Below, in pieces: positions 1 to 64,000 of a stretch of 64,000 nucleotides of DNA; the stretch's first letter is position 1, and each line of letters begins with the position of its first letter. Location of the stretch: positions 1 through 64,000 of the IMG/VR virus record IMGVR_UViG_3300027747_001390; one strand, written 5' to 3'. The notes below the pieces were generated by a model. The model was not told the origin of the DNA and ran no database searches. It worked only from the letters and a program-made list of their open reading frames with translations. The position numbers and the translations under genes are program-made. The stretch comes from a virus.

Positions 1-2
1 CT

Positions 3-1517
3 GAGAGTGCCGGTAAGCTTGCCGCCTCTGTTACCAAAGCCGCCAAGCAGATGGGCGTAGACATGGCGATCGTCCAGATTGATGGCTCCACAGACGGCTC
101 GCACGTCGGTGCTTTTCAGGACGCTGGCTACTCGTACTCGCTCAGTAACGACGCCACTCAAGTCACGCTGACTAAGGACATCCCCAAGTCCAGTTCTCGC
201 CGCTCCTACGAAGAACTGATGAGGTTCTACGAGAGCCGTGGCTTCTGCCCCACAGGTCAAGGCAACGGCATCGACAACTCGTGCGGCGCGAAGGTGATGA
301 TGGCTCCAGACAGGGACGGTGGCGGCGGAAAAGCTCTCGACGCCAACGACCCGGTCGCCGTCAAGGCGTTCATGGAGAAGATGGCACGCGAGACTGGCAT
401 GGACATCACTGGGAGGCCGGTTGCACAAAAAAGCGTGAACACCGCAGTCGGAGGAAAAGCCGCAACTGCCCCGTCAGATGCACCTAAGTCTCTGGAGCAG
501 CAAAGGCTTGAGGCTGCTGGCTTATGGGATGACAAGATCGATCCTGCCGTTAATGCTCCGTATGACGACATGGGCCACGGCGGTTACGTGCCTGACCTTC
601 AAAGAGAAGTGACAATTCCGGGCACGAATCAGAAAACAAAGATCAACGTGGACGACCCTGATCAAGTCAAGGAATACATAACGCTGGCTGCGAAGACTGC
701 TGGTCAGACCACGGATGAGTTTATGAAAAGCCAGCGTTTCGGCGGGACGCTCATGAAGCTAACGCCTCACGATAAGGTCAAGCTGTTCGGAGGAGCGAAC
801 CATCAATACGCTCACAAGGGTAGCAGGAGCGGCGGATGGGGGAATAAAGAATACGACGAAGCCGCAAAAAGAATTGGATCAACTCTTCGTGCGGCAGGAG
901 TTGACCCGCAGAAATTATCTCACGCCGTGCGAGAGTACGCGAAGGCCAACAAGCTTGACCCAAAGAACGAGATGTACTCAGGGCTGAGGACTTACCAGCG
1001 AGACCCGCGAGAGTTTATGCAGTGGGCGTATAAGCGACTTGACCATTATGGTCAGGGCTATAGGTCTAACTACGAAGAACTGATGAAGTTCTTCGAGAGC
1101 CGTGGCTTCTGCCCTACGGGAGAGGACGGCGGCGTCGACAACTCGTGCGGCGGCGGCAAGTACATGGAGTGGAGCAAGGGCAAGGACAAGGAAGCTCAAG
1201 ACTTCATCGACAAGGCTCGCCAAGATCAACTCTCGAAGGGCGGCAAGGACGGAGGCAAGTCTGACGAGGGCGGTGGCGTCCAGACGTGGAGCAAGGGCGA
1301 TCACTTCCCGTGGACTGTCAAGCAAGTCGGCGACAAGGACGGCCACGTTCAGGGTCAGCACCCGGACGGCAGCAAGACCGAGAAGTACCCGTTCAAGGAC
1401 GGCAAGACGTCCGACGCTCTGAAGAAAGTCTCTGACGAGATCAAGCGTCGCAAAGACTCACGTGCCGATCGGGTTGTCGCTGACACTCTCAAGTTCCTCA
1501 TGGATCGACGTGCATGA
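3..1517 (+). CDS. Head-region modular protein, 5'-truncated; two C-x11-C tag repeats; possibly the C-terminal extension of the prohead protease or a minor head protein
   Basis: Frame is open from nt 3, upstream of the called ATG at 51. YEELMxFxESRGFCPTGxxxG(I/V)DNSCG occurs twice. Lies upstream of the MCP. Confidence 0.75.
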   Translation, partial: ESAGKLAASVTKAAKQMGVDMAIVQIDGSTDGSHVGAFQDAGYSYSLSNDATQVTLTKDIPKSSSRRSYEELMRFYESRGFCPTGQGNGIDNSCGAKVMMAPDRDGGGGKALDANDPVAVKAFMEKMARETGMDITGRPVAQKSVNTAVGGKAATAPSDAPKSLEQQRLEAAGLWDDKIDPAVNAPYDDMGHGGYVPDLQREVTIPGTNQKTKINVDDPDQVKEYITLAAKTAGQTTDEFMKSQRFGGTLMKLTPHDKVKLFGGANHQYAHKGSRSGGWGNKEYDEAAKRIGSTLRAAGVDPQKLSHAVREYAKANKLDPKNEMYSGLRTYQRDPREFMQWAYKRLDHYGQGYRSNYEELMKFFESRGFCPTGEDGGVDNSCGGGKYMEWSKGKDKEAQDFIDKARQDQLSKGGKDGGKSDEGGGVQTWSKGDHFPWTVKQVGDKDGHVQGQHPDGSKTEKYPFKDGKTSDALKKVSDEIKRRKDSRADRVVADTLKFLMDRRA

Positions 1518-4500
1518 ACGCGGCACGTTACGCGTCGCTGATTGCGTTTGCTCAGGCTCGCGGATTCTGTCCGACTGGTCTCGGCAACGGCATCGACAAC
1601 TCTTGCGGCGCGAAAGTAATGTCCGCGCCGGATGGGGGCGGTGGCGGTGGCAGCACAATTGGTGGGTCTGCGGCGAGCTACGCGATCGTTTCCGACGCGA
1701 TAACTCAGTCGATTCCAGAAGCGGACCGCAACGCCGTTAGGCTTGGATCACAGAGGGCGATATTCGGACGCGATCAGCTTGAGAATGGCATTCCATTCAA
1801 ATCGACAACCAAGGTTGCTGACCTTCAGATCAGGCGTCCCGAGGAGTTGCTTGAACGTGCTAAGTCTTACGGAATTAAGAATCCGTCAGACATTGCCGTG
1901 ATTGGCTGCGGCACTATCCCTGACTCGAAGGTTGTGATGGTGCCTCGCATTGGCGGCATAGAAGTGAAAAGCACTATTCCTTTCGGAGACGATCCTCTTT
2001 CTACGGCTACTGTCGAAGCTGGCTTCAACGGCGAGCCTGACTCGGCTGTCAAGTACGGATACTTCCAACTGACTTCCCAAGCAAGAGAGAAGATTAACAG
2101 CGGAAGCATCAGCTTGAATCTTGTTTCGGCGACTATCATGTCAGCCATGTCTCAATCGCTTGAGGCAGCAGAGAAGAACGGATTGTCCAAGGCTGTCACG
2201 AACGCCGCCGGAAACGGCATCGGTCGTTTTGTGAGTGGACCAAGCGATGCCTTGCAGGGATATCGCCTGTGGCCGAAATTCGGGTTTGATGCCGACGTTG
2301 GCTCGATGATCACGGAGCGTTTCCTGAACGCCGTGAACGAATCGACAGGAAAGAAATTCAGCGACGGACTACCCCCGGCGGCGAAAGTACATCTTGGTCG
2401 TCATGGAACTCTCCGCGTACAGCACATCATCGAGACAAAGCAGGGCGAGGAGTGGTGGAATAAGAACGGCTCTGGCACCGTGATGACTCTCGACTTCTCG
2501 GACAAGTCGAGCCTCGGCTATCGGCGTTACACAGAGATGCTGTCGTGGGGAAAGAAGATGGCGGCGAGACTTGATAGGCAAGGACGGTCTGCCTTCGAGT
2601 TCTGGCTTTGGGCTTCGGAAGAGACTGGAATGCCGGAGTTCCGTAACTGCGAGATCGCGTTGTTCCCCGAGCAACGCGTCTTCTGTGCAACCGGAGTCGG
2701 CGGAGGGGTGAAGAACGACTGCGGCCCCGGCCAGACCGAGAGGTCATTCCCTGAAGGCTCGCAGAACCTACGAGACGCCGTCGATTCAGTATCCCCCGAT
2801 CCGGAGAAAGTCTGGGATCGCTCGAAGGGCTTGGCTGAGACTCCTGCACCTAAGCAGATGGACGACATCGCCAACGAGCAGACCAGCCACTCAGGTGCCC
2901 CTCTCACGCCAGAGGCAGAGGCGTCATACGGATCACTCGTCGATGAGATCGGCAGGCAGTACGAGGCACTCACTGCCGCCGGGCTGAAGGCCAGAGCGTG
3001 GCGTGGAGAGGGCGAGCCATACGGCGATCCGCCGGGCAGCACGAAACCCAACTCGGACAAGATGCGTCAAGAGGTCGCCAAGACTGGCGAGTTCTCTTTC
3101 TTCATGACCGACAAGGGGTTCGGCACGGGCGATGCTACGCCCAACCACCCGATGCTTCGCGAGACGAAGTACAAGACTGCCGACGGCGAGCCGATGATCG
3201 CCAACGACTTGTTCCGGGTCGTCCACGACATGGTCGCACACGTGCGAGGCGGCTACTCGTTCTCTACGAATGGCGAGTACAACGGAATGCTGACGCACGC
3301 GTCTACACTTCCAGAAGCGGCGTGGCCTGCCCTGTTCGCTGAGACGTTCGGCCAGAACGCCGTCTACGAGAAGACGAAGAACTACGCGCCGCAGAACGCC
3401 TACGCCTCGAAGGTCGGCCCAGAGATCATCCGCAGCGAACTGAAGAAGCAGTCTAAGAGCAGTCGAGCAGCAAAGGCTGAAAGTGACGAGCCGCTTGGCT
3501 ACCAGCACATCAAGTCGAGGCCTTGGCTACTCAAGTCGCTTGTCGAGAAGCGAGGCTTCTGTGCAAACGGCCCCGGCGGCGGCGTAACGAACACGTGCGG
3601 AAAGGGCGTTGGCATAAACGACTCTGATCAAGACTTTACCGGCCAGATTCTCTCTGGCGAGAAGACTATCGAGACTCGCCCGTCGAACTCGCTCAAGTCA
3701 TTCATCGGCAAGACAGTTGGAATCGTTCGCACTGGCAAGGGCAAGGCCACGCTCGTCGGCGTGATGAAAATTGGTGAGCCGAAGTTCTACAAGACGCAGG
3801 AGGAGTTCGACGCCGACTTCGACAAGCACAGGGTTGGAAAAGACTCTAAGCACTACATCGGCCCGGAAGGAAAGTACGGATACCCTCTGTCTGAGGTTAA
3901 GCCTACCGTCCCATTGCCGCTCGACACAAAGCATTACGTTGCGAGAGTTATTCCAACGTCGGTTCAGTTGCGAGAGCTTGCGATCTGGTTCGACCTTAGC
4001 GGCGTCGAGATTCGCGGCGACGCTCCCGCCCCAAAGAAGGACAAGATCAAAGGCAGCGACGTCAACGACGAAGGCTCCGCTAAGAACAAGTCTGGCGACA
4101 TCTCGCTGAACGAGAGCATCGTCGCCTCGCTGAAGTCGAAGGCCGAAGAACACAACGCTGCGATGCGAAAGGCCAAGAAGCCGTCGTGGACTCACGTCAG
4201 CCTGCCCGCACTGAAGGCAGTCTATCGTCGAGGTGCTGGTGCTTTCTCGACGAGCCATCGTCCGGGCATGACTCGCGACCGATGGGCATTGGCGAGGGTA
4301 AATGCGTTCCTAACCTTGGCCCGGAGAGGCAGGCCAGAGAACGCGAAGTACACGACCGACAACGACCTTCTCCACTCCAGTCATCCGAAGCACAGCACGC
4401 AGGCTCGTGCCTTTTGCCCTAGAGGCGAAGGCAACGGTATCGACAACTCGTGCGGCGCGAAGACTATGTCCGCGCCGGATAAAGATGGCGGCGGCGGTGC

Positions 4501-6118
4501 CATGCCCAGCAAGGTTTCTCCGGGCTCATCGCAGTGGGGTGAGAACGAAAAAGAAATCGGACGCGGAGAAGACACGGTCTTCTTCCGTCCGGAAGAGCCT
4601 ATGTTCGACGGTGCTGATCGGCTTGGGGTGATCACGATCAAAGACCCAGACGCCACCAAAGCTGCGCTCAAGTCTCTTGGCATGTCCGTTGCTGACGCAA
4701 TCGCCGCCTCTGGCGTGTGCCTAGACTCCATAGGGCGTCTTGGCATTTCGCCCCCCCGCGTGACGATCTCGCCAAACTACGGCAACGAGTCTGATCCGCT
4801 TGGAACAAGGGTTGCCCTGTTCCATGTTTGGTGGAGTTCTGCTGCGACTCAGGGAGATGACAACGACGATTCTCCGCCGTCGGTCGTGGGCGGCGAGAGG
4901 TCTTTCTACAGATCGACAGACGGAAGTGGCTTCTCGATCGTAGCTCAAACATTTCATATCAACTTGCGATACCGAGGAAAGGGAATCGCACTTGAGATGA
5001 TGGAGAACATGATCAACTCTGGCGCAACAGAGATCGTCATGAGGGAGGCTTCAAGGGATGACGCCGGAGGAAACTCAAGGTACGCTCTGACCGGATATTC
5101 CGAGTGGCCCAAGTACGGATACGACTGCCCGCGATCGGAGTTGCGGAGGGCAGCGCAGAGGCGCGGCCGAGAGGTTCCGCCCGAGTACAGTCGCGCTCGC
5201 AGTCTCCTTGACGTCTACGCGACGCCGGGAGGCCGCGAGTGGTGGAAGGAGTCTGGAGACTCTGTGCCGCTTCGCTTTGACTGCACCCCCGGCAGCAGAA
5301 GCATGCAAGTCTTCGATGCGTACCGCACCGCTGCGAGAGCGAAGCACGATCGTCGCAGCCAGATCGAAGCCCGCCCGGCTGAGGACGCTTCGGACTGCGA
5401 CTTCGATCCGGTGCTTGACAAAGTGTGGGATGAGATCGAGAAGGCTGGGAAGTTGCCGGGCAAAGTGGCGACCGAGTCCCGCTCCGCCGACTGCGGTCGC
5501 GAAGACGACGGCCGCTTCGCCTCCGGCAACAAGTGCGGCGGCTCTGTCGATATGCCGAAGGAAGACCCTCGTGGCAGGATGCGGTACGACAACGGTGTGC
5601 AGACAGACGCAGCCCGGAAGCTCTACCAGATGGGATCGTCAGAGAAGAGACTCAAGAGTCTCGTTGACGTGATGGGCGGCGATCCGAAAAGCACGCGAGT
5701 CGACATCAACCCGCCAAGCCTGAACATCTCCGTCGCCGACAAGGATGGAAATAAACTATTCCACGTCGATCTTGAGAACGGTAGAGCGAGGCTCTACCCC
5801 GCCAAAGACTTGACCCCAGCCGAGGCTGCAAAGATCAAGGAAGCGGCTGGTGCAGCGTTTGGCGGACGTCAGTCTGACACTACAATTAAGGTCTTCGGCA
5901 AGGCTGAAGACATGAAGAAGTGGGAAACTGAGAACGCTGCCAAACTCCAGAAGTCGGAAGACAAGTACAAGTTCTCGACGCTTCTCCCGCCGCACCAGAG
6001 GCCGAAGAAATGGGAGCGGTCGATCGACGCCCGCCACGCCAGCCTCCTCGCCTTCGCCGAGTCTCGCGACTGCGGGCAAGAGAAGGACGGCAAGTTCTCG
6101 AAGGGCAACACGTGCGCG
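240..6118 (+). repeat. Eight dispersed coding repeats of the Cys-pair tag (near 240, 1104, 1562, 2678, 3554, 4409, 5492, 6071)
   Basis: FC(P/A)xGxxxG(I/V)xNxCG six times and DCGxExDG(R/K)FxxGNxC twice, each preceded by (E/Q)xR. Confidence 0.9.
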
Positions 6119-6778
6119 GGTGGCATCGCTGCCGACGCCGCAAAAGGGGCTGCGACCGGGGCTGTGTTCGGTGCCGTCTCTGGCCTTGCTAAGACGTTCC
6201 TTCCACAAGGTGCCGCGTCAGGGGCAGCGGCTGGTGCTGTCGCCGGTGCAGTCAAGGGAATCTACGACAACCAAATGCGTCCGACTCGTGTCTCTGCTCG
6301 AATCGAGAGAGTTGGCATGACAGACAAGAGCGTCGCTGCCCTCGTGAAAGGCCTCGGAGGCACGAGCAAGTCTCTTGCTTCAACCAACGGACGATCCGGC
6401 CTTACTCTGACGATCCGGGCGAAGGGCGGAAAAGTCTCGCACGTCGTGGACGTCACCGACAAGAAGGTCTTGATCTATCCAGTTTCCGGTCGCAAAGAGA
6501 TGACCGACGACCAGATCGCGAAGATCAAAACAATCGCGTCAGAGAACGCTCCGAAAGAGACGACCGTCGTCGTGAAAACTAACTCACTCAGCTACGCGTC
6601 TCGGCTTGCCAAAAAGGGCTTCGCCGTTGCTGCCAAGGAGGCTGGCGTTTTGACTGCAACCGCCATCGCGTCTGCATACGCACCGGCTGTTCCAGACTTT
6701 GTTCTGGGAGTCACAGACCTCGTTTTAGATACGCATTTCACTGACTCTTTCTATAGGAAGCCAGATGCAAAGCGGTGA
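1514..6778 (+). CDS. 1754-aa polyvalent head-region protein: six Cys-pair tags separating two GNAT-like, HDxxxH, ASCH-like, DUF5824-like and glycine-zipper modules
   Basis: Long ORF coupled to the previous gene by an ATGA overlap; tags and domain motifs read from the translation. Confidence 0.8.
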   Translation: MNAARYASLIAFAQARGFCPTGLGNGIDNSCGAKVMSAPDGGGGGGSTIGGSAASYAIVSDAITQSIPEADRNAVRLGSQRAIFGRDQLENGIPFKSTTKVADLQIRRPEELLERAKSYGIKNPSDIAVIGCGTIPDSKVVMVPRIGGIEVKSTIPFGDDPLSTATVEAGFNGEPDSAVKYGYFQLTSQAREKINSGSISLNLVSATIMSAMSQSLEAAEKNGLSKAVTNAAGNGIGRFVSGPSDALQGYRLWPKFGFDADVGSMITERFLNAVNESTGKKFSDGLPPAAKVHLGRHGTLRVQHIIETKQGEEWWNKNGSGTVMTLDFSDKSSLGYRRYTEMLSWGKKMAARLDRQGRSAFEFWLWASEETGMPEFRNCEIALFPEQRVFCATGVGGGVKNDCGPGQTERSFPEGSQNLRDAVDSVSPDPEKVWDRSKGLAETPAPKQMDDIANEQTSHSGAPLTPEAEASYGSLVDEIGRQYEALTAAGLKARAWRGEGEPYGDPPGSTKPNSDKMRQEVAKTGEFSFFMTDKGFGTGDATPNHPMLRETKYKTADGEPMIANDLFRVVHDMVAHVRGGYSFSTNGEYNGMLTHASTLPEAAWPALFAETFGQNAVYEKTKNYAPQNAYASKVGPEIIRSELKKQSKSSRAAKAESDEPLGYQHIKSRPWLLKSLVEKRGFCANGPGGGVTNTCGKGVGINDSDQDFTGQILSGEKTIETRPSNSLKSFIGKTVGIVRTGKGKATLVGVMKIGEPKFYKTQEEFDADFDKHRVGKDSKHYIGPEGKYGYPLSEVKPTVPLPLDTKHYVARVIPTSVQLRELAIWFDLSGVEIRGDAPAPKKDKIKGSDVNDEGSAKNKSGDISLNESIVASLKSKAEEHNAAMRKAKKPSWTHVSLPALKAVYRRGAGAFSTSHRPGMTRDRWALARVNAFLTLARRGRPENAKYTTDNDLLHSSHPKHSTQARAFCPRGEGNGIDNSCGAKTMSAPDKDGGGGAMPSKVSPGSSQWGENEKEIGRGEDTVFFRPEEPMFDGADRLGVITIKDPDATKAALKSLGMSVADAIAASGVCLDSIGRLGISPPRVTISPNYGNESDPLGTRVALFHVWWSSAATQGDDNDDSPPSVVGGERSFYRSTDGSGFSIVAQTFHINLRYRGKGIALEMMENMINSGATEIVMREASRDDAGGNSRYALTGYSEWPKYGYDCPRSELRRAAQRRGREVPPEYSRARSLLDVYATPGGREWWKESGDSVPLRFDCTPGSRSMQVFDAYRTAARAKHDRRSQIEARPAEDASDCDFDPVLDKVWDEIEKAGKLPGKVATESRSADCGREDDGRFASGNKCGGSVDMPKEDPRGRMRYDNGVQTDAARKLYQMGSSEKRLKSLVDVMGGDPKSTRVDINPPSLNISVADKDGNKLFHVDLENGRARLYPAKDLTPAEAAKIKEAAGAAFGGRQSDTTIKVFGKAEDMKKWETENAAKLQKSEDKYKFSTLLPPHQRPKKWERSIDARHASLLAFAESRDCGQEKDGKFSKGNTCAGGIAADAAKGAATGAVFGAVSGLAKTFLPQGAASGAAAGAVAGAVKGIYDNQMRPTRVSARIERVGMTDKSVAALVKGLGGTSKSLASTNGRSGLTLTIRAKGGKVSHVVDVTDKKVLIYPVSGRKEMTDDQIAKIKTIASENAPKETTVVVKTNSLSYASRLAKKGFAVAAKEAGVLTATAIASAYAPAVPDFVLGVTDLVLDTHFTDSFYRKPDAKR

Positions 6779-6950
6779 TAAGTGCCCGTGCAGTGGATGC
6801 AGCGGACGGATGATCACTCGAAGCAGTCGCCAAAGCGGCGATCTTCAGGTGAGGTATCTCCGCTGCCAAGTCTGCGGTCGTCAGGACCGCTGTATCGTCT
6901 CTGCAAACGACGTGCGATCCATTTGCTGGCGTCGCACCAGTCCAAAATAG
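6765..6950 (+). CDS. Ogr/Delta-like zinc-finger protein, putative late transcription activator
   Basis: CPCSGC...RSSR...VRYLRCQVCG, 61 aa, directly before the MCP. Confidence 0.6.
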   Translation: MQSGDKCPCSGCSGRMITRSSRQSGDLQVRYLRCQVCGRQDRCIVSANDVRSICWRRTSPK

Positions 6951-7008
6951 TGTTGTTTCATACAACACTTTCTTTGACCCTCTTCTTCGGGTCATTCGTT
7001 CTTTGACC
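6950..7008. promoter_or_regulatory. Inverted and direct repeats upstream of the MCP gene
   Basis: GTGTTGT-N5-ACAACAC (6950-6968); TTCTTTGACC twice; TGACCC/GGGTCA hairpin. Confidence 0.4.
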
Positions 7009-7075
7009 GTAGTTTGAACGTGTCGCCACGCATCGCGTGGCCGCATCGTCAAACCACTAGCAAGGAACACGAAGC

Positions 7076-8539
7076 ATGGAAGCCTCGGCCAAAGTCAAGA
7101 AGCTCCTCGACGAACTCGCCGCCGTCCTCGCAGAGATGGGCGCGGTTCAGGAGACCGACACCGAGACCGCTGACCAGAACGAGGACATGGCCGAGCAGAA
7201 CGGTATGCCACCCGCCGCCGCTGACGACGAAGCGGCAGACCAAGTCGAGGACACTCAGGAGGTCGAAGGCGAGAAGCAGAAGAAACTTCGCTGCCTGTGC
7301 GAGCGTGCTGAGAAGCTCCGCGACCAGATCACCTTCTACGAGAACGTCGCTGCCAAGGAGCTTGAACTCCGAGCGGTTCTCGACAAGTCCACCCCCGCCA
7401 AGATCGAAACTCGCAACTCCAAGGAGAGTACAGTGAAGATTTCCCCTATCGCCCTTGCGGGCGCAGGCCGACTCAAGAATTTCAAGGGTCCGAATGCCGA
7501 AGAGCGGGCCTACCGCGCTGGTCAATTCTTCCGGGCCACGCTCCTGAAGGACACCGAGGCTCAGCGGTGGTGCAACGACCACGGCGTGACCGAGTCGCGT
7601 GCCCTCAACGAAGGCGTCAACGCTCAGGGCGGCATCTTCGTCAACGAGGAAATCCTCAACGAGATCATCGTCCTCGTCGAAGAGTTCGGTGCGTTCCCGG
7701 CCAATGCCCGCAACCTCCAGATGAAGTCTGACACCCTCATCGTGCCTCGCAGGGTTGGAGGTCTCAAAGCGTATTTTGTCGGAGAAAATACGAGCGTGAG
7801 CGAATCCGACGCCAGTTGGGACCGTGTCCAGCTTGTCGCCAAGAAGGCTGCGGTTGCGAGTCGCATCTCTTCGGAGATTTTGGAAGACTCGTCCGTCCTG
7901 AACCTCGCCGATTATCTGACGGGTGAAGTGTCGAGGGCCATCGCGGAACTCATCGACGTGTGTTCGTTCGTGGGGACTGGCAGCGGCGACCACGGCGGTA
8001 TCGTCGGTGTGGTCAACAAGATCACCGACGGCACTCATGCCGCTGGCGTGATCACGGCTGGCAGCGGCGAGACCGGGGCGCAGTCGCTGACCCTGAACTC
8101 GCTGATCGCTGCGGCTGGTCGTCTCCCGCTGTACGCGAGGGCCAACGCCAAGTGGTACGTGAACCCCGCCGTCTTCGCGGCCAGCGTTCAGCGTCTGGGT
8201 CTCGTCAACAACGTCGGCATCGCTGGCGGCAACACGCCCGCGACCCTGTCGGCGGGAACCGAGATGCGACTTCTCGGATATCCAATTGTTTTCGTGCATA
8301 CACTTTCCAACAACGTGTCGGCTGACCCCGGCGTCGTGAAGTTCCTCTTCGGCGACCTGTCGCTGAGTTCCTTCTACGCGACCCGTCGCGGCCTGACCAT
8401 CAAGCAGTCCACCGAGCGTTATGCGGAACTCGATCAGACGCTGCTCGTCAGCACGATGCGGTTCGACGCGGTCACCCACGACTGCGGTGACGCGAACCGT
8501 GCCGGTCCGATCGTTGCTCTCAAGACTGCGGCCTCCTGA
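7076..8539 (+). CDS. Major capsid protein, HK97 family, with N-terminal scaffold/delta region
   Basis: Acidic coiled-coil N-terminus; ESR|ALNEG...GGIFV; AYFVGE; LLGYPIV; FGDLS; RFD. Confidence 0.92.
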   Translation: MEASAKVKKLLDELAAVLAEMGAVQETDTETADQNEDMAEQNGMPPAAADDEAADQVEDTQEVEGEKQKKLRCLCERAEKLRDQITFYENVAAKELELRAVLDKSTPAKIETRNSKESTVKISPIALAGAGRLKNFKGPNAEERAYRAGQFFRATLLKDTEAQRWCNDHGVTESRALNEGVNAQGGIFVNEEILNEIIVLVEEFGAFPANARNLQMKSDTLIVPRRVGGLKAYFVGENTSVSESDASWDRVQLVAKKAAVASRISSEILEDSSVLNLADYLTGEVSRAIAELIDVCSFVGTGSGDHGGIVGVVNKITDGTHAAGVITAGSGETGAQSLTLNSLIAAAGRLPLYARANAKWYVNPAVFAASVQRLGLVNNVGIAGGNTPATLSAGTEMRLLGYPIVFVHTLSNNVSADPGVVKFLFGDLSLSSFYATRRGLTIKQSTERYAELDQTLLVSTMRFDAVTHDCGDANRAGPIVALKTAAS

Positions 8540-8588
8540 TAGTACGGAAACACTTGCCCCTCTCAACTCCCTTAACAAGGACTAGAAC

Positions 8589-9047
8589 GTGAATCACATT
8601 GAAGGTACGAAGACGGTTGCGAAGGTTTCCGTGGCGGTCGCCACGAGCGGCACTCACTCGCATGAGATCGACACTCTCGGTGCCGACTACGCGAGCATCG
8701 ACGTGGTGTTCAGCCAGTTCACGGCTGCGACCACGAGCTACGCCAGCATCCTGAAGCTCCAGCAGTCGGACTCGTCTGGCAGCGGTCAGGCTGACGTCAG
8801 CGGCTACACCATCACCGCCGGTGCTGGCGCGACGACTGGCGGCACGGGTGCTGTGGCACGGTTCAACGTCGATATGCGTGGGAAGAAGCGTTACTTGACG
8901 GTCGTCGCGACCCCCGGCAACGCAGCCACGATCTCGACCGTTGCTCGCCTGAGCAAGACGGAAGATATGCCGATCACCGCTGCCGCGATGGGTGTCAACG
9001 ACCTCGTCCCGTCGGTCACGATCAACAAGCAGTTCCAGACCTACTAG
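8589..9047 (+). CDS. Ser/Thr/Ala-rich virion protein, possible capsid decoration protein
   Basis: Position after MCP; AAGGA RBS; KKRYL motif. Confidence 0.55.
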   Translation: MNHIEGTKTVAKVSVAVATSGTHSHEIDTLGADYASIDVVFSQFTAATTSYASILKLQQSDSSGSGQADVSGYTITAGAGATTGGTGAVARFNVDMRGKKRYLTVVATPGNAATISTVARLSKTEDMPITAAAMGVNDLVPSVTINKQFQTY

Positions 9048-9117
9048 TCCACGGACGGACACGACGGGCAAGGATGCCCAAGCCTATTTTCACTTCAGGA
9101 GGGGCTTGGAGTGTCAG

Positions 9118-9873
9118 ATGCGGATTCTCGTCGGCAACGTGGAACATGATGTAAAAGTCGCGGCGTGCTTGAGCATGCCGCGACTTGCTTTTACAGACAA
9201 CTTTTTCACGGTCACCAGCACGTTTGCCCCTCATGGCATTCAGGTCGTGAAAGGAACTGGGGCTTTCTGGGATCAGACAATGACCCGGATTCTCACAGAC
9301 CTGTCTAAGGAAGAGACCGGCAACGATTTTATCTGCACTCTCGATTACGATAGCGTCTTCGAGCCTGAGTGCCTGCCTCGTCTCTTGTCTGCGATCTTGA
9401 TCTCAGGAGTCGACGCGATCGCGCCGCTTCAAATGAAGCGAGACGACAAGCAACTCATGTTTACCCCCGAAGGCCTCGGCGGTAAGGGCGAGCAGACTGT
9501 CACGATGCCAGCCGACTGGTGGGAGAAGCCCGCCCAGATCGTTGATACGGCTCACTTCGGCCTGACTCTGATTCGGACGGCGGCTCTTCGCAGGATGAAG
9601 AAGCCGTGGTTCCTCGGCGTCCCCGGCGAGGACGGCGACTGGGGATCAGATCGGCAAGACCCTGATATCTACTTCTGGCACAAATTCCGTGAGTGCGGCA
9701 ACAAGCTGGCAGTCTGCCCGCAAGTCGCGATCGGCCACGCGGAGCTTGTCATTAACTGGCCTGATCAGAGGTTGAAGACCATCTATCAGTACCCGACTCA
9801 TTTCTGGAACAGCGGCGGACGGCGACCACCGGAGGCATGGGGATCGCAGGAACACGCGGAGAAATCCAAATGA
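9118..9873 (+). CDS. Glycosyltransferase-like (GT-A) protein
   Basis: LDYDSVF (DxD), HFGLTLIR, KPWF, DIYFW, IGH. Confidence 0.65.
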   Translation: MRILVGNVEHDVKVAACLSMPRLAFTDNFFTVTSTFAPHGIQVVKGTGAFWDQTMTRILTDLSKEETGNDFICTLDYDSVFEPECLPRLLSAILISGVDAIAPLQMKRDDKQLMFTPEGLGGKGEQTVTMPADWWEKPAQIVDTAHFGLTLIRTAALRRMKKPWFLGVPGEDGDWGSDRQDPDIYFWHKFRECGNKLAVCPQVAIGHAELVINWPDQRLKTIYQYPTHFWNSGGRRPPEAWGSQEHAEKSK

Positions 9874-10052
9874 AGATCAAGATGCTGAGGGACTGGGGCT
9901 GGCACAAAGAAGGCGATGTTGTCGAAATCTTCGACGTCACTGCCAAGGGCTGGATTTCTGACGGCATTGCCAAGCCAATCACTGAAGAATCGAGGTCGAT
10001 CAAGGTCGAGCAGGCGACGATGACCGTCGAAAAGCGGAAAGTGAAGCCGTGA
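9870..10052 (+). CDS. Small head-associated hypothetical protein
   Basis: MKIKMLRDW..GDVVEI..GIA; overlaps both neighbours. Confidence 0.6.
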   Translation: MKIKMLRDWGWHKEGDVVEIFDVTAKGWISDGIAKPITEESRSIKVEQATMTVEKRKVKP

Positions 10053-10675
10053 AATACTACGAACTGATTCAGCGTGGGAACCTCCGCTACCGATCTCTCC
10101 GAAGGATCACGGAGCCTGTCGTTGAGCCAGTCTCGCTGGCGGAGGCCAAGTCTCACCTCCGCATCGATCCGGACTTCGACTCTGACGACCTGTACGTGAT
10201 GAGTCTCGTGTCTGCCGCGAGGCATCACGTCGAGACGGTGTGCGACCGCACGCTGATCCGTTCGCAGTGGCAGATGAAGCTCGACTTCTTTCCAAGCTGG
10301 GACATCGAGCTTCCCCGCCCTCCGGTCACGACTGGCGACATCGTCGTGACCTACGTACCAAGTGACGGCGTCTACGCTCCCGTGCCGTTCACGGACTTTC
10401 GGCAGGACAGGGACGCTACGCCTGCCGTGATCCGGCCGCAGTGGAACCGCACGTGGCCCCCGTGCCGTGGTGCGGAGAACGACGTTACTGTGACCTACTG
10501 GGCAGGCTACGGCGACAACACCCGCGCGGTGCCCACCCCCGCGCGTCACGCGATGCTCATGCTCGTCGGTGGGTGGTACGCAAATCGCGAGTCGATCGTT
10601 CAGGGCGCGTTGAATCCCGCCCCGATGGCTGTGGATATGCTCCTAGGATCGATCAACTGGGGGCAGTACCGATGA
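10049..10675 (+). CDS. Head-tail connector (gp6 / phiE125 gp8-like)
   Basis: EPVSLAEAKSHLRID, VTYWAGYG, WYANRE. Confidence 0.9.
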   Translation: MKYYELIQRGNLRYRSLRRITEPVVEPVSLAEAKSHLRIDPDFDSDDLYVMSLVSAARHHVETVCDRTLIRSQWQMKLDFFPSWDIELPRPPVTTGDIVVTYVPSDGVYAPVPFTDFRQDRDATPAVIRPQWNRTWPPCRGAENDVTVTYWAGYGDNTRAVPTPARHAMLMLVGGWYANRESIVQGALNPAPMAVDMLLGSINWGQYR

Positions 10676-11010
10676 CAATCCGGGCGGGAGACTTGCGAGA
10701 GTCTGTGACCATTCAGGTCGCGACTCAGGCAACCAACGCCTACGGCGAATCGACTGCCACGTGGGGTGTGTTCGCTACTCGCCGCGCTGCGGTCGAGGGT
10801 CTGACGGCGAGCGAGGCGATGCTCAGCCAAGAGCTTGCCACGATCGCCACCCATACCGTCCGCTTCCGCTACGTGCCCGGCCTGACGTCAGGAATGCGTG
10901 TTGTCTGGACTAGCCGGTCCCCAGTCCGCACGCTCGACATCGTATCGGTGACCGAGAAGAACAATCGAGAAGAACACTCGCTTGTTTGCAAGGAGCGGCT
11001 TACGACATGA
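10672..11010 (+). CDS. Head closure / head-tail adaptor (SPP1 gp16-like)
   Basis: AGDLRESVTIQ...THTVRFRY...MRV; synteny. Confidence 0.85.
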   Translation: MTIRAGDLRESVTIQVATQATNAYGESTATWGVFATRRAAVEGLTASEAMLSQELATIATHTVRFRYVPGLTSGMRVVWTSRSPVRTLDIVSVTEKNNREEHSLVCKERLTT

Positions 11011-11411
11011 GTGGCGTGAAGGTCACAGGCCTGAGCAAGGTTATCGATGAGCTTCAAAAGCTCCCCTCGGTGATCGATAGCGACCCTGTGCTAAGGGAGG
11101 CCTCTCAAATCTTTGCCGCCCGGCTCCGCGCGGCTACCCCGAAAGGGTACAGCGGAAAGCTCAAGGAATCGGTGATCTACAAGTCTTCGGACGAAGGTGC
11201 GTTCGTCGGCTACGAGCGAGAGGTGGAGACTGCTGGAAACCCAGACCTCGACAGTGTTACTCGCCCAAGGACGAAGGGCAGGAGTGTCATTAGGTGGGTC
11301 TCTGCGGACGAGCTAGGCACGGTTCTCGAAGAGACTTTCGACGCCTACGCGGCGGAAGGCGTTTTGTTCATAGAAGAGCGTCTCGCGGAGCAGATTAATG
11401 GCGGCACCTGA
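11007..11411 (+). CDS. Tail completion protein (HK97 gp10-like)
   Basis: VTGL..L..L, P..SGKLKES; synteny. Confidence 0.6.
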   Translation: MSGVKVTGLSKVIDELQKLPSVIDSDPVLREASQIFAARLRAATPKGYSGKLKESVIYKSSDEGAFVGYEREVETAGNPDLDSVTRPRTKGRSVIRWVSADELGTVLEETFDAYAAEGVLFIEERLAEQINGGT

Positions 11412-11793
11412 AAAGTGGCTTCGCGAGAGGCTTGACTCAGCGACGACGGCTGGCATCTATCCGGTGCTTGCCGTCCAGAATGCCCCATTCCCTCTTGTTG
11501 TCTACCGCCGCACGGGCACACGTCGCGAGCGAGGACTGACGGGCAATTTCGGCGTCCCCGTGGCGACGTTTTCCGTCGCGATCGTGTCGGAGACTTACAG
11601 CCAAGCCAAGGACATCGCCGACTCGATTCGCATCGCTTGCGACAACTTTACGGGCGACACGCAGGGCGTGAAAATAGTAACGACGGCCCTCGTCTCCGAG
11701 CAGGACAACATGGAGCGTCCGTTCGAGGGGCAGGCCAAACCACTGTACAGGGTTGATCAGGTCTACGAGGTCCGTTTCACAGAATTCGTCTGA
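11398..11793 (+). CDS. Tail terminator (DUF3168-like)
   Basis: IYP...PFPLVVY...A..IAD.IR; synteny. Confidence 0.7.
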   Translation: MAAPEKWLRERLDSATTAGIYPVLAVQNAPFPLVVYRRTGTRRERGLTGNFGVPVATFSVAIVSETYSQAKDIADSIRIACDNFTGDTQGVKIVTTALVSEQDNMERPFEGQAKPLYRVDQVYEVRFTEFV

Positions 11794-11814
11794 CGTCCGA
11801 GGAGGGACGGCACA

Positions 11815-12186
11815 ATGGCTTACGAAGCATCGCAGGGTATTGGTTTCTCTTTCTCGGGCACGAAGTTCACCGCCACCCAGATTTCCGTCTCCAAGAAGAC
11901 GCCTGAGATCGACGTCACGTCGCTCGAAGCTCCCAACGGAAGCTATCGCTCGTACCGTCTCGGCTCGATCCGCGACGGAGACGAACTGAAGGTGGATTTC
12001 ATCGGCCTCACGCTGCCGCAGATGACGTCGACTGGCTCGATCACGTGGGCGATCGACGGCACTGGCTCGAACGCCGGGTTCACTGCCGGTCTGCCCACCG
12101 CAGCCCTCGTGACTTCGGCGGACGTGACGGCTCAGGTCGGCGAGTTGATCAAAGGCAGTATGTCGCTCCGATTGACCCAGAACTAG
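11815..12186 (+). CDS. Tail tube-like protein 1
   Basis: EIDVTSL...DGDELKVDF...VGELIKGSMSL; synteny. Confidence 0.65.
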   Translation: MAYEASQGIGFSFSGTKFTATQISVSKKTPEIDVTSLEAPNGSYRSYRLGSIRDGDELKVDFIGLTLPQMTSTGSITWAIDGTGSNAGFTAGLPTAALVTSADVTAQVGELIKGSMSLRLTQN

Positions 12187-12190
12187 TTCA

Positions 12191-12625
12191 ATGGCTTTCG
12201 TAGAACCATTCTCGTCTCACTGCTTAAAGCTGTATTGGGGCGAAGATGTTTTCTATGCGAACTCCATCAAGCGAAGCGCGTCGTCGGCCACTGAGGTAGA
12301 TATCACGAGCATGGATTCTAGGGTCACGCAAGACCCTAGGAACACACAGAGGAAGATGATTTGGAAGGAAGTCGACTCTTGCCTCGCCGATCCCGGCGAG
12401 GTTTCAGTTGACTTCTGGGCAGTCGCGGCTGATTTGTACTCACTTCCGGATGCAATTGGGTACAAGAAGCTCTTGACTGTCAAAGAGCTAGATCAATACG
12501 GAGCAGACACAGGCAACATACTGCTTTCGTATCAGTGCATCCTGACTAAGGTCGATCTCGATGCGAGTGTTGGTGAATACGTGAGGGGAAGCGTCACGTT
12601 TAAATTGTCTGGATACAAGGAGTAG
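12191..12625 (+). CDS. Tail tube-like protein 2 (paralog)
   Basis: EVDITSM...DPGEVSVDF...VGEYVRGSVTFKLSG. Confidence 0.6.
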   Translation: MAFVEPFSSHCLKLYWGEDVFYANSIKRSASSATEVDITSMDSRVTQDPRNTQRKMIWKEVDSCLADPGEVSVDFWAVAADLYSLPDAIGYKKLLTVKELDQYGADTGNILLSYQCILTKVDLDASVGEYVRGSVTFKLSGYKE

Positions 12626-12627
12626 GC

Positions 12628-12972
12628 ATGGCTCTCAGTAAAGCGGCGATTCTGGCGGCGAACGACAAGAAGATGGTCGACATGGAAGTTCCTGAGTGGA
12701 ACGGCTCTGTGAAGATCAGGGTGATGAGCGGCACCGAGCGTGACCGTTTCGAGGCGGAGTTCGTCGGCGGCAACAAGTCGGTCGACATGGTCCGCGCGAA
12801 GCTCGTGGCGAAGTGCTTGTGCGACGAGGACGGCACACGTCTTTTCACAGAAGCTGAGATTCCTCAGCTTGGCGAGAAGTCGGCGGCGGTCCTCGACAAG
12901 CTCTTCACGGCTTGCATGAAATTGAATCGATTCACGAAGGACGACGTTGAGGAGATGGCGGGAAACTCCTGA
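12628..12972 (+). CDS. Tail assembly chaperone (gpG-like)
   Basis: Upstream of tape measure; ends at slippery GGGAAAC. Confidence 0.85.
   Translation: MALSKAAILAANDKKMVDMEVPEWNGSVKIRVMSGTERDRFEAEFVGGNKSVDMVRAKLVAKCLCDEDGTRLFTEAEIPQLGEKSAAVLDKLFTACMKLNRFTKDDVEEMAGNS
12960..12966 (+). other. Programmed -1 frameshift site G GGA AAC
   Basis: The -1 frame is open from 12960 (GKLLSRPRRRFEFRLALALGMTH...) to 13259. Confidence 0.85.
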
Positions 12973-13259
12973 GCCGTCCGAGGCGGCGTTTCGAGTTTCG
13001 ACTGGCACTGGCCCTCGGGATGACGCACAAGCAACTCTTGGAGTCTTGCGACGCCGAGGAGTTGGCGGAATGGGAGAGCTTTTGGCTCATAGAGCCGTGG
13101 GGAGACGAGTGGCGACAGACCGCTCGCCTTACCACGGCTCTTTGCACGGCGTGGGGCAGCAAGAACCTCGAAGAGGAGATGATCATGCCGTCGAGTCGAA
13201 AGCCACCGCAGACGAAGGAGCAGATGATCGCGGAACTCCGAAAGGCATCCGGAGGCTAA
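12960..13259 (+). CDS. Tail assembly chaperone frameshift extension (gpT-like)
   Basis: FRLALALG...ELAEW...EPWG. Confidence 0.8.
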   Translation, partial: GKLLSRPRRRFEFRLALALGMTHKQLLESCDAEELAEWESFWLIEPWGDEWRQTARLTTALCTAWGSKNLEEEMIMPSSRKPPQTKEQMIAELRKASGG

Positions 13260-13262
13260 GCG

Positions 13263-16200
13263 ATGGCAACAATCGGAAGCATTGTCGCCCAGTTCACCGC
13301 CGATACAGGTGGACTACAGAAAGGCGTCGAGGATGCCGTCAGCTACTTTCAAGGTCTTCGCGATCAGATCGCTGGAGCGACTGAAGACATCAAGCAGTTC
13401 AACGCTGTTCTCTCGGCGCAGATTGCTGTAGCGAACGCGGAACTGAACAAGCTGGACGTCGAGAAGTCGATTCGCATCGATGCTGATGTGAGCGACCTGA
13501 AGACGTCGATCGAGGAGGTTGACAAGCTCGCCTCAGTTTCTTTCGACGCAGACACGTCTTCCGTATCGTCCGCCGTCGAAGAGATATCCAAAGAGAAGCC
13601 AGCCGAAATCGAGGTGAAGGCCGACACCACAAACCTCTCTACGGCCACTGGCGTTATCAAGCAGTTTGCAAGCACGTCAAAAGAACTTTTCTCTCAGTCT
13701 GGAGAAGAAGTCGTAGAGGGAGCGGAGAAGTTTGACACGTTTCGCACCTCCGCCGCAGTAATGGCGAGCGGAGTGACGAAGGCCTACTCCGATATAAAAA
13801 ATGCGTCGAACCAGACTGCCAACGCAATAAATGCAATCGGTGTTGCCGCTAGTGCGATATCGAAGACTGGTCAGGATGGGTTCAAGGGCTTCTCAAGCGC
13901 AGTCGAAGCGACAGTCATCGCCACCGGAAGGGCTTACGACGCGACAGAGACTCTCGCCAAGACTTACAAGGAATCTCTTCCCGCCGCAGCGTCGGCCTCG
14001 ATTGCTGGCTTTAGGGCGTTTGTTGGTCAGCTTGGCGGCATAGACACACTCGGTCGCGCCGCAGGCGGCAGCGCGGCAGCGACCGCCATAACTGTAGGGA
14101 GCCTCGGCGGCGCGTTTGCGTCAGCGGCAGCATCTGTTGGCACATACGCAGCCGTGATCACGGCTGCGAAGGTGGCTTCTGCGGGGATGAGCGAGGAGGC
14201 TCAGGCCTATGTTCAGAGAGGTGCTGAATACGCGGGAGCATTTGCCGGTGTTGCCGCAGGCGCGGCTGCGACAACGTCGGCATACAATCTCGTGGCTGGC
14301 GCGTTGTATAAGTCTTCGACGGCCACACAGTTCTTTCAGAACGTGCTTCAGGGGCTGGGCGGCGGCATCACGACAGCCGTTGCTAGCTCGGCCAGCTTGG
14401 TTAAAAGTCTGACGCAAATCAATACCGTCATGAGTCTGGTTTCCTCGGCTGCGAACGAGAAAACAACCGGCTTGGGCTTTGTGTCACTCGCGGCTCGCGT
14501 TGCCGTAACATCTGTAATGTTTGGCGCGCTCGCCGGAGGCGTGCGTGCCTATGCGGCTGGCACGGCAGTGGCTGCGGGGGTGACTGGCGGAGCGTCTGCG
14601 GCGATCACCGGCCTAGCTGCCACGTTCCCTCTTGCTGCCGTCGGTGCTATGGCAGCAGCGGTAGCGACAGGGAAGTTCTTCCACGCACTTGAGCATCTCA
14701 GTGTTGCCACTCAGTCGCTCGATCAGATGGCTGAACGGTTCGGCACGACCACTCAGGAGATGGAGAAGCTAAAGCTCGCCGCCGACAACACTCAGGTGAG
14801 CATGAGAATGCTGGGCAAGGCACAGCAGTCTTTCTATCAGAACCTGAGCAAGATTAAATCAGGCCAGTTCAACACAGAGAGCGTTCGCGAAGCCAAGATT
14901 GCTTTCGATAAGCTTGGCATCTCAACAGAAGAACTCAAAAACAAAAGACCTGACGAAGCCTTCCGCCTAGCGGCAGCAGAACTGTCTAAGGTCGAAGACG
15001 CCGCCAAGCGAACGTCCATCGCGATGGACTTGTTTGGGCGAACTGGCGGAATGATCCTTCCAGCCTTGAAAGAGCTTGAAGAAATCGATCAGGACTTCGC
15101 GAGACTTGGCGGTGCCTTGAATTCTCTTGATACGAAGAGGCTCCTTGACGTCGAGGCTTCGTTCGACAGGCTTTCAGCGTCTGGGAAAAGCCTTGGCAGA
15201 ACTCTCCTCATTCCGTTCGTCGAGCTTCAGAGAGCGTTCAACAATTTTTCCGCAGAGGTGAAGGGCGGCTTGTCCACTGCGCTGGCACCGCTTGCGAGTA
15301 TGCTCGCAGACGTCAGCAAGCCGCTTTCGATCATCATTGAGATGGTCGGAAGAGTGATCGGCATCTTCCTGAGAATGGTTGCGGTGATTTTTCAGATTGC
15401 CGCCTCCTTGCAAGCGTTCGCCGCCTTTGCTGCCATATTTGAAGGCATTCGGTACGGCTTCGACATGATGATGAAGCCGATTGAGGATTTTATTGCCGGT
15501 GCTGCGGAGCTTGCGTCTGCATTTGCTGCTGCAATGAGGCCAGCCGCAGAGTACACGGGCATCCTTAGTCTTTTCGGAGTCGGCCTTCGGGCAATTGGAA
15601 CCGCTGTAGGCGTCGTCTTGGCTTTTATAGGGCAGCTTGCGATTTACGTAGGAGTAGGAGCCGCTGCGTGGGGGATTTACACGGTCGCTATCTCGCTCGC
15701 CAGCGCGACGTCTCTGCTCGCTGCCGCTAACTTCGCACTAGCATGGGCTGCGGCACTCGGACCAATTGCCGTCGCGGCCCTCGCGCTTGCGGCAATCGGC
15801 GGCGTATTAACTGTCTTGGTCAAGGGACTGGTTGAAGCTGGAAAGTGGGTCTACGGACTCGCAAAGTCGTTCATTGGCTTTAAGTCCGCACCTGAGAAAA
15901 TCGACGCCACCCGCGCTTCTGTCGACGAACTTGCCGAGGCTTCGCGCGCGGCCTCTGCGTTCAAGGGCGGTAAGTCTCCTGCGTTTGATGAGGTCAAGAA
16001 GTCAGTTACTGAAGCAAAAGAAGAGATCAACTCGCTGACGATCGAGTCGGCGAGGTATGGCTCCGAGGGGTCTGCCGCTGCGAAGGCTGCTCAGGAGGGC
16101 TTCAGCGAGCTTCAGCAAAAGCTTGCCGACGGAAGGATCACGCTCGAAGAGTTTGATGAGCAGACAAAAAAGAACGCCGAAAACCTCCGCGAAAACCTGA

Positions 16201-18527
16201 AGTCATACAAAGACGACAGCCCGGCTATCGCGCTCAAGAAAAACCTCGAACTCTACAAGCAACTCAACGACGCTGCGAAGGCAGCAACGAAGTCCACCAG
16301 AGACATTGGTGCCGGTACGGTGATCGAAGACAAGTTCTTTCCGACTTCCGAAAAGATCAAGACTAAGGCGGCAGAGTATAAGGCCGAGTACATAAAGGCT
16401 CTTGAGGAGATCAAGAAAAAGCAGCAGGAGGGCTTTTTCGCCGACGAGATCAAGCAAAAGAAGGAAAAAAATCAGTCAGACTTCGACAACAATCTGATCT
16501 CGAAAGATCAGTTCGAGACGGTCAAGCTTGAACTTGACTCGACGAACGCTCAAGAGGAAGCATCAATCGCGGCCGAGGAGGTCAAGAGAGAGTTTGATCG
16601 CAATAACAAGATCAACATCGAGCTTGACACTTCGTTTGCAGAAAAGATTCGCAAGGAACTCGAAGACGCTTTCATGAGTCCGGTCGACAAGTTCGAGGAC
16701 GAGCTTGACAAGATCAAAAACAACAAGTCGCTGACCGACACTGAAAAAGCACTCGCAAGGGCGAACCTGACCAAGAAAACAAGAGAAAGCCTCGTCGGCA
16801 AGTCTGCCCAGACTCAGTTTCAGGAACGCACCCGTGACGTTAAGCAGGCTGCTGCGGCTGGCCTGATCAGCACAGGCGAGTTGAACGCGGAACTCAAGAA
16901 GGCCTCTGAAGACTTTGCGTCAGCCGTCGGCGTGACCAAGACCCCGTTCGAGACGTTCTCTTCGTCTCTCAACAACATTGCCAAGCAGTTTGGCTTCGCA
17001 GGCCAGCCTATCGACGTCGTTCGTGAGAAGCTCAAGGGCAATGCCGAGCAACTTGCGATGTTTGATCGGGCGGTCAAGGAGTCTCGCGACAATCTCCTCG
17101 CGTCACTGGGCATCGAGAAGACTCCTCAGCAAGTCTTCGATGAGCAGATCGAGAAGATCGAGGAGGCCGCGAACTCGAAAGACCCAAACAAGAGCATCAC
17201 CAGCGAGCAGGCCGATCAGGCGAGGGCCGCAGCGAGACGCAAGCGAGACGAGGCTCTCGGTGCCGGTGCAGACCTCGCGGGGCAGTTTAGCGATCGTCAG
17301 GCGAAGATCAACGAGGCCTACGGCGGTGGAAAAGACCCGGCAAAACTTGCGGTGGCACAGAACAAGCTTGACATGGACAAGAGGTCTGCCGCCGGTCTTG
17401 ATGCTACGCCCGCTCAGGCACTGAAGGCCGGTATCGATAAGGTAAACGACGCGTTCGGCGTGACAGGAAAGTCGCTGGCTGAGATTCAGTCGTCTCTCTC
17501 GCCAGCAGAGTTCGAGGAGTACCAAGAGGCGATCAAGAAAAACAAGACCGCCGTCGAGGAGTCTCTTGGAATTCAAAAGCCGTCGATCGTGAAACTGCAA
17601 GAGGCTCAAGACAAGCTCTCCGACGCCGTCGGAGAGAACGTCATCTCTCAGCAACAGGCTAGCTCTGCGGCTAGAAAACTTCGAGACGACTTTATGTCTT
17701 CTATTGGCGTCGCCAAGACTCCGTTTGAGGAGTTTTCGGGTGCCATCGACAACATCGCAGAGCAGTTCGACATGGCGGGCCAGCCTCTCGAAACAATTCG
17801 AGACAAGCTGAAGGGCAACGCGGATCAGCTTGCGTTGTTTGACCGTGCCGTAAAGACAGCACGTGACAATCTTCTGTCATCCCTCGGCATCGAGAAGACT
17901 CCTCAGCAAATCTTCGACGAGCAGATGAAGAAAATCGAGGAAGCAGCGAACTCGACTGACCCCAATAAGAAAATCACGAAAGAGCAGGCTGAGCAGGCAA
18001 GGACAAACGCCCTAAGAAAGCGAGATGAGGCTCTCGGTGGCGAGAGTGCGGCAGACTTCGGCGGCAAGATCAAGGAACAACGCGCGAAGATCGAGGAAGC
18101 ATACGGCAAGAACGGCGCGAACGATCCTGAGAAGTTCAAGTCTGCCATGCGGAAGCTCAACGAGTCTATCCCCGGTGCTGAGCAGCAAAGCCCAGTCCAG
18201 AAGTTCCAAGAAGACCTTGAGAAGCTCAAGGCAGCTTTCGGCGAGGGAACTCCCGAGTTCGAGCAGGGCAAGAAGAACCTTCAGGCTCAACTTCAAGATG
18301 AACTGAAGCCCGCCCTCGATGCGACTAAGGAGGACCGCAGAAGCGTCGATGCCTCTGATTCTCGAAGCAAAGGCGGCGTCGACACGTTCTTCCGTATCCT
18401 GCGAGGCAACGACAACCCGTCTCTCAAGGCTCAGCTTGAAGTCGCACGCAACACGAAGTTTCTCGCCGATGCGGCGAGGGATAGGGACGCAGCACCAGTC
18501 ATCGCTCAACTCTCAGCACCACGGTAA
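13263..18527 (+). CDS. Tape measure protein
   Basis: 1754 aa, MATIGSI start, Ala-rich helical with hydrophobic segments, follows the chaperones. Confidence 0.92.
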   Translation: MATIGSIVAQFTADTGGLQKGVEDAVSYFQGLRDQIAGATEDIKQFNAVLSAQIAVANAELNKLDVEKSIRIDADVSDLKTSIEEVDKLASVSFDADTSSVSSAVEEISKEKPAEIEVKADTTNLSTATGVIKQFASTSKELFSQSGEEVVEGAEKFDTFRTSAAVMASGVTKAYSDIKNASNQTANAINAIGVAASAISKTGQDGFKGFSSAVEATVIATGRAYDATETLAKTYKESLPAAASASIAGFRAFVGQLGGIDTLGRAAGGSAAATAITVGSLGGAFASAAASVGTYAAVITAAKVASAGMSEEAQAYVQRGAEYAGAFAGVAAGAAATTSAYNLVAGALYKSSTATQFFQNVLQGLGGGITTAVASSASLVKSLTQINTVMSLVSSAANEKTTGLGFVSLAARVAVTSVMFGALAGGVRAYAAGTAVAAGVTGGASAAITGLAATFPLAAVGAMAAAVATGKFFHALEHLSVATQSLDQMAERFGTTTQEMEKLKLAADNTQVSMRMLGKAQQSFYQNLSKIKSGQFNTESVREAKIAFDKLGISTEELKNKRPDEAFRLAAAELSKVEDAAKRTSIAMDLFGRTGGMILPALKELEEIDQDFARLGGALNSLDTKRLLDVEASFDRLSASGKSLGRTLLIPFVELQRAFNNFSAEVKGGLSTALAPLASMLADVSKPLSIIIEMVGRVIGIFLRMVAVIFQIAASLQAFAAFAAIFEGIRYGFDMMMKPIEDFIAGAAELASAFAAAMRPAAEYTGILSLFGVGLRAIGTAVGVVLAFIGQLAIYVGVGAAAWGIYTVAISLASATSLLAAANFALAWAAALGPIAVAALALAAIGGVLTVLVKGLVEAGKWVYGLAKSFIGFKSAPEKIDATRASVDELAEASRAASAFKGGKSPAFDEVKKSVTEAKEEINSLTIESARYGSEGSAAAKAAQEGFSELQQKLADGRITLEEFDEQTKKNAENLRENLKSYKDDSPAIALKKNLELYKQLNDAAKAATKSTRDIGAGTVIEDKFFPTSEKIKTKAAEYKAEYIKALEEIKKKQQEGFFADEIKQKKEKNQSDFDNNLISKDQFETVKLELDSTNAQEEASIAAEEVKREFDRNNKINIELDTSFAEKIRKELEDAFMSPVDKFEDELDKIKNNKSLTDTEKALARANLTKKTRESLVGKSAQTQFQERTRDVKQAAAAGLISTGELNAELKKASEDFASAVGVTKTPFETFSSSLNNIAKQFGFAGQPIDVVREKLKGNAEQLAMFDRAVKESRDNLLASLGIEKTPQQVFDEQIEKIEEAANSKDPNKSITSEQADQARAAARRKRDEALGAGADLAGQFSDRQAKINEAYGGGKDPAKLAVAQNKLDMDKRSAAGLDATPAQALKAGIDKVNDAFGVTGKSLAEIQSSLSPAEFEEYQEAIKKNKTAVEESLGIQKPSIVKLQEAQDKLSDAVGENVISQQQASSAARKLRDDFMSSIGVAKTPFEEFSGAIDNIAEQFDMAGQPLETIRDKLKGNADQLALFDRAVKTARDNLLSSLGIEKTPQQIFDEQMKKIEEAANSTDPNKKITKEQAEQARTNALRKRDEALGGESAADFGGKIKEQRAKIEEAYGKNGANDPEKFKSAMRKLNESIPGAEQQSPVQKFQEDLEKLKAAFGEGTPEFEQGKKNLQAQLQDELKPALDATKEDRRSVDASDSRSKGGVDTFFRILRGNDNPSLKAQLEVARNTKFLADAARDRDAAPVIAQLSAPR

Positions 18528-18529
18528 TC

Positions 18530-19387
18530 ATGGCAGTAGTAGATTCTAGAGAGATGTATCGCGGCCGGAGTCGCCAGACGACCTACGGCGACGTGCCAAC
18601 GTACACTCGCATTTTTCTTGTGCGTGTCGACGACCCCAACACGGACCTTCAGGCTATATCCGAAGAGCCGGGCATCGACTGGCTGGACCCTCACCCGGAG
18701 GACGAGAACGCTCTGCTCGTTGACTCGAACATTCAGCAGGACGGCGACTCGCCGTTTCACTACAGGCTGACGTTCACATACAAGTCTGCAACAGACCTCG
18801 ACAAAGACCCGCTAAACCGTCCCGCTCAGTTTTCGTTCAGCGGGGGACTCGCGTCCGCGCCAGCGTTTTGGCACTTCCCCAACAGCAACGACAACAGCAC
18901 GAAGCGGATCATCATCAACACAGCCGGAGACCCGATCGGAGGGCTCGACCGAGACGAGGGTGAGTTCACGGTGTCGATCACGATCAACAAGGCTCCGCCG
19001 TTCAACTACGCGAAAGCGCAGGCGTATGTCGGTGCGATCAATTCTGACTCGTGGAGCGGCGGTGCCCCCAAGACGTGGAAGTGTATGTCCATCACGGGGA
19101 ACCGAAAAATCGAGGACGTCCAAGCTGAGCAGTATATCTACTGGGAGACAAGCACAACTCTCGCGTATCGAGGCACCGGCTGGGACTTGCAGACTTGGGA
19201 CGTCGGTTTCAATCAGATCGTCGGCGGGAAACGGAAAAAAATTATGGCTGGGTCTGAGCCTGTCAGTGAACCAGCCGCACTTAGCAACGGTCGAGAGAAG
19301 ACTCCGGGCCAGCCGCCTGATCTCCTGTCGTTTCGCGTCTATCCGATGCTGCCTTTCACCGATACTTTCCCGCCCCTGCCGTCGTGA
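18530..19387 (+). CDS. Distal tail / tail tip protein
   Basis: Directly after TMP; HP, NTAGDP, INSD motifs. Confidence 0.6.
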   Translation: MAVVDSREMYRGRSRQTTYGDVPTYTRIFLVRVDDPNTDLQAISEEPGIDWLDPHPEDENALLVDSNIQQDGDSPFHYRLTFTYKSATDLDKDPLNRPAQFSFSGGLASAPAFWHFPNSNDNSTKRIIINTAGDPIGGLDRDEGEFTVSITINKAPPFNYAKAQAYVGAINSDSWSGGAPKTWKCMSITGNRKIEDVQAEQYIYWETSTTLAYRGTGWDLQTWDVGFNQIVGGKRKKIMAGSEPVSEPAALSNGREKTPGQPPDLLSFRVYPMLPFTDTFPPLPS

Positions 19388-19395
19388 GGTGATGC

Positions 19396-20019
19396 ATGAG
19401 TTATGGACCGTCGAGGCAGGACCGTGGTGCTGGCAACTCTGGTGAGCAGCCGGTGCAGTTCAAGCTGGCTGACGCTCAGCGTATTGCGAACGTCGTCGGA
19501 ACGGTCGAGGGGGCGAGGAGAGATCGAAAGAACAGCTTCCTGTCGAGGGCCGTTGGACAGTCGTCGCATTACCTGAGCAAGACGACGGCTACGTGGACGA
19601 TTGGAACAAGCCAGACGTTGACTCTGTACGTTGGTGACCCCGGCAGCGAAGCGGCGTCGAGCGGCGATACTGTTGACGCGTGGAACAAGACCGGCGGCGA
19701 TATTGCCAGTGGCAAGTGGGTGCTGCTCGCTCGGGCTAACGGAAATTTTTACCTTGCCGAGCCGGAGGTAGTTGAGCAGGAAGTTTTGACCGGCGTAACG
19801 CTTGGCCCGTCTGGTCTAGTGTTTACGAAAGAAACGGTCTACGTCATCGGCAAGAAGTCGCCGTCGCCGTCTGACATAACGATCTCGCCGGTGGATGCCA
19901 GCGTGATAACGCACGTGTCGCTTGGAGCGGGTGGCCTTACCTTTACGAAGCGAGGCATTAAGGTGCTTGCCACCTCGACGGCATCGGAGGTAACTATCGG
20001 AACAACGACCTGCCCATAA
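19396..20019 (+). CDS. Tail-associated protein with an internal duplication
   Basis: VLTGVTLGPSGLVFTK / VITHVSLGAGGLTFTK. Confidence 0.6.
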   Translation: MSYGPSRQDRGAGNSGEQPVQFKLADAQRIANVVGTVEGARRDRKNSFLSRAVGQSSHYLSKTTATWTIGTSQTLTLYVGDPGSEAASSGDTVDAWNKTGGDIASGKWVLLARANGNFYLAEPEVVEQEVLTGVTLGPSGLVFTKETVYVIGKKSPSPSDITISPVDASVITHVSLGAGGLTFTKRGIKVLATSTASEVTIGTTTCP

Positions 20020-20435
20020 TGCCACTCGCAATAAAAAACGGCTTGTTGGTTCTGAAAAGTGGCCTTCTTGCGCAGAACTGCGCGTGCTGCGGAAAGCAGT
20101 GCGACTCCAATGTTAATTTTTATGAATGCGACGACATGGTGACTTATGAATTCTTGGATATGACGAACTATCCGGGAAACGTCGTAAAAGAGATTGTTGC
20201 AAGCCGCCAGTTGATTACCATCCCAGCAAGCTATTCTCTGCCAGTTACGGTAAAGTTTTGCGGTACTGCTGACGACGGATTCTTGATTGATGGTGCTTTG
20301 CTGGCAATGTTTGGAGTTAACCCGCCTGACCGTACATTGAACACAAGGACATTTACGATAAGTGTTTACAACGCTGGCGGGCCGATTGCCGGTAACTTGA
20401 AAATGTGCTTTGCTTCTGTGAACCCACTTCCGTGA
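20019..20435 (+). CDS. Cys-containing tail-associated protein, AT-richer than its flanks
   Basis: CACC motif; visibly lower GC. Confidence 0.55.
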   Translation: MPLAIKNGLLVLKSGLLAQNCACCGKQCDSNVNFYECDDMVTYEFLDMTNYPGNVVKEIVASRQLITIPASYSLPVTVKFCGTADDGFLIDGALLAMFGVNPPDRTLNTRTFTISVYNAGGPIAGNLKMCFASVNPLP

Positions 20436-20875
20436 TTACATGCCACCGCTCACACCTTGAAGCCCGTTGCACTGAGCGTGGCTACACGCTCAAAGAGGTG
20501 CTGCCGTGCGTTGTATCGCAAGACGGCGACGAGTGGACTATTGACGTTGAGCATCCGGCGTATCCGCGAGTTTCTCGGCTACCGGAGCCGCCAGCCACAC
20601 CAGCGAGCGGCCCCGGCACCGAGCTAAAGAAGCTCCTCGCCAAGGTCGGCATCACCGCCACGCCCGACTGCGCGTGCAACGATCGCGCCGCAGAGATGGA
20701 CCGCCGCGAGCAGGAGACGCCCGGCTGGTGCGAGGCCAACCTAGACACGATCGTCGGCTGGCTCCGCGAGCAGGCCGAGGCTCGCGGGCTGCCGTTCATT
20801 GATCTGGCGGGCAGGATGCTCGTGCGGCGGGCGATCAAGAATGCACGCAAGGAGGCGGGCAAATATTCTATCTGA
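20432..20875 (+). CDS. Cys-rich hypothetical protein
   Basis: GPGTELKKLL..GI...CAC...WC; GTGA overlap. Confidence 0.65.
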   Translation: MITCHRSHLEARCTERGYTLKEVLPCVVSQDGDEWTIDVEHPAYPRVSRLPEPPATPASGPGTELKKLLAKVGITATPDCACNDRAAEMDRREQETPGWCEANLDTIVGWLREQAEARGLPFIDLAGRMLVRRAIKNARKEAGKYSI

Positions 20876-20901
20876 GGCTGCGTTATTTTCGAGAAACTAT
20901 T

Positions 20902-21183
20902 TTGCAACCAAGCGACCACCACTTCCAAATAGACAACCAGAAATGGCTCTGGCGTTACTCACCGCTCAAGGGCCGGGCCGACGGCTGGACTGAGTTCGAC
21001 AAGAGAAAAGTGTTGATCCATTCGGAGCTACAGGGTAGAAAGAGGCTCGAAATCGAGCTACACGAAGGGCTTCACGCCAGCCTTGGCCCTACGATCTCGG
21101 AAGAGTCGGTCACGCAGACGGCTCGCGATCTTGCCAAGATTCTCTGGTCTCTCGGCTACAGGATTCAGGAGGAATCTAAGTGA
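20902..21183 (+). CDS. Small HExxH metallopeptidase-like protein
   Basis: IELHEGLHA...EESV. Confidence 0.6.
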   Translation: MQPSDHHFQIDNQKWLWRYSPLKGRADGWTEFDKRKVLIHSELQGRKRLEIELHEGLHASLGPTISEESVTQTARDLAKILWSLGYRIQEESK

Positions 21184-21770
21184 TCAACGAAAGTACGGAT
21201 ACTATTGCCAGCGACGACGATGACGATGAGATCGCCGACGATCTCGAAGCGTCGGTCGATATGGACTGTGCAAACCCGCTGCCGGGCGTGTTCTCTGTGA
21301 GCAGCGGCGTCATCGAGGCATGGAAGACCATGACCGAGACCTCGGCGGCGGTCTCAGAGCCAGACAACCCAAAAGACATCGTCGGCACCGACAAGCTCCC
21401 GTTGCACCTCTGGCCGACTACGGCCACGGCAATGGGCTCTATCGCTCTCCTGAACGGTGCGTTGAAGTACGGCAGATCGAACTGGCGGCACACCGGAGTC
21501 CGCTCCAGCGTCTACGTGGACGCGTGCCAGCGGCATCTGGCGGCGTGGTTCGAGGGTGAGGAGTCGGACGAGGAGGGAGTGCCTCATCTGTCTGCGGCTC
21601 TCGCCTGTCTCGCGATCATCGTCGACTGCCAAGCGGCCGGGAAGCTAAAGGACGATAGGCAGTTCCCCGGCGGTCATCGGAAGTTGATCGACTCGCTCAC
21701 GCCGCACGTGAAACGGCTGCGAGAGTTGCACGCCGACAAGTCTCCGACGCACTATGACGCCAGAACTTGA
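21180..21770 (+). CDS. dATP/dGTP diphosphohydrolase domain protein (DUF5664-like)
   Basis: NPKD..G..KLPL..GALKYG..NWR..RHL..W..GE..D...PHL. Confidence 0.8.
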   Translation: MINESTDTIASDDDDDEIADDLEASVDMDCANPLPGVFSVSSGVIEAWKTMTETSAAVSEPDNPKDIVGTDKLPLHLWPTTATAMGSIALLNGALKYGRSNWRHTGVRSSVYVDACQRHLAAWFEGEESDEEGVPHLSAALACLAIIVDCQAAGKLKDDRQFPGGHRKLIDSLTPHVKRLRELHADKSPTHYDART

Positions 21771-22239
21771 CATCCTGAAGCAGGCCTGCCACATCGCCAG
21801 ACAGGAGTCTCACGATCCCCGCACGCACGTCGGTGCGATTCTTGTGTCTCGTCGTGGCATCCCGGTCTACGCTGCGAACCAACTCCCGCCGGGAGTGTTT
21901 CGCACGCTCTCCAGACTGGAGCCGCCACGCAAATACAAGTACATGGAACACGCTGAGAGAGCCGCGATCTACGCGGCTGCGGCGGCTGGTATCTGCACTC
22001 ACGGAGCGATTCTTTACGCCCCGTGGTTCTCGTGTGCAGACTGTGCTAGAGGCATCATCTGCGCCGGAATCAAAGAGGTCGTCGGTCTCGCATCGCTTCG
22101 AGCGGCAACGCCTGAGAGGTGGGAACGCGATATCGCGATGGCGGAGCAGATGATGAACGAGGCCGGGATCGCCACGAGGTGGCTCGCTGGCACCGTTGGT
22201 GAAACCATCCGGTTCGACGATCGAGACATCTCAGTCTAA
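21754..22239 (+). CDS. dCMP deaminase-family protein
   Basis: DP..VGA, HAE, CADCARGII.AGI. Confidence 0.85.
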   Translation: MTPELDILKQACHIARQESHDPRTHVGAILVSRRGIPVYAANQLPPGVFRTLSRLEPPRKYKYMEHAERAAIYAAAAAGICTHGAILYAPWFSCADCARGIICAGIKEVVGLASLRAATPERWERDIAMAEQMMNEAGIATRWLAGTVGETIRFDDRDISV

Positions 22240-22241
22240 GT

Positions 22242-22299
22242 CCTGCCGAGGGAGGGCGGCGTGACGCCCAGCCTACCCCGTCACGCCGCCCCCGGCAGG
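22242..22299. terminator. GC-rich hairpin between convergent genes (terminator or att-associated)
   Basis: GGGCGGCGTGACG / CGTCACGCCGCCC stem with flanking CCTGCCG/CGGCAGG. Confidence 0.55.
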
Positions 22300-22305
22300 C
22301 ACTTC

Positions 22306-23178
22306 TCAGCCGATCTTCGGAAGCACGTCACAGGGCTTCGGCCCCGTTTCAATGAAACGCAAATCGATGTAGGCCTTTGTGACACGTGGCGAACTGTGAT
22401 CAAGCAACGCCGTAGGGTCGCCTCCTCCAGCAAGGAAGTGAGTCGCTGAACTTCTGCGGATCATGTGAAATTTAGTCTTGCGTCCGCCGTCTAGGCCAGC
22501 ACGCTTGACGATCCTTCCAAACGAATGCCAGAGCAAGGTCTTGACCTTGTCCCACGAGAAGATCGCCTGCGACGGCTTCTTACCCCGACACACCTGTTCG
22601 ACAAGGTGCTGGGTCTCAAGTGACAGGCTGTAAAGCTTGTCACGCTTGCCGCCCTTCCTGTGTTCAGCACGGACGAGCAGTTGTCCCTGCTGATAGTCGA
22701 GGACTTGAACCCCCATTATCGCGCCGATGCGTTCCGCCGACTCCCAGAGAACACTCACAAGTGCCCTAAAATAGAGACTCGTCGGAACCCCATCAACAGT
22801 GCCGACTTCCTTGTCAGTCGCACGAATCAAAGATCGAATCTGATCGATCGTCCACGCCGTCGGAATTCTTTCCGGCAGCGTTGCAGGCGGCACGCACGGT
22901 CGTGTCTTGACTAGACCTCGATCGTGAGCGAAGCGAGCCAGACTCAAAAGTTGAGTTCGTTCCTTCTCTGCCGTAAACGCGCTCCTCTCGCTTGCTCGCT
23001 TCGTCAAAAAACGAGCGAGTGAGAGATCGTCGAGGTCAGCCAACGTCGGCTGACGCTGGAGAAACTTAGCAAGCGATCGAAGAGTGCAGTGGTAGAGGCG
23101 AACGGTGTTCTCGCTTTTCCCACGCAGTTTCAGCGGAGCGTAAATCGTCTCGAAAAACTCAACCAGCGTCATCGTCAT
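22306..23178 (-). CDS. int: Tyrosine recombinase / integrase
   Basis: Catalytic R (AERIG), K, HxxR (FHMIRR), H (LDHS), Y (TKAY); GGAGG RBS before ATG at 23178. Confidence 0.9.
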   Translation of the reverse strand: MTMTLVEFFETIYAPLKLRGKSENTVRLYHCTLRSLAKFLQRQPTLADLDDLSLARFLTKRASERSAFTAEKERTQLLSLARFAHDRGLVKTRPCVPPATLPERIPTAWTIDQIRSLIRATDKEVGTVDGVPTSLYFRALVSVLWESAERIGAIMGVQVLDYQQGQLLVRAEHRKGGKRDKLYSLSLETQHLVEQVCRGKKPSQAIFSWDKVKTLLWHSFGRIVKRAGLDGGRKTKFHMIRRSSATHFLAGGGDPTALLDHSSPRVTKAYIDLRFIETGPKPCDVLPKIG

Positions 23179-23201
23179 GGTGGTGTGTCCTCCTTCATTT
23201 G

Positions 23202-23245
23202 CCACCAGATCGAGGTAGCTCACCACGAGTACCTCGATCTGGTGG
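23202..23245. repeat. Perfect 16-bp inverted repeat upstream of the integrase
   Basis: CCACCAGATCGAGGTA-N12-TACCTCGATCTGGTGG. Confidence 0.85.
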
Positions 23246-23321
23246 GCAGAGTACACATCCGTGCAAAAAAGTTGACCCCCATGAGTACCTTACTTGGGGG
23301 GCAAGACTCGCCTCGTGCGCG

Positions 23322-23561
23322 TCACAGTTCGGATAGTCGGCAAGATTTCCCATTTCCAAACAGGTCCGCCAGACCGTCGGCCAAGACCTCAGCCGCCTTG
23401 CGGCGAGTCTTCACACGACCCGCAAAAATGTCGTCGATGAGCCAGACGACAATCTGGTCGACGATCACGTCGGCCTTCTTGTCGACTCCTCGATAAAACC
23501 TCTCGCGGACGGCTCTGCGGATCGACTGCACAGACTTGGGGGCTACTTCCTTGGTTGCCAT
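23322..23561 (-). CDS. 79-aa hypothetical protein in the lysogeny module
   Basis: GGAGG RBS before MATKEVAPK; co-oriented with the integrase. Confidence 0.6.
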   Translation of the reverse strand: MATKEVAPKSVQSIRRAVRERFYRGVDKKADVIVDQIVVWLIDDIFAGRVKTRRKAAEVLADGLADLFGNGKSCRLSEL

Positions 23562-23654
23562 GTCTTCATCCTCCGTGGTGCCTACCTTCAGCCTTCCGGA
23601 ACACCCTTCAGGCCCACCATCAGAATCCTGTCCCCGCCATTTTTTTTCAAGTCC

Positions 23655-23688
23655 ACAGCGGGTTTCACGGTGAAACCCGCTGTTTTTT
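23655..23688. promoter_or_regulatory. 14-bp-arm palindrome plus T run between divergent genes (operator or terminator)
   Basis: ACAGCGGGTTTCAC-G-GTGAAACCCGCTGT followed by TTTTT. Confidence 0.6.
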
Positions 23689-23720
23689 GAGTGGTTTGTA
23701 CGGAAGCAAGGAGGACTCTG

Positions 23721-24191
23721 ATGTATTTCAGGCCAATTTCGATCGAAGAGGCAGCAAAGGCGACGGGGCTGACCAAGTCGGGCGTCGTGAAGGCGATCAA
23801 CTCGAAGAGACTTGTGGCGGTGCCGCTCAGCGGCAGGGGGCTGATGCTCTGTCTGGAGCAGTGCAAAGGCCAGTCGTTCGACGCGGCTGAGTTCCGGAAA
23901 CTTTGCAAGAGGTGGATTTGCGTCCCCGAGGCCTGCGACATTGTCTGCAAGACAGACGCTTCGGTGATGCGAGACCTGAGAAGCGGAAAGATTAAGGGTT
24001 TCAGGCTGAACGGCAGGGCTTGGGCGGTCGAGAAGGCCTCGGCAGAGGAGGAGTTTCGCGACTACCTCGCGAACCCCGGCCGTCGGGGACAGCCACGGCA
24101 GATCGGCACGAGCCGGTCGCCGCGTGTGATCCGGAAAAAATCCTTGCACGCCAAGAAGTCGAAGGTACGATCACGCCCCGGCAGCAAGTGA
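23721..24191 (+). CDS. Tandem excisionase-like HTH DNA-binding protein
   Basis: ISIEEAAKATG..V.KAI..RL and ICVPEACDIV...LRSGKIKGFR...W; AAGGAGG RBS. Confidence 0.7.
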   Translation: MYFRPISIEEAAKATGLTKSGVVKAINSKRLVAVPLSGRGLMLCLEQCKGQSFDAAEFRKLCKRWICVPEACDIVCKTDASVMRDLRSGKIKGFRLNGRAWAVEKASAEEEFRDYLANPGRRGQPRQIGTSRSPRVIRKKSLHAKKSKVRSRPGSK

Positions 24192-24230
24192 TTGCTGCCT
24201 CCTCCTGCTCGCCATAGTACGGATACGCTG

Positions 24231-24467
24231 ATGAGCAACGTCGATCACCCGGACCACTACCAGTCCGATCAGTTCGAGTGCATCGACGTCATCGAGTCTC
24301 TTGGGCTTGGCTCAGGGTTCTCAATTGGGAACGCGATCAAGTACCTATGGCGAGCGGGGAGGAAGGGCAACGACATCGAAGACTTGGAGAAAGCACGATG
24401 GTATCTGGACCGGGAGATCGAACGAAGAAAGAGATGCTCGACTTCGCAGTCGCCGCCACCGTCGTGA
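24231..24467 (+). CDS. DUF3310 family protein (T7 gp1.7-like)
   Basis: VDHPDHY...ECID...GNAIKYLWRAGRK...EDLEKARWYL. Confidence 0.85.
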   Translation: MSNVDHPDHYQSDQFECIDVIESLGLGSGFSIGNAIKYLWRAGRKGNDIEDLEKARWYLDREIERRKRCSTSQSPPPS

Positions 24468-24643
24468 TCGCGTGCTTCGCTCTGGAGACGTTCTTGTTCA
24501 GTATCGGATGGAACCTCGCATTGCCGTCGATCTTCAACATGAAGCAGATCACGATCGCCGAGTCTCTGGGGCTGGTCATTTTCTTGAAGATTGCCGGGCT
24601 TCAGTTTTTCCCAGTCGGTGCGTTGAAGAGAGCGATCAAATGA
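24434..24643 (+). CDS. Small membrane protein
   Basis: Two hydrophobic segments. Confidence 0.55.
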   Translation: MLDFAVAATVVIACFALETFLFSIGWNLALPSIFNMKQITIAESLGLVIFLKIAGLQFFPVGALKRAIK

Positions 24644-24834
24644 AGCCACGTGCGTTCCATTCTGACCTGTTCGTCGTGCGTGCCGAGTGCGTCGTCTCTG
24701 AGGACGGCGAGCGAACGGTCGACACGTCGATCGACCTATTCGACGACGCGACGACGGCGGACGATCTCAAGCGATACGGTCAGTGGTTAATCAAAGCGAG
24801 CAAATGGCTCAAGGAGAAGAAATGCGATGATTGA
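24640..24834 (+). CDS. Hypothetical protein
   Basis: ATGA-coupled. Confidence 0.55.
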   Translation: MKPRAFHSDLFVVRAECVVSEDGERTVDTSIDLFDDATTADDLKRYGQWLIKASKWLKEKKCDD

Positions 24835-25030
24835 CTGGCTATTCAATCGTCACGAGGTTCGAGAGCTTCGTGCTGAAGTTCAGCGTCGTCGTGCCTCGTA
24901 TGTCGAACGCGAGACTCGCATTCACATGCTGACGAAAGAGAATCAACAGCAAAGAGTCCTCATCGAAGCCTTGCGGGACGTGAACAAGTCTCTCGATGAG
25001 CGACTGATCGCAATGGAGCGAGACAAGTGA
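24827..25030 (+). CDS. Coiled-coil hypothetical protein
   Basis: AAGGAG RBS; operon context. Confidence 0.6.
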   Translation: MIDWLFNRHEVRELRAEVQRRRASYVERETRIHMLTKENQQQRVLIEALRDVNKSLDERLIAMERDK

Positions 25031-25386
25031 GCCCCGAACTCGAAGAGAAGCTGTACAGCGACTTTCCTGCCTTGTTTGCGAATCGCGAGCATCGTCACAG
25101 CCCGATGATCTTCGGCTGCGAACACGGCGACGGCTGGCACGCGATCCTCCGCGATGTGTGCGAGAAGATCGACGCACACAAGTGCGAGTCGCCGTTTCTC
25201 TTCGTTCAGATCAAGGAGAAGTGGGGCGCACTCCGCGTGTATTACTCTGGCGGCGACGAATACACGTCTCGCGTGATAAAAAAAGCAGAGACCAAGAGTG
25301 CCAAGACGTGCGAGGGTTGCGGCCAGCCGGGTACGGCAAGCAAGAGCGGATGGATTACGACTCTCTGTGAGGGGTGCCGCAAGTGA
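25027..25386 (+). CDS. Conserved phage protein with a C-terminal Zn ribbon
   Basis: GDGW...QIKEKWGALRVY...CEGCG...TLC. Confidence 0.75.
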   Translation: MSPELEEKLYSDFPALFANREHRHSPMIFGCEHGDGWHAILRDVCEKIDAHKCESPFLFVQIKEKWGALRVYYSGGDEYTSRVIKKAETKSAKTCEGCGQPGTASKSGWITTLCEGCRK

Positions 25387-25613
25387 CGCTCCCCTACGAA
25401 CGCACTCGTGCCGTCATCAACGCGAGAGAGTTTCTCTTCCGTCTGTCGACGCCGTACATCGAGAACGGCATCAAGAGAGTCCCGACGGCGGTCCGTGACG
25501 AGGCAAGGCGACTCTTGCGGCACTATCCAAACGTCGTCGATCTAAAACACGCGGGGGCGTCGTTCTCTGCCGACGAGGCTGACAAGATCATGGAGGAACG
25601 CTATGGATCGTAG
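25383..25613 (+). CDS. BPSL0761-like small protein
   Basis: TLPYERTRAV...VR.EARRLLRHYP. Confidence 0.65.
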   Translation: MTLPYERTRAVINAREFLFRLSTPYIENGIKRVPTAVRDEARRLLRHYPNVVDLKHAGASFSADEADKIMEERYGS

Positions 25614-25956
25614 AGGCTTTCTTGGTTCGTTGATGGCGGTGACGACGGCGATCTCCTCTGGCGTGAAGCTGCCGACGGGTGCCGAGGTCGCGACTGGCAA
25701 GGCACTGCCGAAGTCACTCGCTGTTCAGAACGATCTGCTCGCGATACTCAATGAGTGTCACGTCATCTCGATTTTGTGTCATCAGACCTACGACGGCCCG
25801 ATGCACTACGAGGTCGAGTACGTTCACGCCCCCGGCGGCAAGAAGGGTGAAGACACTCTGATGGTTGAGACATACACAAAGAAGCTGCGTCCAGTTGACG
25901 TGAGCTACGCGATGACTGCGAGCGAGCTTATGCGGGTCACGGTGACGTGGGCATGA
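25603..25956 (+). CDS. Hypothetical protein with a twin-arginine-like N-terminus
   Basis: MDRRGFLG; GGAGG RBS. Confidence 0.6.
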   Translation: MDRRGFLGSLMAVTTAISSGVKLPTGAEVATGKALPKSLAVQNDLLAILNECHVISILCHQTYDGPMHYEVEYVHAPGGKKGEDTLMVETYTKKLRPVDVSYAMTASELMRVTVTWA

Positions 25957-26207
25957 AACGTCTCGCCACCGTCGTCGGATTCGTCCTTCTATGCCTCGGC
26001 GTATGCTTGGTGGCGTGGCCCGCCCCGCTGTTCACGCTCAATCAGCCGTACCTAGACTGGTATGTCATTAACGTACTCTCGTGCCCGATCGACAAAGACT
26101 TGAGTGCCGGTGCTGGATTGCCGCTCGTATGGATGTTTCTGTCCATGCCCGTCGGCTTGCTTTGCTTTTGCGTCGGCGTCCCGTTGTTTCACTGGGGTAA
26201 GTCATGA
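25953..26207 (+). CDS. Small membrane protein
   Basis: Two hydrophobic helices. Confidence 0.55.
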   Translation: MKRLATVVGFVLLCLGVCLVAWPAPLFTLNQPYLDWYVINVLSCPIDKDLSAGAGLPLVWMFLSMPVGLLCFCVGVPLFHWGKS

Positions 26208-26413
26208 CCACTCGCGACCCACTTACCTCGTACACGTTTGCGTTCATGCTGATCACAGTCGGATTCTGTGTCGTTGCGGCACTGAGTGACATCAACAAGT
26301 CACTTCGGGAAGTAGCAAGCGAGATTCGGCTACAGACGACTCAGCAAACTTGGCTCGTCGAGCATTACTCGAAACCAGTGCGGCCGATCCTACCGTGGAA
26401 GGACGATAAGTGA
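26204..26413 (+). CDS. Small membrane-anchored protein
   Basis: One hydrophobic helix; coupled. Confidence 0.55.
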   Translation: MTTRDPLTSYTFAFMLITVGFCVVAALSDINKSLREVASEIRLQTTQQTWLVEHYSKPVRPILPWKDDK

Positions 26414-26766
26414 ACGACTTCGAGCAACTCAAGAAGCTTGCAGAGCAACAGGCCGCGAGCCGACGGGCCTACGAGGGCGACATTGTCTCTCGCCTGAAGA
26501 ACTGGCGTGGCCTCCACCTCGCCCACGGCGGCGATCTGTTCGCGGAGGCGGCAGTCGAGATCGACCGCCTCCACGAAGCAGTCCGCCGACTCGCAGATCA
26601 GGACGCCACGCTCTCTGTGCAGGGCGGCAGCGTGACGGTGACGATGGACGCCACGCTCACCGACGAGGAGCGGGCGGCGATCAACGCTGCCAGCAAACTG
26701 CTTGCCATGGACGGCTACCAGACGATCGCCGCCACGCTCCGCTCGCTGCTGGAGCGACTGAAATGA
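26410..26766 (+). CDS. Hypothetical protein
   Basis: DIVSRL...EAAVEIDRL; LTDEERAAI. Confidence 0.65.
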   Translation: MNDFEQLKKLAEQQAASRRAYEGDIVSRLKNWRGLHLAHGGDLFAEAAVEIDRLHEAVRRLADQDATLSVQGGSVTVTMDATLTDEERAAINAASKLLAMDGYQTIAATLRSLLERLK

Positions 26767-26785
26767 ATCGTGGCGTGTGCCATAG

Positions 26786-27442
26786 ATGTGCGGGCCGATG
26801 GGCGCGGTGCTGGTGGTGCCAAGCCGCCACGCTACTGGAGCGACTCGCTTGAACGCCGACATCCCAACGCTTCGATGCTGGGTAAGACTGCCTTACATCG
26901 CCGACTCAAGCGGCGTCGAGGAGGCCTATGCGTTCGCGATTCAAAGCATCGGCGGACGTGCCCTTGGATTTCACTGCATGATGATCAGCGGTGCCCACTA
27001 TCGCGGTGTGCCGATCCACGCTATCGCCCTGCGTCCTGACGCCGTCGAGACCACTTTGGGCGATTGCCAGTTGTGGGACTGCTTCTCTGCTCGTCCGGTT
27101 GTTCATGTGTTTGACTACCTTCGCGGCCACAGGTGCATCGCATACACTCGAAGCGGTTCGCAGAACGGACGGTATCTATTCACGGCAGACTGGCTTCCCG
27201 AGACTCAAGAGCGTCCGGGGTTCACGCTGACTCCTGAGCAGAACAAGTGTGCGCACGTGATCGCGTTGGACAACGGCAATCTCTGTGCGTTGCCCACAAA
27301 CCGCATCGCGTGGACGGACGCCTACTTCGTTGGTGGCAGGCCAAACCCACGGAGTCGCGGCTATCGAGTCCAGTCTGAGGTGTATCGGTGCGAAGGCGGC
27401 GACTGGGACGTGTCGAAAGACGAGAGGTATATGTATGAGTGA
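26786..27442 (+). CDS. Conserved phage hypothetical protein (true start possibly near 26849)
   Basis: LNADIP...GRAL.FH...QLWDCFS...HVIALDNGN..A.P.NRI. Confidence 0.7.
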   Translation: MCGPMGAVLVVPSRHATGATRLNADIPTLRCWVRLPYIADSSGVEEAYAFAIQSIGGRALGFHCMMISGAHYRGVPIHAIALRPDAVETTLGDCQLWDCFSARPVVHVFDYLRGHRCIAYTRSGSQNGRYLFTADWLPETQERPGFTLTPEQNKCAHVIALDNGNLCALPTNRIAWTDAYFVGGRPNPRSRGYRVQSEVYRCEGGDWDVSKDERYMYE

Positions 27443-27923
27443 CATCGTCGCGGACGCCAAGACGTGGCTCGCCGACATCGGCAGCGGACAGCGGCTGCAA
27501 ACACATTCCGAGAACTGCCACCGGAGGCACTCGACGTGCCTCGTCCTCAAGCTGATCAGAGAGATCGGGCGGCTCCGTCTGCTTGTGCCTCCGATCGCCG
27601 GAACAGTTAACGAGACGACTGGCATGGACTTCATCCCGTGGAGTGTCGCGGCCTCGACGAGCCACGCCAGCTACTACTCTGCTCCGGTGCTTCCGAAGGG
27701 ATTTGAGCCGATCAGGCTCGACGGATGGATTCAAGTCAGCGACCGTCTCCCGCCAGACGGCGAGTGGGTGCTGTGGTGGAACCCTGACGACGACATCTGT
27801 CAGACGATCCTCGCTGAAAGAGACGGCAATAGCCTTGATTTCGGCGGCGACGTCAACTTACCACTCACTGGAATCACGCACTGGCGACCTCTTCCGGGTC
27901 CGCCGTCGTCGTCCGTAAAATGA
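27435..27923 (+). CDS. DUF551-like protein
   Basis: WIQVSDRLP...ITHWRPLPGPP. Confidence 0.7.
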   Translation: MSDIVADAKTWLADIGSGQRLQTHSENCHRRHSTCLVLKLIREIGRLRLLVPPIAGTVNETTGMDFIPWSVAASTSHASYYSAPVLPKGFEPIRLDGWIQVSDRLPPDGEWVLWWNPDDDICQTILAERDGNSLDFGGDVNLPLTGITHWRPLPGPPSSSVK

Positions 27924-27929
27924 ACGTAG

Positions 27930-28619
27930 ATGCCCAAGCAACAGCGAGTGAAAAAGTCTCGACCGAAGCAGCCGGTAGCCATCGAGCCGCTTCGCGACGT
28001 CGAGATCGTGCCGCTCAACCGCCAGCAAGACGCGGCATTGAAAGCCGTTGCTCGCTCGTCGATCTCGTTTCTTATTGGACCGGCCGGAACAGGCAAGACT
28101 CACCTCGCGTGCGGTTACGCCGCGCGGTGCGTGGCTGACGGTCGCTTCGAGAGAATCATCTTGACGCGTCCGATCGTCGAGGCTGGCGAGAGTCTTGGAT
28201 ACTTGCCCGGCACGTTTGAGGAAAAAGCCGCGCCGTATCTCTTGCCGATTCACGACGCGCTCGACGCCGTCGCCGGTCGCACTGGTAGACGTCGCGAGCA
28301 ACTCAGGGCGATGCTTCAGGTCGCGCCGATCGCCTACCTTCGTGGAAGAAGTTTCAACCGCTCAATCGTCATCGTCGACGAGTCTCAGAACTGCACGCTC
28401 TCGCAACTCAAGCTTGTCATCACGAGACTAGGCCGAGACTCGCAGATGATCCTGACCGGCGACCTGTCGCAGAGCGATCTTCGCACTCACGAGCAAGCTC
28501 TTGGGACGGTAGTCAACAAACTTGAAGGACTGCCGGGAGTCACCGTCTTCCGGTTCGACTCGACTGGGATTGTCCGCCATCCGATTCTCGCGGGTGTGCT
28601 GGAACGCCTAGGAAACTAG
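27930..28619 (+). CDS. phoH: PhoH-family ATPase
   Basis: GPAGTGKT, LTRP.VEAGESLGYLPG, LRGRSF, DESQN, TRLG, GD..QSD, IVRH. Confidence 0.95.
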   Translation: MPKQQRVKKSRPKQPVAIEPLRDVEIVPLNRQQDAALKAVARSSISFLIGPAGTGKTHLACGYAARCVADGRFERIILTRPIVEAGESLGYLPGTFEEKAAPYLLPIHDALDAVAGRTGRRREQLRAMLQVAPIAYLRGRSFNRSIVIVDESQNCTLSQLKLVITRLGRDSQMILTGDLSQSDLRTHEQALGTVVNKLEGLPGVTVFRFDSTGIVRHPILAGVLERLGN

Positions 28620-28634
28620 GCCTTTTCGTCTTCT

Positions 28635-28686
28635 GTGTCATAGCAGACACTTGACACTTGACATTAGGCCTACGTAGGCCTATCTT
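28635..28686 (+). promoter_or_regulatory. Promoter cassette: GTGTCATAGCA box + TTGACA-N17-TATCTT
   Basis: Spacer contains the perfect palindrome AGGCCTACGTAGGCCT. Confidence 0.75.
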
Positions 28687-28729
28687 ATGGGGGCAGTCGA
28701 TTTCAGCCTTCAACCAAAGGAACACACCA

Positions 28730-29815
28730 GTGAACACAACTCTCGCCGCCCCAGCATGGAAGTCCTACCGCGTCGGCACGATCGTCAAGCTCGACGACGG
28801 ACGCAGCTTCACGATCGACAGCATCTCGATCGTTCACACTGACCGTGGCTACAACTCCCGCCGCTTCACCCTGCGTGGCCCCGGCGGCAAGGAAGTCGTC
28901 AAGTCGAGCCGTGGCATCACCCTCTGGGTGGCTGGTCTCGAAAACGATCGCGGCGAGCCGACGCCCGCCGCCAAGCCTGTTGAGAAGCCGCCGGTCTCGC
29001 CGGTCGTCACGACGGCTGGCAAGATACAGCACGCCTACTTCGAGGCACTGCTGCGGATCGTAAGGGCACGCCGCAACTCGTGGCTTTGCGGCCCGGCGGG
29101 CAGCGGTAAGACGACGTCTGCCAGCGAGGTGGCGAAGCTTCTCGGGCTGCGATTCTTTGCTAAGTCTGTCGGTCCGCAGGTGACCGAGTCGAGCCTGATT
29201 GGCTATCAGGACGCCAACGGTAGGACTGTCCGGACTCAGCTTCGCGAGGCGTTCGAGTTTGGCGGCGTGTTCCTCCTCGACGAGGTCGATGCCGCCAGCC
29301 CGGCGGTTTTGGTCGTCATCAACGCCCTGTTAGCCAACGGCGAGGCTTCCTTCCCCGACGTCGTCGTCGAGAAGCATCCGGATTTCGTCTTGATTGCCGG
29401 TGCCAACACGATCGGCCTCGGCGCGGATCGCCAGTACGTTGGACGTCAGCAGATCGACGCTGCCACCCTCGACCGCTTCGTCCTGCTCGACTGGCCCTAC
29501 GATCCCCGGATCGAGGCGGCTGCGGCTGGCGTGGACGTGTCGGCTGTGTCGAAGTCGGCCTGCCCGTCCCCGTTCCGATTCGAGAGCGAGGACGGTGCTG
29601 AGGCTCGTTGCTACGAGTACGTTCAGAAGGTGGTCGCGATCCGCAATGCGGTCTCCACCTTCGGCAAGGCCGTCCGCGTGATCATCAGTCCCCGCGCCTC
29701 GATCAACGGAACGGCCCTGATCCGGCAGGGCTTCTCGATTAACGACGCCCTGACCCTTTGCGTCTGGAAAGGTCTGGATACGGACACCCGCTCGAAGATC
29801 GAGGGGGCTTGCTAA
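28730..29815 (+). CDS. MoxR/CbbQ-like AAA+ ATPase
   Basis: GPAGSGKT, LLDEVD, HPDF..IA.AN, DAATLDRF, SPRA. Confidence 0.88.
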   Translation: MNTTLAAPAWKSYRVGTIVKLDDGRSFTIDSISIVHTDRGYNSRRFTLRGPGGKEVVKSSRGITLWVAGLENDRGEPTPAAKPVEKPPVSPVVTTAGKIQHAYFEALLRIVRARRNSWLCGPAGSGKTTSASEVAKLLGLRFFAKSVGPQVTESSLIGYQDANGRTVRTQLREAFEFGGVFLLDEVDAASPAVLVVINALLANGEASFPDVVVEKHPDFVLIAGANTIGLGADRQYVGRQQIDAATLDRFVLLDWPYDPRIEAAAAGVDVSAVSKSACPSPFRFESEDGAEARCYEYVQKVVAIRNAVSTFGKAVRVIISPRASINGTALIRQGFSINDALTLCVWKGLDTDTRSKIEGAC

Positions 29816-29837
29816 TCCGCCGACGTCCGCTTATACT
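29809..29837 (+). promoter_or_regulatory. sigma70-like promoter TTGCTA-N17-TATACT
   Basis: Shares the AATCCGCC spacer start with other cassettes. Confidence 0.55.
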
Positions 29838-29871
29838 CAACAGCCACCACCAACCCCCCGGAGACTTACCA

Positions 29872-30696
29872 GTGAAGAAGATCACAACCGCTCGATTCGA
29901 TTCTTGGGAAGAGTTCGTCGCCTCAGCCGAGAAGAGTTCCTATCGAGGATGGGACGCAGGCCACAGCAAAGGCAACGAGCCTTTCTACGGTACCTACAGT
30001 TTTGGGGAAGCCGCGAAGCTGGCCCGCGACGGCTGGGCCGAGGGTGCCGCCAGAGTTCAGAGCATCCGCGCCAGTCTGGGCGAGGTTATCAGCACGCTCG
30101 TGGCGGCTCGCGCCGAGTCGATCGGCTATGACGTCGCAGGAGACTACGTGGACGTCGGTCGATTTCTCGGAGGGGAGCCGGAGTGCTTCGGGGTCCGGGT
30201 GTGCGACGAGTCTCAGTCGAAGCCAGTCGTCAGGATCAACGTCAACACCGCAGTCAGTGCCTCCGTCTCGGCGTCTGCCATCTTCGGTCGCGGTGCGGCG
30301 ATCCTTGCCGCGATCGACGTGATCGAGGCCACTGGGAGCCGCGTCGAGGTCTGGGCGGTCAACGGCAACGTGAACAACAAAGGCAATCACGTCCACGAGA
30401 CCTACGCGTTGATCAAGTCTGCGAGCCAGCCGCTCGACATCGACCGCCTTGCGTTTGCGTTCTGCCACCAGAGCAGCCACAGGAGGTTGGCGTTCTCTGT
30501 TTTTGAGCATTACGGCATCAGGGCTGGCGAGTCATGCCCTCACGACGTGAGCATCACTGAGGGTATCAACACCCGCCCAGCCCGCCGCTCGCAGACTTTC
30601 ACCCGTCAGGAATTGCTCGAAGAGATCAAGTGGATTTGCGATCAGGCCGGAGTGTGCATCTCGCAGGAAGAGATCGACGCTCTGGCTGTTGCCTGA
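29872..30696 (+). CDS. vWA-like partner of the AAA ATPase
   Basis: DVGRFLGGEPECF; adjacent to a MoxR-type ATPase. Confidence 0.6.
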   Translation: MKKITTARFDSWEEFVASAEKSSYRGWDAGHSKGNEPFYGTYSFGEAAKLARDGWAEGAARVQSIRASLGEVISTLVAARAESIGYDVAGDYVDVGRFLGGEPECFGVRVCDESQSKPVVRINVNTAVSASVSASAIFGRGAAILAAIDVIEATGSRVEVWAVNGNVNNKGNHVHETYALIKSASQPLDIDRLAFAFCHQSSHRRLAFSVFEHYGIRAGESCPHDVSITEGINTRPARRSQTFTRQELLEEIKWICDQAGVCISQEEIDALAVA

Positions 30697-30736
30697 TTGT
30701 TTGGATACCATCACCCCCAACGAAAGAGACAGTGGA

Positions 30737-31231
30737 ATGAGCCTGATCAAGTTCATCGAAGCCGCTGAGTCTCACGGCTGGCATCACGAGCCAAGCGGTG
30801 CCCGCAGCGAGACTGGCGGCTGGACGCCAAACCCGGCAGCGATCACGTGGGGTTGCGGGCACTAACCGACGCTCGTGCGTGGTGCGGTGCGTGTCGCGAT
30901 CGAGAACATCGACCTCTACTACCACAACGGACGCGCGTGGCGTGGAGACCCAACCGTGCAGCCTGACGATCGAGTCACGCTGGCAGCGATCATCGTTGAC
31001 GGCGAGAGCCGGAGGCAAGGGCTGGCGACGGAGGCGATGAAAGACTTGCAGTCGATCGCTGCGAGTCTAGGCATGGAGATCAATCTCGAAGTCGCACCGA
31101 TGGGTGCGTTCAAGGCGAAGGGCAAGAGGACGATCGAGACGCGAAGTCTGATTCGGTGGTACAAGTCCCTTGGGTTCCAGCCAGCGTGGCCGGGCGAGGG
31201 CGAGACCATACTCGTATGGAGGGCAACGTGA
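30737..31231 (+). pseudogene. GNAT-like acetyltransferase interrupted by one in-frame TAA at 30863 (or two separate ORFs)
   Basis: ATG 30737 and ORF 30875 share a frame; RRQGLAT, WYKSLGF. Confidence 0.5.
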
Positions 31232-31479
31232 TGCACCAGATCAAACCGACGACATCGTTCGCAGGGACGCCGCGTGACCGGATGGCAGACGCACTGGCGT
31301 CAGTCGCGAACGCTCTCGAAGCGGCTCAGCGGCTCATGGGAGAGGCAACTCCCAACGGGCGAGACTACCATGATCAATCGCAGTGGGCGATCGATCGCAA
31401 GGAGTCGGATCGTCGCATCCGGCTCGTCGAGGAGTTGGCGAGGCAATACTGGACCGAGGCCATGGAGGTGCAAGAATGA
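31231..31479 (+). CDS. Hypothetical protein
   Basis: PNGRDY; GGAGG RBS. Confidence 0.65.
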   Translation: MHQIKPTTSFAGTPRDRMADALASVANALEAAQRLMGEATPNGRDYHDQSQWAIDRKESDRRIRLVEELARQYWTEAMEVQE

Positions 31480-31703
31480 TCAAGAGTCAAGCGACGATCT
31501 GCAAGGAGGTCTACGAATACTTCCTGAAGCACGGCCTCGTCTGCGAGAACGGCGAACGCCGCACTGCCAGCATGGGGACGGCGAGCAACGCGTTTGTCGT
31601 CGCCTACGAGACGGGCAAGATTCACATCGCGGTGCGGAAGGGATCGGCGGCTCACGCGGCGGCACGGGCCGGGCTCAAGCTGAGGAAGGAGGCGCAAGAG
31701 TGA
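31476..31703 (+). CDS. Hypothetical protein
   Basis: GGAGG RBS; ATGA overlap. Confidence 0.6.
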   Translation: MIKSQATICKEVYEYFLKHGLVCENGERRTASMGTASNAFVVAYETGKIHIAVRKGSAAHAAARAGLKLRKEAQE

Positions 31704-31915
31704 GAAAGACTGGAGACGCCGTCGACTGCCACCTCTGCGGGCGTGCCGTGACGGTCGTCCGCAGCGGCGTGAGCGGCAGACTGGCAAGGCACAAGTGCCC
31801 GCACGGCACGTGGTGCCAAGCCAGTCTCAGGGGGTGCTGGAGCAAGCGGCGATCGACCGTCTGCCGGGAGTGTCGACAGACCTGTCCGGGGGCAAGCCTC
31901 GAAAAACAGGCCTAA
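31700..31915 (+). CDS. Cys-rich Zn-finger-like protein
   Basis: CHLC, CREC; AGGAGG RBS. Confidence 0.5.
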   Translation: MRKTGDAVDCHLCGRAVTVVRSGVSGRLARHKCPHGTWCQASLRGCWSKRRSTVCRECRQTCPGASLEKQA

Positions 31916-31923
31916 AAATCCGT

Positions 31924-31975
31924 GTGTCATAGCAGGATTTTTCCCCTTGCCAATCCGCCTAGGTTGCCCTATACT
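31924..31975 (+). promoter_or_regulatory. Promoter cassette: GTGTCATAGCA + TTGCCA-N17-TATACT
   Basis: Spacer ATCCGCCTAGGTTGCCC. Confidence 0.8.
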
Positions 31976-32018
31976 GCAAGGGCACAGACGAGACACCAGC
32001 CACAAAGGAGCCGCCACA

Positions 32019-33008
32019 ATGACCAACCTCAGCAACCTCTCGCCGGTCGCCGCCGACACGCTCTACGTGGAGCGGCTCGCCGCCCGAAGCACGGCTGCAT
32101 TCTACGCCAAGCAGGATGAAGACTCTCTGGTGTACCTCTTCGGCCGGGGAGTCTACGTGAAGGGCGACCGTCGCTCTGGACCGACGCACGTCTACGTTCA
32201 CCCAGACGCCCCGATCGCCGCCGGAGATGGCTGGCACCACAACCCCCTGCCGACTCTGGGGGACGTTCAGCCGCTCAAGGCCTATCAGGTCGTCGAGGCC
32301 TTCATCACCGGCCATCCCAAGGCCGCAGGCTACGGCGACCTGATCAAGGCCTACGGCAACGCCGAGGGGCGTCTCGCCGAGGCACGTCTTGCCGTCCAAG
32401 AGTCCGAAAACGACTACCGAAGCCGCCCGTGGGCACGCTACTTCCTCGTGACCTCCAGCGACGGCCACATTCACGCCTCGACCGGCTGCTCGACGTGCAA
32501 CAAGGGCCGGGAGCCGACCGGCTTCGCCCTCGTCCCCTACCTCAGCGGCGCGGCCCCAGCGGACGCCGTCGCAGACCTTGGCCCGGCTCTGTGCAGCGTG
32601 TGCTTCCCAGAGGCTCCCGTCGAGGACAAGGAGCAGGCTACGATCCCGGCCCGGCTTGCACTGGCTCTCAAGGAGCAAGGCTCCGAGGCCTTCCAGCAGG
32701 CCCGTCAGGAGGCCTCCGCCAAGGCCAAGTCCAAGGCGGCTGATCGCTGCCCCGGCAGCGGCGAGCGGGTCCAGATCGGCAAGCACGGCTACGTGAAGTG
32801 CCCGTCCTGCGGCTGGTCGTGCCGCTCCTCGACCGGGAAGGTCGCCGCCCACCGCCGCCCCCGGTTCTACGCCGTGCAGGCGGTCGAATACGGCAACGAC
32901 AAGTTCTGGACCGGCACCGGCTGGGGGCCGTCGACCAAGAAGGTCGCCTTCGAGAGCCGGGAGGCGGCTCTGGCGATCGAGGGTGCGACGGAGGCCCGGA
33001 AAGACTGA
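32019..33008 (+). CDS. Zn-binding early protein
   Basis: GHIH..CSTC...LCSVCFP; CPSC; AAAGGAG RBS. Confidence 0.75.
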   Translation: MTNLSNLSPVAADTLYVERLAARSTAAFYAKQDEDSLVYLFGRGVYVKGDRRSGPTHVYVHPDAPIAAGDGWHHNPLPTLGDVQPLKAYQVVEAFITGHPKAAGYGDLIKAYGNAEGRLAEARLAVQESENDYRSRPWARYFLVTSSDGHIHASTGCSTCNKGREPTGFALVPYLSGAAPADAVADLGPALCSVCFPEAPVEDKEQATIPARLALALKEQGSEAFQQARQEASAKAKSKAADRCPGSGERVQIGKHGYVKCPSCGWSCRSSTGKVAAHRRPRFYAVQAVEYGNDKFWTGTGWGPSTKKVAFESREAALAIEGATEARKD

Positions 33009-33011
33009 TCC

Positions 33012-33052
33012 GTGTCATAGCATTTGACAATCGGCCTAGGTTGCCCTATACT
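33012..33052 (+). promoter_or_regulatory. Promoter cassette: GTGTCATAGCA + TTGACA-N17-TATACT
   Basis: Spacer ATCGGCCTAGGTTGCCC. Confidence 0.85.
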
Positions 33053-33096
33053 TGGGGCTCAGAGATCGAGACACCAGACACGAGGAGACGCGAGAC

Positions 33097-33459
33097 ATGA
33101 ACGAGAACAAGACCAGCCAGCAATCGATCCACGAGGGCATCGAAGCCTACAACCGCGAACACCGCGAGCGTGAGAAGCGTGAGTTTTTTGCTTGGGCTTT
33201 GCCAAGACTGCTGGCGAGGCTTGGCGAAACCGACAAACTTTTGGGGCAGGCGGGCGGCGATCGCCCGGAGGTTGCCCGCCAGCAAGCCCGCAATCGCGAC
33301 GCTATCGCCGCCGCCGGGGCGGACGCCGAAGGGCTTCTCGCAAGGCTGCGGGAGTCAGACAAACTGCTCTGGAAGATTCGCCCGGCCGACCGTCGCAGCA
33401 GGCTCAGGCTCGCCATTCTGGGGCAGTGCCAGCGAAACGAAAGCTTGATTGAATATTGA
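33097..33459 (+). CDS. Hypothetical protein with an internal repeat
   Basis: LLARLGETDKLL / LLARLRESDKLL; GAGGAG RBS. Confidence 0.65.
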   Translation: MNENKTSQQSIHEGIEAYNREHREREKREFFAWALPRLLARLGETDKLLGQAGGDRPEVARQQARNRDAIAAAGADAEGLLARLRESDKLLWKIRPADRRSRLRLAILGQCQRNESLIEY

Positions 33460-33531
33460 ATGACCCGTCTTTCACCGTCCAACTTGTCCGGATACACTCG
33501 CCACCCCCCCAAGACTCAAGGAGACTCACCA

Positions 33532-33762
33532 GTGAAGAACAAAAGCAGCCAGCAACGGATCGCGGAAGCCGCCCTGAAGTACGCACACAACACGACCAAC
33601 GGCATCCTTCACGACAGCCTCTTGGAGAGCATTGCCCTTGGGCAAGTCTCAGTGTGGGTCGAGCAGCAGGACGATTGCATCTCGCCAGAGCGGATCGTGT
33701 TCGTCGCCCGCGAGGCCTGCAAACTGATTCGCAACCACTACCGGATTCTCGCCAGTCTCTAG
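33532..33762 (+). CDS. Hypothetical protein
   Basis: AAGGAG RBS, ACCA-GTG start. Confidence 0.6.
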   Translation: MKNKSSQQRIAEAALKYAHNTTNGILHDSLLESIALGQVSVWVEQQDDCISPERIVFVAREACKLIRNHYRILASL

Positions 33763-33795
33763 TCTGGATACCATCACCCGAAAGGAACCCAACCC

Positions 33796-34143
33796 GTGAA
33801 CACCATCAACAAGCCAGACGGCAGAGTGCATCGTCATCCCAACGGCGGCTACACGCTCGCGTGTGCGACATTCCTCGACGGCAAGCTTGCCACTGTGAAC
33901 TACCGGACGATCAAAGGCCTCTGCGGAGGAGGCCAAAGACCCTACTGGGTGACTGAGGCCACCGTGGCCTTCTACGAAGGCGACGGGACTCAGTACCCGG
34001 TTCACACGAGCAAGCACGGCCTGCGGACGGTCAAGAACGGATTCACCAAGAAGCAGGCACTCGACGTGTTTCACATCGGTCACGAAGGCTTTGTACTGCG
34101 GGGCGACGTCGCCGTGCGGGCAAAGTTTGCACACCCAGAATGA
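33796..34143 (+). CDS. Hypothetical protein
   Basis: AAAGGA RBS. Confidence 0.65.
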   Translation: MNTINKPDGRVHRHPNGGYTLACATFLDGKLATVNYRTIKGLCGGGQRPYWVTEATVAFYEGDGTQYPVHTSKHGLRTVKNGFTKKQALDVFHIGHEGFVLRGDVAVRAKFAHPE

Positions 34144-34157
34144 AAGGAACCCCACCA

Positions 34158-34331
34158 GTGACGCTCTTCATCAAGATCGATACCGACAACGCAGCGTTCG
34201 AGAACCCGCGAGAGATCGAGCGGTGCCTCGCGAAAGTCTACGACGACATCAGAGAACAGCCGGGCGTAGCTCAGAGCGGAGCCATCCGCGACTACAACGG
34301 CAACACCGTCGGCCAGTGGCAGCTTCAGTAG
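34158..34331 (+). CDS. Conserved small phage protein
   Basis: I.TDNAAF...IRDYNGNTVGQW. Confidence 0.7.
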   Translation: MTLFIKIDTDNAAFENPREIERCLAKVYDDIREQPGVAQSGAIRDYNGNTVGQWQLQ

Positions 34332-34360
34332 TACGGACTTAATCACCCGAAAGGAACCCC

Positions 34361-34765
34361 ATGACACACAAACAAGCCAAGCTGCACGCGGAACACTTCT
34401 CGTGCGTGACGCGTTCGGACTACGGCATCGCAAGGAACGCGTTCGGAGGATGCTCCGTCTTCATCCTGCCTCCCGAGAAGGACAGGAGCGGATCGGAGCT
34501 TCTCTGCGAGGTCGTTCGCTACGCCGATATCGGGCCGCAGACTCGCGAGAAGCATCTGTCGCTCGATCAACTTCACGGAGATCACTGGAGTTGGCACTGG
34601 CACGTCCCCGAGACTCTCGGCGAGTCTGCGGACCTGAACCAGACCGACATCCCCGGACTGTGCCTGACGGCGGTCTGCCAGTTGCTCGACGAGGGCAAGA
34701 TCACGATCGCCGACGTGGATGGTGCATACACCCGATCGAAGGAGCGTGCATCTTCAAAGTTGTGA
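34361..34765 (+). CDS. Hypothetical protein
   Basis: AAAGGA RBS. Confidence 0.65.
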   Translation: MTHKQAKLHAEHFSCVTRSDYGIARNAFGGCSVFILPPEKDRSGSELLCEVVRYADIGPQTREKHLSLDQLHGDHWSWHWHVPETLGESADLNQTDIPGLCLTAVCQLLDEGKITIADVDGAYTRSKERASSKL

Positions 34766-34844
34766 ACCCGGAACTCCTGAGACTTGCCACCGTGGCGACA
34801 GTCCAACTTCGACAGGTCACTCTCAAGAAGAAAGAGGTGCTGAA

Positions 34845-35123
34845 GTGAAACCATTCTGCGTCAGTTCAAATTGGATCGCCTACGCTCACGGCCCGGCAGC
34901 GGACGACCGCCAGCCGTCGGCAGTCGAACTCTGCGACTTGATCACGGAGCGAGACTATGTGCTGGTGCCCGGCGACCGGCTCGACCTCATCAGGGAGATC
35001 ATCGACGTGGCAGGCCTCTACACGTCTGCCTACGGCGGCGACCGCGAGGAGAAGCTTCAGGCGGCACGGGCGAGGCAGTTGATTCAACGGGCGTGCAAGT
35101 ACATCGAGGAGACAAGCAAATGA
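34845..35123 (+). CDS. Hypothetical protein
   Basis: GAGG RBS; coupled. Confidence 0.55.
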   Translation: MKPFCVSSNWIAYAHGPAADDRQPSAVELCDLITERDYVLVPGDRLDLIREIIDVAGLYTSAYGGDREEKLQAARARQLIQRACKYIEETSK

Positions 35124-35401
35124 CTCAGATCGACATCGGTCAGGTTGTAGCCACTCGCGGAGTGGCGGAGTGGGTCGAGGAAAAGCCGGTCGAGCGGCGG
35201 ATTGGCGCGGGCCGGGCGTTGCAGCAGCACCAGTCTGGAGACTGGGGCAAGGTCTGCCAAGAGGACAAGGCGACAAACGACGAGGCATTGAGTGAGGGCA
35301 ACCGTCTGCTCTCGTGCTACGAGATCGACGGTCGCGACGTGTGGGTGATTACCGAGTGGGATCGCAGCGTGACCACCATTCTTTTTCCGGAGGAATACTG
35401 A
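35120..35401 (+). CDS. Conserved plasmid/phage small protein
   Basis: GDWG..C.ED..ND.AL..G.RLLS.Y...ITEWDRSVTTILFPEEY. Confidence 0.8.
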   Translation: MTQIDIGQVVATRGVAEWVEEKPVERRIGAGRALQQHQSGDWGKVCQEDKATNDEALSEGNRLLSCYEIDGRDVWVITEWDRSVTTILFPEEY

Positions 35402-35841
35402 TGACCATCAACAGCGTGATCGAGCGGCTGATCGCCGTCGTCACCCGCGACGGGCAGGAAGTCGAGTGGTTCGCGAGCGAGAAGGACGCGTCAGCGTTTG
35501 TGCAGCACGTCTACGGCCTGTCTCCCTACGATCTGATCGGCCACCCCAGCGTGGCGATCGGCGGGATCAGGGAGCCCCGCGCGGGTGATCTGGTCAAGAC
35601 TCTGGAGGGGATCGCGATGCTGTGCGGAGACGGGCGGGCGACACTCAACGCCCGGACGTTCCGCGCGGGGGCGCGAGTCTCGTGTTCAGGAGGCCCGGAC
35701 GTGCCCGTAGACGTCGATCGGCTGCGGCTGGTGGGTCTGGAGAGGGTCCAAGTCTGGCGGTGGGCAGACGGCTACCCAGCGGCTCACAACGACGGCTACT
35801 ACGGCGTCACGGTGCCCGTCTGGGAGGAGGCAAAAACATGA
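35401..35841 (+). CDS. Hypothetical protein
   Basis: GGAGG RBS. Confidence 0.6.
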   Translation: MTINSVIERLIAVVTRDGQEVEWFASEKDASAFVQHVYGLSPYDLIGHPSVAIGGIREPRAGDLVKTLEGIAMLCGDGRATLNARTFRAGARVSCSGGPDVPVDVDRLRLVGLERVQVWRWADGYPAAHNDGYYGVTVPVWEEAKT

Positions 35842-35960
35842 ACCGGATCATCGAGACCTTGCTCCTGATCCGGCTGGGGCAGGAACTGGGGACGGACAGC
35901 CCGCTTGCCCGAGCCGTTGCAGAAGTGCTGGAGTTGGCCGTAAAACAGGGCTTTTTCTGA
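35838..35960 (+). CDS. 40-aa hypothetical protein
   Basis: GGAGGAGG RBS; LLLIRLGQELG. Confidence 0.5.
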   Translation: MNRIIETLLLIRLGQELGTDSPLARAVAEVLELAVKQGFF

Positions 35961-35963
35961 ACT

Positions 35964-36003
35964 GTGTCATAGCACTTGCAATTCGCCTAGGTTGCCCTAT
36001 AAT
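35964..36003 (+). promoter_or_regulatory. Promoter cassette: GTGTCATAGCA + TTGCAA-N16-TATAAT
   Basis: Spacer TTCGCCTAGGTTGCCC. Confidence 0.8.
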
Positions 36004-36047
36004 GCAGGGGTCGAGACGAGACACCACGAACCACGAGGAGATCACCA

Positions 36048-36788
36048 GTGAACGCCACCGCCACCAACTACACCGTCGATCAGGCCTTCGCCGCCCTTGA
36101 CGCTCTCAAGGCAATCAAGCCCAAGCACGATGCCATCTCGTCCGAGAGGGGCGGGTTTGTGTTCTGCCCGGACGCTCAAGTGTCTGCCGCTTATGTTGCC
36201 GCTGGCAAGCGGCTCTTCGAGGTCGCCAACTACTTCTACGCCACTTTGACCGGCTTCAAGACTCTCAACGATTGCCTCGACGCTCAGGGGCACGGCTACC
36301 GTCCGACCTTCAACGAGGACGGCGGCAAGGATCGCGAGACGGTGTTTCTCGCCGAGGTCTACGATCTCATCGCTGAGGCTCGTGGGCTGGCTCTCCGGGC
36401 CTACCGTCCGCAGCAGGCCAAGCCGGAGCCCAAGCCCGCCCTGACGCTCCAGTCGCTCAAGGCGAACCTCAAGCACCTCCGAGACGAGGCCCATCGCGAC
36501 ACCAAGTCGATCGACGCACGGTTCTTCCGTTCGAGCGGCACCGAGGTTCGATTCGGCGGCGATGCCGACGTCGACTACTGCTTCGTTGGAGAGTGGAATG
36601 GCACTCTCAAGCAACTCAAGAGTCTGGCCGAGGACTGCCGGAGCCGGGGCGGCAAGGTCGTGAGCCTCAGCGGGCACTGGAAGTGCGGCGACAACCTCGA
36701 AGACATCTTCGACCCGACCGACTGCGAGTGGGAAGTCAACCTGACCCCGGACGAGATTCTGAACATCGGCAGGCGGTCTGCGTCATAG
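36048..36788 (+). CDS. Hypothetical early protein
   Basis: GAGGAG RBS; first gene after a promoter cassette. Confidence 0.7.
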   Translation: MNATATNYTVDQAFAALDALKAIKPKHDAISSERGGFVFCPDAQVSAAYVAAGKRLFEVANYFYATLTGFKTLNDCLDAQGHGYRPTFNEDGGKDRETVFLAEVYDLIAEARGLALRAYRPQQAKPEPKPALTLQSLKANLKHLRDEAHRDTKSIDARFFRSSGTEVRFGGDADVDYCFVGEWNGTLKQLKSLAEDCRSRGGKVVSLSGHWKCGDNLEDIFDPTDCEWEVNLTPDEILNIGRRSAS

Positions 36789-36885
36789 CACTTGCCAATC
36801 TGCCTACATCCGCTGTGACCAAGACCTCTCGTCATGGATCGATTCCTGAGCATTGCCCATCACCACCAACCCGAGGAGACGACCA

Positions 36886-37233
36886 GTGAACATCATCACC
36901 CCCGAGATCGAGACCGAAGCCGCCCTTTACGCTGAGGGCACGAAGTACACCAAGGCGGACATCATCGCTGAGTATCGCGCGCACGTCCGACGCGCCGCCG
37001 AGGACGGCGTCGAGCATCTCGACATTCAGCGGTTCTGCGAGGGCGTGCTGTGTATCGGTCAGCGTGAGTATCAGATCGCGTTCGTGAAGGCGGACGGATC
37101 GTTCGACGTGGTTCAGACGCTTCTGGCTGGCAACGACGAGGAGGCAAACGACTACGCCTCGCACGCCTACGCCGGTCGCGAGTGGTTCGTGTTGGACGAG
37201 AACGGCAACAACATCAACGGAGGTGACCAGTGA
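36886..37233 (+). CDS. Hypothetical protein
   Basis: GAGGAG RBS. Confidence 0.65.
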   Translation: MNIITPEIETEAALYAEGTKYTKADIIAEYRAHVRRAAEDGVEHLDIQRFCEGVLCIGQREYQIAFVKADGSFDVVQTLLAGNDEEANDYASHAYAGREWFVLDENGNNINGGDQ

Positions 37234-37436
37234 ACACCAGCGAAACCAACGACGACATCGCGTGGCGGCTCCTGCGGGAGGCCCGCTACGCCAAGCCGAG
37301 CCGGAAGGTCGAGGCGTGCCACCGGGCGGCGGCTTGGCTCGACGAGGGGCCGTGCGACGACGCCGGGCTCCTCGACGAGATGCACAAGGAACTGGCGGAG
37401 ATCGAGTCAGCAATTCCAGAGTGGCAAAGGAGGTGA
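37230..37436 (+). CDS. Hypothetical protein
   Basis: GGAGGT RBS. Confidence 0.6.
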   Translation: MNTSETNDDIAWRLLREARYAKPSRKVEACHRAAAWLDEGPCDDAGLLDEMHKELAEIESAIPEWQRR

Positions 37437-37439
37437 CCC

Positions 37440-37682
37440 ATGCACCCCAACATCGAAGCCGCCGTGCGGTGGTCGATCGACGAGTTCGATCGCCGCACGC
37501 GGCTGCTCGAAGAAAACTCGCCCGAGGCGAGAGTTGACTGGATCAACCCGGACTATCGAGTCTCGTGGACCGACGTCTGTGCAAGGTTCTTCGACGACCC
37601 GCCCGTGCGGGACTTCGCTGGACTGCGGATCGATTACGACACGGCATTCAAACAGGAACTCAAGAGGAGGAACAGCAAGTGA
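37440..37682 (+). CDS. Hypothetical protein
   Basis: AGGAGGT RBS. Confidence 0.6.
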   Translation: MHPNIEAAVRWSIDEFDRRTRLLEENSPEARVDWINPDYRVSWTDVCARFFDDPPVRDFAGLRIDYDTAFKQELKRRNSK

Positions 37683-37948
37683 ACACCATCTACACCCCTG
37701 AAGCACTTGAGCGAAGCGTTGCTAAGGGCAAGTACAAGACTTGCCTCTTGCGAGACTTCGGCAAGACCGACACCGACGACGCGTTTGTCTTCGTCTTTCC
37801 GTCGCCAGACTTGATCAACGCCGAGAACGGCGACGGCAACTTCCTCGAAGTCTGGGACTACGCCCGCGACCTGTCGAGCGTCACCACGAGCCGTGGCGAC
37901 ATCGCAACCAACCCCGAGACCGTCATCTACTACACGTGGGAGGACTGA
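37679..37948 (+). CDS. Hypothetical protein
   Basis: GAGGAGG RBS. Confidence 0.6.
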   Translation: MNTIYTPEALERSVAKGKYKTCLLRDFGKTDTDDAFVFVFPSPDLINAENGDGNFLEVWDYARDLSSVTTSRGDIATNPETVIYYTWED

Positions 37949-37950
37949 GC

Positions 37951-38154
37951 ATGAAAAAGTGGAACGTCCGTAGCTGGAAGACTCACGACCGCAGAACCCT
38001 TCGAGGGGCGGTGATCAAGCTCATGGTTCACCACGAGGTGATCGTGGCACAGATCAAGACCGATGCGTTGCGGTTTTTCTTCGAGAAGCACCCGGAGGAC
38101 CGCGACGGGCTGACCGTCACGGCGTCGCCGCTGAAGGTGAGGGCAGGGACATGA
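37951..38154 (+). CDS. Hypothetical protein
   Basis: GGAGG RBS. Confidence 0.55.
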   Translation: MKKWNVRSWKTHDRRTLRGAVIKLMVHHEVIVAQIKTDALRFFFEKHPEDRDGLTVTASPLKVRAGT

Positions 38155-38423
38155 GCAATGAATTCATCACGACTGATCACGCCTACGAAACGCTCGATCT
38201 GCTTCGGCGAAGCATCGAGGACTTGACGTCGATCCGGCGGATTCTCCGCCGGGCACGGCGTCAGGGCAAAGGCGTTCACCCCGGCAAGTGTCGAGACACG
38301 CTCTCGTCGTGCATTGCCGACCTGATCGAGTCTTGCGCTCACCTGTCGCAGGGCGACGACGCTGATCGGATTGCACTGAGCAAGGAACTGGCGACGCGGA
38401 TCATCGAGGAGGACACCAAGTGA
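38151..38423 (+). CDS. Hypothetical protein
   Basis: Coupled. Confidence 0.6.
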   Translation: MSNEFITTDHAYETLDLLRRSIEDLTSIRRILRRARRQGKGVHPGKCRDTLSSCIADLIESCAHLSQGDDADRIALSKELATRIIEEDTK

Positions 38424-38662
38424 GCAACATGACGGGCGACGATCAGCAACTTCTGGACGATTGCGTCAACCACTTGCGAGGCACCATCCACATGAATGCG
38501 AAAGTCGCGCCGCGACTGCGGGTGCCGGTCAGCATCTGCGGCTCAGTACGCACTTGGATGCACAGGCATCTCGTCGGCGTGGGCTTGCTATGGGGCCACG
38601 CTGCCGAGACGAACGAATACGAAAGACTTGTTTCACTGGTCAAGGAAAGGGTCGAGCGATGA
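38420..38662 (+). CDS. Hypothetical protein
   Basis: GGAGG RBS. Confidence 0.55.
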   Translation: MSNMTGDDQQLLDDCVNHLRGTIHMNAKVAPRLRVPVSICGSVRTWMHRHLVGVGLLWGHAAETNEYERLVSLVKERVER

Positions 38663-39033
38663 GCATAATTAGCGACAAGAACGGCAGGCCTGTCTACGTA
38701 AGGCGAAACAACAGGTATGTCGTCTACAGGATCGGCAAGTTCGGAAACTACGAGTGCGACGACGAGCGTACCTACGGCTCAGTTGAAGACGTTCGTGCCG
38801 ACTACCCTGAAGCGGTCAAGCACGTAGACAAGAGAGCAACAAAGGCCAAGAAGCGACACCCAGACACGCACTACAGGCCTTCCGGCAAGGCGGCTCAATG
38901 TCTTGGAACACCCGGATCAACGCTGAGCAATGATCAATGGCTCAACTGCAAGGCGACAAGCGACATCTCGAAGGTGACTTGCAAGGAATGCCTGAAGCAA
39001 GTCCGCACACTCATCAACAGTAGGCTCGAATGA
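38659..39033 (+). CDS. Hypothetical protein with a C-terminal CxxC
   Basis: VTCKECLK. Confidence 0.6.
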   Translation: MSIISDKNGRPVYVRRNNRYVVYRIGKFGNYECDDERTYGSVEDVRADYPEAVKHVDKRATKAKKRHPDTHYRPSGKAAQCLGTPGSTLSNDQWLNCKATSDISKVTCKECLKQVRTLINSRLE

Positions 39034-39332
39034 CACTCCCCCTCTACCCCGGCGCGTCGCCGTGCGTCGGCTCAGGCTATTGCTGCAAGGTGCGGCCGTG
39101 CCCGTTCGGAAAGGGGACGCCGTGCGTGCATCTCAAGCCGGTCGACGGCCTGCGGTACACGTGCGGCATCGCTGAGGAGATCATGACAAAGCCGGGATGG
39201 GAACTGTCGCCAGCGTTCGGCGCGGGCTGCTCATCGACACTCTTCAACGCTGACCGGGCCCGGATAATTCGCTTGGCTCGCGCGACCGGTACGGATACGC
39301 TTTCCACAACCATAGAAGGGATAATCCAGTGA
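39030..39332 (+). CDS. Cys-cluster (Fe-S or Zn) small protein
   Basis: CVGSGYCC...C..C...C...GAGC. Confidence 0.6.
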   Translation: MTLPLYPGASPCVGSGYCCKVRPCPFGKGTPCVHLKPVDGLRYTCGIAEEIMTKPGWELSPAFGAGCSSTLFNADRARIIRLARATGTDTLSTTIEGIIQ

Positions 39333-39721
39333 GAAAAAAACGCACAGTCGCCAAGCAAGTCAACGATCCGCTCAAGTACGTGAGGGAGTTTGCGCCCAGC
39401 CTCACGGTGGCGAGGGCGAGTCTCCTGCCGTTTGAAGACCTGATCGCCTCAGAGTCTGCCGGGCCACAAAACGGCGAATCCGATGAAGCCTACTTCGAGA
39501 TCATGGTTGACACTCACGAGTACGGCCCGGACACGAGAGTCGCGGCTCACGTCACTGCCGAAGACGTGACCATGTCCGTCTACGAGGTTCTGCTCGATGA
39601 GGACGGCGAGCCGGAGAGCGAGTTCGAGATCGACACGTGGAAGTCTTCCCTCGAAGGCCTTTGGGAATGGCTGCGACAACTCCCCCGCCCCGCTCGATCG
39701 TACCGTCGGCGAACTCGTTGA
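39329..39721 (+). CDS. Acidic hypothetical protein
   Basis: Coupled. Confidence 0.6.
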   Translation: MRKKRTVAKQVNDPLKYVREFAPSLTVARASLLPFEDLIASESAGPQNGESDEAYFEIMVDTHEYGPDTRVAAHVTAEDVTMSVYEVLLDEDGEPESEFEIDTWKSSLEGLWEWLRQLPRPARSYRRRTR

Positions 39722-39746
39722 CATTGTTCCTATCTCACGCGATAAT
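39718..39746 (+). promoter_or_regulatory. sigma70-like promoter TTGACA-N17-GATAAT
   Basis: Directly upstream of an HTH gene. Confidence 0.7.
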
Positions 39747-39766
39747 CCAGACAGAAGGAGAACCCT

Positions 39767-40066
39767 ATGTCCAAACCACTTGTTACGCCTCCAGAGATTC
39801 GGCTCGTGCTGACTCGTGAGGCCGCGAAAATCATCGGCTGCTCCATGCGTCAAGTTCGCTCTCTCGCAGAGCGTGGCGTGATCAAGAGTTGGTCGCTAGG
39901 CCCGAAGTCTTCCGCGTATGACATCGAAGAGATCAAGAAGTACAAGACCGAGAAGGAAGCCGGTCGCAAGGCAGGCACCGTTCGAGGTGCCCGTCCGCAG
40001 GGGTACAAGCGAGATGTGATGCCTCACGAGCGGGCGGCGGCAGCGGCAGCGGCAAAGAAGAAATAG
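39767..40066 (+). CDS. Excisionase/MerR-like HTH DNA-binding protein
   Basis: LTREAAKIIGCSMRQVRSLAERGVI; AAGGAG RBS. Confidence 0.75.
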   Translation: MSKPLVTPPEIRLVLTREAAKIIGCSMRQVRSLAERGVIKSWSLGPKSSAYDIEEIKKYKTEKEAGRKAGTVRGARPQGYKRDVMPHERAAAAAAAKKK

Positions 40067-40138
40067 TGTCATAGCAAAAAGCCCTTGTTTTTCAGGGGCT
40101 TTCTGCCTGTTGACAATCGGCCTAGCTTGCCCTATACT
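40066..40138 (+). promoter_or_regulatory. Promoter cassette: GTGTCATAGCA, hairpin (40078-40102), TTGACA-N17-TATACT
   Basis: Spacer ATCGGCCTAGCTTGCCC. Confidence 0.85.
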
Positions 40139-40183
40139 AGGGGCTGAGAGATCGAGACACCGCGAACCAAAGGACGACGAACA

Positions 40184-40582
40184 ATGAAGACCACCAACAG
40201 CAATCAGAAGAACCCAGCCAGCTACCTGCTCGCCGCCACCGTCGGCTGCGGCTTCAACTACCGCACCACGTCCAGCAAGCTCCACCGCGTCGGAAGCAAC
40301 GGCGTCGGCGTTGTCGAAGTGCTGTACGACGCCGTCGCCGTCAGCAAGAACACCGGGCACGTGACGCCGCTGCTGTGCAGCACGAACCGTGCCGAGTGCA
40401 AGCGTGCGGTCGAAACGCACAAAGCTCGCCAATTGGTTCACAGTCTGGAAGCGACGCTTGAGACGTTCCGCAAGTGGCACGCGGACGGAGACACGACCGA
40501 CGCGGAACACGCGGACGCAGTGCGGACGACGGTTCGGCGGATCGCTGACGCCAAGGCGAGGCTCGACAAGCTGAACGGCTGA
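40184..40582 (+). CDS. Hypothetical early protein
   Basis: AAAGGA RBS. Confidence 0.65.
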   Translation: MKTTNSNQKNPASYLLAATVGCGFNYRTTSSKLHRVGSNGVGVVEVLYDAVAVSKNTGHVTPLLCSTNRAECKRAVETHKARQLVHSLEATLETFRKWHADGDTTDAEHADAVRTTVRRIADAKARLDKLNG

Positions 40583-40624
40583 TTTGTACGGATACCACCA
40601 CCCTCAACCAAAGGACAACGAGCA

Positions 40625-40909
40625 ATGGCAACGATCAGCAACTCCGACGGCTCCTGCAAGGTCCGCTCCTGCTTCGTGGACGGCAAGTGGGTGCCTTACG
40701 ACGAGATCATCGCGAAGACGAGCGAGCGGGTCTTGGGCCTGCTCTCCGACGGCCCTAAGACTCGCCGCTACCTAGGCAAGGCAATCGGCAGCAAGGCAGT
40801 GTTTATCGACGCTGCCCTCCGCAGCCTCTCGCGGTCAGGCCGCGCGGTGGCTTCGATCGGCCCAGTCCTGAACTGCCGTCGCGGACGGGTCTGGACGATC
40901 CTCGACTGA
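40625..40909 (+). CDS. Hypothetical protein, possible wHTH
   Basis: VLGLLSDGPKTRRYLG...ALRSL..G. Confidence 0.6.
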   Translation: MATISNSDGSCKVRSCFVDGKWVPYDEIIAKTSERVLGLLSDGPKTRRYLGKAIGSKAVFIDAALRSLSRSGRAVASIGPVLNCRRGRVWTILD

Positions 40910-40952
40910 TTTGTACGGATACAACCACCCCTAGCCAAAGGACGACGAACAG

Positions 40953-41177
40953 ATGAAGCGACTCTGGACAGGCAATACGGTTCGGCAAGAGGTGATCCGG
41001 TTTGCGTCGGTGCGGCGTGACTTCGCCCCCGGCGATGCCGTCGAAGCCGTGTGCGACGGCTGGGAGCGTTGCCCGGTCAACAGCATCAATCATCAGATAG
41101 GCCTTTACGTCCGCGACCTGTCGGACTGTGCTTGGAAGCGGCTGGTTCGGGACGTTAAAAAAGCGCGACGCGGCTGA
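40953..41177 (+). CDS. Hypothetical protein
   Basis: AAAGGA RBS. Confidence 0.6.
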   Translation: MKRLWTGNTVRQEVIRFASVRRDFAPGDAVEAVCDGWERCPVNSINHQIGLYVRDLSDCAWKRLVRDVKKARRG

Positions 41178-41196
41178 TTGTCCGGATACCACCCAA

Positions 41197-41225
41197 TTGA
41201 CAATCCGCCTAGGTTGTCCTATACT
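41197..41225 (+). promoter_or_regulatory. Promoter TTGACA-N17-TATACT
   Basis: Spacer ATCCGCCTAGGTTGTCC; preceded by GTCCGGATAC. Confidence 0.85.
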
Positions 41226-41268
41226 TCACCCAGACGAGAACGACACCAACCGCAAAGGAGCCGACACA

Positions 41269-42189
41269 ATGACCAACATTCGCACCGACGTCCACGCCCC
41301 CTCTTCCGCCGCCTTCGATCCGAGCCTCTACGATTGCTACGGCTGCTGGGACGGTAGCCCTGAATTTGTTTGCGTCGGCTTCGATCCGCTCCAAGAGTAT
41401 CGCGAGCAAATCAAGTCTCTCGTCGCCCGTGGCTACACGTGCGGCAGGGGCTGCAAGGCAGTCTGCGGCCACTGCGGCGCGAACATCCGCTACTTCGCCC
41501 TGCTCGTCCGCGACGACGTCAAGCAGTTCATCCACGTCGGCGAGCAGTGCCTCGACAACCGCTTTCAGGTCGAGACTGCTGCCGAGTTTCAGAATCTCCG
41601 CAAGTCCGCGAAGCTGAACCGCGAGCGGGCTACCCGCGACGAGCGGATCGAGTCCCTCCGCCAGAACCCGGCGATCGCCCGTCTCCTCGACGGCGGAAGG
41701 GACGTCGAGGCCAGCGAGTTCCTCTACGACGTCCGGAGCAAGGCTCTCGAATACGGGCGTCTCAGCGACGGCCAGATCGCAGCCGTGGAGCGGGCCTTCG
41801 CGCAGATTGCCCGCCGGGAGCAGTGGGCGGCGGAGCGGCGTGCGGAAGCTCTCCGTCTGGCTGAGGCTGGCGTCAAGGCACCGGAGGGGCGTGTCGAGGT
41901 GACTGGCGTGGTGCTGTCGGCCAAGGAACACCAGAGCCAGTTCGGCACCGCGATCAAGATCGTGGTCAAGTCGGACGACGGCTGGAAGGTCTGGACGACC
42001 GCCCCGGCGTCGCTGTTGATCAACGTCGATGCCGCAGCCGTGAAGTCTGCCACGACGGTCATCGATGAGGTCCGCGAGGCTCTCGTCGGCAAGCGGATCA
42101 AGTTCGTGGCCGCTCTCACTCGAAGCCCTAGCGACGCCGCCTTCGCCTTCGGCAAGCGGCCCACGAAGGCCTCGTTCGTCGCGGCTTGA
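41269..42189 (+). CDS. Early protein with a Zn ribbon and OB-fold-like C-terminus
   Basis: CGHCG..IRY..VGEQC; YGRLSDGQ; GRVEVTGVV...FAFGKRP. Confidence 0.7.
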   Translation: MTNIRTDVHAPSSAAFDPSLYDCYGCWDGSPEFVCVGFDPLQEYREQIKSLVARGYTCGRGCKAVCGHCGANIRYFALLVRDDVKQFIHVGEQCLDNRFQVETAAEFQNLRKSAKLNRERATRDERIESLRQNPAIARLLDGGRDVEASEFLYDVRSKALEYGRLSDGQIAAVERAFAQIARREQWAAERRAEALRLAEAGVKAPEGRVEVTGVVLSAKEHQSQFGTAIKIVVKSDDGWKVWTTAPASLLINVDAAAVKSATTVIDEVREALVGKRIKFVAALTRSPSDAAFAFGKRPTKASFVAA

Positions 42190-42243
42190 CCAAATTGTCC
42201 GGACTCGTTTACCATCCCACCCCCAACGAAGGAGAGGTCACCG

Positions 42244-42672
42244 ATGAGCTTCACAGCATTCCACTGCACGTGCCAGAAGTGCCGCAAGCGGTTCTGGGCT
42301 TACCCCAACCGCAAGGGTTCGAGCGGCACCTATCCAAAGTTCTGCTCGCGTGCCTGCTACACGGCAGACGTCAAGCAGACGGCGGAGTGCAACCGTCTCA
42401 GGCGAGAGCGGAAAGAGCAGTCGACCGTTCGCGTCCCGGCAGCGTTCTTCGCGGATCACGAGTCGCGAGACTGCGAGCCGTACTGCGAGCCGGTCAAGCG
42501 TGCCGGTCGCTATGTCTGGCTCAAGCTCGACGACCCCGGCCTCGAAGAGTTGCTCAGCGATGCCCGTCACTACGCCGACCCGACGTGGACTCTCGACCCG
42601 TGCTACTTCGGCCTCAAGCGGTCCGCAGTGGCGACGGTCAAGGCGATCGAGGCGGCTCAGGTCAGCAAGTAA
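42244..42672 (+). CDS. Zn-finger hypothetical protein
   Basis: CQKC...KFCSRACY. Confidence 0.65.
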   Translation: MSFTAFHCTCQKCRKRFWAYPNRKGSSGTYPKFCSRACYTADVKQTAECNRLRRERKEQSTVRVPAAFFADHESRDCEPYCEPVKRAGRYVWLKLDDPGLEELLSDARHYADPTWTLDPCYFGLKRSAVATVKAIEAAQVSK

Positions 42673-42698
42673 CACCACCAACAGCAAAGGGGCTACCA

Positions 42699-42953
42699 GT
42701 GAACAGCTACGCAATCATCAACGACACAGCGGTCCTCGATCAGGCTCTGAGCCTGTGCCGGGGCAGCTACCAGCGTGACATCCTCTTGGGTCGCGAGTCT
42801 CTGTCTGGCTCGACGCTCAGGGGCAAGGCCAAGAGTTACGGCGGCAAGTACAAGGCGTCTGCCGCCTCGATCCTGCGGAAGTGCCAGCAGGCCGGTCTCG
42901 CGGTTCGCGAGGAGGCTGGACTGCGGGGCAAGCGGCTCGTGGTCGTCGGTTAG
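42699..42953 (+). CDS. Hypothetical protein
   Basis: ACCA-GTG start; LRGKAKSYGGKY. Confidence 0.6.
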   Translation: MNSYAIINDTAVLDQALSLCRGSYQRDILLGRESLSGSTLRGKAKSYGGKYKASAASILRKCQQAGLAVREEAGLRGKRLVVVG

Positions 42954-42991
42954 TACGGACTCATTCACCCCCAACACCGAAGGAGCTACCA

Positions 42992-43291
42992 GTGAACATC
43001 GTCCTAGACGCCGACACGAGCGACTGCCCCGGAGCGATTTGCAAAGTGCTGGACTCGACCGAGTCTCGCTCGATCCTTGTGCAGCAAGACACCGACGCGC
43101 CGGGCGTGGCTTCGGCTTTCGGATGGTCGCCCCGGTACGTGAGTTCGATCGCTGGGTGCAAGCACCTGACGACTGACGGCACGATCGACTGCCAAGAGTG
43201 CGGAGCGAAGGCGATCCAGTTCATCGAGTCTGCGGTGGAGTTCTTGAACGACAACGACGGGGCCGTCGCGGACGATCCCGGCTACTTCTGA
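42992..43291 (+). CDS. Hypothetical protein
   Basis: AAGGAG RBS; TDGTIDCQECG; DDPGYF. Confidence 0.65.
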   Translation: MNIVLDADTSDCPGAICKVLDSTESRSILVQQDTDAPGVASAFGWSPRYVSSIAGCKHLTTDGTIDCQECGAKAIQFIESAVEFLNDNDGAVADDPGYF

Positions 43292-43305
43292 AAGGTAGGT
43301 GAGCA

Positions 43306-43653
43306 GTGGAGACGATCGACATCGGCAACGCGACGATCCTGCTCGATGCCGTGGACACTGACCGCGATGGGCGGACTGTCTACGGCTACTCGATCCGGAT
43401 CGATGGAGTCGAGCCGACGCATCAGGCTCGCGACTTGAGGAGCGGCTGTCAGGGCGGCACGGAGCGAGAGGGACTTGCGAGTCTCCTGTCGTTCCTGTCG
43501 GCAGCAGCAGAGTCTCGGCAGTACCGGGAGCGGACCGGACGAGAGGGCGACAACGAAGCATTTTTCCCGGCGGAAATCGTTGACTGGGCGTGCCAGTACA
43601 GCGAAGCGATTGCGGTGGCATCACTCGAACTTGAAGGAGGTGACCAGTGTTGA
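43306..43653 (+). CDS. Hypothetical protein
   Basis: DLRSG...LLSFLSAAAES. Confidence 0.65.
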   Translation: METIDIGNATILLDAVDTDRDGRTVYGYSIRIDGVEPTHQARDLRSGCQGGTEREGLASLLSFLSAAAESRQYRERTGREGDNEAFFPAEIVDWACQYSEAIAVASLELEGGDQC

Positions 43654-43901
43654 ATGTGCGAGTCGAACATACGGATACATTTGCCGGAGAGGCCAACTAC
43701 TCATGGGTGAATCGCCACGAGTTCGAGGCTCTCGACAACGCAAGCCGCAGAACACTTGTTCGGCGTGCGAAGGCGGAGTGCGGACTGACGAACGTCCCCT
43801 GTGACGTGACTGAATGGGGGGACGATATCACGATCCAGCCTCGTGGGCTGTGTCAAATCGTCTTCATCACTTGCGAGACGAAGGCGGAGGAAGACCAGTG
43901 A
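43647..43901 (+). CDS. Conserved phage hypothetical protein
   Basis: TDTFAGEANYSWV. Confidence 0.7.
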   Translation: MLNVRVEHTDTFAGEANYSWVNRHEFEALDNASRRTLVRRAKAECGLTNVPCDVTEWGDDITIQPRGLCQIVFITCETKAEEDQ

Positions 43902-44260
43902 GCAAAAACCTGATCCATGTGATTCACCCCTATTGGGATCACGGCAGTCTCATGTTCGACGACCCGAGTGTTGGCCTTGAGAAGGAGCCGTTCGTTGCCG
44001 GTGCTGACATCGCCTTGTCGATGTTGGCATCGGCAGTGAAGGGATGCAAGAAGGAGTTCACGCTTCTCTTCTCGCATCTCGCGTTTCCCGGTCACCAGTT
44101 GAAGGCGACTCGCGGCAAGGCGGAGGCCGGGGGCTACTGGTATCACTGGGAGGCGTTGGGGGTCGATGGGTGGCTGTGCCCGGCGTTGTTCAAGTATTTC
44201 AAGACTGCACCGAAGGCGATCTACGTGCAGATCAAACCGCGACACAAGGGAGCGAAGTAG
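43898..44260 (+). CDS. DUF6717-like protein
   Basis: FDD..VGL.KEPFVAGAD...GWLCPALFKYF..AP..IY. Confidence 0.75.
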   Translation: MSKNLIHVIHPYWDHGSLMFDDPSVGLEKEPFVAGADIALSMLASAVKGCKKEFTLLFSHLAFPGHQLKATRGKAEAGGYWYHWEALGVDGWLCPALFKYFKTAPKAIYVQIKPRHKGAK

Positions 44261-44559
44261 TGAAACTCATCAGGGAAGACACGTATCGTGTGAGTCCACG
44301 AGTGTTGATCACTCGTGGCGATCGATTCACGGCCACGGGAGGGCCGTATTGGAAAACGAGCGACGGCAGCAAGCTGCCGCTCAAGAGTTATGGACCGTAC
44401 ACGTTCCACTCTCACGTGAGGCGTGGTGCGGTTGAGTGGATCGAGTGTCTCGACAAGGACGGAGCGTTCGCCGTGCTGCACATCGCAGGACGCCGGAAGC
44501 GGATCGACGGTTCTCTCGTGGCAAGGCCGTATAAAATCGGTGCCAAAAAAAGAGCTTGA
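44260..44559 (+). CDS. Hypothetical protein
   Basis: TAGTG overlap. Confidence 0.55.
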   Translation: MKLIREDTYRVSPRVLITRGDRFTATGGPYWKTSDGSKLPLKSYGPYTFHSHVRRGAVEWIECLDKDGAFAVLHIAGRRKRIDGSLVARPYKIGAKKRA

Positions 44560-44583
44560 CCTTACGGCCTAGGTAGGTATGAT
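44556..44583 (+). promoter_or_regulatory. Promoter TTGACC-N16-TATGAT with GGCCTAGGT spacer
   Basis: Same CCTAGG spacer core as the other cassettes. Confidence 0.65.
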
Positions 44584-44625
44584 TCGTCAACTGGTTTCAA
44601 TCACGTTTGAATAAGGAGCAGACAC

Positions 44626-45354
44626 ATGACCCTGATTCTTCATTGCGGTGCAACGAGTGCCAGCCGGGAAGAGGTAGACGCCGTCGTCACCCCGGAAGGT
44701 ACGGATACATGGACTCCGATCCGTCACGGCGAGATTGCCGATGCCGTCGAGCAATCGCTCATCGGCACGGGACTCTCTCCGAAGTCGGCGGACTACGGGC
44801 TGACAAAGGACGGTGCGAGGCTTTTTGGGCTGTACACCCTCGCGGGTGAGCATCCCGACTACGCCCTGACGGTTGGATTCAGAAACTCGCACGACAAGAG
44901 TTTCGCGGCGAGTGTGTGCTGTGGTTCGAGAGTGTTCGTGTGCGACAACCTCTGCTTCAGCGGAGAGGTGACGATCTCGTCGAAGCACACGAAGCATCTG
45001 CGGTCTCGCTTGACTCGGATCGTGTCCGAGGCTGTCGAGAAGCTGACAGTCAAGCGTCAGCTTGTCGAGCGTCGGATCGCTCTCTACAAGGAGACGGAGG
45101 TCTCGTCTCAGGCTCACCTCCACGACCTTGTTCTCAGGTCGTTCCGGGCCGATGCGATCCCCGCGCAGGCGATCTCGAAGGTCATCGCTGAGTTCGAGGC
45201 TCCGCGTCACCCTGAGTTCCGCGACTGGACCCTCTGGAGCTTGTCCAACGCCTTCACCGAGGTGCTGAAGGGCTACGGTGAGATCGAGCGTCGGACCATC
45301 CGGCTCAACGGCGTCCTCGACACTGAGATCGGCGACAAGCTCCTCGCGGTTTAG
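44626..45354 (+). CDS. DUF932-family protein
   Basis: RNSHDKS, RVFVCDN, KHT, TLWSL.NAFTE. Confidence 0.8.
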   Translation: MTLILHCGATSASREEVDAVVTPEGTDTWTPIRHGEIADAVEQSLIGTGLSPKSADYGLTKDGARLFGLYTLAGEHPDYALTVGFRNSHDKSFAASVCCGSRVFVCDNLCFSGEVTISSKHTKHLRSRLTRIVSEAVEKLTVKRQLVERRIALYKETEVSSQAHLHDLVLRSFRADAIPAQAISKVIAEFEAPRHPEFRDWTLWSLSNAFTEVLKGYGEIERRTIRLNGVLDTEIGDKLLAV

Positions 45355-45419
45355 TATGGAAGTGTTCACCCGGCGGGCGGCACTTCGCCCCCGCCGGGCA
45401 CCATCACGGAGGGACAATC

Positions 45420-45749
45420 ATGGCTCGACGAGACCCCAAATTGACCTACCAGAATTTCGGCAAGTTCCGCCATACGTGGATTCACGAGGCGGACCGGATT
45501 TTCAGCGAATGCGACGAGTTCGTCGCTCAGCCGCCGTCCGTCAGTCCGCAGTCTGCTCGCCACTGGAGACGTGCTGCAAAGCTCTACGAGCGGTCCGCAG
45601 ACTTCTACAGGCGTGCCGGGCTGGGCATCAAAGCGATCGAGAGTTGGAAGTCGGCCGAGAGGTGCTACGCAGCACTCGACATGACCGACGATCAGGAGCG
45701 TTGCAGGCTCAAGAGTGTTTCTATCCCTGTTTACTACGAGGAGGATTGA
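45420..45749 (+). CDS. Hypothetical helical protein
   Basis: GGAGG RBS. Confidence 0.6.
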   Translation: MARRDPKLTYQNFGKFRHTWIHEADRIFSECDEFVAQPPSVSPQSARHWRRAAKLYERSADFYRRAGLGIKAIESWKSAERCYAALDMTDDQERCRLKSVSIPVYYEED

Positions 45750-45753
45750 AGAC

Positions 45754-46047
45754 ATGGAAGTTGGACAGGTGGTCTACACGGCGACTGTGTTCCCCGGCGA
45801 CAAGCCTTGGGTGCATTTCGCCACAAGAACGATCTCGGCAGTGCTGCCGACAGGCTATGTCGTCGATGCAAAGGGGCACCCGACGGTGGTCATGAAGGCA
45901 GACGACTTGCACGCGACTCAGGCTGATGCGGCTGCTCGTGCCGTCGACAGGCTCAGGGGCGAAATGGCGAAGATTATCGAAACCTATCTCAAGCAGATTC
46001 AGGCCGTCGAGAAAAATGGCTTGCAGGACTCAGGTCTGCCGGTATAG
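45754..46047 (+). CDS. Hypothetical protein
   Basis: GAGGAGG RBS. Confidence 0.6.
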   Translation: MEVGQVVYTATVFPGDKPWVHFATRTISAVLPTGYVVDAKGHPTVVMKADDLHATQADAAARAVDRLRGEMAKIIETYLKQIQAVEKNGLQDSGLPV

Positions 46048-46082
46048 TCTCGGATCACTAACCAAAGTACGGATACACAGAC

Positions 46083-47450
46083 ATGGCTCCAAGGATGGAG
46101 CCGTGGCCTCACCAAGGGGCTGCGGCGGCGTGGCTCTCTGCACGCAAATACGGTTTTCTGAATCACGAAATGGGCTGCGGCAAGACGCTTGTAGCCATTT
46201 TGGCGACGGCAGGATGCCGAAACACGCTCGTGGTCTGCCCGATTGCAGTCGGACCAGCATGGATTGCACAGGTCGCATCATCGGGCGACTCTCGCCGGGT
46301 CTGCCTAGCCGTCGAAGGATCGGCGGCTAGGCGGGCCGAGCGTATCAAAGAGGCTCTTTCTGGCGACGAGCCTACGATCGTAGTCATCAACTACGATTCC
46401 GTATGGAGGACTGAGATCGCGAAAGTGATCGCAGGGACTCAGTGGGACGCGATCGTTCTCGACGAGTCCCACCGGATAAAGAGTCACACCGGCAAGGCCT
46501 CGAAGTTTCTGTGCAAGCTGGCAGAGCGTCAGCCGCAAGCCAAGCGGCTCTGCCTGTCCGGTACTCCGACGCCGAAAGACCCGCTCGACTGGTACGCACA
46601 ACTCAAGTTTCTTGATCCTGAGATTCTTGGCTGTTCGTATCCGGCCTTTCGCAACAGGATCGCCAACACGCACCCGAAATACCCCGGTTGGGTCGTCAAC
46701 TTCAAGAAGGAGGGTCTCGACGCCCTTCGCGAGCGGATCGACCAGCACGTGCATCGAGTCCAGAGCGGCGACGTTCTCGATCTGCCCGAGGCGATCCACA
46801 CGGTGATCGAGGTCGAGATCACTGGCAAGACTCGCCAGTTCTACGACTCCCTTGAGAACGACATGGTCGCGTTCCTCGACGGCGAGCCGGTTACGGCGGC
46901 GAATCAGCTTGTCGTGGTAAGCAGGCTTCGCACAGCGGCAGGCGGCTACAGTCGCATCGACGGCGGCAGCGAGTTTCAGTTGATCGACGGGACTCCTGCC
47001 AAGTCTTCGACGTTCGCAGACTGGCTGGAGGACTTCCCGCAACGCACGCCTCTCGTGGTTTTCTGCTCGTTCGTCCGCGACATCGAAGAGGTCGTCTCCC
47101 AGTGTCGCAAGGCAGGCAGGAGCGTGTCTCAGCTTCGAGGCGGTACGAACCAACTCGCGGCGTGGCAGGTCGGTGAGACAGACGTGATCGTGATCCAGCA
47201 GCAGTCTGGCGGCGCGGGGATCGACTGCACCCGCGCGAGTCACTGCGTGTACTACTCCTGCGGACACAGCTTGGGCGACTTCGACCAAAGCCTTGCGAGG
47301 CTCCGCAGGCCGGGCCAGAAGCACACGTGCCGCTACTACCACTTTGTAGTCAGGAACACGGTCGAGGAGACGATCTACGAGGCACTGCAAAACAAGAGAG
47401 ACGTGGTTGAGGAAGTTTTATCAAGGCTTACACGGAGGGTTGGCAAATGA
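46083..47450 (+). CDS. SNF2-family (SF2) helicase
   Basis: MGCGKT, DESH, LSGTP, Q..ARL.RPGQ. Confidence 0.92.
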   Translation: MAPRMEPWPHQGAAAAWLSARKYGFLNHEMGCGKTLVAILATAGCRNTLVVCPIAVGPAWIAQVASSGDSRRVCLAVEGSAARRAERIKEALSGDEPTIVVINYDSVWRTEIAKVIAGTQWDAIVLDESHRIKSHTGKASKFLCKLAERQPQAKRLCLSGTPTPKDPLDWYAQLKFLDPEILGCSYPAFRNRIANTHPKYPGWVVNFKKEGLDALRERIDQHVHRVQSGDVLDLPEAIHTVIEVEITGKTRQFYDSLENDMVAFLDGEPVTAANQLVVVSRLRTAAGGYSRIDGGSEFQLIDGTPAKSSTFADWLEDFPQRTPLVVFCSFVRDIEEVVSQCRKAGRSVSQLRGGTNQLAAWQVGETDVIVIQQQSGGAGIDCTRASHCVYYSCGHSLGDFDQSLARLRRPGQKHTCRYYHFVVRNTVEETIYEALQNKRDVVEEVLSRLTRRVGK

Positions 47451-48268
47451 GTAATAGTCTGGAAGTGATTTCCGACATGAGCAACGACGCGTATCACGGG
47501 CGAAAGTCGCACGTGAGTCGTTCGCAGGCGAGTCGGTATCGAGGCGTTCGCGGCGGAAGGGCGCAGCGTTACGAGGAGGTGAAGGGCGGCAAGCTCTTCG
47601 AGGGCAACGCTGGCACGTCGTTCGGGACGCTCGTGGACGTGGCCTTCGAGGCTGAGGCGAGGGGTCTCGACTGGAGGAGCCGTTGTGCGGTCGCGCCGCC
47701 GGAGGTGCTGACATCGAACGGACAGAGGCGTGGCAATGCGTTCACGGCTTGGAAGGAAAGCCTTCCGGCCGGTGCGATCGAGTGCAGCGTGGCCGACTTC
47801 GTCAAGGTGGCCGACATCATCGAGTCGCTTCGTGAACACAAGATCGCGAATCAACTCTTGGAGTCGATCAAGCACACGCAATACAGCGTGTTCTGGACTG
47901 ACGAAGACGGGCATGATCGCAAGGCACGCCCGGACGGACTCAACGACGACGAGTGGTTCGATCTCAAGACGACGAGCAGCGAGTTCAGCAAGCTCAAGTA
48001 TTCGTTCCGCGAGTTTGCCTATAACTGGCAAGCGGCTTGGTACACCGACGCGGCGATCGCCGCAGGCTGGAAGCCGTTCAGGTTCCGCTTCATCGTTGTG
48101 CAGACCTTCGCGCCTTATGACGTGGCTGTGTTCAGCCTCGAAGACGAGGCGATCGAGAACGCACGCCACGAGATCAAGAAGACTCTGGCGGACATCAAGT
48201 ATCGCCGAGAGTCGGGCATCTACGTGCCTGACCAGTATCACGCGGAACAAGTGTTGCAGTTGGGTTGA
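47447..48268 (+). CDS. RecE/DUF3799-like PD-(D/E)XK exonuclease
   Basis: SN..YH, KARPD, DLKTT, Y..QAAWY. Confidence 0.85.
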   Translation: MSNSLEVISDMSNDAYHGRKSHVSRSQASRYRGVRGGRAQRYEEVKGGKLFEGNAGTSFGTLVDVAFEAEARGLDWRSRCAVAPPEVLTSNGQRRGNAFTAWKESLPAGAIECSVADFVKVADIIESLREHKIANQLLESIKHTQYSVFWTDEDGHDRKARPDGLNDDEWFDLKTTSSEFSKLKYSFREFAYNWQAAWYTDAAIAAGWKPFRFRFIVVQTFAPYDVAVFSLEDEAIENARHEIKKTLADIKYRRESGIYVPDQYHAEQVLQLG

Positions 48269-48324
48269 TATCGAGTCGGACAGTCCGACTCGACTGGTTC
48301 GGTAGGCTTAGGAGGATGATCACC

Positions 48325-49068
48325 ATGGCAAATGCCATTGCGACGGTTGGTTCATTCGGTCTCTCGGTGAATGGCGGCGATTTCCGCCGCAGCGAGCAGA
48401 CCTTCGTGAAGATTCCGGGGGGAGGTGTGACCAAGTGGAGTTGGTCGACCATCCTCGGAGATCAGGTTGAGAGCGAGATCACGGGTGTGATCGTCGCTCT
48501 GAGCGAGGTGCAGCACGACCTGTGGCCGCATCAGGGCACGGCTGCTGAGAAGTCGAGCCCGTACATGCGGAGCCTCGACGGCAAGACGGCGACGATCGTC
48601 GGCGACGATGCCGGTGATCTCGACGTCAAGGAGATCGAGGCTGCGAGGATCGCGGGTACGGATACCTACGATTGCTCGAAGATCAGCTACTTCCTCTGGG
48701 AGAAGCAGGGTGATCGCAACATCCCGCCGCGTGCCAACGCGACGAGCGTGATCGGCATCCTGCGTCCGGGCGAGTCGGCCCCCCTGTTCATTCGGCTCTC
48801 GAAGACGAGCAGTCCGAAGGTGCAGGAATTCGCCCGCAAGCTGCGTGGTCAGGGCGTGCAGCCCTACCAGTGCGTGGTCTCGCTGGGTCTGGAGAAGGTG
48901 ACGGGCGGCAAGGCGAACTACAGCCGTGTCGTGCCGAAATTCGTGTCTCCTGCCCCGGCCGAGATGGTCGAGGCGTTCCGGGCCTACTTCGTCGAAGTCT
49001 CGCCGAAGCTGCGTGGCTCGCTGGAGAAGTACGTGGGCAAGGCCTCGACCGACGCGGTGCCTTTCTAG
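48325..49068 (+). CDS. Putative ssDNA-binding/annealing protein
   Basis: Follows the exonuclease; VKIPGGG; C-terminal DAVPF tail. Confidence 0.6.
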   Translation: MANAIATVGSFGLSVNGGDFRRSEQTFVKIPGGGVTKWSWSTILGDQVESEITGVIVALSEVQHDLWPHQGTAAEKSSPYMRSLDGKTATIVGDDAGDLDVKEIEAARIAGTDTYDCSKISYFLWEKQGDRNIPPRANATSVIGILRPGESAPLFIRLSKTSSPKVQEFARKLRGQGVQPYQCVVSLGLEKVTGGKANYSRVVPKFVSPAPAEMVEAFRAYFVEVSPKLRGSLEKYVGKASTDAVPF

Positions 49069-49094
49069 TCGATAGTACGGACTCGTGTTCTTTC

Positions 49095-49136
49095 GCCCGG
49101 CCGGATCGGGGCTGTCCCATCCGGCCGGGCATTTCT
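49095..49136 (+). terminator. Hairpin, probable terminator
   Basis: 12-bp stem GCCCGGCCGGAT/ATCCGGCCGGGC then a T-rich tract. Confidence 0.55.
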
Positions 49137-49167
49137 CACCATTTTTCATTAATCCAAGGAGGGTTTC

Positions 49168-50766
49168 GTGGAATACCGCGCACAGGAAGTGTTTCAGGCG
49201 GCGGCGGCAGTCGCTCGCAAGGGTTGGAAGGTCGTCAGGCTGTTCGGAGTTCGAGACAACGCGACTTGCACTTGCCACAAGGGGAAAGACTGCGGCACGC
49301 CCGGAAAGCATCCGGCTGGTGGTGCAGACTGGCCCGCTCGTGCAACTGACGACGAGGACGAGATCAGCGACTGGTTTCACTACGGCGATGACAACGAGAA
49401 TATGCGTGTCAACGTCGGAGTGAGACTTGGCAAGGCCAGCGGCATTGTGGACGTCGAGATCGACGGCCCGGAGGCTGAGGAGACTCTCAAGAAATACGGA
49501 CTCGACGCGATCGAGACTCCGACATACCGGGCATCGCGAGGGTGTCACCGGATTTTCAGGTACGAGGACGATCTTCCTGACGTTGGCGTGGTGAAGGTCG
49601 ACCAGCTTGAGGTGAGACTTGGCGGTGGCGGCAAGGCCGCGCAGAGTGTCATGCCGTCGTCGTGGCACCGCACTGGAATCCAGTATCTCTGGCTCCCCGG
49701 CCTGTCTCCGGAAGAGGTCGAGCCAGCACCGCTTCCGGCAGAGTTTAAGGCGGCTGTTAAGGCGAACTCGAAGAAAGGCGGCTCCGGATCGATTGTTCAG
49801 GCTATCGACGTCGTCCGAGACGATCGTCAGGTCACTGCGGGTGGACGTCACGGGTTCCTAGTCGGCTACGCCTCGCGTCTGGCTCGCACGATCAAGGACT
49901 TCACCGACGCCGACCGGCGGGAACTGACCAACATCCTCTCAGCCTGCAACCAGCGTTTCTGCTCGCCTGCGAAGACGGAGGACGAGGTCGAGCGGATTGC
50001 CGGTGACCAGTTCAATCACTACCGGGATCGTGCCGCAGAGAGGCGTGCCGGGAGACTGTTCGAGCGTTACGGTCTGCGGTGGGACGCCGAGACTCGCGAG
50101 TACGAGGCTGGAGAATGGAAGGTCACTGTCGTTCACTCTGACCCGATCGAGTATCGGCTTCGGTTCCCGTTCGAGGGGCGGACGATCTCGGCCTCTCTCG
50201 ACGCTCGCCAGTTTCCAGAGTCGAAGGACGTCGCTGCGGCTGTTCTGGCGGCTTCTGGCAAGATCAACCTCAGAGACCCCCACAACTCACGCTGGCATGA
50301 AATCTGGGTTGGGTACACCATCCAGAACGACGACGGAGACAGGGACGTGAGGGGACTCATGTCGAAGCTCCTCGAAGAGGCTGACGAAGAATGGCCGTCG
50401 GTGGACGCTTGCTCGTGGAGCCAGCACGCCGCCTTCCTGATTGCCTATCTGAGGCCTTTCTCGCGGTCTGACGACGACGAGGAAGTCCTCCCCTGCCCCG
50501 ATGGCACCCCAAAGTGGATCAAGTCTGAGGATGGCACGTGGAGCCTTTATTTTAAATGGAACGAGTTGTGTGCCGCCGCGTGGCGATCTGCAAAGGCTGG
50601 CATCCCCACGCTCAAGGAGAAGACGAAGCTCAAGCGGCACATTCTTCACGAGGCTGGCCTCGAAGACTTTATTGACAAGAAGTTCACCGTGAATGCGAAG
50701 CCCGGTCGCTGGATCGTCTGGACTGATCAGCACATGGCCGCGCTCGATCGGCTGACCGGCGCGTAG
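49168..50766 (+). CDS. Bifunctional primase-polymerase (prim-pol) domain protein
   Basis: CTC...C..PGKHP, ATDD, NVGV..G, VDVEID, G.H, SVMPSS.H. Confidence 0.85.
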   Translation: MEYRAQEVFQAAAAVARKGWKVVRLFGVRDNATCTCHKGKDCGTPGKHPAGGADWPARATDDEDEISDWFHYGDDNENMRVNVGVRLGKASGIVDVEIDGPEAEETLKKYGLDAIETPTYRASRGCHRIFRYEDDLPDVGVVKVDQLEVRLGGGGKAAQSVMPSSWHRTGIQYLWLPGLSPEEVEPAPLPAEFKAAVKANSKKGGSGSIVQAIDVVRDDRQVTAGGRHGFLVGYASRLARTIKDFTDADRRELTNILSACNQRFCSPAKTEDEVERIAGDQFNHYRDRAAERRAGRLFERYGLRWDAETREYEAGEWKVTVVHSDPIEYRLRFPFEGRTISASLDARQFPESKDVAAAVLAASGKINLRDPHNSRWHEIWVGYTIQNDDGDRDVRGLMSKLLEEADEEWPSVDACSWSQHAAFLIAYLRPFSRSDDDEEVLPCPDGTPKWIKSEDGTWSLYFKWNELCAAAWRSAKAGIPTLKEKTKLKRHILHEAGLEDFIDKKFTVNAKPGRWIVWTDQHMAALDRLTGA

Positions 50767-50930
50767 GAATGTGCGATCTCCTATAGGGCAGTTTTTTTTT
50801 ACAACTCCTGTCAGACCAGATTCCTACATTCCTAAAAAAAGCTGAAACCGAAAGTCTTGTAAACAAAGAATTTAAGTTGCCCTATAGAGGGAATCTACTA
50901 AAAGCTCGCTCAGGTTCATCAGATTCCAAA
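50764..50930. other. AT-rich region with inverted repeats, candidate replication origin
   Basis: TAGGAATGT/ACATTCCTA; CTATAGGGCA/TGCCCTATAG; T9 and A7 runs. Confidence 0.45.
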
Positions 50931-50948
50931 AACAAGGAGATAGGCAAT

Positions 50949-52616
50949 ATGCGGAGGGTAGAGAGGCATCTGGGCGGTCCCGGCACCGGAAAGACCCGTC
51001 TTATTCTCGATCGTTTGAGTGAGACTAAAGTCGAGTTCGGTCTGAGCGTCCACGAGATCGGGCTTTGCACGTTCACGCGGGCAGGGCGGCAGGAGCTTTC
51101 GGAGCGTGCGGCTGCTGAGTGGGGATGCGATCCTGAGACCCTGACCAAGCATGGCTGGTTCAGAACCGCGCACTCAATCGCTCACCGTCAGTGCGGCATC
51201 GAGGAGGGGCAGTTGCTCGAAGGCAGCGAGGGTGCTGAGTGGATCGGCAACGCTGTTGGAGGTAAGGTCGCCACCCGATTCGATCCTCGCAGCCGGGAGG
51301 TCAGCTTCGTCTCCGGTGACGGCGACGACGGCCTGACGCTGGGCCTGAAGGCATGGGACTTGGCGAGAGCCAACATGACCAGCCTGAAGAGCGTTCTGAG
51401 GCGGTGGGCGGTCGCTGGAGAGCGGGTGCCTGACGAGTCAGGTGTCCGCCGCTATGTCGAGCGGTACGAGCAGGCAAAGCGGCGGGAGGGCCGCGCGGAC
51501 TACACGGACATCATTGCGAGGTTTGCCGGGATCAGGTTCGCGATCGATGGGCCGCAGGAGGTCGATCCCGAGGGGGAAGTGCCTGCCAGCATCCGTGCCT
51601 TGGCGATCGACGAGGCTCAGGACTCGTCTGTTCTGGTCGATCGAGTCTGTCGGAGGATGGCCGAGAGTCCGTTCGTCGAGCGAGTGTTCCTGAGCGGGGA
51701 CGCTTACCAGAGTATCTACAGCTTCAACGGCAGCGACTACCGGCTCTTCCTGAACTGGGATGCCGAAGAGTTCGTGATGCCTAGAAGCTACCGATGCCCG
51801 CCGGTCGTGATGGAACTGGGAGAACGCTGCATTCGCAGAATGCGTCACGGCTACCGGGATCGCCACATTCAGCCAGCGTCACATTCCGGCCACGTCCGAA
51901 GGGCTGGCTCACCTGAGCAAGCGATCGCTGCTATCAAGCCTGACGAGTCTGTCCTAATCCTTGGAAGGTGCGGTTTCGCCCTTCACGAGTACGAGGACAT
52001 CCTCCGCAGCCGGGGCATCCCGTACACGTGGATCGATCGCGTCGGAAGTGCGGTCGAAATGTCTGGATACGGCTGCTTGTGGGCGTTGCAGCACGGCAAG
52101 GTCGTCCACCACGACGACTGGGCGAACGCTATTTCGATGATTCAGGTCGCCGACAAGGACGTCGGTCAGTTGCTGATTCGAGGCGAGAAGCAGGCATGGA
52201 AGAAAGGCCTTCGCTCTCAGGTCGATATCATCCGACCGGTCGATGAAGATTTCGCACTCGCGGGAGCCACCGAGACGTTTGCTCAGATCGTCCGCGAGGG
52301 ACGGTGGCCTGCCTTCCTCGACAAGTCTCACTCTCAGAAGGCAGAGAGGTGGGTCGAAGCGGCGAAGAAGTTCGGACCCGAGACAGCCTGCAACCCGAAA
52401 GTCAGACTCTCGACGATCCACGGCGCGAAAGGGTGCGAAGGCGACACGGTGATCCTGTCGACAGTCTCAAGCCCTGCGGTGGAGCGTGGGCGGCAGGCTA
52501 TCGACGAGCTTCACGACGAAGAGTGTCGCGTGAACTACGTGGCTGTGACACGTGCCCGGAGAGACTTGTGGATCGTGAATGACGGAGACAGGTACGCGAT
52601 GGAAATTCCAGCATGA
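50949..52616 (+). CDS. UvrD/Rep-like SF1 helicase
   Basis: GGPGTGKT, FT, DEAQD, GD..QSIY.F.G, SYRCP, STIHGAKG.E, YVAVTRAR. Confidence 0.92.
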   Translation: MRRVERHLGGPGTGKTRLILDRLSETKVEFGLSVHEIGLCTFTRAGRQELSERAAAEWGCDPETLTKHGWFRTAHSIAHRQCGIEEGQLLEGSEGAEWIGNAVGGKVATRFDPRSREVSFVSGDGDDGLTLGLKAWDLARANMTSLKSVLRRWAVAGERVPDESGVRRYVERYEQAKRREGRADYTDIIARFAGIRFAIDGPQEVDPEGEVPASIRALAIDEAQDSSVLVDRVCRRMAESPFVERVFLSGDAYQSIYSFNGSDYRLFLNWDAEEFVMPRSYRCPPVVMELGERCIRRMRHGYRDRHIQPASHSGHVRRAGSPEQAIAAIKPDESVLILGRCGFALHEYEDILRSRGIPYTWIDRVGSAVEMSGYGCLWALQHGKVVHHDDWANAISMIQVADKDVGQLLIRGEKQAWKKGLRSQVDIIRPVDEDFALAGATETFAQIVREGRWPAFLDKSHSQKAERWVEAAKKFGPETACNPKVRLSTIHGAKGCEGDTVILSTVSSPAVERGRQAIDELHDEECRVNYVAVTRARRDLWIVNDGDRYAMEIPA

Positions 52617-53086
52617 ATTTTCTTTTCGACACGTCGCCGATCGAGGACAACGACGGCAAGAAAAAAAAGAAGTCTCGCCGCAAGGAGGAGCCTGTCGTGC
52701 AGGCTCTCGCCCCGGTGGTCGTCGAGGAGCTTCAGCCGATCACCGTCCTTGTCAGCATCGACGGGCACTACTCCTGCGACCGATGCGGACTGACGGTCCT
52801 CGACCTCCTCGACATTCGCAAAACCGAAGGCGGCACGAAGTGGCTCGTGTCCTGCGGCTGGTGGTGCCTGCACTCGTGGCTCGTCGATCCGATCCCCGGC
52901 CTGCTCGACAAGGAAGATCGCAAACAGGCTGCGGACGTCTTCAGGATGCGTGGCGGACGCTTCGACGGCAAGAGCTTCGACGAAATCGCTGCTGCTGACG
53001 CTCGCTGGTACATCGAGTCACTCGTGACGGTATCGAAGAGAACAGCCGTCTCGGACGCCGCGAAAAAATGGCTTGACACTCATTGA
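52613..53086 (+). CDS. Zn-ribbon hypothetical protein
   Basis: CDRCG, CGWWC, GRFDGK. Confidence 0.6.
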   Translation: MNFLFDTSPIEDNDGKKKKKSRRKEEPVVQALAPVVVEELQPITVLVSIDGHYSCDRCGLTVLDLLDIRKTEGGTKWLVSCGWWCLHSWLVDPIPGLLDKEDRKQAADVFRMRGGRFDGKSFDEIAAADARWYIESLVTVSKRTAVSDAAKKWLDTH

Positions 53087-53131
53087 TTTGTACGGATACT
53101 CACCCACGCACTGCATTTCAAAGGAGTGAAA

Positions 53132-53599
53132 ATGCCCAAGCCTCTGCCCGGCGTCGTTGACGCGTTGAACGCTGGCCTCCGGAATCACTGGACTCAGATT
53201 CTGCTCTACGAGTCGCAGGCCGCTCACCTCGCCCGCTGGGGTTACAAGAAGCTTGGCGTCGAGTTTCTTGCCTACGCCGAAGAGGAACGCGAACACGCTC
53301 GCAAGGTCATCCAGCGTCTTGAGTTCTTCGACGCTCAGCCCGGATACGAGTTCGAGCAGCCGATCTGGCCTCGTCACGATTTCGAGGGCATCCTCGAAGT
53401 GAACTACACGCTAGACCAGACCGCCGCAAACGCCGAAAGGTCTGGATACCTTCTCTGCGTTGAACTTGGTGACGCTGATACCGCGACGATCTTCGCCGAT
53501 CTCTTGAGGGGCAGCGAGAACGGCATGGCCGAGATCGAGGCCGCTCGCCTCGTGATCGATCAGATCGGTCTCGACAACTATCTGGCGAACCAGACGTGA
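53132..53599 (+). CDS. bfr: Bacterioferritin-like protein with altered ferroxidase and heme residues
   Basis: WGYKKL, EEEREHA..I.R, IGLDNYL. Confidence 0.8.
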   Translation: MPKPLPGVVDALNAGLRNHWTQILLYESQAAHLARWGYKKLGVEFLAYAEEEREHARKVIQRLEFFDAQPGYEFEQPIWPRHDFEGILEVNYTLDQTAANAERSGYLLCVELGDADTATIFADLLRGSENGMAEIEAARLVIDQIGLDNYLANQT

Positions 53600-54855
53600 T
53601 CATCATGGCATCGCAGAAGATCATCCAAAGCGACTGCCTAGACGGGCTTCGGACTCTTGCCGACGGCAGCATCCATTGCTGCGTCACGTCGCCGCCCTAC
53701 TGGGGCTTGCGTGACTACGGGCACGAAGGGCAGATCGGACTTGAGGGCACGCCTGACGCCTACGTTGCTCGCATGGTAGAGGTGTTCCGCGAGGTGCGGC
53801 GAGTACTGCGTGACGATGGGACTTGCTGGGTGAATTTGGGCGACTCTTACGCCGCAGCACCGGCAGGCAAGTGTTCCAACCCGCACGCCAAAAGCGGCTT
53901 GGCTGGAGTCAAGACTCAAGGCGTCGCTCGAAAGCACAAAGAATCATGGAACTCAGCAAAGGCGTCTGGACTAAAACAGAAAGACCTCGTCGGCATCCCG
54001 TGGCGTGTCGCCTTCGCCTTGCAGGCTGACGGCTGGTGGTTGCGGCAGGACATCATCTGGCACAAGCCAAACCCGATGCCCGAGAGCGTGCGTGACCGAT
54101 GCACCAAGGCACACGAGTACGTCTTTCTGCTGACGAAGAGCGGCCGATATTTCTATGACGCGGAGGCTGTGAGCGAGGAGTCTGTGACTGCTGCCGACGG
54201 TCGTGGATCAACAGAAGAGAGAAAGGCGTTGGGCCACCCCTCTCGATATGGAGACACTGCCGGTAAGGCCTCTCGTGGCGAGGGCTGGTCAATGCCGTCG
54301 CTCTCCCCAAAAGCGTCGGGCCGCAACCGCCGCTCTGTATGGAAGATCGCCACTAAGTCATACCGAGGCGCACACTTCGCCACGATGCCTCCTCAGCTTG
54401 CAGAAACGTGCCTGCGGGCTGGTACGAGCGAGGCTGGATGTTGCTCGCTGTGCGGCACGCCTCACGAGCGTGTCGTCGATCGCAAGCGAGTCGCGACTCG
54501 TCCCGGCACAGACACGAAAGTCACTGGCGACACGATGACTGACGGCAACCGCGACCCGGAGCGGCACGTCACCACGACCACAACGACAGGCTGGCGTCCG
54601 ACGTGTAGCTGCAACGCTTCAGTGTCGCCATGCACTGTACTCGATCCGTTCGGCGGCTCAGGAACGACTCTGGCAGTTGCTGCCGAGCTTGGCCTGAACG
54701 GCATCGGCTTCGAGTTGAACGATGACTACATCGGACTCGCAGAAGAACGTATCGCCAAGTCGCGAGACAAGGCTCCGCTATTCATCGGACCACCATGTCC
54801 GAAAGGTGCTGCGTTCATCGGCACCAGTGGTCGCCAAGCCGGGGGTGGCGTGTAA
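53596..54855 (+). CDS. DNA methyltransferase, N4/N6 beta-class
   Basis: VTSPPYWGLRDY, IIWHKPN, HFATMP, VLDPFGGSGTT. Confidence 0.92.
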   Translation: MIIMASQKIIQSDCLDGLRTLADGSIHCCVTSPPYWGLRDYGHEGQIGLEGTPDAYVARMVEVFREVRRVLRDDGTCWVNLGDSYAAAPAGKCSNPHAKSGLAGVKTQGVARKHKESWNSAKASGLKQKDLVGIPWRVAFALQADGWWLRQDIIWHKPNPMPESVRDRCTKAHEYVFLLTKSGRYFYDAEAVSEESVTAADGRGSTEERKALGHPSRYGDTAGKASRGEGWSMPSLSPKASGRNRRSVWKIATKSYRGAHFATMPPQLAETCLRAGTSEAGCCSLCGTPHERVVDRKRVATRPGTDTKVTGDTMTDGNRDPERHVTTTTTTGWRPTCSCNASVSPCTVLDPFGGSGTTLAVAAELGLNGIGFELNDDYIGLAEERIAKSRDKAPLFIGPPCPKGAAFIGTSGRQAGGGV

Positions 54856-54943
54856 CCAAGGCAGTCGAGGCTTGTGTTTAACCTCAAGGTATCTTTCCGC
54901 GAGTGACTCGACCGTCTGCCTCACGTTACGAGGCCCAATACAC

Positions 54944-55192
54944 ATGATGGACGAACTAGCAGAACTCAACCCTGACGCCCTGCTCGCCGACGGCCTAGAA
55001 AAGGCTTTCGTTGGCTACACCGTCAATCACCACCACGCTCACGTCGCCGTCTATGACGTGCAGAAGTGCATCGACATCCTCGTCGAGCGTGACGGCATGA
55101 CTCACGAGGGGGCGGAAGAATTCTTGTCGTTTAACACGCTATCGGCATTCGTTGGTCCGAATGGGCCGATTTACGTGAGGTTCACGCAGTAG
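54944..55192 (+). CDS. Conserved phage hypothetical protein
   Basis: ADG...A.VG...AVYD...GMT.E.A.EF..FN....VG..P. Confidence 0.7.
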   Translation: MMDELAELNPDALLADGLEKAFVGYTVNHHHAHVAVYDVQKCIDILVERDGMTHEGAEEFLSFNTLSAFVGPNGPIYVRFTQ

Positions 55193-55201
55193 GAAAACGC
55201 T

Positions 55202-55729
55202 ATGCAGAGGCGACTGATCTCACTGAGCGACGATCAAAAAAGTGCCCTGCACCTTGCCATTATGGTTTTGCAGTTCTTGGCAAGGAGGCCCGATGCGATT
55301 GGCAGGCTGATGACGGCTATTGGCGGATTTATTTTTGAAGAGTGGCTTGAGTCGCAGGCGCAAGAGGAAAAGCTTTCCTATCAAGATATGTCTCACTTGC
55401 ATCTTCCCTATGACTTCATCATCAACGGCCATCGAGTCCAAGCCAAGAGCAGTGGGAGCGTTAGTGGCTCCGTCGACGTGAGGCCTACTCGACCCGTAGT
55501 AGGATCGAATTGTCGAAGATATAAGCAGGAGAGCTTCGACGTTTTGGCGGTCCACTTGGCCGCATACGACGAGAAGTATTTTATTCCTGTCGAGGGCTTT
55601 AAATGTGAAGAGTTCGACGGAATGGTGAAGGGTTCTTTTGTGCGGGAGCGGTGCTTTCAGTGGAAGGACGCATGGCATGTGATAAACGGAGCGAGCGGGC
55701 CGCACGTAATCCAGAAGACGTTGTTTTAG
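55202..55729 (+). CDS. PD-(D/E)XK-like nuclease
   Basis: PYD...VQAKS...Y....FD; AT-richer. Confidence 0.55.
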   Translation: MQRRLISLSDDQKSALHLAIMVLQFLARRPDAIGRLMTAIGGFIFEEWLESQAQEEKLSYQDMSHLHLPYDFIINGHRVQAKSSGSVSGSVDVRPTRPVVGSNCRRYKQESFDVLAVHLAAYDEKYFIPVEGFKCEEFDGMVKGSFVRERCFQWKDAWHVINGASGPHVIQKTLF

Positions 55730-55757
55730 AAGCGGCACGCAACGGAAAAGAAGCCTC

Positions 55758-56510
55758 ATGTCCGTAAAATCACTCGCCCGAAAACACGTCACCTACAGCG
55801 ACCTCCTCGCCGACGGCGAAAACCCGTTTTCGTCGAACAAAGTCACCGGCCACTCTCTGAACGTCCCGATCATCGGCACATGCACGCCGTCGATTGTCTG
55901 TGCTGAGACGTGCTACTTCGCCAAAGGCCCATCCACGTGGACGGCATCTCTCAAGAAGCAGCACCGGCTGCTCAACTCGATCAAGGCCTCGCCGACGCAC
56001 ATGGCTGTGATCATCGCCGACTGGGTTCGCCGCCTGAAGCTCGACTACGTTCGTTGGAACGGTGGCGGAGACTTGTTCGCTGAGAGCGTCGACTGCATCA
56101 ACCGGGCCGCGCCCATGATGCCTGAAGTCCCGCAGTGGGTCGTGAGCAGGAAGCCCAAGCTGGCAGCGGCGATCGAGCCTGCCTCGAACGTCTACGTGCA
56201 TTTCTCGGTAGATAAGACGTCGTGGGATCGGCTCGAAGAGATGCAGAGCCTTGCTCCGGCCGGTCTGCAATGGTTCTGGAGTTACCAGTGCGACAAGGGC
56301 GAGACTCCGCCTGACCCGATGGTCGCGCCGGTGATCTTCCGCGACGGCTACGATCCCAAGGGCGGGGAATTGTACGGAAACGATTGCCCTTTGAATGCAA
56401 ACGAAGATATCGCAGGCGTCTGCGGCAAATGCCAGCGTTGCTTTAACGGCTGGGCGATCGAGATCGCAAAAGAATGTCTCCCATATCTCCGAGAGCGGCA
56501 GGAGAAGTAG
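55758..56510 (+). CDS. Gp88-like Cys-cluster protein
   Basis: TC...C...CY..KG, VRWNGGGD, CP...C..C..C. Confidence 0.6.
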   Translation: MSVKSLARKHVTYSDLLADGENPFSSNKVTGHSLNVPIIGTCTPSIVCAETCYFAKGPSTWTASLKKQHRLLNSIKASPTHMAVIIADWVRRLKLDYVRWNGGGDLFAESVDCINRAAPMMPEVPQWVVSRKPKLAAAIEPASNVYVHFSVDKTSWDRLEEMQSLAPAGLQWFWSYQCDKGETPPDPMVAPVIFRDGYDPKGGELYGNDCPLNANEDIAGVCGKCQRCFNGWAIEIAKECLPYLRERQEK

Positions 56511-56890
56511 GACGTCTTCTGGCCTCGGCCGAGATGCTGATCAATGGCATTTCTCCGTCGAGGCCAGAGGACGATCACGGGTTCGACATCGTCTCTGTGT
56601 ATGGATCAAAGCTATGCCGCGTTCAAGTCAAGACTGTCTACATCCAGAAGCCGAGGCCTGTCACCCTGTCAGAGACGTTTCCAGTTCGTCGTCGAGCAGG
56701 GTGCAGGCGTCAGCGACCAGACGATCAGAACTCTCAGTATGCAGACGGCGAGTTGGACGCGTTCGTGTTTGTCAGTCTCGTCACGAGGTCTTTCTGGGTG
56801 ATGCCAATCAATGAGATCGAATTATCGAAGTATCGAGTGTCACTTCGCAAAGACTCGCCGTGGCACAACGCGTGGCACGTCCTGAAATGA
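56474..56890 (+). CDS. PD-(D/E)XK endonuclease
   Basis: GFD...RVQVKT...Y...D.F. Confidence 0.65.
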   Translation: MSPISPRAAGEVGRLLASAEMLINGISPSRPEDDHGFDIVSVYGSKLCRVQVKTVYIQKPRPVTLSETFPVRRRAGCRRQRPDDQNSQYADGELDAFVFVSLVTRSFWVMPINEIELSKYRVSLRKDSPWHNAWHVLK

Positions 56891-57186
56891 CACTCGAAAC
56901 CACCATAACGAAGTCGATCGTGACGCTCGCGAAAGCGAAGGGGTGGTGGACGTTCAAGATCGCTGGCGGACCTATGCAGATGGCTGGAGTTCCAGACTTG
57001 TTGACGGTGAAGCATGGCCGTGCTGTGTTCCTCGAAGTGAAGCAGCCGGGAAAGAAGCCTCGCCCGCTTCAGGTGCAGAGGATGAAAGAAATACGCGAGA
57101 TTGGCGGAGCCGTCGCGCAAGTGGTTACGAGCAGGGCTGAGGCAGAAAGGATTCTCGATGCGAACGATAACGCTCACTCTTCCTGA
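56887..57186 (+). CDS. VRR-NUC domain nuclease
   Basis: GVPDL...FLEVK.PG...LQ. Confidence 0.85.
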   Translation: MTLETTITKSIVTLAKAKGWWTFKIAGGPMQMAGVPDLLTVKHGRAVFLEVKQPGKKPRPLQVQRMKEIREIGGAVAQVVTSRAEAERILDANDNAHSS

Positions 57187-57631
57187 GCAGTCAACAGCCC
57201 TAAACGCGGCGTGGCTCCGAATCATAACCAGCGCAGCGTCTGGCCTAAATCATAAGTCCACCTACCAGAGGCCAATGGTTCGCCGAATTCACGAAGAGTT
57301 TATCGGAGCGTGCGGAGAGCTTGCGGTCGCCAAGTCTGCGGGCGTGTTCTTCCTGCCAAGCGTGAACACGTTCCACCGCGTTCCAGACTTCCTGAGCGAC
57401 TACGAGGTGCGAAGCACCGACCTGCCTGACGGCAGTCTTATAGTCAGGGACAACGACTCCGACGACAGGCGATACATCTTGGCGACTGTGGTTGACGACG
57501 TGGTAAATCTGGTGGGCTGGATTAAAGGCGAAGACGCCAAGAAGCACGATTGGCTTCGCGATCCCGGCAACCGCCGCCCCTCGTGGTTCGTCCCACAAGA
57601 CCAACTGAGGCCTATCGAGGAGGTGCTGTGA
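57158..57631 (+). CDS. Hypothetical nuclease-like phage protein
   Basis: GACGELAVAK, PD..EVRS, GWI.G, FVPQ. Confidence 0.65.
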   Translation: MRTITLTLPEQSTALNAAWLRIITSAASGLNHKSTYQRPMVRRIHEEFIGACGELAVAKSAGVFFLPSVNTFHRVPDFLSDYEVRSTDLPDGSLIVRDNDSDDRRYILATVVDDVVNLVGWIKGEDAKKHDWLRDPGNRRPSWFVPQDQLRPIEEVL

Positions 57632-57632
57632 C

Positions 57633-57758
57633 GTGGGATCAATAACAACACGTGAGACTTGGCCCCCTGAGCCTCCTAATAAACCTCCCAAACACTGGGA
57701 GTGGCAGATCGTTGACGGCGTCAAAAAACTCGTCCCGATCAAGAAAAAAACTACTTGA
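57633..57758 (+). CDS. 41-aa ORF below the track cutoff
   Basis: GAGGAGG RBS, GTG start, fills the intergenic gap. Confidence 0.35.
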   Translation: MGSITTRETWPPEPPNKPPKHWEWQIVDGVKKLVPIKKKTT

Positions 57759-57782
57759 CGTTAGTACGGAAGTGATTACCTT

Positions 57783-58187
57783 ATGCGAGCGTTCACTACG
57801 ACGGTTCGGCAGCTAAGCCTCATCGATGCAGAGTGCATCATCACGAGGCTGACGAAGCCGAAGTCGGAGTTTCAGATCGAGGTCACAGAAAAGACTTCGA
57901 CGACTCCGGTGGCGATCGTGAGAACGGATCAGGAGAGAGTGGCGGCATGGACGGCAACGCACTTCTGGCGAGGAATGCAGACGCTGGAGGGATTCACGGA
58001 TTTATCTCTTCGGCGTCGCGGCTTTGCTCGTGTTGCAGCGAGTCTGCTCATCGCCGACTGCTCCATCGATCCACGCGAGACACTGGCAGTCTTCTCACCG
58101 CAGTGCGTTTCGATCGCAACTGCGTTGGGTTGTAGGGACGTTCGATTGTTCGAGCGTCAGGGTAAGGAGTGGGTTCGGAATTCATAG
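57783..58187 (+). CDS. GNAT-like acetyltransferase
   Basis: FT...RRRGFA; upstream TTGACG-N16-TACCTT. Confidence 0.6.
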   Translation: MRAFTTTVRQLSLIDAECIITRLTKPKSEFQIEVTEKTSTTPVAIVRTDQERVAAWTATHFWRGMQTLEGFTDLSLRRRGFARVAASLLIADCSIDPRETLAVFSPQCVSIATALGCRDVRLFERQGKEWVRNS

Positions 58188-58203
58188 AAGCCAAGGAGGG
58201 CTT

Positions 58204-58578
58204 ATGTTTTTTTTGCTGTTGATTGCGTTGATGGGCGATTGCACGAATCTGACTGAGTCGGAGTCGCAGGTCGTCGTAGAGACGAACTCTGCCCGTGCTG
58301 AGGCCGGTCTTCCGCCTCTGGTCATCGACTGCCGTTTGATGGGTCGCGCTCGTCGTCACGCCGCTCGCATGGCGAACGAGGGTTTCTTCGCGCACTCAAG
58401 TGGTGCGACAGAGAACATCGCTACTGGTCAACCTCACGCTGCTGCTGTGGTTCGCACGTGGCTAAACAGTCCCGGTCATCGGGCGAACATCCTCAGCCGT
58501 AGCAGCACTCGCATCGGAGTCGCTGGCTTCGTCGGCCGAGACGGAAAAACTTACTGGGTGCAGCAGTTCGCGCCCTGA
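58204..58578 (+). CDS. CAP (SCP) domain protein with a signal peptide
   Basis: N..R...GL.PL, HA..MA, ENIA, WLNSPGHRANIL, YWVQ.F. Confidence 0.9.
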   Translation: MFFLLLIALMGDCTNLTESESQVVVETNSARAEAGLPPLVIDCRLMGRARRHAARMANEGFFAHSSGATENIATGQPHAAAVVRTWLNSPGHRANILSRSSTRIGVAGFVGRDGKTYWVQQFAP

Positions 58579-58683
58579 TCGTCCCCTCCGGTGGTCCTGC
58601 CGTCGCTTCGTCGGGTAGGCGAGGCGGCGGTGGGCCACTCTGGAAAGCACACATGATCTTTTCTTTTTTCTGGAGGTGGATTC

Positions 58684-59055
58684 GTGGACAAGGAAGTCAA
58701 GTACATCAAGAACCGGCTCGACATGACGACTCAGGACGCGACGGAGATGTTCGAGTACCTCAAGTTGAACTGGAGTTCGGCAAGAGTGTCGGACATGGCG
58801 ACGCACCTCAAGCTGTCGCCAACGACAGTCCGAAGCATCGCTCGAAAAATAAATCTCGGCCCAAGGCCCGAAAGGGCATCGCATCTCGACCCAAGTCTCG
58901 ACGAGATAAAGCGTCGCGCGGCAGCGATCCGAAAGACGTGGAGTCACGAGGAGAAGGCGAGAAGAGACCTTCTCGGAAGAAGCGAGGCCGGGGTGGGCCG
59001 TCGAGTGGTTAGTCTTGGCATCGAAGCACCTTCTTTTTCGAGGAACTGGCTATGA
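58684..59055 (+). CDS. HTH-like hypothetical protein
   Basis: DPSLDEI..R...IR..W...E; GGAGG RBS. Confidence 0.6.
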   Translation: MDKEVKYIKNRLDMTTQDATEMFEYLKLNWSSARVSDMATHLKLSPTTVRSIARKINLGPRPERASHLDPSLDEIKRRAAAIRKTWSHEEKARRDLLGRSEAGVGRRVVSLGIEAPSFSRNWL

Positions 59056-59645
59056 CTATCGTTGAGTTCTGGCTGACTGAGCCTGTGCTGAGCGGCATCA
59101 ATCGTCTGGAGAGCAAGTCTCTGGCGGTGGACGTCGGCGCGAACGTCGGGACGTGGGCTGCGACGCTGTGTCAGATGTTCGACGAGGTTCTTGCCTTCGA
59201 GCCAGACGAGCGAAACTACTCGCAGATTCCAGCCGCCGAGAACCTCACTGTCGTCAGGGCGGCTGTGTCTGACCAGACTGGCGAGACTCCGTTCTTCGTT
59301 CGCTCGTCGTCTGGGCACAACTCGATCCTCGAAGTGCATCCGATCGGCGGCGAGGGCATGGCTCCCGTCCCTGTCGTCGAAGAGAAGACCGTCTCGTGCT
59401 TCTCTCTGGACGACGCGTGCGGCAACGGTGCCGACTTCGTAAAGATCGACATCGAGGGGGGCGAGGTGCTGGCTCTTCAGGGGATCGTTGACGTCCTGAA
59501 ATGGTCTCGCACTTTGTTTGTCATCGAGTGTCACGACACTTTCCATGACGTCGAGCGTGAGCTTGCTCGCCTTGGCAAGCGAGTCACTCGCATTCCGCAC
59601 CCGCTCGTATCGCACCCCGGTCACTGTTGGGCAATCGGCGAATGA
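59052..59645 (+). CDS. FkbM-family methyltransferase
   Basis: VDVGANVG, AFEP, LDD, KIDIEGGE, IE.H. Confidence 0.9.
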   Translation: MTIVEFWLTEPVLSGINRLESKSLAVDVGANVGTWAATLCQMFDEVLAFEPDERNYSQIPAAENLTVVRAAVSDQTGETPFFVRSSSGHNSILEVHPIGGEGMAPVPVVEEKTVSCFSLDDACGNGADFVKIDIEGGEVLALQGIVDVLKWSRTLFVIECHDTFHDVERELARLGKRVTRIPHPLVSHPGHCWAIGE

Positions 59646-60307
59646 TCCTAGTCTCGCAGTCGTACACGCCACAGTCTGAGCATCGAACCCGAGAGCTTCA
59701 GAAGGTGCGACTGCACAACGAGACTTCAGGCCTGTTCGATCGCGTCGAGTACCTAGACGCTGGAGATCGAACGATCTCTTTCAGTGAGCTTCACGAGTAT
59801 TGCGTCTCGAAGCACCGTGGGCAGTGGTGCGTGATCGCCAACAGCGACATCACGTTCAACGCGACGGCCTATATGATCAAAGGCCTGAGCAAGGCGGGCA
59901 GGCTCGTGGCATTGACTCGATGGGATAGCCACTACGGCCCACGCTTCATAGGTCAGCAGCATGAAGACAAGTTCTTCAGTGGCTCTCAGGACTCGTGGGC
60001 TTTTCTGGCGGGATCGCTGCCTCCCCTGACGATCGACATACCGCTCGCCGTCATGGGTTGCGACCAAGTGATAGTCGGTTGGGCGTGCATGGGGGGCATT
60101 GAGGTCATCAATCCTGCCCTGACGATCAAGACGACTCACGTCCACGAGTTGGACGACCGGCCAGCCGACAGACCGGCTGCGTCTGGATTCTTTGGCTACC
60201 CGCATCTCACGACGATGCACACGAGCGGAGAGGTTCTCTGCCACGAGTGGCCTCGCGGTGACGGCGAATGGGAATACGAATGGCAACTATATCGCTACGC
60301 GAAATAG
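59642..60307 (+). CDS. Glycosyltransferase-like protein
   Basis: IANSDI, ALTRW, SQDSW.F, GCD, NP...H.H. Confidence 0.6.
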   Translation: MILVSQSYTPQSEHRTRELQKVRLHNETSGLFDRVEYLDAGDRTISFSELHEYCVSKHRGQWCVIANSDITFNATAYMIKGLSKAGRLVALTRWDSHYGPRFIGQQHEDKFFSGSQDSWAFLAGSLPPLTIDIPLAVMGCDQVIVGWACMGGIEVINPALTIKTTHVHELDDRPADRPAASGFFGYPHLTTMHTSGEVLCHEWPRGDGEWEYEWQLYRYAK

Positions 60308-61260
60308 AGCAGCACCACCCGGACCTGTTGCTGCCACCGGACGAGGAGTTCGCGAACTACTACGGCGAGTTCGCTGACGTCGGGCTCGAACGAGCCAAGT
60401 CTCTCAGGGTGGCGTTCGTGGCGATCTGCCGCAACGCGATGCCGTTCCTGCCTTTCACGATGCAATACGTGAAGTCTGCCGGGGAGTGCTTCGAGGACTA
60501 CAAGGTCTTCATCTACGAGAACGACTCGAACGATGGCACGAAAGACTTTTTGTCTCAGTGGTCAGACGGCTCACGCAACTTCTGCTCGCTGAAAGACAAC
60601 GGCAGGCCTCACCTGAACTCGACCAAGCACGAGTCGAGAACGCTCGCTCTGGCCGAGTACCGCAACGCGTGCAGGCGGTGGGTGGACGGCGACTCGATGG
60701 ACTTTGACTACGTGGTCGTGTTCGACACAGACCCGTGGGGAGGGTTCAGCGTCGGAGGAATAATGAACACGATCGGACGGATGGAGGGTCGCAGCCATCT
60801 CTGGACGTCTGGCATGGCGAGCTACTCGTGGTGCGAATGGGGTCCGCCGGTCTGGTCGAGGCCGACTCTGTGCCAGTACGACGCTTGGGCCTGTCGCTGG
60901 ACTGGATGGAAAGAACGTAAGGATATGCTCTGGTTCCATCTCTGGCACCCGCCTGTCGGGTCGCCGCCCGTGAAGATGAACAGTGCCTTCGGTCAGCTTG
61001 CCGTCTACCGGGAGAAGAGCTTCCTGATGGGCGTTTACAGGGGCGACGACTGCGAACACGTGAGCTTTCACAGGACGATGGGGGGCGATCTCTATTTGAA
61101 CCCTGCTATGCGATGCGTTTCGTTTTGGATTCCAGAGGAGGGGGCAAGGATGCCCGATGGCTCGATCGACGACGGTAATTTGCACGACGACCTTCACGGC
61201 GTTGTGGATCGCGGGGACGCCGACCCGGATCATCAGTCAGACGCTGAAAATCTCGGCTGA
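60280..61260 (+). CDS. Glycosyltransferase-like protein
   Basis: YENDSNDGT, LAEYRN, DTD, SAFG.LAVY, CEHV.FH. Confidence 0.7.
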   Translation: MATISLREIEQHHPDLLLPPDEEFANYYGEFADVGLERAKSLRVAFVAICRNAMPFLPFTMQYVKSAGECFEDYKVFIYENDSNDGTKDFLSQWSDGSRNFCSLKDNGRPHLNSTKHESRTLALAEYRNACRRWVDGDSMDFDYVVVFDTDPWGGFSVGGIMNTIGRMEGRSHLWTSGMASYSWCEWGPPVWSRPTLCQYDAWACRWTGWKERKDMLWFHLWHPPVGSPPVKMNSAFGQLAVYREKSFLMGVYRGDDCEHVSFHRTMGGDLYLNPAMRCVSFWIPEEGARMPDGSIDDGNLHDDLHGVVDRGDADPDHQSDAENLG

Positions 61261-61555
61261 CCGCTGCGACACGACTCGCAAACAGCTTGGACTCGCGAGA
61301 CGCGAGTCTTGGCACGGCTCGAAGACCGGCCACAGAAAGGCGTATCTGCCGAGTGAGTCCGAGATCAGGCAGAAGTGCCTTGAGTTTCAGGCGGGCTGGA
61401 CAGACGAAGAACGCGAGCGTCGTCGAGTCGGTGGAGTCGTCAAGCACGTCCCATACGAGGCTCCAGTCGTTCCGGAGAGCCTGTTCCGATTTTCTGACGA
61501 CGACGAGTCGGGTCCGCAGACTTATCTGGAAGGTCTGATCGATACTTCCGGGTGA
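61157..61555 (+). CDS. Hypothetical protein, paralog of 58684..59055
   Basis: PSESEIRQKC...WTDEERERR. Confidence 0.6.
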   Translation: MARSTTVICTTTFTALWIAGTPTRIISQTLKISADRCDTTRKQLGLARRESWHGSKTGHRKAYLPSESEIRQKCLEFQAGWTDEERERRRVGGVVKHVPYEAPVVPESLFRFSDDDESGPQTYLEGLIDTSG

Positions 61556-61583
61556 TCGCTGTCGCTTGCTAGGCTGAAAAGGT

Positions 61584-61805
61584 ATGGGCCAACTCCACGT
61601 TTACGCGAGGCTTTTCCTCGCCGCTGGCGACGACCGGGCACGGGCTCAAGTGTTCGCTGAGGCGGTGGAGTGGCTCGAACACACGGCTGAGACGACGATC
61701 GAAAAAGGCCTAAAAACCCGTATTTTTGCGATTCTTTGCACCCGCGAGGGTGAAGACTTTCTCCGCTGGGTGACCGCGAATGACGCTGAAAACGGCCACT
61801 CTTGA
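61584..61805 (+). CDS. Hypothetical protein
   Basis: AAAGG RBS. Confidence 0.5.
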   Translation: MGQLHVYARLFLAAGDDRARAQVFAEAVEWLEHTAETTIEKGLKTRIFAILCTREGEDFLRWVTANDAENGHS

Positions 61806-62142
61806 TCGAGTTATGTCTGGGATGCTGATCTCCGACAGGCTCTGGCTCAAGAGCATCTACGAATCCACGCGAGACGTCGTCAAGGCCGACGGTCTCGTTT
61901 GCGATCCGACCATCGTCACGATCAGCGACTGGCTGAAAATCCATCGATCCATCCAGAGGTTCATCTGGTCTGGCCTCTGTACCGTCTGCCCCGGAATCTA
62001 TCCGGACCTGATTGCAGCGATTGACAGGGAAATTGCCCTGTCTCTGGAGTCTTGCGACGGGAATGTCACGCCAAGCGTGCGACAGAAGCTTGTCGCGGCC
62101 CTCGACCGCGTGGCTTGGACGGGCCTTGGAGGTGACGAGTAA
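61780..62142 (+). CDS. Hypothetical protein
   Basis: Operon context. Confidence 0.55.
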   Translation: MTLKTATLDRVMSGMLISDRLWLKSIYESTRDVVKADGLVCDPTIVTISDWLKIHRSIQRFIWSGLCTVCPGIYPDLIAAIDREIALSLESCDGNVTPSVRQKLVAALDRVAWTGLGGDE

Positions 62143-62513
62143 TGGTCGCCGACTCTGCCATCATCGCCGCCAACGACGCTCCGGGCCTTGCCGAGAAGGT
62201 GAAGGCCTACGTGCAGCGTGCCAAGGAGCTTGCCTCCGACGGGCTAAGCGTGGCGGACTTCGCTGAACTGGCGACGTCGCTCTTGAGACTTGTTGTGTCG
62301 GCTCTTGACTCGATCCCGGCCGACGGCGAGCAGAAGAAGCTATGGGCAGTTGCGGCTGTCGCGACCCTGTTTGACGCCGTCGCTGACAAGTGCGTTCCGA
62401 TCTATTTCGTCCCCTTTTGGGTTGTCTTCCGGCCGACCGTTCGAGCGATTGTCCTGCTCGCTGCCGGGGGCGTAGTCCAGTCTCTTCTACCGATCGTGAG
62501 GGCCACAAAGTGA
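62142..62513 (+). CDS. Membrane protein, possible holin-like
   Basis: G.QKK motif, hydrophobic C-terminal half; GGAGGT RBS. Confidence 0.55.
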   Translation: MVADSAIIAANDAPGLAEKVKAYVQRAKELASDGLSVADFAELATSLLRLVVSALDSIPADGEQKKLWAVAAVATLFDAVADKCVPIYFVPFWVVFRPTVRAIVLLAAGGVVQSLLPIVRATK

Positions 62514-62776
62514 TCTTCCTGCTCATCATCGCCGCCGCCGTGGCTCTCCTGATGTGGCCTGAGACGAAGGCTTCCGCTCCCAAGTCAGTGCCGCTTCCGT
62601 CGGTCGACGTGCCTGCGATTCCGCAGCCGCCAAAGACTCCTAGCTACAGAAGTGCTATCGAGAGTCTCGCGTCCGTCCGGAGTCGCTTGGTTGCGACTGG
62701 GAACCTCGACGAAAAGGCGACTGCGGCAATCAATGAACTCACTCTGTGTCTTGTGGCTGGGAGCGATAAGGAATGA
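62510..62776 (+). CDS. Membrane-anchored protein
   Basis: N-terminal TM segment, Pro-rich linker. Confidence 0.6.
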   Translation: MIFLLIIAAAVALLMWPETKASAPKSVPLPSVDVPAIPQPPKTPSYRSAIESLASVRSRLVATGNLDEKATAAINELTLCLVAGSDKE

Positions 62777-63240
62777 CGACTCTTCAACGGCAGATCGCAG
62801 CGGGGTGCCTCGTAGCACTCGCGTTGCTCGTGTGGGCCTTTGATCGCGGCAGCGACGACGCTGCACCGAATCCCGGTCCAGTTCCTCCGGCGGGACTCGT
62901 TCTTCGCGGCCTGTTCATCGGGCAGAACGCCTCGTCGGACGCACAAATGCTTTCAGCCCTCACCGCAGAAGTCGGCGACTGCATCGAATACGACGGCACG
63001 AGGCCTGATCCTCGCTTGAAGACTGGCGTCGCGTTTGACGACCTTCGCATTGCTGCTCGCGAGGCACGTTTGCGTGGCGAGAGTCTTGGTGCCCGCCAGC
63101 CGAAGGTCAAGGAAGCGATTCACGCCTACCTCGACGAGGCCGTTGGTACATCTGGCGGACCTGTGACTCCTGCGGATCGAGCCAAGTGGGTCGCCGCAAT
63201 GCGAGACATCTCAAGGGCTTGTTCCGATGCCGCGAAGTAG
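62773..63240 (+). CDS. Membrane-anchored protein
   Basis: N-terminal TM segment, PNPGPVPP linker. Confidence 0.65.
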   Translation: MTTLQRQIAAGCLVALALLVWAFDRGSDDAAPNPGPVPPAGLVLRGLFIGQNASSDAQMLSALTAEVGDCIEYDGTRPDPRLKTGVAFDDLRIAAREARLRGESLGARQPKVKEAIHAYLDEAVGTSGGPVTPADRAKWVAAMRDISRACSDAAK

Positions 63241-64000
63241 AATCACAATCTCGGCTCTCGTCACTGTGATCGTCGTGTCGTTCCTCGGCGCGCTCGTGCA
63301 GTTGGCGACGTTCCGTCTGGCTAATCACCTTGAGAACAATTTCGGCTACCAGCCAAACCCGGCTGGTCTGAGAGAGTTCTTAGGTGAACTCAAGGAGCCG
63401 ACGTTCGCTCAGGCTGGGGCCGACGCGGTGAAGAAGGCGAAGGGGAAGGACGTGTACCTTTATCGGTACGCTGATCAGGCTCACCGCAAAGTGTATGGGA
63501 CGCCGTTCACTGCGTGGAATCAGGGCTCTGCGGGAACTTGTGTCAGTTTTGGGTGGGCTGTGTCGGCGTATTTCGGACAAGCGACGGATCACGCGACCGG
63601 CGAGCTACCAAATCCTCCTCTCGAAGTCGACACGTCCGGAATTTACGGCGGAAGTAGAACGGCGGGAAGAAATCCACCCGTAACCTTCGCCGGGTATTCA
63701 GATGGAAGCTTTGGGGCGGCGGCGGCGAGGTGGGTCTCTGGCAAGTGCAAGCAGCCCGGCGTAGGCGGAATTCTTTACAAGAAAAAGTACGGAAGCGTTG
63801 ACCTCACTGAGTATTCGATTCCACGTTCTCGTGAGTGGGGAGCGAACGGCGTGCCGCTCGATCTCGCAAAGGAAGCCAATAAGCACACGGCTCGTGCGGT
63901 GGCTCAAGTCTCGACGTGGGAAGAACTGAGCGCGGCACTGGAGTCAGGTTTTTGCGTGCCTATTTGCTCGAACGTGGGCTTCGCTGCGACGAACGTAAGA
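63227..64000 (+). CDS. Papain-like (C1) cysteine peptidase with N-terminal TM anchor, 3'-truncated
   Basis: Manual translation: MPRSRITISALVTVIVVSFLG...WNQGSAGTCVSFG...IYGGSR...DGSFG; frame open to the window end and absent from the ORF track. Confidence 0.75.
   Translation, partial: MPRSRITISALVTVIVVSFLGALVQLATFRLANHLENNFGYQPNPAGLREFLGELKEPTFAQAGADAVKKAKGKDVYLYRYADQAHRKVYGTPFTAWNQGSAGTCVSFGWAVSAYFGQATDHATGELPNPPLEVDTSGIYGGSRTAGRNPPVTFAGYSDGSFGAAAARWVSGKCKQPGVGGILYKKKYGSVDLTEYSIPRSREWGANGVPLDLAKEANKHTARAVAQVSTWEELSAALESGFCVPICSNVGFAATNVR

Follow-up and report, generated by a model that had tools for sequence, protein, structure and literature searches.

The window, the first 64,000 nucleotides of the genome of an uncultured phage (75,626 bp; 75.6 kb), begins with two plus-strand open reading frames, ORF1 (3..1517) and ORF2 (1514..6778), that are translationally coupled through an ATGA at 1514–1517, where the ORF1 stop codon overlaps the ORF2 start. 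The gene for the major capsid protein (MCP; 7076..8539) follows on the same strand. ORF1 is open at its 5′ end, the first base of the contig, and the 504 residues that remain form, as judged by homology, the C-terminal portion of a fusion protein built on an HK97-type prohead protease. It shares 92% identity over 445 aa with P0004 (876 aa), which contains a Peptidase_S78 domain (PF04586) at residues 34–188 (116 bits; cut-off 21) and passes TIGR01543 (66 bits; cut-off 59), and PF04586 is present in most of the 94 ORF1 homologues. The AlphaFold model of the P0004 protease domain matches T4 gp21 (5JBL; Foldseek probability 1.0, E 2e-4). Across 65 sequences of the fusion family, His85 (P0004 numbering) is nearly invariant and the run G131-S132-S133-F134-S135 is invariant. 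An earlier note on this DNA had regarded ORF1 as a separate polyprotein, an assignment that gives way to the protease fusion. An HK97-type protease encoded left of the window, for which it had proposed a check, agrees with the PF04586/TIGR01543 fusions among the homologues; the S78 domain itself is absent from the part on the contig and would lie beyond the contig start.

The homology between ORF1 and P0004 begins exactly at the helix of the first of two junctions in ORF1 (207..287), where the helix YEELMRFY is followed by ESR↓G (the arrow marks the putative scissile bond) and a two-cysteine loop designated type A (FCPTGQGNGIDNSCG). The module that follows (residues 97–350; 291..1052) gave no match in Pfam, PHROG or NCBIfam, and the equivalent region of P0004 is partly folded in the AlphaFold model. 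The second junction (1071..1151) has the helix YEELMKFF, ESR↓G and a type-A loop, and leads into the C-terminal module (residues 385–504; 1155..1514), a conserved part of the protease fusion family that ends in the helix ADRVVADTLKFLMDRRA. This module is kept in most of the 65 family members, and its P0004 equivalent is modeled with a pLDDT of ~90.

ORF2 encodes a candidate polyvalent cargo polyprotein of 1,754 aa, with seven modules separated by junctions. Its N-terminal unit (1514..1609), which the earlier note had described as a helix plus a tag, does consist of a 16-residue candidate propeptide (MNAARYASLIAFAQAR) ending in QAR↓G and a type-A loop. AlphaFold places a helix at residues 2–15 with low pLDDT, and relatives show the same conserved peptide at the beginning of ORFs, including free-standing ones that continue with either type A or the second loop, type B. 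Module 1 (residues 51–370; 1664..2623; pLDDT 85–95) has a GNAT-like fold: GNAT acetyltransferases make up nearly all of its VIA-align matches (Z 5–6.4) and all of its weak Foldseek matches. The next junction (2669..2725), EQR↓V with a type-A loop (FCATGVGGGVKNDCG), lies inside a segment predicted by AlphaFold to be disordered (residues 372–409). Module 2 (residues 410–650; 2741..3463; phrog_3170) is of the polyvalent-protein kind and strongly conserved, with a VVHD..AH motif, near-invariant alignment columns and a pLDDT >90, and tblastn gave a match in Planktothrix phage Pag-Yong1, to a protein named "large polyvalent protein". It is followed by EKR↓G with a type-A loop (3545..3601) and by module 3 (residues 697–831; 3602..4006), for which no match to any family or PDB sequence was found and which is a separate unit in relatives L025, L027, L031, and L034. 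Module 3 ends at a junction recognized by ortholog comparison, EIR↓G (residues 832–835; 4007..4018), which lacks a tag and runs into a low-complexity linker. Downstream lie a DUF5824 module (4061..4393; PF19141, 35 bits, cut-off 25), QAR↓A with a type-A loop (4400..4456), and module 4 (residues about 1000–1316; 4511..5461), whose C-terminal part is shared with module 1 (BLASTP E 1e-5 over 84 residues). A junction with ESR↓SAD and a type-B loop (5474..5539) precedes module 5 (5546..6013), which is paralogous to part of module 6 (BLASTP E 7e-8). Between these two, the helix RHASLLAF is followed by ESR↓D and a type-B loop (6032..6118), a unit that forms the N terminus of a separate ORF in relatives L008, L013, L014, and L032. 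Module 6 (6119..6775) comprises a segment with weak glycine-zipper matches and a further domain, and is kept immediately upstream of the MCP gene in all relatives.

Modules of ORF2 are found again in fusions with portal proteins and alongside ART-PolyVal or LPD domains, and the relatives that share them carry PF18760 and PF18857. The BFVD fold matches of ORF2 are polyvalent and MuF proteins, some of them named LPD or ART-PolyVal, and no ART-PolyVal, LPD-family or MuF signature domain passes in ORF1 or ORF2. By sequence, then, some ten protein modules are strung onto a head protease and the adjoining giant gene, with junctions between them. The region from 3 to 6778 is most likely the cargo part of the head module, modeled as folded modules alternating with disordered junctions.

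The earlier note had listed eight tags with a cysteine pair, each placed after an (E/Q)xR site, and all eight were recovered from the translation of 3–1517 and 1514–6778, with 0–3 residues between site and tag in every case. The tag expression gave nine matches in ORF1 plus ORF2, one of them a spurious overlap, compared with a mean of 0.0075 in 2,000 residue shuffles of the same proteins. When all six frames of the 75,626-bp genome were scanned, tags appeared in these two ORFs only, and they account for 4 of the 4 cysteines in ORF1 and 12 of the 18 in ORF2. The tag-less EIR↓G, missed in the earlier note, brings the count of junctions to nine. All nine open with an ExR↓small site, and in eight this leads into a loop with two cysteines, of either of two interchangeable types, and then a Gly/Ser linker. 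The junction looks like a composite, its first part resembling the protease's own cutting site and its second an undescribed two-cysteine loop; no published account of such a tag was found in the literature. Six tags are covered by two AlphaFold models, and all fall in segments of pLDDT <50 between modules of pLDDT ~90, consistent with the proposal that each tag precedes its own cargo domain. The helices proposed ahead of the tags are also predicted by AlphaFold, at low confidence, and many junctions in relatives have none. Among the helical segments, only the N-terminal peptide of the free-standing ORFs, RYASL(I/L)AFA, looks like a targeting propeptide. At the DNA level, the tag copies are only 61–79% identical and share at most 18 nt exactly, so conservation operates on the protein.

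Alignment of 162 junction contexts gave a consensus with E in 124 and R in 158, followed by [GA]FC[PA]TGxGGG[VI]DN[ST]CG and then a G/S linker. Neither cysteine varies in any of 651 tag instances, an aromatic residue always precedes the first, and the Asn before the second is replaced by Pro in 175 (27%). The loop spans 13–15 residues and is predicted to be disordered. A zinc ribbon or zinc knuckle was rejected, as either needs four Cys/His ligands in one element and a single tag supplies exactly two Cys, with no His conserved; a metal site formed between two tags, or by a tag and a partner, is possible. Autoprocessing of the intein or Hedgehog type, which calls for a folded Hint domain with a conserved nucleophile at the N-terminal junction and an invariant C-terminal Asn, was likewise rejected on account of the short loop predicted to be disordered and the Pro substitution. 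Nineteen residues of the junction are near-invariant, far more than a protease site needs, which implies a role for the junction beyond the explanation favored below.

The tags travel with head proteins, as the earlier note had anticipated: their carriers are portal, MuF, protease and polyvalent proteins. In relatives, junctions occur on the portal protein (in C-terminal extensions of up to 2,683 aa), the protease and free-standing polyproteins, and in distant lineages on MuF proteins. A sample of 33 tag proteins contained Phage_Mu_F (9), Phage_portal (4) and Phage_portal_3 (3), as well as ART, NUDIX and 2H domains. A tblastn search run with low-complexity filtering did not find the tag in 50,697 GenBank phage records, and among 185,579 species genomes its pattern occurred only in three small MAG contigs. 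The junction orthologous to EIR↓G consists of ExR↓ with a type-A loop in L025, L027, and L031, ExR↓ with a type-B loop in L034, and a tag-less site in L008 and L014; the same helices precede type A or type B interchangeably. In these comparisons, site and tag behave as separable elements. Most modules are variable and swapped among close relatives, and homology breakpoints between relatives coincide with junctions, which supports module swapping. The payload shuffling envisaged in the earlier note is in keeping with these breakpoints; the proposed route through repeated tag DNA has just the 18 nt of exact identity to draw on.

The MCP carries an N-terminal scaffold (delta) domain of 175 aa, acidic and coiled as scaffold domains are, ahead of a Phage_capsid match at residues 185–465 (PF05065, 115.9 bits). 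Three ExR↓small sites (7364..7603) lie in the scaffold: ELR↓A (residues 97–100), EER↓A (142–145) and ESR↓A (173–176). All three are conserved, as ELR↓[AST], EER↓A and [ED][SA]R↓A, in 19 relatives with 60–94% identity, and no ExR↓small site was found in the shell domain. ESR↓A sits 10 residues ahead of the Pfam match, at the scaffold/shell boundary where the earlier note had placed it, and the junction ExR follows the same pattern as these three sites, the boundary one included. In the closest solved capsid protein, 9GYI, the segment GETRAL↓STGVPADGG aligns to TESRALNEGVNAQGG of the window. Its authors assign the mature N terminus to residue 93, two residues past the aligned R-A bond, so a cut two residues downstream of the Arg is an alternative and the exact bond is uncertain.

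The residue in front of the tag was compared with the MCP boundary, a co-variation check proposed in the earlier note, and the expected correspondence held in three lineages. The residue before [GA]F in the tags of the retrieved proteins is R (247), N (57), K (18) or L (8), and is consistent within each protein. In the R-type lineage, R tags pair with an MCP carrying [ED][SA]R↓A. The K-type phage G006 has eight tags, with xK↓[AG] in seven and R in one, together with an S78 protease and an MCP containing EQK↓SLIDDATSGG, in which EQK↓S corresponds to the K103/S104 position of HK97 (PMC10275583). N-type phages combine xN↓A tags with a DUF6260 capsid protein in which, across five genomes, an invariant PVxN↓AT stands exactly where the family match begins; their protease is assigned weakly, to DUF2213/phrog_760. 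Neither a capsid protein nor a protease was found in the L-type lineage (G011). The comparison supports a pre-tag residue that tracks the residue at the MCP scaffold/shell boundary in the R, K and N lineages, the K and N sites being 1–2 residues long. Co-variation by lineage, the separability of site and tag, and the breakpoints at junctions together support cutting by the head protease. The loop itself is not the specificity element of that protease, since it is identical across differing capsid and protease families and dispensable at a junction.

These observations suggest that the polyproteins enter the procapsid, are cut after the Arg by the S78 protease and are ejected into the host as modules, an explanation that we consider probable. 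Because the start of the junction resembles the head protease's cut site, the modules are probably cut apart within the capsid and passed on to the host. Some polyproteins would enter fused to a carrier (portal or protease in the R lineage, MuF elsewhere), and free-standing ORFs probably enter by the RYASL(I/L)AFA propeptide. The HK97-type protease would cleave after Arg in the same manner as in the capsid protein, releasing GNAT-like modules, the DUF5824 module, the VVHD..AH module and the glycine-zipper module as separate proteins, each with a Cys loop at its N terminus. These would remain in the head, leave with the DNA and act on the host. The loop may serve in retention, cross-linking, metal binding or as an ejection signal. 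A bolder and quite unlikely reading makes it a universal, carrier-independent cargo tag, with loops joined to one another by disulfides or by a metal ion that they share. Tags already anchored on portal, protease or MuF would in that case pull any protein starting with a loop into the procapsid. Such proteins would be held in the oxidizing virion and freed once in the reducing cytoplasm of the host; the protease site, specific to each lineage, would serve only to unhook each module, and the tag would be a portable address label for capsid loading across unrelated tailed phages.

The motif greatly exceeds known head-protease sites in length and conservation. This and its invariant Cys pair also fit polyproteins that stay uncut through packaging and ejection, as the N4 virion RNA polymerase does, and polyvalent proteins left uncut are known (PMC5512222). 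The junction would then be a docking or structural element contacting the capsid interior, DNA, a metal or another tag, with the Arg belonging to it, and its likeness to the MCP sites would reflect a common docking surface instead of a common protease. This is fairly unlikely, given that the loop stays constant while the preceding residues shift by lineage with the MCP boundary residue, and that one orthologous junction retains ExR↓ without a loop. Moreover, the gene splits at junctions in relatives, which indicates that modules work as separate proteins.

Cutting by another agent than the prohead protease in the capsid, either by the Cys-loop thiol acting on the aromatic-Cys bond or by a host or other phage protease that activates the effectors after ejection, is very unlikely. 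Self-cleavage would make a lineage-specific residue that tracks the MCP site needless; the tag-less junction has a non-aromatic D at the critical position, and Pro in place of Asn in 27% of tags excludes intein-like Asn cyclization as a general mechanism. Nor was a zincin-like peptidase found in ORF1 or ORF2. In favor of such cutting are the invariant first Cys with its aromatic neighbor and the mature N terminus of 9GYI, which by alignment, two residues past the Arg, would equal the F-C bond of the tags. Post-injection processing has also been proposed by Iyer et al. for some polyvalent proteins (PMC5512222). It is highly improbable that the repeated units are an internal scaffold or core for head building, degraded and lost like the delta domain. 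They do lie between protease and MCP, the usual place of a scaffold gene, and all relatives retain the last (Gly zipper) module and the one that ends the protease fusion; yet the MCP has a scaffold domain of its own, the majority of modules are variable and swapped between close relatives, and the modules resemble enzymes, with a GNAT-like fold in this phage and ART, topoisomerase IB, NUDIX and pentapeptide repeats in others.

Delivery of protease-released modules, the explanation favored here, has a close parallel in T4, in which a short N-terminal capsid targeting sequence (CTS) directs unrelated cargo (the internal proteins and Alt) to the procapsid. The head protease gp21 removes it, using the same type of site as in the capsid proteins, and ejection then brings the cargo into the host (PMC9026906). 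The gp21 fold is shared with the P0004 model, and the N-terminal RYASLIAFAQAR↓ peptide of ORF2 has the CTS layout, its 16 residues comparing with about 10 in the T4 system. Unlike CTS cargo, the proteins described here are polyproteins whose internal junctions can number ten or more, often on portal or protease; the site is ExR↓small with an S78 protease, as opposed to (L/I)xE↓ with a gp21-family (S77) enzyme, and the loop starting each predicted module has no T4 counterpart. By analogy, the phage system would work like the CTS system, for which targeting has been shown by fusion experiments, without being a member of it.

Polyvalent proteins of phages and conjugative elements (PMC5512222) are likewise very large and combine several unrelated effector domains; their genes adjoin those of the head, they are predicted to accompany the DNA, and the seven modules of ORF2 fall within the 2–15 unrelated effector-type domains by which they are recognized. 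Iyer, Burroughs, Anand, de Souza and Aravind (2017) ascribed their processing mainly to zincin-like metallopeptidases and placed assemblin-like peptidases C-terminally (PMC5512222), whereas here the S78 protease is N-terminal to the cargo and no zincin-like domain was found in ORF1, ORF2 or P0004. Zincin-like metallopeptidases are not universal among polyvalent proteins. The words "cysteine" and "Zn-ribbon" have zero occurrences in that text, and the junction tag is therefore not described there.

HK97 maturation (gp4 protease, gp5 delta domain) involves the same protease and MCP families and removal of a fused scaffold, with a gp4 that is small and cargo-free, unlike the protease fusion here. 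To our knowledge, neither polyproteins nor Cys loops are known from HK97. Its K103/S104 bond (PMC10275583) falls within two residues of ESR↓A of the window. In SPN3US (gp245) and phiKZ-type phages, numerous proteins of the head and of the ejection apparatus are cut by a single prohead protease that recognizes a short motif shared among them (PMC7411985, PMC5694885, PMC10052503). The giant-phage system uses separate genes with propeptides, a T4-like protease and no Cys loop, in contrast to the tag-punctuated polyproteins on portal and protease.

As in the MuF polymorphic toxins of temperate phages, a head-morphogenesis domain acts as carrier in the N- and K-type lineages, whose tags occur in MuF proteins with ART domains; unlike them, the window has no MuF domain. 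In those toxins, which Jamet et al. are said to have described in 2017, the head-morphogenesis domain reportedly carries variable C-terminal toxin domains, a single one per protein and without a repeated junction tag. The system would belong with the known capsid-packaged, protease-processed effectors.

ORF1 (3–1517, plus strand) is open at the first base of the contig, and ORF2 (1514–6778, plus strand; 1,754 aa) begins with an ATG that overlaps the ORF1 TGA as ATGA. The gene for the major capsid protein (MCP; 7076–8539, plus strand) comes next after ORF2 in the head gene set. Translation of both ORFs recovered all eight copies of the two-cysteine tag described in the earlier note, each located 0–3 residues past an (E/Q)xR. 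In 2,000 shuffles of both proteins, the mean number of chance matches to the pattern was 0.0075 versus the 8 real tags, and a scan of all frames in the rest of the 75,626-bp genome, of which the window forms the first 64 kb, gave no further tag. Every one of the four cysteines in ORF1 belongs to a tag, as do 12 of 18 in ORF2. The DNA copies are only 61–79% identical to each other, indicating that selection acts on the peptide to maintain the repeat. In the public gene call (P0238), ORF2 has 1,719 aa, 35 residues short of the ORF from 1514; a start at Met36, which would skip the N-terminal helix-tag unit, fits this length, and the start at 1514 is favored because this unit is conserved in relatives. 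Two additional ORFs were observed in the window. A 61-aa ORF between ORF2 and the MCP gene (6765–6950, plus strand) contains the pattern CPCSGC...CQVCG and returned nothing from Pfam at E ≤ 1e-4; its sequence resembles a small zinc ribbon, and it may act as a late regulator. At 13263–18527 (plus strand), another ORF of the same length as ORF2 (exactly 1,754 aa) is tag-free and without a clear Pfam match, and is probably a tape measure or tail protein.

Most junctions between modules join an ExR to a two-cysteine loop of type A or type B. The type-A consensus, drawn from 162 distinct contexts, is E-x-R-[GA]-F-C-[PA]-T-G-x-G-G-G-[VI]-D-N-[ST]-C-G; a Gly/Ser-rich linker comes next. In type B, the ExR is followed by 0–2 residues and then [DN]CG[RQ][DE]x[DG]G[KR]FxxGNxC[GA]. 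The two types interchange among relatives after one protease-proximal helix, "QEFIAERRG", and also after the N-terminal peptide "ARYASL(I/L)AFAQSR". The pre-tag helix "QEFIAERR" may resemble the capsid targeting sequence (CTS) of T4 IPIII. AlphaFold models were examined for P0004, an 876-aa relative of ORF1, and for residues 1–700 of ORF2. All six tags in these two models had pLDDT values below 50, with about 90 for the modules on either side, and short helices were modeled ahead of several tags. The alternation of low-pLDDT segments with high-pLDDT modules indicates that the junctions are exposed linear motifs outside the cargo folds.

A search with ORF1 identified 94 proteins, most with PF04586 and many annotated as HK97 prohead protease. 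P0004, the best match, is 92% identical to ORF1 from residue 69 onward, contains a Peptidase_S78 domain (residues 34–188) and passes TIGR01543; the AlphaFold model of its protease domain matched T4 gp21 (5JBL) with probability 1.0. The earlier note had raised the prospect of an HK97-type protease left of the window, and, as read from P0004, this is the protease domain of ORF1's own gene, a domain that falls outside the incomplete contig. The viral record begins inside the protease gene. No terminase or portal was found among the large ORFs scanned in the window and in 64001–75626 (L001). Relatives extend to about 94 kb, and the record therefore seems to lack roughly 18 kb at its head-packaging end. 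A match of ORF1 to designed "Cake" propeller proteins involved a short repetitive stretch and was disregarded. Complex prediction with the protease domain and a helix-plus-tag unit gave a score of 0.00, which counts neither for nor against binding.

The ExR site is shared with the MCP, as had been claimed for the scaffold/shell boundary. The MCP scaffold domain contains ELR|[AST], EER|A and [ED][SA]R|A, which are kept in 19 relatives (60–94% identity), and the third of these lies 10 residues ahead of the Pfam capsid match; the shell domain contains no ExR|small sites. Across the retrieved proteins, [GA]F is preceded by R in 247 tags, N in 57, K in 18, and L in 8; this residue is consistent within each protein, and the loop is constant. 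Genomes of two further lineage types, named by this residue, were compared with the R-type. In the R-type (the window and its relatives), tags with ExR|[GA] accompany an S78 protease and the MCP site [ED][SA]R|A. The K-type phage (G006) also has an S78 protease; seven of its eight tags read xK|[AG] (the other has R), and its MCP contains EQK|SLIDDATSGG. The capsid cleavage site of HK97 is K103/S104 (PMC10275583), the counterpart of the EQK|S in G006. In the five N-type genomes, the tags read xN|A, the protease has a weak DUF2213/phrog_760 assignment, and the MCP carries an invariant PVxN|AT at the start of its DUF6260 match. The co-variation between the pre-tag residue and the MCP site, put forward as a check in the earlier note, is evident in three lineages (R, K, and N). 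The L-type lineage (G011) gave no PF05065 match, and PHROGs recognized the terminase and, weakly, a portal only. The stand-alone S78 protease of G006 (L074:2735–3925) has a four-cysteine cluster, KCGPGSGCGCQAC, in its acidic C-terminal tail.

The position of the putative cut was considered using the junction after the third ORF2 module, which differs among relatives. ExR|A is joined to a type-A tag in three loci (L025, L027, and L031) and EPR|S to a type-B tag in L034; in the window and two other loci (L008 and L014), ExR|G leads at once into a plain linker with no tag. All junction classes and the MCP sites share a single feature, an Arg that precedes a small residue, in most cases with a Glu at P3, and the cut is placed after the Arg for this reason. 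A cut after the conserved Glu, as in T4-like xxE| sites, is less likely because Arg is present in 158 of 162 contexts versus 124 of 162 for Glu, in whose place Q, H, or S can occur. The closest solved MCP, the capsid of satellite EcCIEDL933 (9GYI), raises another option. Its GETRALSTGVPADGG aligns with TESRALNEGVNAQGG of the window, and its authors report that the mature protein begins at residue 93, i.e., past "RAL"; either the satellite protease cuts two residues beyond the Arg, or residue 93 is an approximate start. Aligned against window 7589–7630, 9GYI shows the shared motif as E-T-R-A-L just before that reported N-terminus. If the 9GYI start applied here, the cut would move two residues downstream, to the F|C bond in the tags; arguing against this shift, the position is occupied by Asp at the tag-less junction and by Thr in N-type MCPs. 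The interpretation in the earlier note is partly supported: its protease-cut cargo polyproteins are the best reading of these sequences and are moderately probable.

The second half of the junction, the cysteine loop, was evaluated against known chemistries. Among 651 distinct tag instances, both cysteines and the aromatic residue before the first are invariant. The Asn before the second cysteine is replaced by Pro in 27% of the instances, which excludes intein-like or Asn-cyclization chemistry. An RTX-like calcium loop was rejected by inspection, as the spacing does not fit GGxGxD. Two cysteines alone cannot form a zinc site. The MCP scaffold domain (window 7076–7600) has three cysteines in all 19 relatives (RCLC and RWC.DH), which is unusual for a capsid scaffold. 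A zinc clasp formed by the tag with these scaffold cysteines (CLC, RWC.DH) was considered, and it is not general because the K-type scaffold lacks cysteines and N-type scaffolds have none or one. The loop is also not a specificity element for the protease, being identical across differing capsid and protease families and dispensable at some junctions. Conservation of both cysteines suggests that the junction has a second function; it may serve in retention or pairing, as a redox switch, or as an ejection signal.

Module 1 of ORF2 has a GNAT-like fold (VIA-align Z 5–6.4, with nearly all matches being GNATs; Foldseek matches were weak but all GNAT), and the C-terminal part of module 4 is shared with it (E 1e-5). 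Module 2 is a conserved unit of phage "large polyvalent proteins", and residues 850–960 correspond to DUF5824. Modules 2 and 3 gave no PDB sequence match and no ESM Atlas match; judged by eye, module 3 gives the impression of being ASCH-like. Modules 5 and 6 are paralogues, and a glycine zipper is present in module 6. In BFVD, the ORF2 model matched the folds of polyvalent, ART-PolyVal, and MuF proteins, and ORF2 modules are also found fused to portal proteins of other phages. Homology between the window ORFs and their relatives begins and ends at junctions; P0004, despite 92% identity, departs from ORF1 immediately ahead of the first helix-tag unit. These breakpoints support the proposal that modules are swapped at junctions. 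Glycine-zipper segments resembling membrane helices occur after the first tag past the protease domain (P0004 residues 232–300) and after the last ORF2 tag (window 6125–6280); they may be membrane-active ejection proteins.

Comparison of 39 related loci revealed the gene order TerL, portal, often a tagged polyprotein, protease fusion, one or two tagged polyproteins, a small type-B protein, and MCP; no related loci were found for another protein, P0124. The HK97-type portal in relatives has a C-terminal extension of tagged modules, reaching about 2,300 residues. The small conserved protein before the MCP combines a type-B tag with a glycine zipper; the window has it as a fusion at the end of ORF2. 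Among 1.84 billion proteins, the junction profile matched 575 representative clusters at E ≤ 0.001, which puts this compact junction in 575 or more clusters (50% identity) of proteins from uncultured phages; its carriers are portal, MuF, protease, and free-standing polyproteins. Of 33 tag-bearing proteins sampled at even spacing, Phage_Mu_F matched 9, Phage_portal 4, and Phage_portal_3 3. The sample further gave matches to ADP-ribosyltransferase (ART), NUDIX, and 2H-phosphoesterase families, and none to a secretion-system or cellular context. Cargo in N- and K-type phages includes topoisomerase IB, pentapeptide-repeat, and ART modules. Tagged cargo including topoisomerase IB was seen at L073:9599–14593 and L065:4737–6215; in G006, the topoisomerase IB is preceded by a MuF domain and by an intein-like match that is weak and below the Pfam cut-off, and the adjoining ORF (L073:14563–16173) has a pentapeptide-repeat module. 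Among 185,579 prokaryote species (one genome each), the tag pattern occurred in 3 small MAG contigs only. A tblastn search of 50,697 GenBank phage records with the tag unit gave no match, a result in which the low-complexity filter may hide matches.

Phages carry proteins inside the capsid and inject them; to our knowledge, the selection and processing of this cargo have been worked out in just a few model phages. The junction described here unites a lineage-specific protease site with a universal cysteine loop and marks the points of module swapping. If the cut is confirmed, it would provide a rule to read which parts of giant ORFs are separate injected effectors, including acetyltransferase-like, ADP-ribosyltransferase, topoisomerase IB, and pentapeptide-repeat modules. 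Head-protease specificity would then be predictable from sequence alone, and the junction would offer a modular handle to load chosen proteins into phage heads. The junction tag is widespread and undescribed, with no occurrence of the motif string in the phage literature searched. The study of polyvalent proteins proposed zincin-type processing and did not mention cysteine motifs (PMC5512222). The closest functional analogue is the CTS system of T4 (PMC9026906).
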